A stretch of DNA of 32,000 bases, taken from assembly GCF_000009965.1 (NCBI RefSeq), contig NC_006624.1, forward strand, positions 570,001 through 602,000, in the 5' to 3' direction. Of the stretch, positions 1 through 32,000 are shown piece by piece. The number at the start of each line of letters is the position of its first letter. Positions within the stretch are counted from its first letter, which is position 1. The stretch is from Thermococcus kodakarensis KOD1 (GTDB taxonomy: Archaea; Methanobacteriota_B; Thermococci; Thermococcales; Thermococcaceae). Under the pieces are notes generated by a model. That model did not search any database and was not told where the DNA came from. It saw only the letters and a list, made by a program, of their open reading frames with translations. Made by a program: the position numbers and the translations under genes.

Positions 1-1
1 T

Positions 2-136
2 ATAGAGGCCAAGGAAGCCATCGACAGGCTCAACGAGGAAGGAATACCGGCCTACCCAGAGCCGGAGAGGGCAATAAAGGCCCTCGCAGCGCTCTACCGC
101 TGGAGCAGGTGGAAGAAGAAGCAGAAGAAGGAGTGA
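2..136 (+). CDS. 3' end of a CDS cut by the window edge; the C-terminus resembles the ADP-forming acetyl-CoA synthetase alpha subunit (CoA-ligase family)
   Basis: Open frame from nt 2 to TGA at 134-136: IEAKEAIDRLNEEGIPAYPEPERAIKALAALYRWSRWKKKQKKE*. The GIPxYPxPERAxxAL ending is typical of archaeal ACS(ADP)/succinyl-CoA-ligase-like alpha subunits. A T6 tract follows at 153-158. Confidence 0.45.
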   Translation: MEAKEAIDRLNEEGIPAYPEPERAIKALAALYRWSRWKKKQKKE

Positions 137-178
137 TCTCCTTCCCATTCATTTTTTGGTCTTGAGACACCACACGTA

Positions 179-736
179 TCACTCGTAGACGAGTTTTAGA
201 TTTTTGGTTGTGTTCAGTAACTCATCAGCAAGTTCCTCCGGGATATCTCGCGGATCACCGTATTTCCCAATCTTTCTTGCTATGCGAGAAATCTCCCTAA
301 AGGTTTCAATATTCGTCCGGATAGTCTCGGTCCTATTGACTCCCCTCTTGGAGCGTATGTCAATAAAGAATCTTTCAAGGTTCCCGAAGGCCCTTCCAAT
401 CTTGTAATACTTGAAATACCCCTCGTATAACTCATAGCTTAAGAAGATGAAAACCCTCTCAACATGCCTAGCCATAAGGTAATAAGCACCCGCGTATTCG
501 ACTATCTCATCTTCCGAAGCATTTTTCTCAAGGAGATCCTCAAAGGCTCTATCCATGTAACCAAACTCAAAGATATCCTCGGCTACTGTCAAGTACACCC
601 TACCCCAGCTCTCCTCACGAACCGTTCTGGAGAGTTTCAGGTCTTCCTCAGCTTTGTGCCACGAGTACGTGGTGAAGAGGGCAACCAAAACCAACGCACC
701 AATTGCCAGAGCACATAGTCTCTTCAATGAACTCAC
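179..736 (-). CDS. hypothetical protein with N-terminal signal-anchor/TM helix
   Basis: 185-aa ORF with GTG start at 736. Hydrophobic N-terminus LCALAIGALVLVALF, then a charged helical-looking body. No family recognised. Confidence 0.55.
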   Translation of the reverse strand: MSSLKRLCALAIGALVLVALFTTYSWHKAEEDLKLSRTVREESWGRVYLTVAEDIFEFGYMDRAFEDLLEKNASEDEIVEYAGAYYLMARHVERVFIFLSYELYEGYFKYYKIGRAFGNLERFFIDIRSKRGVNRTETIRTNIETFREISRIARKIGKYGDPRDIPEELADELLNTTKNLKLVYE

Positions 737-1037
737 CTAATAACATATAGGCTCAAATGCTTATTAATGTTTCAGACATTGTGGTATGGTCATGTTCCCA
801 GATCCCCAAAGATTTCAGAGGCTTCAAAATTCATACAACTATGGCTATACACGGAGGAAACGAAACCTATGAACCATACGGGAAACATTCGACGGGAAGA
901 GCTTGTGTTCAGCATAATCCCGCTCTGGATGTTCGTTTACGGCCTCATCAATGCACCACTCTAGTTGTAATAGCTCCACTTCCATGGTCTCGAGATAACA
1001 TATAAATTCCAATAGCATCACTTAAAACGGTGATACC

Positions 1038-1745
1038 ATGCTCATCGCCCTAATCTCAGACATCCACTCCAACTGGGAGGCCCTTCAGGCGGTGTGGAAA
1101 GAGGTAAAGCACGCTGATACGATACTCTGTATGGGGGATCTCGTCGGCTATGGGGCGAGTCCAAACGAGGTCGTTGAGTTCGTCAGAAAGCAGATGGGGA
1201 AGAGGACTTTTCTCTGCGTCCGGGGCAACCACGACAACGCGGTGGCATTTGGGGCGGACTGGGGGTTCAATCCCTACGCGAGGGAAGCGGTTAGATGGCA
1301 CCAGTGGGTTATGAAGAGCGAGAACATAGAGTTCCTCAGAAGACTTCCAGTGAGGCAGCTTTTTACCGACGATGCTGGCAGGACTTATCTACTCATTCAC
1401 GGCTCCCCGAGGGCACCTCTGGATGAGTACCTCTTCCCATGGCTTCCAGAGAGCGAGTTCAGGGCTGTTCTTACCTACATCAGGCAGGACGACCTTCTGG
1501 TGGGTCACACTCACATTCCGATGCTCAAAGTCATAGAAGGACGAAGAATAATTAACCCAGGCTCCGTAGGCCAGCCGAGGGACGGGGACTGGCGGGCAAG
1601 CTACGCCATCATAGACACAAGCGAAGAACCCCCAGAGAACGTGGAGTTCCACAGGGTGGAATACGATGTGGAAGAAGCGGCAAGAAAAATAATCGAAGAG
1701 GGCCTTCCAAGGTTCCTGGCAAATAGGCTGTTTGAGGGCCTTTAA
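1038..1745 (+). CDS. metallophosphoesterase (YfcE/MJ0936-like calcineurin-fold phosphodiesterase)
   Basis: Motifs DIHSN, GDLVGYG, GNHD and GHTH in the canonical order. SD GGTGAT at 1029-1034 and a TATA-like ATATAAAT at 999-1006. Confidence 0.85.
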   Translation: MLIALISDIHSNWEALQAVWKEVKHADTILCMGDLVGYGASPNEVVEFVRKQMGKRTFLCVRGNHDNAVAFGADWGFNPYAREAVRWHQWVMKSENIEFLRRLPVRQLFTDDAGRTYLLIHGSPRAPLDEYLFPWLPESEFRAVLTYIRQDDLLVGHTHIPMLKVIEGRRIINPGSVGQPRDGDWRASYAIIDTSEEPPENVEFHRVEYDVEEAARKIIEEGLPRFLANRLFEGL

Positions 1746-2077
1746 CCCTTTCTTTGAAGGCCGCCGCCAAGCCTCTTCTCCCGTGCAGTTGCAGTCACGC
1801 TTGGAAGGTGCTTGAGCTTTGACTTAACGGCCAGTTTGCTGGAGTCTATTATTATGACTTCACCAATGCTCTTCACTGCACTGATTGGGATCAGAAGGAG
1901 TCCTTCCTGGTCCGTGACAAACTCGCTGACGTCGAGATCCTCGTCGGGCTCTGCAACGATGACGAGTATTTCCCCTGTCTCCTCATCGAAGCTCAGGTCG
2001 TAGACCCATCCAAGCCTTATTCCCGTGTCGGTTATCAGCTCAACGTCCCTAAGTTTTGATGCCATTATCTTTACCAT
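1742..2077 (-). CDS. PRC-barrel domain protein
   Basis: 111 aa. The pattern LRDVELITDTGIRLGWVYDLSFDEETGEILVIV...LLIPISAVKSIGEVIII is typical of small archaeal PRC-barrel proteins. SD AGAGGTGG lies upstream on the minus strand. Confidence 0.7.
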   Translation of the reverse strand: MVKIMASKLRDVELITDTGIRLGWVYDLSFDEETGEILVIVAEPDEDLDVSEFVTDQEGLLLIPISAVKSIGEVIIIDSSKLAVKSKLKHLPSVTATAREKRLGGGLQRKG

Positions 2078-2155
2078 TATCAGCCACCTCTGGAGTTGTT
2101 CCCACCGTTATTGGGCATCGGTGTATAAAACCTTTTCCAAAAATAAAGTGGGGTG

Positions 2156-4663
2156 TCAGAAGGTATAGTAGTCGGGGCCTCCTCTTTCCTTCCCTGCCTG
2201 CTTCTTTCTGTTCTCCTCAAAGCTCCTGTAGTACTCCATCATGTACGGCGTGACGCTCGGTTTGACCTTCTTCATGGCCATCTCGAAGTCCTTCTTCGAC
2301 ACCTTCAGCCTCTCAAGGAACTCCTCGGACTCGCTTTCAACTACCTCACGCGGGAGCTCTCTCATTATCCTGCGCATCGCTATTAGGGCCGCCTCCCTGA
2401 CGAGCGCGGCTATGTCCGCACCCGTGTAGCCTTCGGTCTTCTTGGCGAGCTCCCTAAGGTCAACATCACCTGCAAGCGGTACTCTTCTGGTGTGGACTTT
2501 GAATATTTCGAGTCTGGCCTTCTCGTCTGGAGCTGGAACGAGTATCAGCCTGTCGAACCTTCCTGGCCTGAGGAGTGCTGGATCGATAATGTCCGGCCTG
2601 TTGGTGGCACCAATGACGACCACGCCGCTGTTCTCCTGAATACCGTCCATCTCGGTGAGCAGCTGGTTGATCAGCCTGTCAGTGACCCTGTCCCCCTCGG
2701 ATCCCCTGGCCGGTGCTATTGCATCGATCTCGTCTATGAACACCACCGTCGGAGCAGCCTGGCGAGCCTTCCTGAAGATTTCCCTAATCCTCTTCTCGGT
2801 CTCACCGACCCACTTTGAGAGAACCTCTGGCCCCCTTATCGCTATGAAGTTGGCCTGGCTCTCGTTGGCTACTGCCTTGGCGAGGAGAGTCTTACCCGTT
2901 CCTGGCGGGCCGTAGAGGAGTATTCCCTTCGGCGGCTCAATGCCGAGCCTCTCAAAGGCCTTGGGGTACTTGAGCGGCCATTCTACTGCTTCTCTGAGCT
3001 CCTGCTTGACATCTTCAAGGCCCCCGATGTCCTCCCAGCGGACGTTCGGGACTTCGATGAGTACCTCCCTGAGGGCACTTGGCTCAACCATCTTGAGGGC
3101 CTCGTAAAAGTCGTCTCTTCTAACGCGGAGCTCCTGGAGAACCTCTGGTGGGATTCTCTCCTGTTCGGGGCTTATCTTGCCCTCTTTGATGAGCCTCCTG
3201 AGAACGACCATGGCCGCTTCTCTTGCAAGGGCAGCTAAATCAGCACCGACGAAGCCGTGCGTAACTTCAGCCAGCTCGTCGAGCATTTTGTCTATCAGCC
3301 TGTTCCTGACCTCGGAGTATATTTCGGCGTCCTTTTTGAGGGCCTCCTTGACTTCGCTCTCGTTCTTTGCGTTCTCAACTTCGGCAATGATTTTGTCTAC
3401 TCTTTCAGCATCAAAGTTGCCCTTTTCCCTTATCTCGCGGAGCACCCTAAGGACGGCCTCTTTGTCGTAGTCCGGTTCGAGGGGCATTCCTCTGGTGTGG
3501 ATCTGGAGTATCTCCTTCCTGCCCTGCTTGTCGGGAACGCCGACCTCAATCTCTCTGTCGAACCTTCCAGGCCTCCTCAGGGCCGGGTCGAGTGCATCAG
3601 GTCTGTTGGTAGCGGCAATGACTATGACCTTCCCACGGCTCTTGAGACCGTCCATCAGGGTAAGCAGCTGGCTGACAACCCTCTTCTCGACCTCCCCAAC
3701 GACCTCTTCTCTCTTGGGGGCTATCGCGTCTATCTCATCAATGAAGATTATGCTCGGGGCGTTCTCCTCGGCTTCTTTGAATATCTCCCTCAGCCTCTCC
3801 TCGCTCTCGCCGTAGAACTTGCTCATTATCTCTGGGCCGTTGATGGCTATGAAGTGGGCGTTTGCCTCGTTGGCGACGGCCTTCGCCAGGAGAGTCTTAC
3901 CCGTTCCTGGCGGCCCGTAGAGGAGAACTCCCTTCGGCGGTTCAATCCCAAGCCTCTCGAAGAGCTCCGGGTGCTTGAGCGGGAGCTCGACCATCTCACG
4001 GATTTTTTGAATGGCGTCGCTGAGGCCGCCTATGTCTTCGTAGGTGACCTCAGGGATGCTCTCCTCCTTGACTTCGACGGCCTGCGGGAGCACCTCGACC
4101 TCGGTGTTGTAGGTTATCTGGACGATGCCTTTTGGAACTGTGTTTACCACAACGAACTTCAGCTCACCGAAGCCGATCGGCATAGCCTCGAAGAACCCTC
4201 TGAGCAGCTCATCAAAGGGCGAGTAAACCGCCTCGTTCTGTCCACCGGCCACTACGAGGTCGCCCTTGACGACGGGCCTTCCGAGGAGGTTCTGCTTTAC
4301 AATCTCCCCAGGAATCTGGATGAAGACTCCCTTCTGGGCAGGGGCCAGAACGACCTTCTTGGCCTCCTGGACTTCCGCCCTGGAGACCGTGACGTAGTCC
4401 CCTATGCTCACTCCCGCGTTTCTCCTGATGTAGCCGTCCATCCTGATTATGTCAAGTCCCCTGTCGTCTGGGTGGGCGTTTGCAACTATCGCCGCCGTAA
4501 CCCTCTCTCCCTTGAGCGCAACTATGTCACCTGGCTCAACGCCGAGCTTTCTCTGGTACTTTCTGTCAAACCTGACTATTCCCCTTCCAACGTCCCTTTT
4601 CAGGGCCTCCGCGACGCGGAGCTTAATCTCGTCAACCTTTTCATCTTCTTTACCGAATATCAT
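2156..4663 (-). CDS. cdc48: CDC48/VCP/p97-type AAA+ ATPase (two AAA domains plus N-terminal double-psi barrel domain)
   Basis: 835 aa. Two Walker A motifs [15 protein letters not shown] and two Walker B motifs ([18 protein letters not shown]). N-domain signature [19 protein letters not shown]. The start overlaps the upstream gene by 4 nt (ATGA). Confidence 0.97.
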
Positions 4664-5418
4664 CTTGAACGCCCCCTCCTGTGAATTTCTATCGCCTCCT
4701 CAAGCGTGAGGTTCCCGAGCGCAACCTCCCTGGCCAGCCTGGAGGAAATCGTAATGTTTCCGCTCAGCTCGCGGCTCCTTCTTTTTATATGCTCTATCTC
4801 CTTTTTCGTGGGTTCTTTTACCTCCAGAACGTCGCCTATGGTGGTCTCCCTGCCTTCCCTGAGTCCGATGTTTATGGATGCAACGATATCAACCACTGAG
4901 GAGCTTTCAACCCCGCCGACCTTAGGCGTTGTTCTGGACTCGTTCACAATGATTATTGGGTAGTCATACCCGAGTACTTCCCCGAGGGCTTTCAGCATCA
5001 TTGTCCTCTGCCTTTTGGCCCCATTGCCGACCTTCAGCTTGGCGGTCGGGTATTTCTCAAGCAGTCCCACTACGGGTTCGACGTCTTTGGGGCTTTTAAG
5101 CCTGTGGACCTCTATAACCCTTCCGTCGGCGACGACGCTCATTCCCGGCCTGTCCCCCGGGTCTATGGCTATGAAGACGTTCTGGAAGCGCTTTCTCCCC
5201 TCCAGCCTGGCGAGAAGGTCGTCTATGAAGTTTTCATCCCTCACGATAACCTTAACAGGGAACTCAACCTTATCTTTCTCACCCGTGAGCACGACCTCAA
5301 CATCGTAGGGAATCTTCTCGCCAACCCTAAGGCTCAGAAAGGGTATCCCATACTCCTTTAACACCTTGGTGGCGAGGTAGTAGACCCTCACGTCGCCTGT
5401 CATGATCGCTACTCTCAT
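4660..5418 (-). CDS. conserved hypothetical protein, possibly RNase H-fold (RuvC/YqgF-like central motif); function unknown
   Basis: 252-aa ORF. The central segment [27 protein letters not shown] resembles the first-strand DxG motif of RuvC/YqgF-like nucleases. Translationally coupled to cdc48. TATA TTTTTTAA sits about 21 nt upstream of the ATG on the minus strand. Confidence 0.5.
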
Positions 5419-5496
5419 GGTCGAAAGTTAGCAGGGACGTTAAAAAACCTTTTCTGAGCTGTGGTTGTTGGGCAGATGGTAAAGAAGAAGGAGTTC

Positions 5497-6539
<1,043 letters not shown>

Positions 6540-6546
6540 GCTTTCG

Positions 6547-7593
6547 TCAGCACTTCCCGTTCGCGACTTCGCTGATAAGCCTGGCAGCAACGGGGACTGG
6601 GAAGACCTTCTTGGGGGCTTTCTTTAGAAGCCACTCTTCAATCTCTTTTGCCCTCTCCTTTCCTTCCCTCATAGCTGTCCCAATGTTCCTCGGAGCCACA
6701 ACATCGCCCGCGAAGAAGATGCCTGCTTCCTTTAGAATTTCCTCGTTGGCGCAGACCACCTCCCTTATCGGGCTGGTCGGTAGCTGGCCAATGGCGTAGG
6801 CAACGATGTCGGCATCGAGTATAAAGCGCTCGTCAGTGGTTATGACGCTTCCCTCTTCGATTCTAGTCTTTGCGAACTCGACTCCCTGAACCCTTTCGTC
6901 TCCGATTATCCTCACGGGAGTTGCGAACTCTATGAACTCAACGCCCTCTTCAATGAGTTTTCTGATCTCGGTCTTCGCGTAGCTGTGCTCCAGCCCCCTC
7001 CTGTAGACCATCGTTATCTTCTCCGCTCCGAGAAGCCTGCCCTCGATGGCAACGTCAACCGCCGTGTAGCCTGCTCCTATAACCACAATGTGCTTGCCCT
7101 TGAGGTCGGGTATCCCCTCCCAGGAGTAGTAGCCTATCCTCGCCATCTTTATGTGGTGGAGCAGGCTGAGGGCGTCGTAAACGCCGGGAAGGTCAGCACC
7201 TGGCACTTTCAATTTCCTCGGCCTCCAGGCACCGGTTGCTATCAGAATCGCGTCAAACTCCCCTAAAAGTCTCTCAAGCGAGACGAAGTGTTCCGCCCAC
7301 TCGTCGCCCAGCTCCCTGGGAGAATCGTAGACCACCTTCGTCCTGAAGTGGAAGTTCACTCCAAGCCTCTCAAGATCTCTAACCCCTCCTCTAACCGTCC
7401 TTATTGGTATTCTGGTCTCTGGGATTCCAAAGGCCACCATTCCTCCTCCTTCGGGCATCTTCTCGTAAACGTGGACTTCGTAGCCTCTACAGGCCAGATA
7501 ACCAGCCGCCGACAATCCCGCCGGTCCTGCGCCGATGATCGCTATCCTGAAAGGCTTTGGTTCTCCCTTTTCCCTGCAGATGTAGAACCTCAC
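6547..7593 (-). CDS. GltD-family FAD/NAD(P)-dependent oxidoreductase (glutamate synthase small-subunit-like, lacking the N-terminal Fe-S domain)
   Basis: 348 aa. Two dinucleotide-binding motifs (IAIIGAGPAGLSAAGYL and VVIGAGYTAVDVA) and the GGMVAFGIPETRIP block typical of GltD/SudA-like proteins. GTG start preceded by GGGGGTGAT. Confidence 0.8.
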   Translation of the reverse strand: MRFYICREKGEPKPFRIAIIGAGPAGLSAAGYLACRGYEVHVYEKMPEGGGMVAFGIPETRIPIRTVRGGVRDLERLGVNFHFRTKVVYDSPRELGDEWAEHFVSLERLLGEFDAILIATGAWRPRKLKVPGADLPGVYDALSLLHHIKMARIGYYSWEGIPDLKGKHIVVIGAGYTAVDVAIEGRLLGAEKITMVYRRGLEHSYAKTEIRKLIEEGVEFIEFATPVRIIGDERVQGVEFAKTRIEEGSVITTDERFILDADIVAYAIGQLPTSPIREVVCANEEILKEAGIFFAGDVVAPRNIGTAMREGKERAKEIEEWLLKKAPKKVFPVPVAARLISEVANGKC

Positions 7594-7626
7594 TCAATCA
7601 CCCCCAATATTTTTTTAGAACCTTTG

Positions 7627-7649
7627 GTTTTTAACAAAAAGTTTTCAAC
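7627..7649. promoter_or_regulatory. SurR-type operator: GTTtttAACaaaaaGTTttcAAC
   Basis: Exact match to the published SurR palindrome GTTn3AAC. It also matches the extended form GTTn3AACn5GTT, here continued into a second full palindrome. It lies in the divergent intergenic region between the GltD-like gene and the SDR gene. Confidence 0.55.
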
Positions 7650-7765
7650 TTTAAGGCATTTTTCATGAAAAGTTTGTACAAATGACGAAAACTTTCCAAA
7701 TTCGGGAAACCTAATTCGTCGGATAGACGGACAAGGTTATTAACTACTTCCGCCAAGTGATTTCC

Positions 7766-8572
7766 ATGAGCGTGGAGATAGACCTGAGGGGAATGCGGGT
7801 CATCGTCACTGCATCATCAAGGGGTATCGGCTTCAACGTCGCGCGCGAACTCCTGAAGAGAAACGCAAGGGTCGTCATCAGCTCCAGGAATTCCGAACAT
7901 CTCAAGATGGCCGAAAAAGAGCTGGCGGAGTTCGGAGAAGTCCAAACTGTTAAGGCAAACCTATACGACCAGCGGGAGCTGGAGAACCTTGTAAAAACTT
8001 CCTGGGAACTTCTCGACGGAATTGATGCCCTAATCTGGAATGCCGGCAACGTGAGGTGCGAGCCCTGCTTCCTCCACGAGGCCACCTATATGGACTGGCT
8101 TGAGGCGGCCGCACTCCATTCCGTCGCGCCAGGCTACCTCACGACGCTCCTAGTCCAGACCTGGCTGGAAAAGAAGATGAAGGGAACGCTCGTTTATCTT
8201 AACTCGGTCTCGGTGAAGGAGCCAATGCCTCCGCTGGTTCTGGCGGACGTGACGAGAGCTGGACTAATCCAGCTGGCGAAGAGCGTTTCGAGAACCTACG
8301 GGAAGTACGGCATCAGGGCCTACTCGGTGCTTTTGGGAAGCTTCGACACCCCCGGTGCGAGGGAAAACCTGAGAAAACTGGCCGAGGAAAGGGGAGAACC
8401 CTTTGAGGAGACCTGGGAGAGGGAAGTCCTCTCGAGGACACCGCTCCACAGAACGGGCAGGTGGGAAGAGCTCGGCTCGCTGGTGGCCTTCCTGCTGAGC
8501 GAGGAAGCTGAGTACATGCTCGGCTCTACGGTCGTTATAGACGGGGCGATGACGAGGGCGGTGGACATTTGA
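7766..8572 (+). CDS. short-chain dehydrogenase/reductase (SDR) fold protein with a non-canonical active site
   Basis: Rossmann motif VTASSRGIGFNVA, NAG motif and PG motif (GSFDTPG). ATG at 7766 sits about 26 nt downstream of the A/T box TTATTAAC (7736-7743), so the ORF-track start at 7757 is probably too early. Confidence 0.8.
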   Translation: MSVEIDLRGMRVIVTASSRGIGFNVARELLKRNARVVISSRNSEHLKMAEKELAEFGEVQTVKANLYDQRELENLVKTSWELLDGIDALIWNAGNVRCEPCFLHEATYMDWLEAAALHSVAPGYLTTLLVQTWLEKKMKGTLVYLNSVSVKEPMPPLVLADVTRAGLIQLAKSVSRTYGKYGIRAYSVLLGSFDTPGARENLRKLAEERGEPFEETWEREVLSRTPLHRTGRWEELGSLVAFLLSEEAEYMLGSTVVIDGAMTRAVDI

Positions 8573-8618
8573 CGAAAGGCTTATTTTGATCAGTTCCAAC
8601 TTTCAGAGGTGGGGGAAA

Positions 8619-9032
8619 GTGGTCAGTATGGAGGAGCTCCGCAGGGACTTCAGGGAGTTCAAAGACCTCTGCATGGGGATTCTTCTCTACGGCTCCCACG
8701 TCAAGGGAGAGGCAACCGGGCAGAGCGATGTTGATGTGTGCCTTGTGAAACCGAAGCCAGGGACGTACGAGAAGGTTCTGGAAAGGCTCGGCGGAAAGTA
8801 CGACGTCAAGGTTTTCGAGGAGCTGCCCCTCTACATTCAGATCGATGTAATCAAGAACCACCGGGTAATCTATGGAGACGAGCTCGAGCTTTCAGAGTAC
8901 TTTTACAGGTTCAGAAAGCTCTGGAATGACATGGAGCACCGAATACGGGAGAACAGGTTTGAAAGCGTGAGGGAAAAAGTCAGACTGAGGAGGCGAGCCC
9001 GTGAGAAGGCAAAGGTACTTGGAAAGGCTTGA
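8619..9032 (+). CDS. MNT-type (Pol-beta superfamily) nucleotidyltransferase, putative antitoxin-like component
   Basis: The motif LLYGSHVKGEATGQSDVDVCLV is the GS...DxD minimal NTase signature. SD GAGGTG at 8606-8611 favours GTG 8619; ATG 8628 or TTG 8586 are alternatives. Confidence 0.8.
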   Translation: MVSMEELRRDFREFKDLCMGILLYGSHVKGEATGQSDVDVCLVKPKPGTYEKVLERLGGKYDVKVFEELPLYIQIDVIKNHRVIYGDELELSEYFYRFRKLWNDMEHRIRENRFESVREKVRLRRRAREKAKVLGKA

Positions 9033-9042
9033 GAAATTGTAG
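9001..9042 (+). pseudogene. 13-codon stub, possibly the remnant 5' end of the HEPN partner gene of the NTase
   Basis: GAGGAGG (8987-8993), a 7-nt spacer, then GTG 9001. It encodes MRRQRYLERLEKL* and overlaps the NTase 3' end as in MNT-HEPN operons. The TAG at 9040-9042 coincides with the drop in G+C. Confidence 0.3.
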
Positions 9043-9278
9043 GTGCTCTAAAGAAATTTAAATTTGGTTTTCGTAGAGATGTAGAGAAACCTAAGACACC
9101 TTAAAGAGGTTTTAGAGTGAATTCTTCTTTATAATTTCTTTCTTAGGAGATTAAATGGAACATCTAAAGGGGAAACCTTAAGATCACTAATCACATCTTA
9201 GTTCAGATTTTGTTTTCTATCAGATAAAATGAATCATATTTTTAGGTTTAAAACCTGAGGTTAATAACATAAGGTTCT

Positions 9279-9295
9279 CAAAAATATTTTAATTT
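9279..9295 (+). promoter_or_regulatory. candidate BRE/TATA (AAAAATATTTTAATTT) for the precursor-peptide transcript
   Basis: The best A/T box upstream of 9363 would place a TSS near 9315. The background is AT-rich, so specificity is low. Confidence 0.25.
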
Positions 9296-9362
9296 AAGAT
9301 GGATAATTGTAATTGCTGAGGCATGGGCCTGTGAAGCATGATGAACCTGCAAGGTGGTGAAC

Positions 9363-9461
9363 ATGAAGAGTCTAGATTTGAAGGCAATAATTCCGCCTGT
9401 GGCTCCGAGTGCTGGGGGCTCGGGCAACTACTGCTGCTGTAACAAAGTCAACACAAACTGA
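9363..9461 (+). CDS. 32-aa Cys-triplet small peptide, candidate RiPP precursor: MKSLDLKAIIPPVAPSAGGSGNYCCCNKVNTN
   Basis: Hand-translated ATG 9363 to TGA 9459-9461. SD GGTGGTGA at 9353-9360 has one mismatch to GGAGGTGA and a 5-nt spacer from the GGTGG core. Local G+C spike (33/50 at 9391-9440) within an AT-rich spacer. It lies 70 nt upstream of a radical SAM maturase and is too short for the ORF track. Confidence 0.65.
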   Translation: MKSLDLKAIIPPVAPSAGGSGNYCCCNKVNTN

Positions 9462-9472
9462 AGCCTTAGAAC

Positions 9473-9488
9473 TTTATTTTTATTTTTT
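9473..9488 (+). terminator. oligo-T tract (TTTATTTTTATTTTTT) immediately after the peptide ORF; candidate archaeal intrinsic terminator/attenuator
   Basis: T5 at 9477-9481 and T6 at 9483-9488, 12-27 nt after the stop codon. Archaeal RNAP terminates at oligo-T runs. Confidence 0.4.
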
Positions 9489-9531
9489 AATTAATCAACA
9501 CGGCGTACTCATCACACATGGAGGTGTTATA

Positions 9532-10869
9532 ATGTCTATGAAAGTTCACATACTATCAAAACAGATTAACGAAAATGAATATGTTGCATTCGATCCAATG
9601 AGTAAAACTGTCCTAATACTAAATAGGCAAGAAAAAAATATAATAGAAAAGTTCCAAAGAAGTATTCCGCTGTCTATATCTGAAAAATACATCCTTAAAG
9701 ACATACTTGATTTCCTAAATGAGAAACGTGAAAATGCCCCCAAACAGCAATTTCCATTAGATGGATCCCCCAATATGATGGTATTAATGGTATCTCAACT
9801 TTGCAATATGAAATGCAAATATTGCTATGCTCATTCCGGTACATATAACACTCCTGGAGTTATGAAAGAAAGCATAGGAAAACGGGCTCTTGATATTGCA
9901 AACGATTTAGGAGTAACAAATATACAATTCTACGGAGGAGAACCTCTAATCAATTTTGAATTAATATCCAAGCTTGTTAAGTATGCAGAGAAACAGGGGT
10001 ATAACTTTAAATATGGAATAATCACGAATGGAACATTGATAGGTAAAGAGATAGGCTATTTTCTAAAACAACATGATTTTGAGGTCACAATAAGTATTGA
10101 TGGACCAAGGGAGATAAATGACTTAAACAGAGTATACTCCACAGGTAAGGGAACACATGATGATATCATAAAAGCCGTGAACTTATTGAATGATCTAGAA
10201 GTTCCTTTAGCCTTAGAGATCACATACGCCCGTAATTATATCGGCAAATATACCATATCAGAGATTTTGGATTACCTTAGCAATTATTCGAAGACTTTCA
10301 TAGTAGGATATGTTCTGCCCACAGTGGATGGACATCGACAAGTATACGAACCAACCGAACAAGAAGTTGAAAACATGATGACAGAACTTGTAAATTACCT
10401 CTTTACAAAATGGGAAAATGGAATTCAAATACGAGAAATGGGAATCTGCATGGTACTTCGTGAGCTTTTAGACCCAGTCTATCATGTTAAAAAATGCATA
10501 TGCCCTGAATTCCCAACTAGAATCACTGTATTTCACGATGGTAGTGTATACCCCTGCCACCAAGTGTATCTAGACAAACGTTTCTATCTAGGACATATAA
10601 TGGACAGGGAGTTTAAGGATACATTACAGAGACAATTCAAAAACGCAGTGGATAATTTTGCGATGTCTAATCTTCATACAAATAATAACGAACAATGGAT
10701 ATTTAGTGTCTGTAGCTTTTGTAAAGCCCATCTAATGGAAGTTAGTGGTACTTACTATTTAAGATATCCAAATGCTTATCAAAAAGTACTAGAACATATC
10801 ATGTATAACATGGTCACTAGAAACATGAGATCAGTCATACATACACTAGGGGGCACTATAATTGAGTAA
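9532..10869 (+). CDS. radical SAM peptide-modifying enzyme with N-terminal PqqD/RRE-like domain and reduced SPASM/Twitch-like C-terminal domain
   Basis: GGAGGTG at 9520-9526, then ATG 9532 (445 aa). CX3CX2C = CNMKCKYC (Cys91/95/98, nt 9802-9825). GGE motif FYGGEPL. C-terminal CX12GX4C (CPEFPTRITVFHDGSVYPC) plus CSFC. N-terminal ~85 aa (YVAFDPMSKTVLILNRQEKNIIEKF) resembles RiPP recognition elements. The ORF-track start at 9409 runs through the peptide gene in another frame. Confidence 0.85.
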   Translation: MSMKVHILSKQINENEYVAFDPMSKTVLILNRQEKNIIEKFQRSIPLSISEKYILKDILDFLNEKRENAPKQQFPLDGSPNMMVLMVSQLCNMKCKYCYAHSGTYNTPGVMKESIGKRALDIANDLGVTNIQFYGGEPLINFELISKLVKYAEKQGYNFKYGIITNGTLIGKEIGYFLKQHDFEVTISIDGPREINDLNRVYSTGKGTHDDIIKAVNLLNDLEVPLALEITYARNYIGKYTISEILDYLSNYSKTFIVGYVLPTVDGHRQVYEPTEQEVENMMTELVNYLFTKWENGIQIREMGICMVLRELLDPVYHVKKCICPEFPTRITVFHDGSVYPCHQVYLDKRFYLGHIMDREFKDTLQRQFKNAVDNFAMSNLHTNNNEQWIFSVCSFCKAHLMEVSGTYYLRYPNAYQKVLEHIMYNMVTRNMRSVIHTLGGTIIE

Positions 10870-12526
10870 AGCACTCCGCAGAGTTCTCCAGATTGGACTG
10901 GCTCACAAGAAATACGTGTTCCTCCTCATAACTTTGGGGGCAGTATCAACTCTCCTATCTGCAGCCGTGCCTTTTTACATTCAAAGCCTCATTGAAAACC
11001 TCGGCAAGATGAATACCGATGACATCCTGAAGAATATTGGAATTATACTCCTCCTGTACACCGCATCAACGATCGTCTACTTATACTCGGGCTTTGTTAG
11101 CAACTTCGCAGAAACGAAAGCTGCCGCATGGCTTAAAAGAAAACTGTTCATCTCAACTCTGCTCTCAGAGAACATCAACCCGGGTGATGCCCTCTCCCGA
11201 ATTCAATCGGACACGGAAATCGTCGGTAGAATGGGAATGTCTCTAATCCCTGCCATCATTATAGAGGCATTTTCTCTAATCATTGGAGTGACGGTTATCT
11301 TTAGACTAAACCCATATCTAGGTGCCGTTACCCTCCTAACACTTCCGGTCTACGGTCTCTCCCTCAGGGCGTTCATTCATGGACTTAAGCTGGCCTCTTC
11401 AGAAGAAAGAAAGAGATACTCAGAGAGCGTTACCGCATTTAAAGAGGGAATAGACGGTAGGCTTGATATAAAGACCCTTGATGCGTTCGACTATCTTATC
11501 AAAAGGGTCTCAGAAAGGCTTGACCGTTGGGTCAATGCATCAAAAAGAGTTGCTTTTTACAGCACAGCCAGCTATGGCCTTCAGTCATATCTATCAACGA
11601 TCCTACCACTTCTTGTCCTCCTAAGTGGTATAGTTTTTGTTAAGAATGGAATGGCCACCCTTTCGTCGGTGATCGCCACGTTTACATACCTCGGCAGAGT
11701 CTATTACCCAGTTGAGCGATTTGCATTCTTCTGGAGCAGTTATCACAGAGCCGTTCCCATAATTGAAAGAATATGGGAGTTCATTGAAATCGAACCATTC
11801 CTTGAAAGATCAACGTGTACTCCAGAAGATTGGGATATTGAATTGCAGGGTGTATCCCTATCCCGCGAAGGAAGTCAGGTTCTAAAGGAAATCTCCGAGA
11901 GAATTGCCTTTGGCAAAAACCTCGGCATAGTGGGTCCTTCGGGAGTTGGAAAAACAACGCTAGCCTTGATAATCTCGGGAATAATTAGGCCCACCAAGGG
12001 CAAAGTTAAGATCGGAAAGTGTCCACCCGAGTCCCTTCTTGGCAGGGAACTTATCTATGTTCCGTCACAGCCGTATCTCTTTGAGGGAACGGTTAGGGAA
12101 AACATTGCCCTCGGAAAAAATCTCACAGACAGCGAAATTGTGGAGATTCTAAAAACCGTTGAACTTGAGGAACTAAATCCCGATTTACCTATTGAAGAGG
12201 GCGGTAAAAATCTATCGTTAGGCCAGAGACAGAGGATAGCCTTAGCGAGAGCTCTAGCTAGAAATCCCAGGATCATGATACTGGATGAAGCCACTTCGGG
12301 CATGGATTCTGAGAGGGAGGCAAGGATCCTCCAAAGATTGAGAAAAATGGAGATGACCCTTATCATCATATCACACCGGCTATCAACGGTCAGGGACATG
12401 GAAGAGATATGGGTTCTCGATGATGGTAGAATACTATGCAGAGGTAGACATGAAGAGCTGTTCAGGAGTTGCGAGAAGTATCGTGAGTTATTCAAAGAGC
12501 AGGAGAAAGGCAAAGATGGTCTTTAA
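10862..12526 (+). CDS. ABC exporter, fused 6-TM permease plus ATPase (type I exporter, half transporter); no N-terminal C39 peptidase domain
   Basis: 554 aa. Walker A GPSGVGKTT, signature LSLGQRQR, Walker B IMILDEATSGMD, H-loop ISHR. TTG start is the first codon after an in-frame TAA and overlaps the radical SAM stop by 8 nt. Confidence 0.9.
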   Translation: MSKALRRVLQIGLAHKKYVFLLITLGAVSTLLSAAVPFYIQSLIENLGKMNTDDILKNIGIILLLYTASTIVYLYSGFVSNFAETKAAAWLKRKLFISTLLSENINPGDALSRIQSDTEIVGRMGMSLIPAIIIEAFSLIIGVTVIFRLNPYLGAVTLLTLPVYGLSLRAFIHGLKLASSEERKRYSESVTAFKEGIDGRLDIKTLDAFDYLIKRVSERLDRWVNASKRVAFYSTASYGLQSYLSTILPLLVLLSGIVFVKNGMATLSSVIATFTYLGRVYYPVERFAFFWSSYHRAVPIIERIWEFIEIEPFLERSTCTPEDWDIELQGVSLSREGSQVLKEISERIAFGKNLGIVGPSGVGKTTLALIISGIIRPTKGKVKIGKCPPESLLGRELIYVPSQPYLFEGTVRENIALGKNLTDSEIVEILKTVELEELNPDLPIEEGGKNLSLGQRQRIALARALARNPRIMILDEATSGMDSEREARILQRLRKMEMTLIIISHRLSTVRDMEEIWVLDDGRILCRGRHEELFRSCEKYRELFKEQEKGKDGL

Positions 12527-12579
12527 TCAATTTATGCCCTAACCGGTAGCAAGTAATTCGAAAGGGTAAAAGAACAAAA

Positions 12580-13452
12580 TCAGAAGTAAATCCCCATCTC
12601 CTCCGCTATCTTCCTGAGCCTCTCTATTCTCGCCTCGGTCGGCGGGTGGGTTGAGAAGAGGTTCGCTATGCTCATGCCCCTGAACGGGTTCACGATGAAC
12701 ATGTGGGCCGTTGCTGGGTTGCCTTCCCTCATCGGGCGGTAGTTAACTGCCTGCTCTATCTTCATCAGCGCGCTGGCGAGGGCGTGCGGCTTGCCGCTTA
12801 TCCTTGCTCCACCCTCATCCGCTAAGAACTCCCTTGACCTGCTTATCGCAGCCTGGATGAGCATTGCCGCTATTGGGGCCAGGATAGCCACGAGTATAGC
12901 CCCAATGATGTCTCCGCCATCGTCCCTGTCCCGGTTAAATCCTCCGAATATGGCTATCCACCTGGCCCAGTAGGCGAGCTGCATTATTGCACCTGCCATT
13001 GCGGCAGCGACCGTCCCTATTAGTATGTCCCTGTTCTTTATGTGGGTCAGCTCGTGCCCTATGACTCCCTCAAGCTCGTCCCTGTTGAGTATCCTGAGGA
13101 GTCCCTGGGTTACGGCCACTACGGCGTGCTTGGGATCCCTTCCAGTCGCGAAGGCGTTGGGAGTCTCGCTCGGGATTATCGCCACCCTGGGCGTTGGAAG
13201 GCCGGCCCTCTGGGCGAGATCCCTCACTATCGCGTACAGCTCTGGAGCTTCGTACTCATCAACTATCCTCGCGTTGTACCAGCTCAGCACTATCCTGTCG
13301 CTGTACCAGTATGTTATGAAGTTGAAGAACATTGAGAACAGGAACATTATGAACGCCACATTCGGCCCGCCGAAGAGGTAGCCTATCCCCATTAGCAGGC
13401 CAGTTAGGATCGCCATGAGCACTCCGGTTCTCAGCCACATCACGAGTCCCAT
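12580..13452 (-). CDS. htpX: HtpX-type M48 zinc metalloprotease (membrane)
   Basis: 290 aa. [10 protein letters not shown] (HExxH), N-terminal TM helices, and the C-terminal EFLADEGGA and [11 protein letters not shown] blocks typical of HtpX. Confidence 0.92.
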
Positions 13453-13588
13453 GCTCTCTCACCCCCAGACTAAAATAACAATCGGGTATTAAAAGCTTTG
13501 GTCTGGTACCAATTGCCAGCCTCTATGCAGAAGTTCTTTCTTTGGGTTTATAATTCCTGCTGGAAGGAAAAGAGAAGTGAAAGGGGCA

Positions 13589-15235
13589 TCACATGCCCAT
13601 GTCCATTCCGCCCATTCCGCCGGGCATTCCGCCGCCCTGGCCGCCTTCGGGCTTGGTGGCCTTTGCAGCTATGACGTCGTCGATCCTGAGGATCATTATA
13701 GCTGCTTCGCTGGCGCTCTTGATGGCCTGCTTCTTGACGCGGAGCGGCTCGATGATGCCCTTCTCGAGCATGTCAGCCGGCTTGCCCTCGAATACGTCAA
13801 TACCGATGCCAAGGCCCCTGTTCTTGTGCTCGCTGATGACTTTGACGAGCATCTCGACGGTGTCAAGGCCAGCGTTTTCAGCGAGGGTCTTCGGGATTAT
13901 CTTGAGGGCATCGGCGAAGTTCTCTATGGCGAGAGCTTCCTTGCCGCCGACCTGCTTGGCGTACTCGTCGAGCCTGATGGCGAGCTCGATCTCAGGAGCA
14001 CCGCCAGCTGGAAGAACGGCGCCGTCCTCCATGACGTCCTTGACTACCTTAACTGCATCCTCGAGGGCCCTCTCGACCTCGTCAATGACGTGCTCGGTTC
14101 CACCGCGGATGAGGATGGTGACGGCCTTCGGGTTCTTGCAGCCCTCAACGAAGATCATGTTCTCGCCCGCGAGCTTCCTCTCCTCAACGACCTCAGCGTA
14201 GCCAAGGTCTTCTGGGGTGAGATCCTTAACGTTGGTGACGATCTTGGCGCCGGTGGCCTTGGCGAGCTTCTCCATGTCGCTCTTCTTGACCCTTCTAACG
14301 GCCATTATGCCGTACTTGGCGAGGTAGTGCTGGGCGAGGTCGTCAATACCCTTCTGAACGAAGACGACGTTTGCACCGGTCTGGGCAATGTGGTCAACCA
14401 TGTCCTTGAGCATCTTCTCCTCCTGCTCAAGGAAGCTCATGAGCTGGTCCGGGCTGGTTATGTTGATCTTCGCATCGGTCTCGGTCTTCTTGACCTCAAG
14501 GGCCTCATTGATGAGGGCAATCTTGGCGTTCTCGACCCTCTTGGGCATCCTCGGGTGGACAACTTCCTTGTCGATGACGACACCGCGGACGAGCTCGCTC
14601 TCCTCGACACCTTCACCGGCCTTCTTCTCGAACTTGATGTTGTCGAGGTCAACGACGTACTTTCCGTCCTTCTTCTCGGCGACCTGCTTGACGGCCTCAA
14701 CGGCGAGCTTTGCGAGGAGCTCCTTGTGGCTCTCGGCGTTCTTTCCTGTGATTGAGGTGGCGGCTATCTTGAGAAGGGTCTCCTCGTCGTCCGGGTCAAC
14801 CCTTATGGCTATCTCGTCAAGTATTTCTTGGGCCTTCTCGGCGGCGAGGGCGTAACCCTTGATGATTATGCTCGGGTGAATGTTCTGGTCGAGAAGCTCC
14901 TCAGCCTTCCTGAGGAGTTCTCCAGCGATGACGACGGCAGTGGTAGTACCATCACCGGCCTCCTTGTCCTGAGTCTTAGCAACCTCAACCATCATCTTAG
15001 CAGCCGGGTGCTGGAGGTCGATCTTGTCGAGTATCGTAGCGCCATCGTTCGTGACGACTATGTCGCCAAGGCTGTCTACGAGCATCTTGTCCATTCCCTT
15101 TGGACCAAGGGTGGTTCTAACAGTCTCGGCTATGATCCTGGCAGCGAGAATGTTGAGCCTCTGGGCGTCTCTTCCAACGTACCTCTGGGTTCCCTCAGGC
15201 AGAATAACAACCGGCTGTCCACTAAGCTGTGCCAT
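13589..15235 (-). CDS. ths: thermosome subunit (group II chaperonin)
   Basis: 548 aa. [24 protein letters not shown], and a Gly/Met-rich tail [26 protein letters not shown], with TATA TTTTATAG (15287-15294, minus strand) about 50 nt upstream. Confidence 0.97.
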
Positions 15236-15411
15236 TTAACATTCCTCCTATCGAATTGCTTTTTGCAGAAACGCTTCGTTAGTGCTCTATAAAAGCTTTT
15301 GGGTCAAAAAGTTCATAAAAATCGTCTAAAATTGAACAAATGACAAATAAATTCCAAAAAGCAGAGGAAAGAACTAAAACGTTGAAGGCCCATTAACAGT
15401 GGGTGAAAACC

Positions 15412-16389
15412 GTGAAGCCACGGGTCTATGAGCTCTCTCCTGAGGAAGTGAGGCAGGTTTTGGGAGTAATTGAAAGCTACGGCGTAAATGAGGTTGAGGT
15501 GGAGAATCTCGCCTCTTTTCTGGACGACATGATAGAGTCTCCCAAAGAACGGCTGGAGTACGCGCGCAGGCTTCTTAACGAGGGCAACGTTGATAAGGCC
15601 GTCCTTGTGGTTGGAGATGGAACTGGCACGCTCATCGTTAAAATTGAAAACGTTGCCGAGATAAGAGTTTTCGTCAGGGAATACGAGAAGTTGATGAGGG
15701 CATTGGGATTGCGGGGTGATAGGGTGAAGCTAATAGCCCAGGGGGCCGAGGCGAAGATATACGAGGCGGACTTTGAGGAGGTCTTTGGTGTTCCTCTGCT
15801 CAAAGAGAGGGTCATCGTAAAGCACAGGATTCCAAAGAGGTACAGGATCAAGGAGATAGACGTGAAGCTGAGGAAGGAGAGAACCGTAAGGGAAGCGAGA
15901 ATTCTCCACAGGGCAAAGGAGTTCGGCGTCAACTGTCCCCACGTTTATGAGGTTGACCTGAGGGACATGAAGCTCGTGATGGAGTACATAGAGGGACAGA
16001 GGCTCAAGGAGCTCCTTGAGAGCGTCCCGATGGAAGAGAGGCTTGAGCTGTGCCGCGAGGTCGGGAGACAGATTGGAAAGCTACACAAGGCTGGGATAGT
16101 CCACGGGGATTTAACGACCTCGAACATGATATTCAGGGACGGCAAGGTCTACCTGATAGACTTTGGCTTGGCCGACTTCGACTCGACGCTTGAAGCAAGG
16201 GGCGTTGACCTGCACCTCCTCAGGAGGGCGATGGAGAGCACCCACTACACCTGGTTCGAGAGGGGCTTCGAGGCCGTCCTTGAAGGCTATGCTGAAGTTC
16301 TCGGCGAAGAAGCGAGGAAAGAAGTCGAGGAGAAGATGAGGGAGATAGAGAGCAGGGGCAGGTACAGGGAGAGGAGCTGGCTTAGTTAG
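15412..16389 (+). CDS. bud32: Bud32/PRPK-type KEOPS kinase with an additional ~105-aa N-terminal region
   Basis: The kinase core starts at LIAQGAEAKIY (Gly-rich loop equivalent). Also LVMEYIEG, IVHGDLTTSNMIF and YLIDFGLA. SD GGGTGA at 15401-15406 favours GTG 15412 over 15403. Confidence 0.85.
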   Translation: MKPRVYELSPEEVRQVLGVIESYGVNEVEVENLASFLDDMIESPKERLEYARRLLNEGNVDKAVLVVGDGTGTLIVKIENVAEIRVFVREYEKLMRALGLRGDRVKLIAQGAEAKIYEADFEEVFGVPLLKERVIVKHRIPKRYRIKEIDVKLRKERTVREARILHRAKEFGVNCPHVYEVDLRDMKLVMEYIEGQRLKELLESVPMEERLELCREVGRQIGKLHKAGIVHGDLTTSNMIFRDGKVYLIDFGLADFDSTLEARGVDLHLLRRAMESTHYTWFERGFEAVLEGYAEVLGEEARKEVEEKMREIESRGRYRERSWLS

Positions 16390-17215
16390 TAGTTCTGCGT
16401 TTTCTCTTGTTTTTAAGAATCTCTTCCAATATTGGGAAGCCGTATAAAGTACTCGCAAGGCCTACATAATGGACAAAGATATTTACAAGCCCAGACCTCC
16501 AGACAATAACCGAAGGGAATAGTCCAATAATCCCCCCGACCATTATTATAATTATTGCCAAAACAAAGTTCCAGACAGCTTTTTTCTGATGGGGATCTTG
16601 GACATTTGAGTCCCTAAGAGCTTGGGAAATCAAATAAATGAGAAATAGTCCTCCTCCGATAATCAGGAGAACTGCTGGCCAAATGATGGAATATATAAGG
16701 GCTATCAGGCCACCTAAGAGCAATGTAAATGCATATGAGAACATTGTAGGGGAAACTTTGAGTCTAAACCTTTCTTGAAGCGCAAGGGAAGAAAAATACG
16801 GAAGTGCGCCAAGCAGAGCTGAGTCTATCCCAGAAAACCCCATACCGTATCTTAGGTTGTACCGCCTCATGACCAGTAGATCAAGAATACCAATTATCGG
16901 TGGGATAACAAGAAACAGGAAGACTGTGAAGCGTTTAAAAGCATCTGTACTCCTTCCAACTTCTGAGAGGAAGTACAAAATGGGGAATAGCAAGATAAAC
17001 GTGAGCAGGTTGCCAGCTAGATGCCAAAACTCCATGTGGACAAAGTGGAGGGTATAAAGCCTGATCCAGTCGTGGGGATTTGAAAATGAGAATTCTTGAT
17101 AGTTCATTACCAGTTGCTCCTTAATCGATGCAGGTGCAAGATAAAGTAGTAATAGTACGGAAGCTGTCCCTACACACACCGAGGCAAAGAGAACTCTTTC
17201 TTTTGTGGTGTTCAT
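16382..17215 (-). CDS. rhomboid-family intramembrane serine protease
   Basis: 277 aa, multi-TM. HMEFWHLAGN (Hx4Hx3N), GFSGI (GxSG catalytic Ser) and a late FVHYVG His motif. Low G+C (25/60 at 16561-16620). The 3' end overlaps bud32 by 8 nt (convergent). Confidence 0.8.
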   Translation of the reverse strand: MNTTKERVLFASVCVGTASVLLLLYLAPASIKEQLVMNYQEFSFSNPHDWIRLYTLHFVHMEFWHLAGNLLTFILLFPILYFLSEVGRSTDAFKRFTVFLFLVIPPIIGILDLLVMRRYNLRYGMGFSGIDSALLGALPYFSSLALQERFRLKVSPTMFSYAFTLLLGGLIALIYSIIWPAVLLIIGGGLFLIYLISQALRDSNVQDPHQKKAVWNFVLAIIIIMVGGIIGLFPSVIVWRSGLVNIFVHYVGLASTLYGFPILEEILKNKRKRRTTN

Positions 17216-17276
17216 AATTTACATTTAGACTGCAAAAGGTTTTAAGAGTGTTTGTGGGTTTAATTGTTTGATTACT

Positions 17277-18224
17277 ATGAGATGGGTTCAAGAAAGAATT
17301 AGACAGACAATAAATAGGTGGAAAAAAGAGCCTTCTAATGATATGGGTTTGTTGGTTACTCTTATAACTTCAATTATATTACTGTTCGTTCAAGTGATAA
17401 TTGACGAAAATTTCCAAAAATCTTTATTTGTGTATAACCTCTTGTCAATGTATATGATCCTCACCATGATATTTCTGATTATTGCGTGGTTCTTGATCAG
17501 TGATTCTGCAATACTTGAGACTGCTAGGGATGTAAGTTTTGTGTTGATGATTCTCTTATTAACAATCACGTTGATCTCTGGAATAGTTATAATCCCCGAT
17601 AATGAAAAAACCCCTGGATTTTCCCCAAATGAGCTCTCAACTAGTAGTTCTCTAGGCACAAATAATCTTAACATCAGGATATTGGTATTTTCTTTGATTG
17701 GGATTGAATTGGCAGTATTAACTATACTTTGGTATGCTTCCTTTGAGAGTCTCAGCAGACCTATCAAGCTTCCCAATCTTACACTCAAAACACAACGTAT
17801 AGGGTTTGTATCGGGATTCTTTCTTAGTTTAGTGATATTTGGGTTTGGATTAGTAGACTCAGAATGGGGCAAAATTGTAAACCTTATTTTAACAGTGCTC
17901 TTAATGGTGTTTGTTCTTTTGGGATTAGTTTTTGTCTGGAAGCTCACTAAAATTAAATCCACTTTTTCTGAACTCCTTCTCATTGCTGTCTCTGGTGGAG
18001 TTGTTGGTATATTGAGCATATTGGTTGGCAAGGCTTTAAATAACCTTTATACAAATACAAGTTCAGAACAAAAACTGGCCCATGAATTTTTTGTATTTTC
18101 TCTGTTCTCTATTATATATCTTGCTTTTTTCCGCCATTACCTCTACCTAAACGCTCAAAAGCACAAACAGCAAAAACGTGAACAAAGACTAAAACGGGAG
18201 CTACTAAGACGCTATCACAATTAA
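17277..18224 (+). CDS. hypothetical polytopic membrane protein (~8 TM) with a basic C-terminal tail
   Basis: ORF 17268..18224; the first ATG is at 17277. Very AT-rich (17/60 G+C at 17401-17460). Hydrophobic segments alternate with short loops. Tail is KHKQQKREQRLKRELLRRYHN. No family recognised. Confidence 0.55.
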   Translation: MRWVQERIRQTINRWKKEPSNDMGLLVTLITSIILLFVQVIIDENFQKSLFVYNLLSMYMILTMIFLIIAWFLISDSAILETARDVSFVLMILLLTITLISGIVIIPDNEKTPGFSPNELSTSSSLGTNNLNIRILVFSLIGIELAVLTILWYASFESLSRPIKLPNLTLKTQRIGFVSGFFLSLVIFGFGLVDSEWGKIVNLILTVLLMVFVLLGLVFVWKLTKIKSTFSELLLIAVSGGVVGILSILVGKALNNLYTNTSSEQKLAHEFFVFSLFSIIYLAFFRHYLYLNAQKHKQQKREQRLKRELLRRYHN

Positions 18225-18226
18225 TC

Positions 18227-19957
18227 TCAGCTCTCCCTGAACTTCCTCAGAACCCTCTCGTATATCTCTTTTTCCGCCCCTCTGGCCTTTCTCGCGAGCC
18301 TCTCGACGATCAGCTCGGGCGTGCTCCTTCCGAGCCTTCCAAAGACAGGCTGTCTGTCCACTATGAGGTTCAGGTTTTCGTCAAGGCCCTTGGCCTCGAT
18401 CCCGTCAACCCTCGCGAAGGGCAGTTCTTTCTTGAGGTCTTCGCCCAGGTGGGAGACTATAACCACGTGGAAGCCCTTCTCGTGGGCAACCTTCAACAGC
18501 TCGCCGATTATCTTGACAGCAGCTCCAGGCTCGGTGATTGCTTCAAACTCGTCTATGAGGATAAGTTTGTTTCCTTTCCCACGGAGAGACCTCACAAACG
18601 ACCTGAGGGCAGTCTCGAAGGCACCGGCGCCGTAGACGCTCCTCTTCCGCCTGAAGAAGAACAGCTCGTCGAGGACTCCAACGCGGGCCCTCTCGGCAGG
18701 AACAGGAAAGCCCATGTGGGCGAGAATGGAAACCTGGGTTATCAGCTCGAGCAGGCTCGTCTTTCCACCGCTGTTGGCTCCTGTTAGGATAACGACGTTC
18801 TCTCCCCTCACGTTCTCCGCACCGGGGACGTCGAACCACTCTGGCTTTTCCCCGACGACGTAGCTAACCGGCTGCGGGTTCTCTATGAAGAGGTGCCGCC
18901 CGTTCAGGAAGGCTATCCCGCTTTCGGCTATCTCTGGAAAAGTGAAGCCCTCCGTGAATGCCTTCACCGCCTGAAGAAAGTCGAGCTCCCTGATTTTTGA
19001 AAGCTCCTCTCTGAGCTTTGGAAGGAGCGGTCTGACCTTCTCAGCTATCTCCCTCGCCTTCATGTAAACTTCAACCTTCAGCTCCCGCTCAAGCTCGGTT
19101 CTCAGGCCCTCAACGACCTCTGGCGGGATTCTCACTGGATAAAGCTCCTCGCGCGAGAAAAGCTCCACGTGAAGGCCCAGAACCTTTGAAAGCTCGCTCT
19201 CGGCCTCGTTTATCATGTCGAGGATTTCCCCTTCAATTTCACGGAAGTGGGAGAAAATGGCCTCGTAGTTGCCCTCCCTCAGCTCGTTCAGGAACTTCAC
19301 GAGGTCTCTGCCGGTGAGAGTGAGGCTGAACTTCTCAAGCTTCTCCTCTATTCTCTCGTTCAGCTCCCTCTCCTTCTCGGCTATGAGCTCATCCAGAGAC
19401 CCCAGAAGCTTTTCCTTCTCAACGACCTCCCCGAAGGGTGACAGGTGTTCGAGAATCTCGCCGGCAACGCTGCCCTCGCCGGTCAGCTTCCCTATCTCCT
19501 CAAGGGCTTTGAGCGTCTCCCTGTTCTCCCAGAGCGGGAGAACGTAGAGCTCTGGAGCGACCTGCGATGGCAGTAGCTCGACGTCGATGCCGTAGCCGAT
19601 CGTACTCAGGACGAGCGGGTAGCCTTCAGCCTCTTCCGGGTTCGTCGTCACATCGCAGAGGCCGAGCTTTATGGCCGTTTCCACTTCGGATTCGTCAACG
19701 ATGAGAACCCTGTCGTGCAGGTAGTCTCGGGTGAATCGTATGAACCTGACCCTCTTTATTAACTCCTTAAGCCCCGGTTTAACTCTCCTGAGGGCCTCTC
19801 TCAGGTATTCCTGCCTCTTCAATATCTCCCCGCGGTCGTTAGTTGGAGAAAAGTTCTCAAGGTAGTCGGAGCTCTCTTTGAGGACTAACCTGGACTTGAT
19901 TTGAGAGGTTATATCCCTGTAAACTGCCCTGGCTTCCGGGTTGAGCTTCAGCGCCAT
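18227..19957 (-). CDS. MutS-related ATPase (archaeal MutS5 / MutS2-like, domain V only, no Smr domain)
   Basis: Walker A LTGANSGGKTSLLE and Walker B LILIDEFEAITEP. TATA TTTTATAA (19982-19989, minus strand) is only ~9 nt from the ORF-track ATG (19975) but ~26 nt from ATG 19957, so a leaderless start at 19957 is preferred. Confidence 0.8.
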   Translation of the reverse strand: MALKLNPEARAVYRDITSQIKSRLVLKESSDYLENFSPTNDRGEILKRQEYLREALRRVKPGLKELIKRVRFIRFTRDYLHDRVLIVDESEVETAIKLGLCDVTTNPEEAEGYPLVLSTIGYGIDVELLPSQVAPELYVLPLWENRETLKALEEIGKLTGEGSVAGEILEHLSPFGEVVEKEKLLGSLDELIAEKERELNERIEEKLEKFSLTLTGRDLVKFLNELREGNYEAIFSHFREIEGEILDMINEAESELSKVLGLHVELFSREELYPVRIPPEVVEGLRTELERELKVEVYMKAREIAEKVRPLLPKLREELSKIRELDFLQAVKAFTEGFTFPEIAESGIAFLNGRHLFIENPQPVSYVVGEKPEWFDVPGAENVRGENVVILTGANSGGKTSLLELITQVSILAHMGFPVPAERARVGVLDELFFFRRKRSVYGAGAFETALRSFVRSLRGKGNKLILIDEFEAITEPGAAVKIIGELLKVAHEKGFHVVIVSHLGEDLKKELPFARVDGIEAKGLDENLNLIVDRQPVFGRLGRSTPELIVERLARKARGAEKEIYERVLRKFRES

Positions 19958-20035
19958 ACCGAAGAAGGTGAGCATCAGTCCTTATAAAACTGACCTGGCC
20001 GGTCGGATGGTCAATGTAAGAAAGGGGCAAAGGGT

Positions 20036-21037
20036 TCAGAAGCCGGGTTTTCTAACCTTCACGACTTCCTTATTCACGAGGGTCGGAGGTACTTCACCGT
20101 TCTTGAACGCTATGAGGTTCCTCGCGACCAGCTCTGCCATGCCCTCCCTCGCCCCGTAGGTCGCGCTCCCTATGTGCGGCGCTAGAACGACGTTCTTCAG
20201 GCTGAACAGCTCCTCGTTGTAGTACGGCTCTTCCTCGTAGACGTCGAGACCGGCCCCTGCAATCCAGCCCTCTTTCAGGGCCTTCATGAGGGCTTTTGTA
20301 TCCACGACCTTGCCTCGTGCTATGTTCACCAGTATGGCAGTCTTCTTCATGAGCCTCAGCCTTTCCTCGTTTATCATGTACTGGGTTTCCTTAGTCAGCG
20401 GCACCGCCAGGACAACGAAGTCGCTCTCCCTCAACAGGTCCTCAAGCGACCTGAATTCAGCCCCAAGCTCCTTTTCAGCCTCTGGCTTCCTGCTCCTGGA
20501 GTAGTATAGGATTCTCATGCCAAACCCCCTTGCGCGCCTGGCAACTGCCTGTCCTATCCTTCCGAAGCCGACTATTCCGATCGTCTTCCCGTAAACGTCG
20601 TAGCCGAGGAACCAGCGCGGATGCCAGGCGATTCCTCTCCTCTTCCACTCTCCGGAGCGGGTGAAGTGGTCGGCCTCTATCAGCCTCCTGGCCGTTGCTA
20701 GAAGGAGCGTCCAGGCAAAGTCAGCAGTGGCGTCGGTCAGGACGTCGGGCGTGTTGGTGACGTAGATGCCCCTCCTCGTGGCCTCTTCGACGTCTATGTT
20801 GTCGTAGCCGACTGCGTAATTTGCCACTATCCTCAGCCTCGGAGCGGCGTCGAAGACCTCACTGTCAATCCTCTCGCTCAGCATTGTTACTAGAGCATCG
20901 ACGTCCCTGACCTTCTTGAGTAGAACCTCCCTGGGTATCTCGCGCTCTTCGGGCCATACCTCAACCTCAAAGTGCTCCTTCAGCATCTCGATGCCGTTCT
21001 CGGGAATGGCACGGGTTATGAAAACCTTAGGCCTCAT
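20036..21037 (-). CDS. gyaR: glyoxylate reductase / D-2-hydroxyacid dehydrogenase
   Basis: N-terminus [28 protein letters not shown] and the NAD motif [15 protein letters not shown] match Thermococcales glyoxylate reductases. SD GGTGGTGGA immediately precedes ATG 21037; the ORF-track GTG 21046 lies inside the SD. Confidence 0.92.
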
Positions 21038-21084
21038 GTCCACCACCGTTTAACAGTTTGAAAAAGGGAATAAAAACGAAGCGC

Positions 21085-22212
21085 TCACTTTCTGTGTTTT
21101 ATCCTGTATGCCAGCCACATGAGGATTGGGAGCACTATGAAGGCTATCATGTCACCCGTGTCCCCCGCGAGGGCAAGAACATCGGCGAAGTTCCTGACAC
21201 CTGCGAAGTAGACGATGGCCGGGGGTATTACAGTCAGAGCCCACGCAACGGGTCTCTTGAGCTTAACAAACTCCTCGTTGTTGCTCTGCTGGGCCAGCGC
21301 GATGCCGATGTAGCTGGTCGTTATGGCAAGGAGCGGTATCAGGTTTCCAATGAGCCACCCCAGCTTTCCGTAGAGGAGTTCCAGCCCCTGGGTCGCCATC
21401 TGTGGTGTATCCCTTCCGAAGACGAGCAGGAAGGTTGCCATGAATATCGCGTAGATGACCGTCGGGATTATGAAGGCCCACACCACTACCTTTTTGGTCT
21501 CCTCGTAGCTTCCAAGTCCCTTGTAAACGTCGGGAATGACCGTGTGGCAGCCGAGGGCGAAGATTGCAACACCAGTAATGCTCCAAAGGCCCGAGAGGTC
21601 AACGTAGAGACCCTTCTCAAGCTCTGCATGGGGCAGTATCATTGCCGTGACCGCTATGAAGAGGAAGAGCATGACGAAGCTCATGGCCAGTTCGGTCTTT
21701 CCGCTCGCCTCAAGGCCTTTGTAGACGACTATTGAGGCCAGAACCCAGAATACCGCCGCTCCCACCGTATCGCTCACTCCAAACAGGCTCGAAATTACGT
21801 TCCCCATACCCACTATGTAGGCAAGCACCGCACCGAAGCTCATTAGGGATATGCTGAGGTACATGAGCCAGCCGCCGGCCCTTCCGAGGATCCTCTGGGC
21901 CGCTGTGCTCATCTGCGCCCCGCCCATCTCGGCGGAGAACCTCAGGACGATCATAGCCGTCCAGAGCATCAGGAACATGACTCCAATTAGGACTCCGAGG
22001 GCAGGTATGAGGCCGACCTTGCTGGCGGCGTAGGGCAGTCCTAGGACTCCAGCCCCTATCTGCGTTCCAACGAGTATTGCCAGCGCTTCTCCCTTCGTTA
22101 TGTGGGCTTTCTCAACCCTTATCGGGCTCGTTCTAAGTCCGTGGGTTCCCTTTTTCCTTCTGAGGCCCTGAATGAGCATGACCTTCTTCCTGCGCTGTGC
22201 GGCTATCCTCAT
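21085..22212 (-). CDS. amino acid permease (Aa_trans/aromatic amino acid permease-like, ~11 TM)
   Basis: Contains [26 protein letters not shown] and a polytopic hydrophobic profile. The start is uncertain (ATG 22212 or 22179). The ORF-track start at 22308 lies inside a TATA-like TTATATAAA box. Confidence 0.75.
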
Positions 22213-22394
22213 TGAATAATAGCGCCCGCTTGAAGTGGGAACCTTCTTTCTCTCAATACCGTCTGAAATCGGCAACCTCTCACCTCCAGGATGAACGGAT
22301 GGATACATTATATAAAGCCACGCTCGGAATGGTGAAATCTCTTTCTAATATAATTCGACACGGCCATGAATACATCGGCTCCCTTGAGAGGAAC

Positions 22395-22403
22395 TTTTTA
22401 AAA
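22395..22403 (+). promoter_or_regulatory. TATA box TTTTTAAAA for a leaderless Sir2 transcript
   Basis: Centred about 26 nt upstream of ATG 22425, with no SD in between. Confidence 0.5.
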
Positions 22404-22424
22404 GGTCGAATCCAACACTCGACC

Positions 22425-23198
22425 ATGCTGGGACACGCGGCCAAGCTCCTTGCAAGGGCGAGGTTTGCCATAGCATTTACGGGAGCTGGTATCAGCGCTG
22501 AAAGCGGCATTCCCACGTTCCGCGGCAGGAACGGCCTCTGGAAGACGTATCGGGCTGAAGAACTCGCCACACCTGAGGCTTTTAAGAGGGATCCGCACCT
22601 CGTCTGGGAGTTCTACAAATGGAGAATGAGAAAGATTCTGAAGGCGGAGCCAAACCCCGCCCATAAGGCCCTTGCAGAGCTTGAAAATATGGGCGTTCTC
22701 AAAGCGGTGATAACTCAGAACGTTGACGACCTACACAGGGAAGCCGGGAGCAGAAAGGTAGTCGAGCTACACGGCAACATCTTCCGCGTCAGGTGTGTTT
22801 CATGCTCCTATCGGGAGAACCTCAAAGAGAGCGGCAGGGTCTTCGAGTTCGTCCGCGAAAAAGAGCTGCCCAAATGTCCCAAGTGCGGCTCCCTCTTAAG
22901 GCCCGATGTCGTGTGGTTCGGCGAGCCTCTGCCGAGGGAAGCGCTTGAGGAGGCTTTCTCCCTGGCGGAGCGTGCCGACGTCGTTCTCGTGGTAGGGACG
23001 AGCGGCGTCGTTTATCCCGCGGCGTACGTTCCCTACATCGTGAAGGAGCGCGGTGGGAAGGTCATCGAGGTCAACGTTGAAAGGAGCGGGATAACCCCAA
23101 TAGCGGATGTTTTCATCAGGGGAAAGGCCGGCGAGGTCATGCCCGAGCTCCTGAGGCGGGTCAAGGATATTATGGCAGAGAGGAATCACTACGGTTAA
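22425..23198 (+). CDS. cobB: NAD-dependent protein deacylase, Sir2/CobB family
   Basis: [30 protein letters not shown], and a Zn ribbon CVSC...CPKCG. 257 aa from ATG 22425. The upstream 76 codons of the track ORF look non-coding and contain promoter elements. Confidence 0.93.
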
Positions 23199-23235
23199 AT
23201 ACCCGTGTCCCGTAGAGAACGTGAGGGGAGCGGTT

Positions 23236-23964
23236 ATGATCAAGGCTGTCCTCTTTGATCTTGACGATACCCTTGTGGATACAACAAAACTCGCCGAGCT
23301 CGCGAGAAGGAACGCCGTTGAGAACATGGTGAGGCACGGGCTTCCCGTTGATTTTGATACCGCTTACAACGAGCTCCTTGAGCTTATAAACGAGTACGGG
23401 AGCAACTTCGGCAGGCACTTTGACTACCTGCTTAGAAGGCTCGACCTTCCCCAGAACCCGAAGTGGATAGCTGCAGGCGTGATAGCCTATCACAACACTA
23501 AGTTTGCCTACCTAAGGAGCGTGAAGAACGCCAGGAGGGTTCTGCTCGAGCTTAAACGTGAGGGCTATAAGGTGGCGGTCGTGACCGATGGAGACCCGAT
23601 AAAACAGTGGGAGAAGATACTCCGGCTTGAGCTGGATGAGTACTTCGACGATGTCTTCATCTCCGACTACCTCGGGGTTAAGAAACCCCACCCGAAGATA
23701 TTCCTGAAGGCCCTCAGAAAGCTCGATGTAAAGCCTGAAGAAGCCGTTATGGTTGGAGACCGTCTCTACTCGGACATTTACGGTGCCAAAAACGTCGGGA
23801 TGACGACTGTATGGTTCAGGTACGGTAAATACAGAGACAGGGAGATGGAGTACGTCGAGTACGCCGATTTCACAATCGAGAGGCTTGAAGATCTGCTCAA
23901 GATAATCAGGGGGTTAAACAATGAGGAGAAAGCCCGTTCAGATACGGAAGTTCATGCTGATTGA
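23236..23964 (+). CDS. HAD-superfamily hydrolase (subfamily IA)
   Basis: Motif [10 protein letters not shown], motif II VVTDG, motif III KKPHP, motif [21 protein letters not shown] lies before ATG 23236. Confidence 0.88.
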
Positions 23965-24502
23965 CTCGGCCTATAAATCCCGCATACTGCGGGGCGATAA
24001 GGTCACCACGATCCGCTACGGCGACTACGAGGCGAAGCCGGGGAGCGAGGTCTACCTGGTCATAACGCCGAGCGACACCGCCGTTGCCAAGGTCAGGATA
24101 ACCAAAGTGGAAAAGAAGAAAGTCAGGGAGCTCACGAACGAAGACGCCAAACTGGACGGTTTTTCGGACGTTAAAGAGCTCCTCCGTGAGCTTTCAAAAA
24201 TATACGGAGAGCTTCACGGTGACGATGAAGTTACCATAATAGGCTTTGAGGTGGTTAAGCGCTTCGAGGACGGAATCCCGCTCAAGTGGCTTAAGGGGTT
24301 AAACTACCGCGAACCTGAGGAGATAGCGCGCCTCTACCTCGAAAACCAGGAAAAGCTGAACCTCAACAGGGAGACTGACTTCATACTGCGCAGGATTTAC
24401 AACGAGGGGCTTGGAAGGGCTGTGAGGACTTTCGGACCGAAGAGGGTTCAGGGGGCGCTCCTGAAGGCCTATCACCAGCTCTACGCAGAGGGCTTGATTT
24501 AG
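23921..24502 (+). CDS. ASCH (PUA-like) domain protein
   Basis: The pattern [27 protein letters not shown]...[26 protein letters not shown] is the typical ASCH beta-barrel pattern. GGGGGT SD precedes ATG 23921, which overlaps the HAD 3' end by 44 nt. ATG 23954 is an alternative start. Confidence 0.65.
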
Positions 24503-24515
24503 GTTGGTGGCTGGT

Positions 24516-25172
24516 ATGGAAAATAGAGAATTGCTATTCTACGTACTCAGCGGACTCCTCTTGATGATTTTCTTTCTACAGGTCGCGGGATACATGGATG
24601 AAATAAACACCCGCGTAGATTCTACTCTTCCACATACAAGCAGCTTTCCAATTGTTCTCCTAACGGAAACAGCGGGAATGGCGGCTTTCCTGATTGTAGT
24701 CCTGTTCTTTGCCGCGTTAGATGTTAGGAAAACCGGGCATTTAAGTTATCCTACGGTTAGGTTAGTTCTATCCGGCATCATTACCCTTGGTATAGTTGCC
24801 ATTTTAAAGTCGACGTTTCAAACTCCGAGACCAAACGAGGCTGAGGTCTCGTTGCCTTTCCTCATGGCACTCAAAAACGTTGACTACTTCGCCTTCCCCT
24901 CTGGCCATACCGCGAGGGCCTCAGTTCTCGCTTCCTATCTTCAGGAACGCTCTCCGAGGTATGCCCCGCTCTGGTGGGCCTACGCCGTTGGAATCGCCCT
25001 TACGAGGCTTCTGCTCCACGTCCACTGGCTTGGGGATGTCCTGTTCAGCCTTCTGCTGGGTTCCTGGGCATATCTCCTCGTGGACTTAACCAGAGATTCA
25101 TGGCTTCCAGTATATCAAAAAACCGTTAAACTGCTTGGACTGGAGGTGTTTGACGTTGAACTGGTTCGCTGA
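24516..25172 (+). CDS. PAP2-family membrane phosphatase
   Basis: The three PAP2 motifs are present: KSTFQTPRP (KxxxxxxRP), PSGH, and TRLLLHVHWLGD (SRxxxxxHxxxD-like). SD GGTGG at 24506-24510, then ATG 24516. Confidence 0.85.
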   Translation: MENRELLFYVLSGLLLMIFFLQVAGYMDEINTRVDSTLPHTSSFPIVLLTETAGMAAFLIVVLFFAALDVRKTGHLSYPTVRLVLSGIITLGIVAILKSTFQTPRPNEAEVSLPFLMALKNVDYFAFPSGHTARASVLASYLQERSPRYAPLWWAYAVGIALTRLLLHVHWLGDVLFSLLLGSWAYLLVDLTRDSWLPVYQKTVKLLGLEVFDVELVR

Positions 25173-25617
25173 GGTCTTCCTGCTCTCGCTGATTCCGACT
25201 TTTGAGGGACGCTACGCCATAGTCTACGGCATTGGGAGGGGATACCCCCTATGGGGAACTCTCCTGGCGGCTGCCCTTGGAGTTCTGCTTCTCTCAATTC
25301 TCCTCCCTGCTGTCCTGCCCTTAATAGACAGGCTTATGCTCTGGCTTGAGAGAACTCCATTGAGGAAGCTTGCTCGCCTCTACATCTATTACGTCGAGCG
25401 GGTAAGGAAGAAGGCCCACCCCTACGTTGAGAAGTGGGGTTTCATAGGTCTCACTGTTTTCGTTGCAGTCCCCTTGCCTGGAACAGGTGTGTGGACAGGG
25501 GCCCTAGCGGCTTATCTGTTCGGCATCGAGAAAAAGCGAACAGTTCCGGCCCTTATACTGGGTGGCCTTCTGAGCATGGGGATAACGATTGGGCCTGCAC
25601 TGGGGGTGTTTGGATAA
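25156..25617 (+). CDS. small membrane protein, COG2426 / 'small multidrug export'-like family
   Basis: Contains LIPTFEGRYAIVYGI and four predicted TM segments. GGAGGTG at 25142-25148 favours TTG 25156 over the ORF-track start 25135. It overlaps the PAP2 3' end. Confidence 0.6.
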   Translation: MNWFAEVFLLSLIPTFEGRYAIVYGIGRGYPLWGTLLAAALGVLLLSILLPAVLPLIDRLMLWLERTPLRKLARLYIYYVERVRKKAHPYVEKWGFIGLTVFVAVPLPGTGVWTGALAAYLFGIEKKRTVPALILGGLLSMGITIGPALGVFG

Positions 25618-27557
25618 TGCCGTTCAGCGTCTGCATGAGAGACTGCTACGATACCTGCTCGATATTGAGCGAATTCAAGGATGGAAAACTGTCAGTGAGG
25701 GGAAACCCCGAGCACCTGATAACGGCCGGCTTCCTCTGTCCTAAGGGCGCTCTCCTGCCGAAGTGGTTCCACTCGCCCGACAGGCTGAAGGCTCCCCTGA
25801 TACGCACAGGGGAGAGGGGGAGCGGGGAGTTCAGAGAAGCAAGCTGGGACGAGGCAATAAACTTCGTAGCTAACAAGCTCAAGGAAACGATAGAGGAGTA
25901 TGGAAGCGAGAGCGTTCTCGTCTACCAGTACGCCGGCGACAGGGGCGTTGTAAACTACGCCTTTCCACTGAGACTCTTTCACTACCTCAACACTGCAATG
26001 CTCGACTACGGCATATGCGACCGGGCCGGGCAGGAAGCTTTGAAGGACGTTTACGGAACCGCGATAGGTCTTGACCCTGAAGAGCTGAAGAAGCAGAGGC
26101 TAATAGTTTACTGGGGCGTCAACCCATTCTGGACGAACCTCCACGGCTTCATGCTTGCAAAGCGCTACGGCCTTGAGACTTGGACGGTTGACGTGGTGAG
26201 AACCGAAACCGCCAAGCGCTCCCACAGGTTCTTCCAAATAAGGCCCGAAACCGATGTCCTCTTCGCTCTGGGCGTTGCGAAGCTGATAATCGAGAACGAA
26301 CTCTATGACAGAGACTTTGTGAGGGAGAACGTCTACGGCTTTGAAGAATTCAAGAATTATGTAAAAACGTTATCGCTTGATTATGTAGTTAAAGAGACGG
26401 GGCTCTCACGTGAGGAGATTGAGGACTTTGCCTTCGGTTTCTCCGAGAAGAGGGGAGTAATCCACATGGGCTACGGCTTCCAGCGCTCCCTCTCGGGCGG
26501 TGAAGCTGTAAGGGCGATAGCCATCCTTCCCGCGCTCGTCGGCCACCCCTTTGGCTTCATCTACGACATGAAGACGATAGACAAGTCCTACGCTGAGGGT
26601 GCTTTCCTAAGGACTAAACCCGCCAAAAGGATTGCCCAGGTGAAGCTGGCTGAGTATATCGAGAAGGGCGAGATAAAGTTCCTCTACATCTACAACTCGA
26701 ATCCCCTCGCGAGCCTGCCAAACCAGAGGAGGCTCAGGAAGGCCCTTAAGGAAAGCGACGTTTTTGTGGTTACCCACGACATCTTCCTCACGGACACAGC
26801 CCTATACTCCGATGTTGTTTTACCTGCCAACACGTTTTTCGAGCGGCTTGACATAGCCGACAGCTACTACCACCGCTACGTTGCCCTGAACGAGCCGGTT
26901 GCGAGGCTCTACGGAAAGTCCAACAGTGAGGTTACGAGGCTTCTCGCGAAGGCCCTCGGCATCCAAAACCCCCACCTACACGAGAGCGATGAGGAAGTGA
27001 TAAGAAAAATCCTCGAACTAAACGGCCTGAGCTGGGGGGAGCTGAAGAGAAAGGGTTTCATTAGAGTTCCTGAAAAGCCGCGCAGATGGAAAACGCCGAG
27101 CGGAAAGATAGAGTTCTACTCCCAGCGAGCCGTCGAGCGCGGTCTCTCTCCGTTCCCCGAGTACAGAAAGCGGGAAGGCAAGTATCCGCTGAAGCTCCTA
27201 ACGCCTACCTACCGCATGACGATAACGAGCCAGTACCACAACACCCACGGGATGATTGACCCCAATCTCTACATGAACCCGGCCGACGCGGAGAAGAGGG
27301 GAATAAAGGACGGCGATGATGTTGAGGTCTTCAACGACAGGGGGAGGATAAAGACCACCGTGAAGCTCACAGAGGATCTGCCGAGGGGTGTCGTCCTCCT
27401 CTACAAGGCCTTCTGGGTTAGGCTCCTCGGGTGGAATGCAAACTTCCTTACTACGGACGAGACGGCCGAGGAATACGGGAACGCTTCAGCATACCATTCG
27501 ACGTGGGTGGAAGTGAGAAAAAGAGCTCAGAACTCGAACTCTTCAAACTCCCTCTGA
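25617..27557 (+). CDS. molybdopterin/tungstopterin oxidoreductase catalytic subunit (MopB superfamily, COG0243-like)
   Basis: ATG 25617 overlaps the upstream TAA (ATAATG). N-terminal 4Fe-4S motif CMRDCYDTCS...FLCPKG. The C-terminal beta-barrel block ends YMNPADAEKRGIKDGDDVEVFNDRGRIK. 646 aa. The upstream 61 codons of the track ORF overlap the preceding gene. Confidence 0.88.
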   Translation: MPFSVCMRDCYDTCSILSEFKDGKLSVRGNPEHLITAGFLCPKGALLPKWFHSPDRLKAPLIRTGERGSGEFREASWDEAINFVANKLKETIEEYGSESVLVYQYAGDRGVVNYAFPLRLFHYLNTAMLDYGICDRAGQEALKDVYGTAIGLDPEELKKQRLIVYWGVNPFWTNLHGFMLAKRYGLETWTVDVVRTETAKRSHRFFQIRPETDVLFALGVAKLIIENELYDRDFVRENVYGFEEFKNYVKTLSLDYVVKETGLSREEIEDFAFGFSEKRGVIHMGYGFQRSLSGGEAVRAIAILPALVGHPFGFIYDMKTIDKSYAEGAFLRTKPAKRIAQVKLAEYIEKGEIKFLYIYNSNPLASLPNQRRLRKALKESDVFVVTHDIFLTDTALYSDVVLPANTFFERLDIADSYYHRYVALNEPVARLYGKSNSEVTRLLAKALGIQNPHLHESDEEVIRKILELNGLSWGELKRKGFIRVPEKPRRWKTPSGKIEFYSQRAVERGLSPFPEYRKREGKYPLKLLTPTYRMTITSQYHNTHGMIDPNLYMNPADAEKRGIKDGDDVEVFNDRGRIKTTVKLTEDLPRGVVLLYKAFWVRLLGWNANFLTTDETAEEYGNASAYHSTWVEVRKRAQNSNSSNSL

Positions 27558-28606
27558 ATTATTTTCAGCTGCTTCTCCGAGAACGCCCGTGGTTCTAACA
27601 ACAGCACGAGAGTTCCACCCTGGGATATAGCGAAGTCCTTAAGCGAGAGGAGGAACTTCAGGGTGCTCTCAAAGCCGTTCTCTAGGACGAGATACTCGAA
27701 GCCGTCGAGCACAACAAGCGAGTGGCCGCTATCTAAGTATTTCTTCACTATATCAACTAGGATTCCAATATCCGTTGGAGAAACGGCTATGATGTTATCG
27801 GACACCTGACCTTTGGCTGCCTTCGTGACCCAAAAGACCTGAAACAAAGGCCTGAGATCTTTTGGAGGGTCTCTGGTTATTAAAACACCGTTTCCTGTTT
27901 CCTGCATAGTTCTAATAAGGCGTTCTACGGTATCTTTGCTGGTCGTGTAAAAAGCTCCCCGCGGAATTTTGATTATCGGCATTTCTGGTGGATTTATCGT
28001 GAGGAAAGAGTACGTTGTTATTCCAACGAGCATCATAAACCTGGCAAGGGCACCGGCACCGTAGAGGTAGCCGGAAACCGTCTTGATTTCGTGTGTGACT
28101 GGAAAGGTTACGTTTATAACCCCCAATAAAATCGCCCCGGCAGGAAAGAGAACTGCAGTGCTCTCCTTCCAGATGCTCTCCTTGAAAAGTACATAGCCTA
28201 GGAATATGAGCGACACACCAAGAAGCACTAGGGGATAAGCCATTATGTAAAAATCCCCAAGTCCAGCGAGGGTAGCGAGCACGACGTAAGTTATGCCACT
28301 CGTGGAGACTAGAAGAAGAATGAGTTGTCCAAAAAATTTCCTCAGGACACCAAGAAACGACAGCGAAGCCAATAAGAAAAACATCCCCTCTACGACGGCC
28401 ATGAGTGACATTACAACGGGCAGGGCTTCGATTTTGGGAACCCATCCAAGAGCCTCAAGAATGCGCTTCTGACTTATTGCCCCCAAGAAGTCGAACCACA
28501 GGGCTATGCTCAGGAACAGCATCTCGGATTTCTTGTTCCTGGCCCACTTATACGTGGCCAGTCCCCACGTTGCGAGCCGTGTAATTAAGTTTACAACCTC
28601 TATCAC
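27527..28606 (-). CDS. DUF835-domain membrane protein (N-terminal ~7 TM, C-terminal cytoplasmic DUF835)
   Basis: 359 aa. The C-terminus (GVLITRDPP...WVTK...SPTDIGILVDIVKKYL...VVLDGFEYLVLENGFESTLKFLLSLKD) matches the Thermococcales DUF835 pattern. GTG start has a GGAGTGAG SD. The 3' end overlaps the MopB gene by 31 nt. Confidence 0.7.
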   Translation of the reverse strand: MIEVVNLITRLATWGLATYKWARNKKSEMLFLSIALWFDFLGAISQKRILEALGWVPKIEALPVVMSLMAVVEGMFFLLASLSFLGVLRKFFGQLILLLVSTSGITYVVLATLAGLGDFYIMAYPLVLLGVSLIFLGYVLFKESIWKESTAVLFPAGAILLGVINVTFPVTHEIKTVSGYLYGAGALARFMMLVGITTYSFLTINPPEMPIIKIPRGAFYTTSKDTVERLIRTMQETGNGVLITRDPPKDLRPLFQVFWVTKAAKGQVSDNIIAVSPTDIGILVDIVKKYLDSGHSLVVLDGFEYLVLENGFESTLKFLLSLKDFAISQGGTLVLLLEPRAFSEKQLKIIQREFEEFEF

Positions 28607-28701
28607 GAATGCTCACTCCGTATTTTATTATCTATTCTGAAAGAGATAAAAGTTTCGCAAGTTCATGCAGTCAGTTTGAAGTTCATGGGGAAATAATACC
28701 C

Positions 28702-29406
28702 TCAAAGCACCCTTCTCCTGAACAGCAACACCAGGGGTACCAGCCATGCCAGATGGACGGCGAGGGCTATTGGAAAGTCGCTGTAGTCGTTGGTAGGTAT
28801 TCCCTCGAAGACTTTGTAGAGCCAGTAAGTTGGAAGGAACGCCGTGAACCTGCTCCAGTCCGTTGAGAGGTTCCGCCACACGACGACGAGCTTTATCACC
28901 GGCGGAAGCATTAGGAGCCAGCCGAGGACTTTGCTCACCGTCAAAGCCTGCATCCTCGATTCCGAGAACACCGTAATTAACAGCCCGTAAATCCAGACTT
29001 CGAGCAGGAAGAGTGCAATCAAAGCTAGAATACCTTTTTGAGGAATCTCAATGTCGAGGATGTATGGTGCAGCGGCAGTCAGGAGGGCAGTTACTATCGA
29101 GGCCCAGGTCAGCCTGTATGCCAGGAAGGCCTCGCTGGATATTGGAATCACCTTAAGTGCCTGTATCGTCTTGTCCTCCTTCTCGTCGGCCATCATAAAA
29201 CCTGGCAACATGCCGAATATCATTGGTATGAATATCAGGCCCAGGAGGGCCAGGAGGGAATAATAGACCCCGATGCGGTCTTTGAAGTAGCGGACGATGA
29301 GGAGGAGGACGAGCGTCATGGCAACGCTGTACAGAAGCATCGGGTCCCTCCTCAGGAGCTTGAGGTCGGTTCTGTAAATTGTCCCAAACTTCCTCACAAA
29401 GCTCAT
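28702..29406 (-). CDS. ABC-2 type transporter permease
   Basis: 234 aa with 6 predicted TM. 4-nt overlap with the upstream permease; part of a three-gene operon with the ATPase at 30101-30952. Confidence 0.7.
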   Translation of the reverse strand: MSFVRKFGTIYRTDLKLLRRDPMLLYSVAMTLVLLLIVRYFKDRIGVYYSLLALLGLIFIPMIFGMLPGFMMADEKEDKTIQALKVIPISSEAFLAYRLTWASIVTALLTAAAPYILDIEIPQKGILALIALFLLEVWIYGLLITVFSESRMQALTVSKVLGWLLMLPPVIKLVVVWRNLSTDWSRFTAFLPTYWLYKVFEGIPTNDYSDFPIALAVHLAWLVPLVLLFRRRVL

Positions 29407-30104
29407 CTCAACCCCTCCACGGCGTACTTGTAAAACTGGATTTTAGCCGCGTAATAGGCCACAGCCGACCAGAGAAGCAGAGCCACTCCCGAAAGCGCTA
29501 AGGTGTCACTTGAAACCTCCACGAACGGCGCCTTGAAGAAGTAGAGCGCCGGGTAGCTTGGTACAAGGTAGAGGACTTTCCAGAGCGGGTGCGTCAGGTA
29601 GCCGTGGTAGTGGGCGAAGGGCAGGAGCGAGACCACCAGAACTGCCATTATCGGGATGAAGTAGTCGTCCAGGTCGCGGTATTTTGCAGATATAGCTATC
29701 CCGAGAAGGGTGTAAACCGCGGAGCACAGGAAGACCCCCGCGATGACGTAGGGAAGCCCGTCGAGGGAGCGCGTTCCCACGGCCATTATGAGAATGGCAC
29801 CAATCACCGAGAGAACGCTCATTATGATCGTTTTTGCCAGAATGTAGCTCCTCCACTCTATCGGCGTCACTGCCAGGGCGCTTATTGCCCCGTCTTTCTT
29901 CTCAGCGAATATCTCCGTTCCAACGAACATGAAGCCCACTAAGCCCGGCTCGAATAGTAAGAATATAGGCACCATCGTCGGGAGGTACTGCTCTGGAAAC
30001 GCCAAGAGCATCAGGCCGTAGGCCAAACCTATCAGCATGTATATCGGGTAGACGAAGCTCCTGAACCCGACGATTACGCTTGTCTTCAGCAGGTTCTTCA
30101 TCAT
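29403..30104 (-). CDS. ABC-2 type transporter permease
   Basis: 233 aa with 6 predicted TM. 4-nt overlaps on both sides. Confidence 0.7.
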   Translation of the reverse strand: MMKNLLKTSVIVGFRSFVYPIYMLIGLAYGLMLLAFPEQYLPTMVPIFLLFEPGLVGFMFVGTEIFAEKKDGAISALAVTPIEWRSYILAKTIIMSVLSVIGAILIMAVGTRSLDGLPYVIAGVFLCSAVYTLLGIAISAKYRDLDDYFIPIMAVLVVSLLPFAHYHGYLTHPLWKVLYLVPSYPALYFFKAPFVEVSSDTLALSGVALLLWSAVAYYAAKIQFYKYAVEGLR

Positions 30105-30952
30105 ACGAGCCGCCTCCCCGTCACCTTGAGGAATATCTCCTCCAAGGTCGGCTCCTCCGTGTTGATCCGCCTTATCTCGTGGTTCCTCAGGATATTCAGG
30201 AACTCCTCGTTCTGGCCGATGCCCTCAAGCGGGAACTCCGCGGTCTTAACGCTCCCGTTCTCAACGTACTCGACCTTCACGAGCCTCTTCCCCATCTTGA
30301 CCTTGAGCTCGCCTGGGTTATCAACCAGCCTTACGGAGCCGTCGACGATGAAGGCAACCCTGTCGCAAAGCTCATCGGCCACGTACATGTTGTGGGTGGT
30401 GAGAAAAATCGTCTTCCCGCTTTCCCTCATCTCGAGGAATAGGTCTTTGAACTTTCTCGCACTCGCTGGGTCGAGGCCCTCAAGCGGCTCGTCGAGGAAG
30501 AGTATGTCGGGGTCGGGGAGAAGGGCCCTCGCGATGTCGAGTTTCTTCCTCATGCCCTTCGAGAAGCCAGCAACGAGCTGATCAGCCTCCTTGTCGAGCC
30601 CGACCATTTTGAGGACTTCCATCGGGTCGAGGTGCTTCTTGTAGAAGCTCGCGAAGAACTCGAGGTTTTCGAGGGCAGTCAAGCGGGAGTAAACCGCTGG
30701 AAACTCGAATGAGACACCGATTCTGTTGTAGTAGTCCTTGCCCCACTCGCGCAGGTCTTTTCCGAGAACTTTGGCCGTTCCTTCATAGTCCCTGATTATC
30801 TTGACGAGGATTTTGACGGTGGTCGTCTTTCCAGCCCCGTTCGGACCGAGAAAGCCGTAGATTTCGCCCTCCTCGACCTCGAAGCTTAAGTTTTCCACAC
30901 CCCTAACATCGCCGTAGTACTTTCTAATATTCTTAACCTCAATTACAGGCAT
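30101..30952 (-). CDS. ABC transporter ATP-binding protein (ABC-2/multidrug-type)
   Basis: Walker A GPNGAGKTTT, signature FSKGMRKK, Walker B ILFLDEPLEGLD, H-loop TTHNM. SD GGTGA lies before the ATG. Confidence 0.92.
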   Translation of the reverse strand: MPVIEVKNIRKYYGDVRGVENLSFEVEEGEIYGFLGPNGAGKTTTVKILVKIIRDYEGTAKVLGKDLREWGKDYYNRIGVSFEFPAVYSRLTALENLEFFASFYKKHLDPMEVLKMVGLDKEADQLVAGFSKGMRKKLDIARALLPDPDILFLDEPLEGLDPASARKFKDLFLEMRESGKTIFLTTHNMYVADELCDRVAFIVDGSVRLVDNPGELKVKMGKRLVKVEYVENGSVKTAEFPLEGIGQNEEFLNILRNHEIRRINTEEPTLEEIFLKVTGRRLV

Positions 30953-31071
30953 GCTTTCACCAATTCAAAATAGGGCTTTGAAGTAGTTATAGTTACCCCC
31001 GCACATGTGTGGGATGACCAAAAGGGCAATTTTTAAATACATTTGTATTCCATTTGTAGTTGGTGAAGAAA

Positions 31072-31398
31072 ATGGGAGAGACTGGGACAGACCACCCAAT
31101 CTCCGTGAGGCTTCCCGGATATGTTGTCGAAAAGATTGATGAGCTCGTGAGGGAGAAAGAGTTCAGAAGCCGCTCTGACTTCATAAAGTTCGCCGTCACG
31201 ATGGCACTGGGACAGATAATGATGGAAAAAGCGCGGAAAAGGGCAAAGAAGCTCACTCTAGAAGATCTTAAAAGAGAAGCGGAAGAGGCATGGGAGAAGC
31301 TTAAACGTGGGGAGTTCGAGGAAGAGGGGTCCGAAGTCCTAAAGGCTCTCAGGGAGATAAATGAGGAGACCAAGAGGCTTACGGGTGCAGAGGGATGA
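31072..31398 (+). CDS. ribbon-helix-helix (CopG-like) antitoxin
   Basis: ISVRLPGYVVEKIDELVREKEFRSRSDFIKFAV is an RHH fold signature. TATA TTTTAAATA at 31031-31039 and SD GGTGA at 31062-31066. 4-nt overlap with the PIN gene. Confidence 0.75.
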   Translation: MGETGTDHPISVRLPGYVVEKIDELVREKEFRSRSDFIKFAVTMALGQIMMEKARKRAKKLTLEDLKREAEEAWEKLKRGEFEEEGSEVLKALREINEETKRLTGAEG

Positions 31399-31835
31399 AA
31401 GTCGTCCTCGACACGAACGTCGTGCTGGCGGCCCTGATAAAGCCCGAGGGTTTATCGGCACTTCTAATCAAGGCCCTGGATGGAGAGCGGCTCATCAACT
31501 TCACGAGTGAGGATGCTCTCGACGAGCTTACCCTAAAAATTGGACTTTTAGCCGAAAAAGGAAAGATTTCTCCAGGCTGGGAAGAGACTTTAGCCCACTT
31601 CTTGAGGGGCTCCGAAATTGTCTCTCCATCCACTAGCTTTAACCTCTGCAGGGATCCGGACGACAATAAGTGGCTGGAGATATCTTATGAAGCGGGAGCA
31701 GGTTACATCCTTACCTGGGATGACGACCTCCTGAGCCTTCGAAATGAAGAAAAGGCTGTAAAACTCGGGAATCACGAGGTTAAAATCCTCAAACCCCTGG
31801 AATTCTATAGAGAGATTCTGAAATCAAAATGTTGA
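31395..31835 (+). CDS. PIN-domain toxin (PIN_3/TIGR00305-like)
   Basis: MKVVLDTNVVLAAL (first acidic residue), and a later ILTWDDDLLSL block. ATGA overlap with the RHH gene. Confidence 0.8.
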   Translation: MKVVLDTNVVLAALIKPEGLSALLIKALDGERLINFTSEDALDELTLKIGLLAEKGKISPGWEETLAHFLRGSEIVSPSTSFNLCRDPDDNKWLEISYEAGAGYILTWDDDLLSLRNEEKAVKLGNHEVKILKPLEFYREILKSKC

Positions 31836-31918
31836 CTAGACAGGCAAATTACAACCTGCCTAAACAATCTCCCTAACTCCAACTGCCCCCAGAATAAGCC
31901 CCTTTCATAGGCTCCCGC

Positions 31919-31999
31919 CTACTCAATAACCCCTTCCAGAACCTTCTTCAAACCCTTCCTAAGGTGCTCCTTCACGGTTGATGGACTTAGGCCGAGCAT
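31919..31999 (-). CDS. 3' end of a helix-turn-helix (HTH_10/bacterio-opsin-activator-like) regulator, truncated by the window edge
   Basis: The minus-strand frame reads ...LGLSPSTVKEHLRKGLKKVLEGVIE* with the stop (CTA on the plus strand) at 31919-31921. Confidence 0.45.
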   Translation of the reverse strand: MLGLSPSTVKEHLRKGLKKVLEGVIE

Positions 32000-32000
32000 C

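Follow-up and report, generated by a model that had tools for sequence, protein, structure and literature searches.

Gene content and transcription of the locus

The locus lies in a 32 000-nucleotide window of the Thermococcus kodakarensis KOD1 genome, in which window position plus 570000 gives the genome coordinate. It comprises three co-oriented elements, an unannotated peptide ORF and the genes TK0675 and TK0676, all present where the original prediction had placed them (Table 1). The peptide ORF is intact and preceded by the predicted SD-like element, and 70 nt separate it from TK0675, which has its own SD sequence (GGAGGTG, 9520-9526). TK0676 opens with a TTG codon, and its first 8 nt are shared with the end of TK0675. 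No mention of TK0675, TK0676 or the peptide gene was found in the literature searched.

Table 1. Coordinates of features at the locus (window numbering; KOD1 genome positions in parentheses)
Feature	Position	Strand	Description
Archaeal promoter of the peptide gene	9279-9297	+	A-rich BRE (CAAAAA) followed by TATA box TATTTTAAT
TSS	9315 (579315)	+	Published 'primary' TSS of TK0675, Jaeger et al., 2014
5' UTR	9315-9362	+	48 nt; SD-like GGTGGTG at 9353-9359
Peptide ORF, unannotated	9363-9461	+	ATG 9363, TGA 9461, 32 codons
Antisense TSS inside peptide ORF	9442 (579442)	-	Jaeger et al., 2014, Table S2 (PMC4247193)
Oligo-T tract TTATTTTTATTTTTT	9474-9488	+	Just 3' of the peptide stop
TK0675	9532-10869	+	Radical SAM enzyme, 445 aa, ATG 9532
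Putative RRE-like domain of TK0675	residues ~1-70	+	Predicted fold; CcpM/CefB alignments
C324, C342, C397 of TK0675	10501-10503, 10555-10557, 10720-10722	+	Conserved in clade
Internal TSS	10803 (580803)	+	Published as 'primary' for TK0676, Jaeger et al., 2014, Table S2 (PMC4247193)
TK0676	10862-12526	+	TMD-NBD ABC exporter, 554 aa, TTG start

The AT-rich patch that had been predicted is evident: the GC content is 0.34-0.39 over positions 9000-11000 and about 0.45 in the ABC gene, against 0.52 in the remaining window, and the GC3 of the module is 0.31-0.47 (0.31 and 0.47) compared with 0.72-0.76 in the neighbouring genes. The distribution of the module among relatives is patchy. The low GC3 and this distribution indicate that the three genes were probably gained by horizontal transfer. 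The nearest relatives of the module are found in archaeal MAGs (Thermococcaceae and Bathyarchaeota) and on unassigned contigs. In Thermococcus sp. M36 and KS-1 the gene homologous to TK0675 appears fragmented or truncated, so that this gene is dispensable.

Differential RNA-seq places the primary TSS of TK0675 at genome position 579315 (Jaeger et al., 2014, Table S2; PMC4247193). Since this is 48 nt upstream of the peptide ORF, the ORF is carried on the TK0675 transcript. The promoter is centred about 26 nt 5' of the start site, the block cAAAA...TTTTAAAT/GTTAAAT upstream of the peptide ORF is kept in six of six aligned lineages, and a motif, GCTGAGGCRTRRGCCTGTGAAGC, that starts exactly at base 9315 is conserved in KOD1 and in loci L096 and L002. 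From this promoter and start site arises a transcript that contains the 32-codon precursor gene and runs on into TK0675. The module is transcribed at levels similar to those of neighbouring genes (Jaeger et al., 2014; PMC4247193). In the 5' UTR we found no significant RNA structure (z = 0.54) and no match to an Rfam family; a GGTG-type SD sequence lies 3-7 nt 5' of the peptide start codon in all lineages.

A stretch of five or more T residues likewise follows the peptide stop, at a distance of 10-35 nt, in every lineage. The tract in KOD1 is likely to be a partial archaeal terminator that gives an excess of short precursor transcript. The antisense TSS within the peptide ORF may result from this AT-rich region supplying a TATA box for transcription of the other strand; the antisense ORF at that position shows no conservation beyond its overlap with the peptide ORF.

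A conserved small peptide

The peptide ORF encodes MKSLDLKAIIPPVAPSAGGSGNYCCCNKVNTN, 32 residues. A search for small ORFs 5' of homologous enzymes, which the original prediction had proposed as a check, found one directly upstream of the enzyme gene in all seven lineages examined: KOD1, L095-L098, L005-L007, L001/L008/L015, L002/L003, L004/L010 and L099. The two genes are 55-100 nt apart in the lineages measured. The homologous ORFs share the consensus LKAxIPPVxPSxGGxGxxCCC, and the conserved N-terminal part (residues ~4-21) is likely to be a leader. The three adjacent cysteines, residues 24-26 in KOD1, are invariant in all seven CCC lineages. They are followed by Asn or Asp in six of these and by Lys in the other, so an acceptor residue would not be fixed at position +1, and the tail beyond CCC[D/N/K] is variable, with a length of 4-6 residues. 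Precursors of a sister clade carry a single conserved cysteine.

Comparison with the 90%-identical relative L096 reveals nine synonymous changes and one non-synonymous, conservative change (D5E) in the 32 codons. Between distant lineages pS is saturated (0.66-1.1), pN is 0.10-0.44 and pN/pS is 0.13-0.62. Alternative same-strand frames contain stops in relatives and are not conserved. Judged by these substitution patterns the peptide gene is under purifying selection, and the 32-codon ORF is a real gene rather than one that is open by chance.

The exact peptide sequence is absent from a collection of 15 billion proteins and no NCBIfam or Pfam model matched it. When 596 Gb of species-representative genomes were searched for the peptide pattern at the DNA level, the only archaeal loci recovered were L007, L008 and L010, copies of lineages in which the enzyme immediately follows the peptide ORF on other contigs (L005/L006, L001/L015 and L004, respectively). 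GC-rich bacteria gave three more matches, none of which is a small ORF and two of which are interrupted by stops.

The radical SAM enzyme and the exporter

The CX3CX2C motif predicted in TK0675 is formed by Cys91, Cys95 and Cys98 (nt 9802-9825), which are invariant in 85 aligned homologues. Pfam assigns Radical_SAM (PF04055, 69.8 bits), Fer4_12 (PF13353, 43 bits) and, marginally, SPASM (21.8 bits; cut-off 21.5). Profile searches, also suggested at the outset, returned peptide maturases as the closest NCBIfam models (PapB, CcpM, nif11 maturase and SCIFF maturase) and no clean match to a non-peptide family, with TK0675 scoring under the cut-off of every curated maturase family. The values are 161.2 bits for PapB (NF047865; E 4e-47, cut-off 340, residues 83-395 only), 141.6 for CcpM (TIGR04068; cut-off 500), 124 for the SCIFF maturase (TIGR03974; cut-off 425) and 102.9 for anSME (TIGR03942; cut-off 349.45). 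The chemistry can therefore not be transferred by family membership.

Three assignments were rejected. Membership of the PapB family conflicts with the score and with a precursor that lacks CX3D repeats, membership of the SCIFF maturase or CcpM families with the scores and with a peptide that matches no family model, and identity as an anaerobic sulfatase maturase with the score and the presence of a dedicated precursor. No sulfatase was detected among the window proteins scanned, which represent part of the window ORFs. Relatives of TK0675 with a canonical SPASM domain are encoded beside Cys-rich precursors.

The AF2 model of TK0675 (pLDDT 95) has an N-terminal domain with strands at residues 6-13, 16-21 and 26-31 followed by helices at 32-42 and 49-68. 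A RiPP recognition element (RRE) is a winged helix-turn-helix of three strands and three helices. Alignments to the CcpM and CefB profiles begin at residues 11-14 and are nearly full-length. The putative RRE-like character of this domain is backed by the predicted fold and the profile alignments; its likeness to PqqD found no counterpart in Pfam, where the PqqD model did not match the isolated domain at E values up to 10.

A canonical SPASM domain carries the motifs CX9-15GX4C and CX2CX5CX3C and a final Cys, and binds two auxiliary [4Fe-4S] clusters. In the C-terminal region of TK0675 the only conserved cysteines are Cys324, Cys342 and Cys397. The first motif is retained as C324-x12-G337-x4-C342. 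In the second, the first, second and last cysteines are replaced by Leu381, Gln388 and Pro413 or their equivalents clade-wide, and the third (Cys394) is variable. The loss is common to all 33 clade members aligned, of about 35 strong full-length matches, and in these 33 the three remaining cysteines are invariant. With positions allotted to auxiliary clusters I and II as in the published anSME structure, the alignment indicates that the ligands missing from the clade are the cysteines of the second auxiliary cluster. This clade-wide loss is a new observation. It makes the C-terminal domain, on sequence grounds, a degenerate SPASM that is Twitch-like, so that of the 'SPASM/Twitch-like' label originally applied the latter half stands and a full SPASM enzyme does not.

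TK0676 is, as predicted, a TMD-NBD protein, with a six-TM domain and an NBD (PF00664 and PF00005) typical of a half-size ABC exporter; Walker A is at residue 358 and the signature LSLGQ at 451. A C39 peptidase domain is absent. Overlaps between the exporter start and the enzyme gene measure 8-35 nt in four lineages (KOD1, L001, L002 and L099) and also occur in L004, L005/L006 and L096/L097; L015, where the two genes abut, is the only exception among lineages with a visible exporter start. Wherever a locus extends far enough to include both genes, exporter and enzyme are inherited together; exporter identity across lineages is 39-89%, and in L004 the exporter is split into TMD and NBD. No leader peptidase is encoded near the KOD1 module, and neither a leader peptidase nor an immunity gene is conserved with it across lineages.

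Relation to known systems and proposed pathway

The best match of TK0675 to a solved structure, in both sequence and fold, is the thioether synthase CteB, a SCIFF ranthipeptide maturase (PDB entries 5WGG and 5WHY; E 5e-28, TM 0.70-0.74). The Foldseek alignment takes in the N-terminal domain and spans about 467 columns (CteB chains, 418-421 residues), and the two enzymes have the same domain order (RRE, putative in TK0675, then radical SAM and C-terminal Fe-S domain) at approximately 20% identity. In CteB and SkfB a three-Cys auxiliary cluster has an open iron that is proposed to bind the donor Cys (PMC8326336); the three conserved cysteines of TK0675 match these open-coordination clusters. CteB has two auxiliary clusters whereas TK0675 has ligands for one, and the absence of the second cluster of CteB and other full-SPASM maturases counts against the thioether analogy. 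The SCIFF precursor has six spaced cysteines in 45 residues and usually no exporter; peptides of the KOD1-type module have three adjacent cysteines in 30-35 residues and an ABC exporter.

PapB, a freyrasin-type ranthipeptide maturase and the top-scoring curated family, links Cys to Asp/Glu side chains and to a C-terminal residue (PMC9413430, PMC12373016). The peptides described here have an Asp or Asn within three residues after CCC, and a distant homologue locus, L014, has CxxxD-rich precursors. Unlike the PapB system, there are no CX3D repeats, Asn replaces the carboxylate in half of the lineages and the SPASM domain is degenerate. SkfB, the sporulation killing factor sactisynthase (PDB entry 6EFN), combines an RRE and a radical SAM core with a Twitch domain whose single auxiliary cluster is bound by three Cys, a layout comparable with that of TK0675 and its putative RRE, and it makes one Cys thioether on a short, ABC-exported precursor. 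The two enzymes are, however, only very weakly similar (E 9e-4, TM ~0.5); TK0675 reached its Twitch-like state independently, by degeneration of a CteB/PapB-like SPASM, and SkfA is cyclised and carries a different motif.

The second-best match in sequence and fold is anSME, and TigE and ChlB also match strongly. anSMEcpe (PDB entries 4K36-4K39; TIGR03942) has as its target a Cys within a segment of peptide, but there is no RRE-like domain at its N terminus and both of its auxiliary clusters are fully ligated; with TK0675, in addition, a small dedicated precursor and an exporter are co-conserved. Such close SPASM relatives catalyse other reactions, anSME oxidizing Cys and TigE making cyclopropylglycine, which also counts against the thioether analogy.

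Bioinformatic work on T. celer and T. nautili has described a subtilosin-like sboA/albA/albC cluster, which lacks a leader peptidase and for which horizontal transfer is proposed; T. kodakarensis is absent from that paper (bioRxiv 10.64898/2026.07.27.741052). Like the KOD1 module it is reduced to a precursor, a radical SAM enzyme and an ABC exporter. Its precursor is a subtilosin homologue with spaced cysteines and Phe/Tyr acceptors, its enzyme is an AlbA homologue and its origin was traced to Bacillota, whereas the relatives of the KOD1 module are those given above. Bulk predictions of radical-SAM RiPP clusters in archaea already exist (PMC12144867). The description of such systems as essentially uncharacterised therefore holds for experiments and not for predictions.

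We consider it probable that the locus is a compact, horizontally acquired RiPP module of precursor, peptide-modifying radical SAM maturase and exporter, as first suggested; the conserved and transcribed peptide ORF, the likeness of the enzyme to thioether synthases and the co-inherited exporter all point this way. Termination of part of the transcripts at the oligo-T tract would supply more precursor than enzyme message. The N-terminal two-thirds of the peptide (LKAxIPPVxPSxGGxG) would dock as a leader on the RRE-like domain, and TK0675 would cleave SAM at the Cys91/Cys95/Cys98 [4Fe-4S] cluster, generating a 5'-deoxyadenosyl radical that takes a hydrogen atom from a residue close to the invariant CCC. 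By analogy with the enzymes above, a substrate Cys thiolate, which the open iron of the remaining auxiliary cluster probably binds, could capture the carbon radical to form an intramolecular thioether. One to three links per peptide are possible, and the best acceptor candidate is an Asn or Asp that lies no more than three residues past CCC. TK0676 would export the finished product. With no leader peptidase nearby, processing would be absent or carried out by a host protease. Candidate roles for the product are those of an archaeocin, of a signal or of a peptide that binds metal. The module offers a candidate modified-peptide pathway that is directly testable in a genetically tractable hyperthermophilic archaeon.

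A RiPP module in which the CCC region undergoes a different chemistry (formylglycine or thioaldehyde formation from Cys as in anSME, thio-oxazole-type heterocyclization, C-C cross-linking or epimerization), or forms a tri-thiolate metal-binding or redox site, is the most serious competitor, if an unlikely one. The strong matches to anSME, TigE (cyclopropylglycine synthase) and ChlB, the sub-cut-off scores in all thioether-maturase models, the lost second cluster, which sets the clade apart mechanistically, and the sufficiency of one Cys in the sister clade would all suit it. Against this, the best PDB match and the four top curated families are all peptide maturases; of these families three, like the PDB match, are maturases of thioether or Cys-rich peptides. 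The auxiliary site with its three Cys is also similar to the open-coordination clusters found in the thioether synthases CteB and SkfB (PMC8326336). The anSME recognition motif is CxPxR/CxAxR. It is absent from the peptide.

Two further readings seem to us very improbable. The small ORF could be a regulatory uORF, with ribosome pausing at its PP and CCC codons tuning read-through of the oligo-T tract into TK0675 and TK0676 and with the enzyme acting on another substrate; it does lie within the 217-nt '5' UTR' of TK0675, contains PP and CCC runs and is followed by the tract. However, about 20 residues outside these codons are conserved while synonymous sites are saturated, more than a pure attenuator would need, the peptide pattern is found only in enzyme-carrying lineages, the exporter is co-inherited, and TK0675 has a putative peptide-binding-type N-terminal domain and falls in peptide-maturase clades. 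Equally remote is that the KOD1 locus is what is left of a transferred cluster that is in decay, no longer functions and yields no product, a scenario with which the atypical GC3, the patchy distribution, the damaged genes of strains M36 and KS-1 and the lost SPASM cysteines would be compatible. Yet all three ORFs remain intact, not only in KOD1 but in six or more other lineages, purifying selection on the peptide is strong, the Cys loss is ancient and clade-wide with the remaining three invariant, and transcription is at a level similar to that of neighbouring genes (PMC4247193).

A conserved small gene upstream of TK0675

Exact look-ups identified four proteins: TK0675 (445 aa, BAD84864.1), TK0676 (554 aa), HtpX (TK0677) and thermosome alpha (TK0678). 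Genome positions equal window positions plus 570000, since the published gene coordinates match on this basis. The original prediction had placed a short precursor peptide, a radical SAM maturase and an exporter together here as a candidate RiPP locus, and every element was located where it had been described, including the spacer and the overlap between the two larger genes. The 32-residue peptide is absent (exact look-up) from a collection of 15 billion proteins and its ORF is therefore unannotated.

Coordinates and products of features at the T. kodakarensis locus and of peptide ORFs on related contigs (L handles)
Feature	Position	Strand	Details
TK0674	8586-9032	+	MntA-like nucleotidyltransferase
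Peptide ORF	ATG 9363 to TGA end 9461	+	GGTGGTG before ATG; MKSLDLKAIIPPVAPSAGGSGNYCCCNKVNTN
Spacer, peptide ORF to TK0675	70 nt		
TK0675	9532-10869	+	GGAGGTG ahead of start
TK0676	TTG start 10862	+	start 8 nt ahead of TK0675 stop
TK0680	16382-17215	-	membrane protein
Upstream peptide, L095-L098			MKSLELKAIIPPVAPSAGGSGNYCCCNKVNTN
Upstream peptide, L005/L006/L007			MEVLELKAIIPPVTPSSGGSGNHCCCNVSTT
Upstream peptide, L001/L008/L015			MEVVELKAKLPPVAPSAGGVGLACCCDKVGK
Upstream peptide, L002/L003			(M)EVVNLKATIPPVTPSAGGVGLGCCCDKDDVD
Upstream peptide, L004/L010 (Bathyarchaeota MAG)			(M)KVVNAKAKLPELTPSSGGGGFICCCDSVK
Peptide 5' of P0152 gene, L099			...KRLPVFEPASGGGGNTCCCKANTN; overlapping ABC gene 3'
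Sister-branch peptide, L100	4556-4735		
Sister-branch peptide, L102	3781-4008		
Sister-branch peptide, L103	1006-1224		

Close relatives of the enzyme are very few. Among 5.8 billion protein clusters the identities run 89, 64, 56, 53 and 41% and then fall to 29%, and in every contig carrying these close relatives a small ORF lies directly 5' of the enzyme gene on the same strand. Searching 1.84 billion representative proteins with a profile added a more distant enzyme, P0152, on contig L099. Small ORFs upstream of homologous enzymes had been proposed as a check on the locus, and the pairing was found in seven of seven lineages. Residues K7, A8, P11, P15, S16, G18, G19, G21 and the three adjacent cysteines C24-C26 (CCC) are invariant in the peptide.

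The KOD1 and L096 ORFs differ at ten sites, nine synonymous and one non-synonymous (D5E); the binomial probability of at least nine in ten is about 3e-5, taking about one quarter of sites as synonymous, but this count alone cannot separate the sense frame from an antisense ORF (9278-9427) because the third codon positions of the two coincide. For the same reason, and because Pro, Gly and Ala codons mirror each other, the antisense frame is open in all lineages; its start, its stop and its sequence beyond the overlap are not conserved and we regard it as a by-product. The sense frame was chosen on account of its start codon, Shine–Dalgarno (SD) motif, stop position, CCC conservation, promoter and transcription start site (TSS). 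The remaining same-strand frames contain stops in relatives. More distant lineages give pS values of 0.66-1.1 (saturated) against pN values of 0.10-0.44. In the lineages compared a GGTG-type SD motif precedes every start codon by 3-7 nt, a BRE/TATA block is conserved upstream and a stretch of five or more T residues lies 10-35 nt past each peptide stop. Taken at the sequence level, these comparisons show the small ORF to be a genuine, selected gene that is conserved and under purifying selection. An 8-codon ORF at 9155 with an AGGAG SD motif was discarded, being not conserved in L096 or L097.

When 596 Gb of species-representative genomes were scanned for the peptide with a degenerate DNA pattern, the only archaeal matches were L007, L008 and L010, which are copies of lineages whose contigs L005/L006, L001/L015 and L004, respectively, have the enzyme directly 3'; KOD1 was missing from the hits although it fits the pattern, perhaps because that collection masks or lacks its copy. 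GC-rich bacteria gave three more matches, none of which is a small ORF and two of which contain stops, and there was no match in viral contigs.

A published dRNA-seq map assigns TK0675 a primary TSS at 579315, which is window position 9315 (Jaeger et al., 2014; PMC4247193, Table S2). The peptide ATG follows 48 nt further on and the TATA box is centred about 26 nt before the TSS, so that the peptide ORF, whose lack of transcription would have refuted the original prediction, is carried on a mapped transcript within the supposed 217-nt 5' UTR. That 5' UTR may therefore be reinterpreted as a precursor-peptide gene. TK0675 and its neighbours have comparable read counts (254-528 for TK0675), and an internal TSS is mapped at 10803, ahead of TK0676 (PMC4247193). 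The same map records an antisense TSS at 9442 (- strand), within the peptide ORF (PMC4247193). Read as its reverse complement, the oligo-T tract (9474-9488) supplies the AT-rich box upstream of this TSS, which could mark a regulatory antisense RNA or terminator-derived promoter noise. An orphan TSS at 9084 (579084, + strand), catalogued as a T. kodakarensis-specific candidate sRNA (PMC4247193), falls within the AT-rich spacer 9033-9314 that separates TK0674 from the peptide promoter.

Conservation with L096 and L002 extends over the transcript's first 24 nt (9315-9338, GCTGAGGCATGGGCCTGTGAAGCA), which include a 4-bp hairpin, AGGC-N4-GCCT, with a loop that differs by lineage (ATGG, GTGA or ATAA). 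Folding of the 5' UTR is not significant (z = 0.54) and we do not claim the hairpin as a feature. An Rfam scan of 8900-9700 returned matches at chance level only and therefore no riboswitch; scans for sigma-70 promoters and hairpin terminators gave background-level counts, with models that are bacterial and a host that is archaeal.

TK0675 and its reduced SPASM domain

Pfam matches Radical_SAM, Fer4_12 and, marginally, SPASM in TK0675, and the radical SAM cluster motif is present, as the original prediction had it. The best NCBIfam matches are PapB (161 bits), CcpM (142 bits, residues 14 to 404), a nif11-peptide maturase, the SCIFF maturase and QhpD, with the sulfatase-maturing family anSME scoring lower; all fall far under the curated cut-offs. 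Peptide maturases thus lead the list, and by these profiles the enzyme is placed in the peptide-maturase neighbourhood as a member of no defined family. Among solved structures CteB is closest in sequence (E 5e-28), with anSME next. An AlphaFold2 model (pLDDT 95.3) comprises an N-terminal domain of three strands and a helix, a radical SAM barrel and a C-terminal Fe-S domain, and Foldseek again places CteB first (TM 0.70-0.74 over about 467 columns including the N-terminal domain), ahead of anSME, ChlB, TigE, SuiB and SkfB. The N-terminal domain had been described as PqqD/RRE-like. In isolation it gave no match to Pfam PqqD, so the tentative RRE assignment is drawn from the fold and the full-length profile alignments.

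Seven SPASM cysteines are kept by more than 90% of 85 homologues. TK0675 and its relatives retain only C324 and C342 (in a CX12GX4C motif) and C397; in the CX2CX5CX3C...C motif the first, second and last cysteines are replaced by Leu, by Gln, Lys, Ala or Tyr and by Pro, Ala, Glu or Val, respectively, and the third is variable. From the anSME structure we take the lost positions to be ligands of auxiliary cluster II and the retained ones to be those of auxiliary cluster I. The predicted SPASM/Twitch-like C-terminus accordingly stands as Twitch-like, with three cysteines kept, and falls as a full SPASM domain. A profile search gave about 35 representative clusters at 50% identity with a strong, near-full-length match, and the pattern of loss, with a W[FY]...[DE]xC[IV] motif, recurs in all 33 of those that were aligned; canonical neighbours retain CxxCWAK..C..C...C. 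As judged from the alignment, this shows a clade-wide loss of the second auxiliary-cluster cysteines and makes TK0675 a distinct variant.

Three-cysteine sites with an open iron, at which binding of the donor cysteine has been proposed, are found in CteB (cluster I) and SkfB (the Twitch cluster) (PMC8326336). By analogy, the loss in TK0675 would be compatible with thioether chemistry.

The exporter, the neighbourhood and the origin of the module

In the four lineages measured (KOD1, L001, L002 and L099) the exporter gene begins inside the enzyme gene, with an overlap of 8-35 nt; the two also overlap in L004, L005/L006 and L096/L097 and abut in L015. Exporter homologues are 39-89% identical to TK0676, and in the Bathyarchaeota locus the exporter is split into TMD and NBD. 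The predicted exporter is therefore co-inherited with the enzyme. Pfam and NCBIfam scans found no C39 peptidase domain in TK0676. A double-glycine leader was considered and rejected: the GG is conserved, yet the exporter lacks a C39 domain and the typical hydrophobic spacing is missing. No protease, immunity or other tailoring gene is conserved in the neighbourhoods compared. HtpX as a dedicated leader peptidase was likewise rejected; it adjoins the locus in just two Thermococcaceae lineages (KOD1 and L005/L007), in differing relative orientation, and is missing near the L001, L002, L004 and L099 loci, which puts it outside the module.

GC content is 0.34-0.39 for the peptide and enzyme genes, rising to 0.45 over the ABC gene, against 0.52 in the rest of the window, and GC3 is 0.31 for TK0675 and 0.47 for TK0676 against 0.72-0.76 in neighbouring genes. 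In Thermococcus sp. M36 and KS-1 the TK0675 homologue is broken into fragments or cut short. This finding and the unusual composition point to an accessory three-gene module gained by horizontal transfer. A search for direct repeats or integration scars flanking the island found just short chance repeats. The exporter is more conserved than the enzyme between KOD1 and the L002 type (77% against 53%) and the L001 type (64% against 56%); this gap and the GC3 values hint at differing evolutionary rates or a mosaic origin.

TK0674 resembles the antitoxin-type nucleotidyltransferase MntA (39 bits against a cut-off of 60), and has no HepT toxin partner alongside; in L096 and L097, too, this gene is immediately 5' of the peptide locus. 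A second AT-rich patch (16400-18250, GC 0.37-0.42) contains the weakly rhomboid-like TK0680 and overlapping ORFs on both strands without a Pfam match, and may be another acquired islet.

Proposed chemistry, significance and related families

We propose that the leader docks on the N-terminal domain of TK0675, that cleavage of SAM leads to hydrogen abstraction near the CCC and that a cluster-bound cysteine thiolate captures the radical to form one to three thioethers, the likeliest acceptor being an Asn or Asp within three residues after the CCC. TK0676 would export the product and the oligo-T tract may serve as a partial terminator. The basis for this model is a selected small ORF on a mapped transcript, an enzyme with a radical SAM motif, an RRE-like fold and a three-cysteine site, and a co-inherited exporter; the three-part layout that had been predicted, with a conserved precursor and a maturase-type enzyme, is borne out. 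A RiPP module, with thioether formation as the leading chemistry, is in our view the likely reading of the locus. Close SPASM relatives, namely anSME and TigE, catalyse other reactions and this clade is missing the second auxiliary cluster; for thioether chemistry taken alone we judge the case to be evenly balanced. When a module of different chemistry is added to the thioether reading, a RiPP module of some kind becomes highly probable.

KOD1 is naturally competent and open to routine markerless gene deletion, so the peptide, enzyme and exporter can each be deleted and the product searched for directly. The finding also gives a model genome a gene that its annotation lacks. Researchers concerned with stable peptide scaffolds would have an interest in a peptide whose cross-links serve function at 85 °C, and the enzyme clade, whose members appear to work without the second SPASM auxiliary cluster, is a natural setting in which to ask what that cluster does.

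Radical-SAM RiPPs of hyperthermophilic archaea had been thought essentially uncharacterised. This is correct for function, the only archaeal RiPP clusters described as functionally characterised being lanthipeptide ones, but bulk mining already predicts sactipeptide and ranthipeptide clusters across archaea (PMC12144867). In archaeal MAGs, expression of ranthipeptides has been noted (PMC13635244). For T. celer and T. nautili, a preprint of July 2026 reports a subtilosin-like cluster, sboA/albA/albC (bioRxiv 10.64898/2026.07.27.741052); this cluster differs in precursor and enzyme, and the preprint makes no mention of T. kodakarensis. The literature searched does not mention TK0675 or TK0676 in its text and describes neither the CCC peptide family nor a clade without the second auxiliary cluster.

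In a sister branch the enzymes likewise lack the second auxiliary-cluster ligands and are preceded by peptides of 59-75 residues with a common [FL]G[TS]AKI[GA]GL[SV]CNK motif and a single conserved cysteine; these loci have no adjoining exporter. In one of them (L100, a Candidatus Thiodiazotropha MAG) another radical SAM gene and a C92 peptidase lie downstream. The branch looks like a separate, uncharacterised RiPP family. The recurrent GG-x(n)-C-[N/D]-K context, drawn from only three loci, is suggestive. More speculatively, and with a probability well below even, TK0675 and the roughly 35 clusters from archaea and bacteria might form an unrecognised clade with a single three-cysteine auxiliary cluster that carries out a new cysteine modification in this context, yielding in the Thermococcus branch a very small ring under strain, or a tri-cysteine core that has several links or binds metal. 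If so, this would provide the first radical-SAM RiPP of a hyperthermophilic archaeon that is open to experiment.

Further out, homologues with canonical SPASM domains are preceded by Gly/Cys-rich or CxxxD-rich precursors. The Gly/Cys-rich type occurs at L029 (~3680-3774), at L033 (~3578-3672) and, in three to four tandem copies, at L048/L049. Examples are MIREVEVEAKLQRPLGGCCGLGCGGCGGGCNW and MEFKMNEVKVNDIDILEETEAPAFGIICGGGCWGIGCVG, and the leader of MIREVEVEAKLQRPLGGCCGLGCGGCGGGCNW is reminiscent of the Thermococcus peptides.
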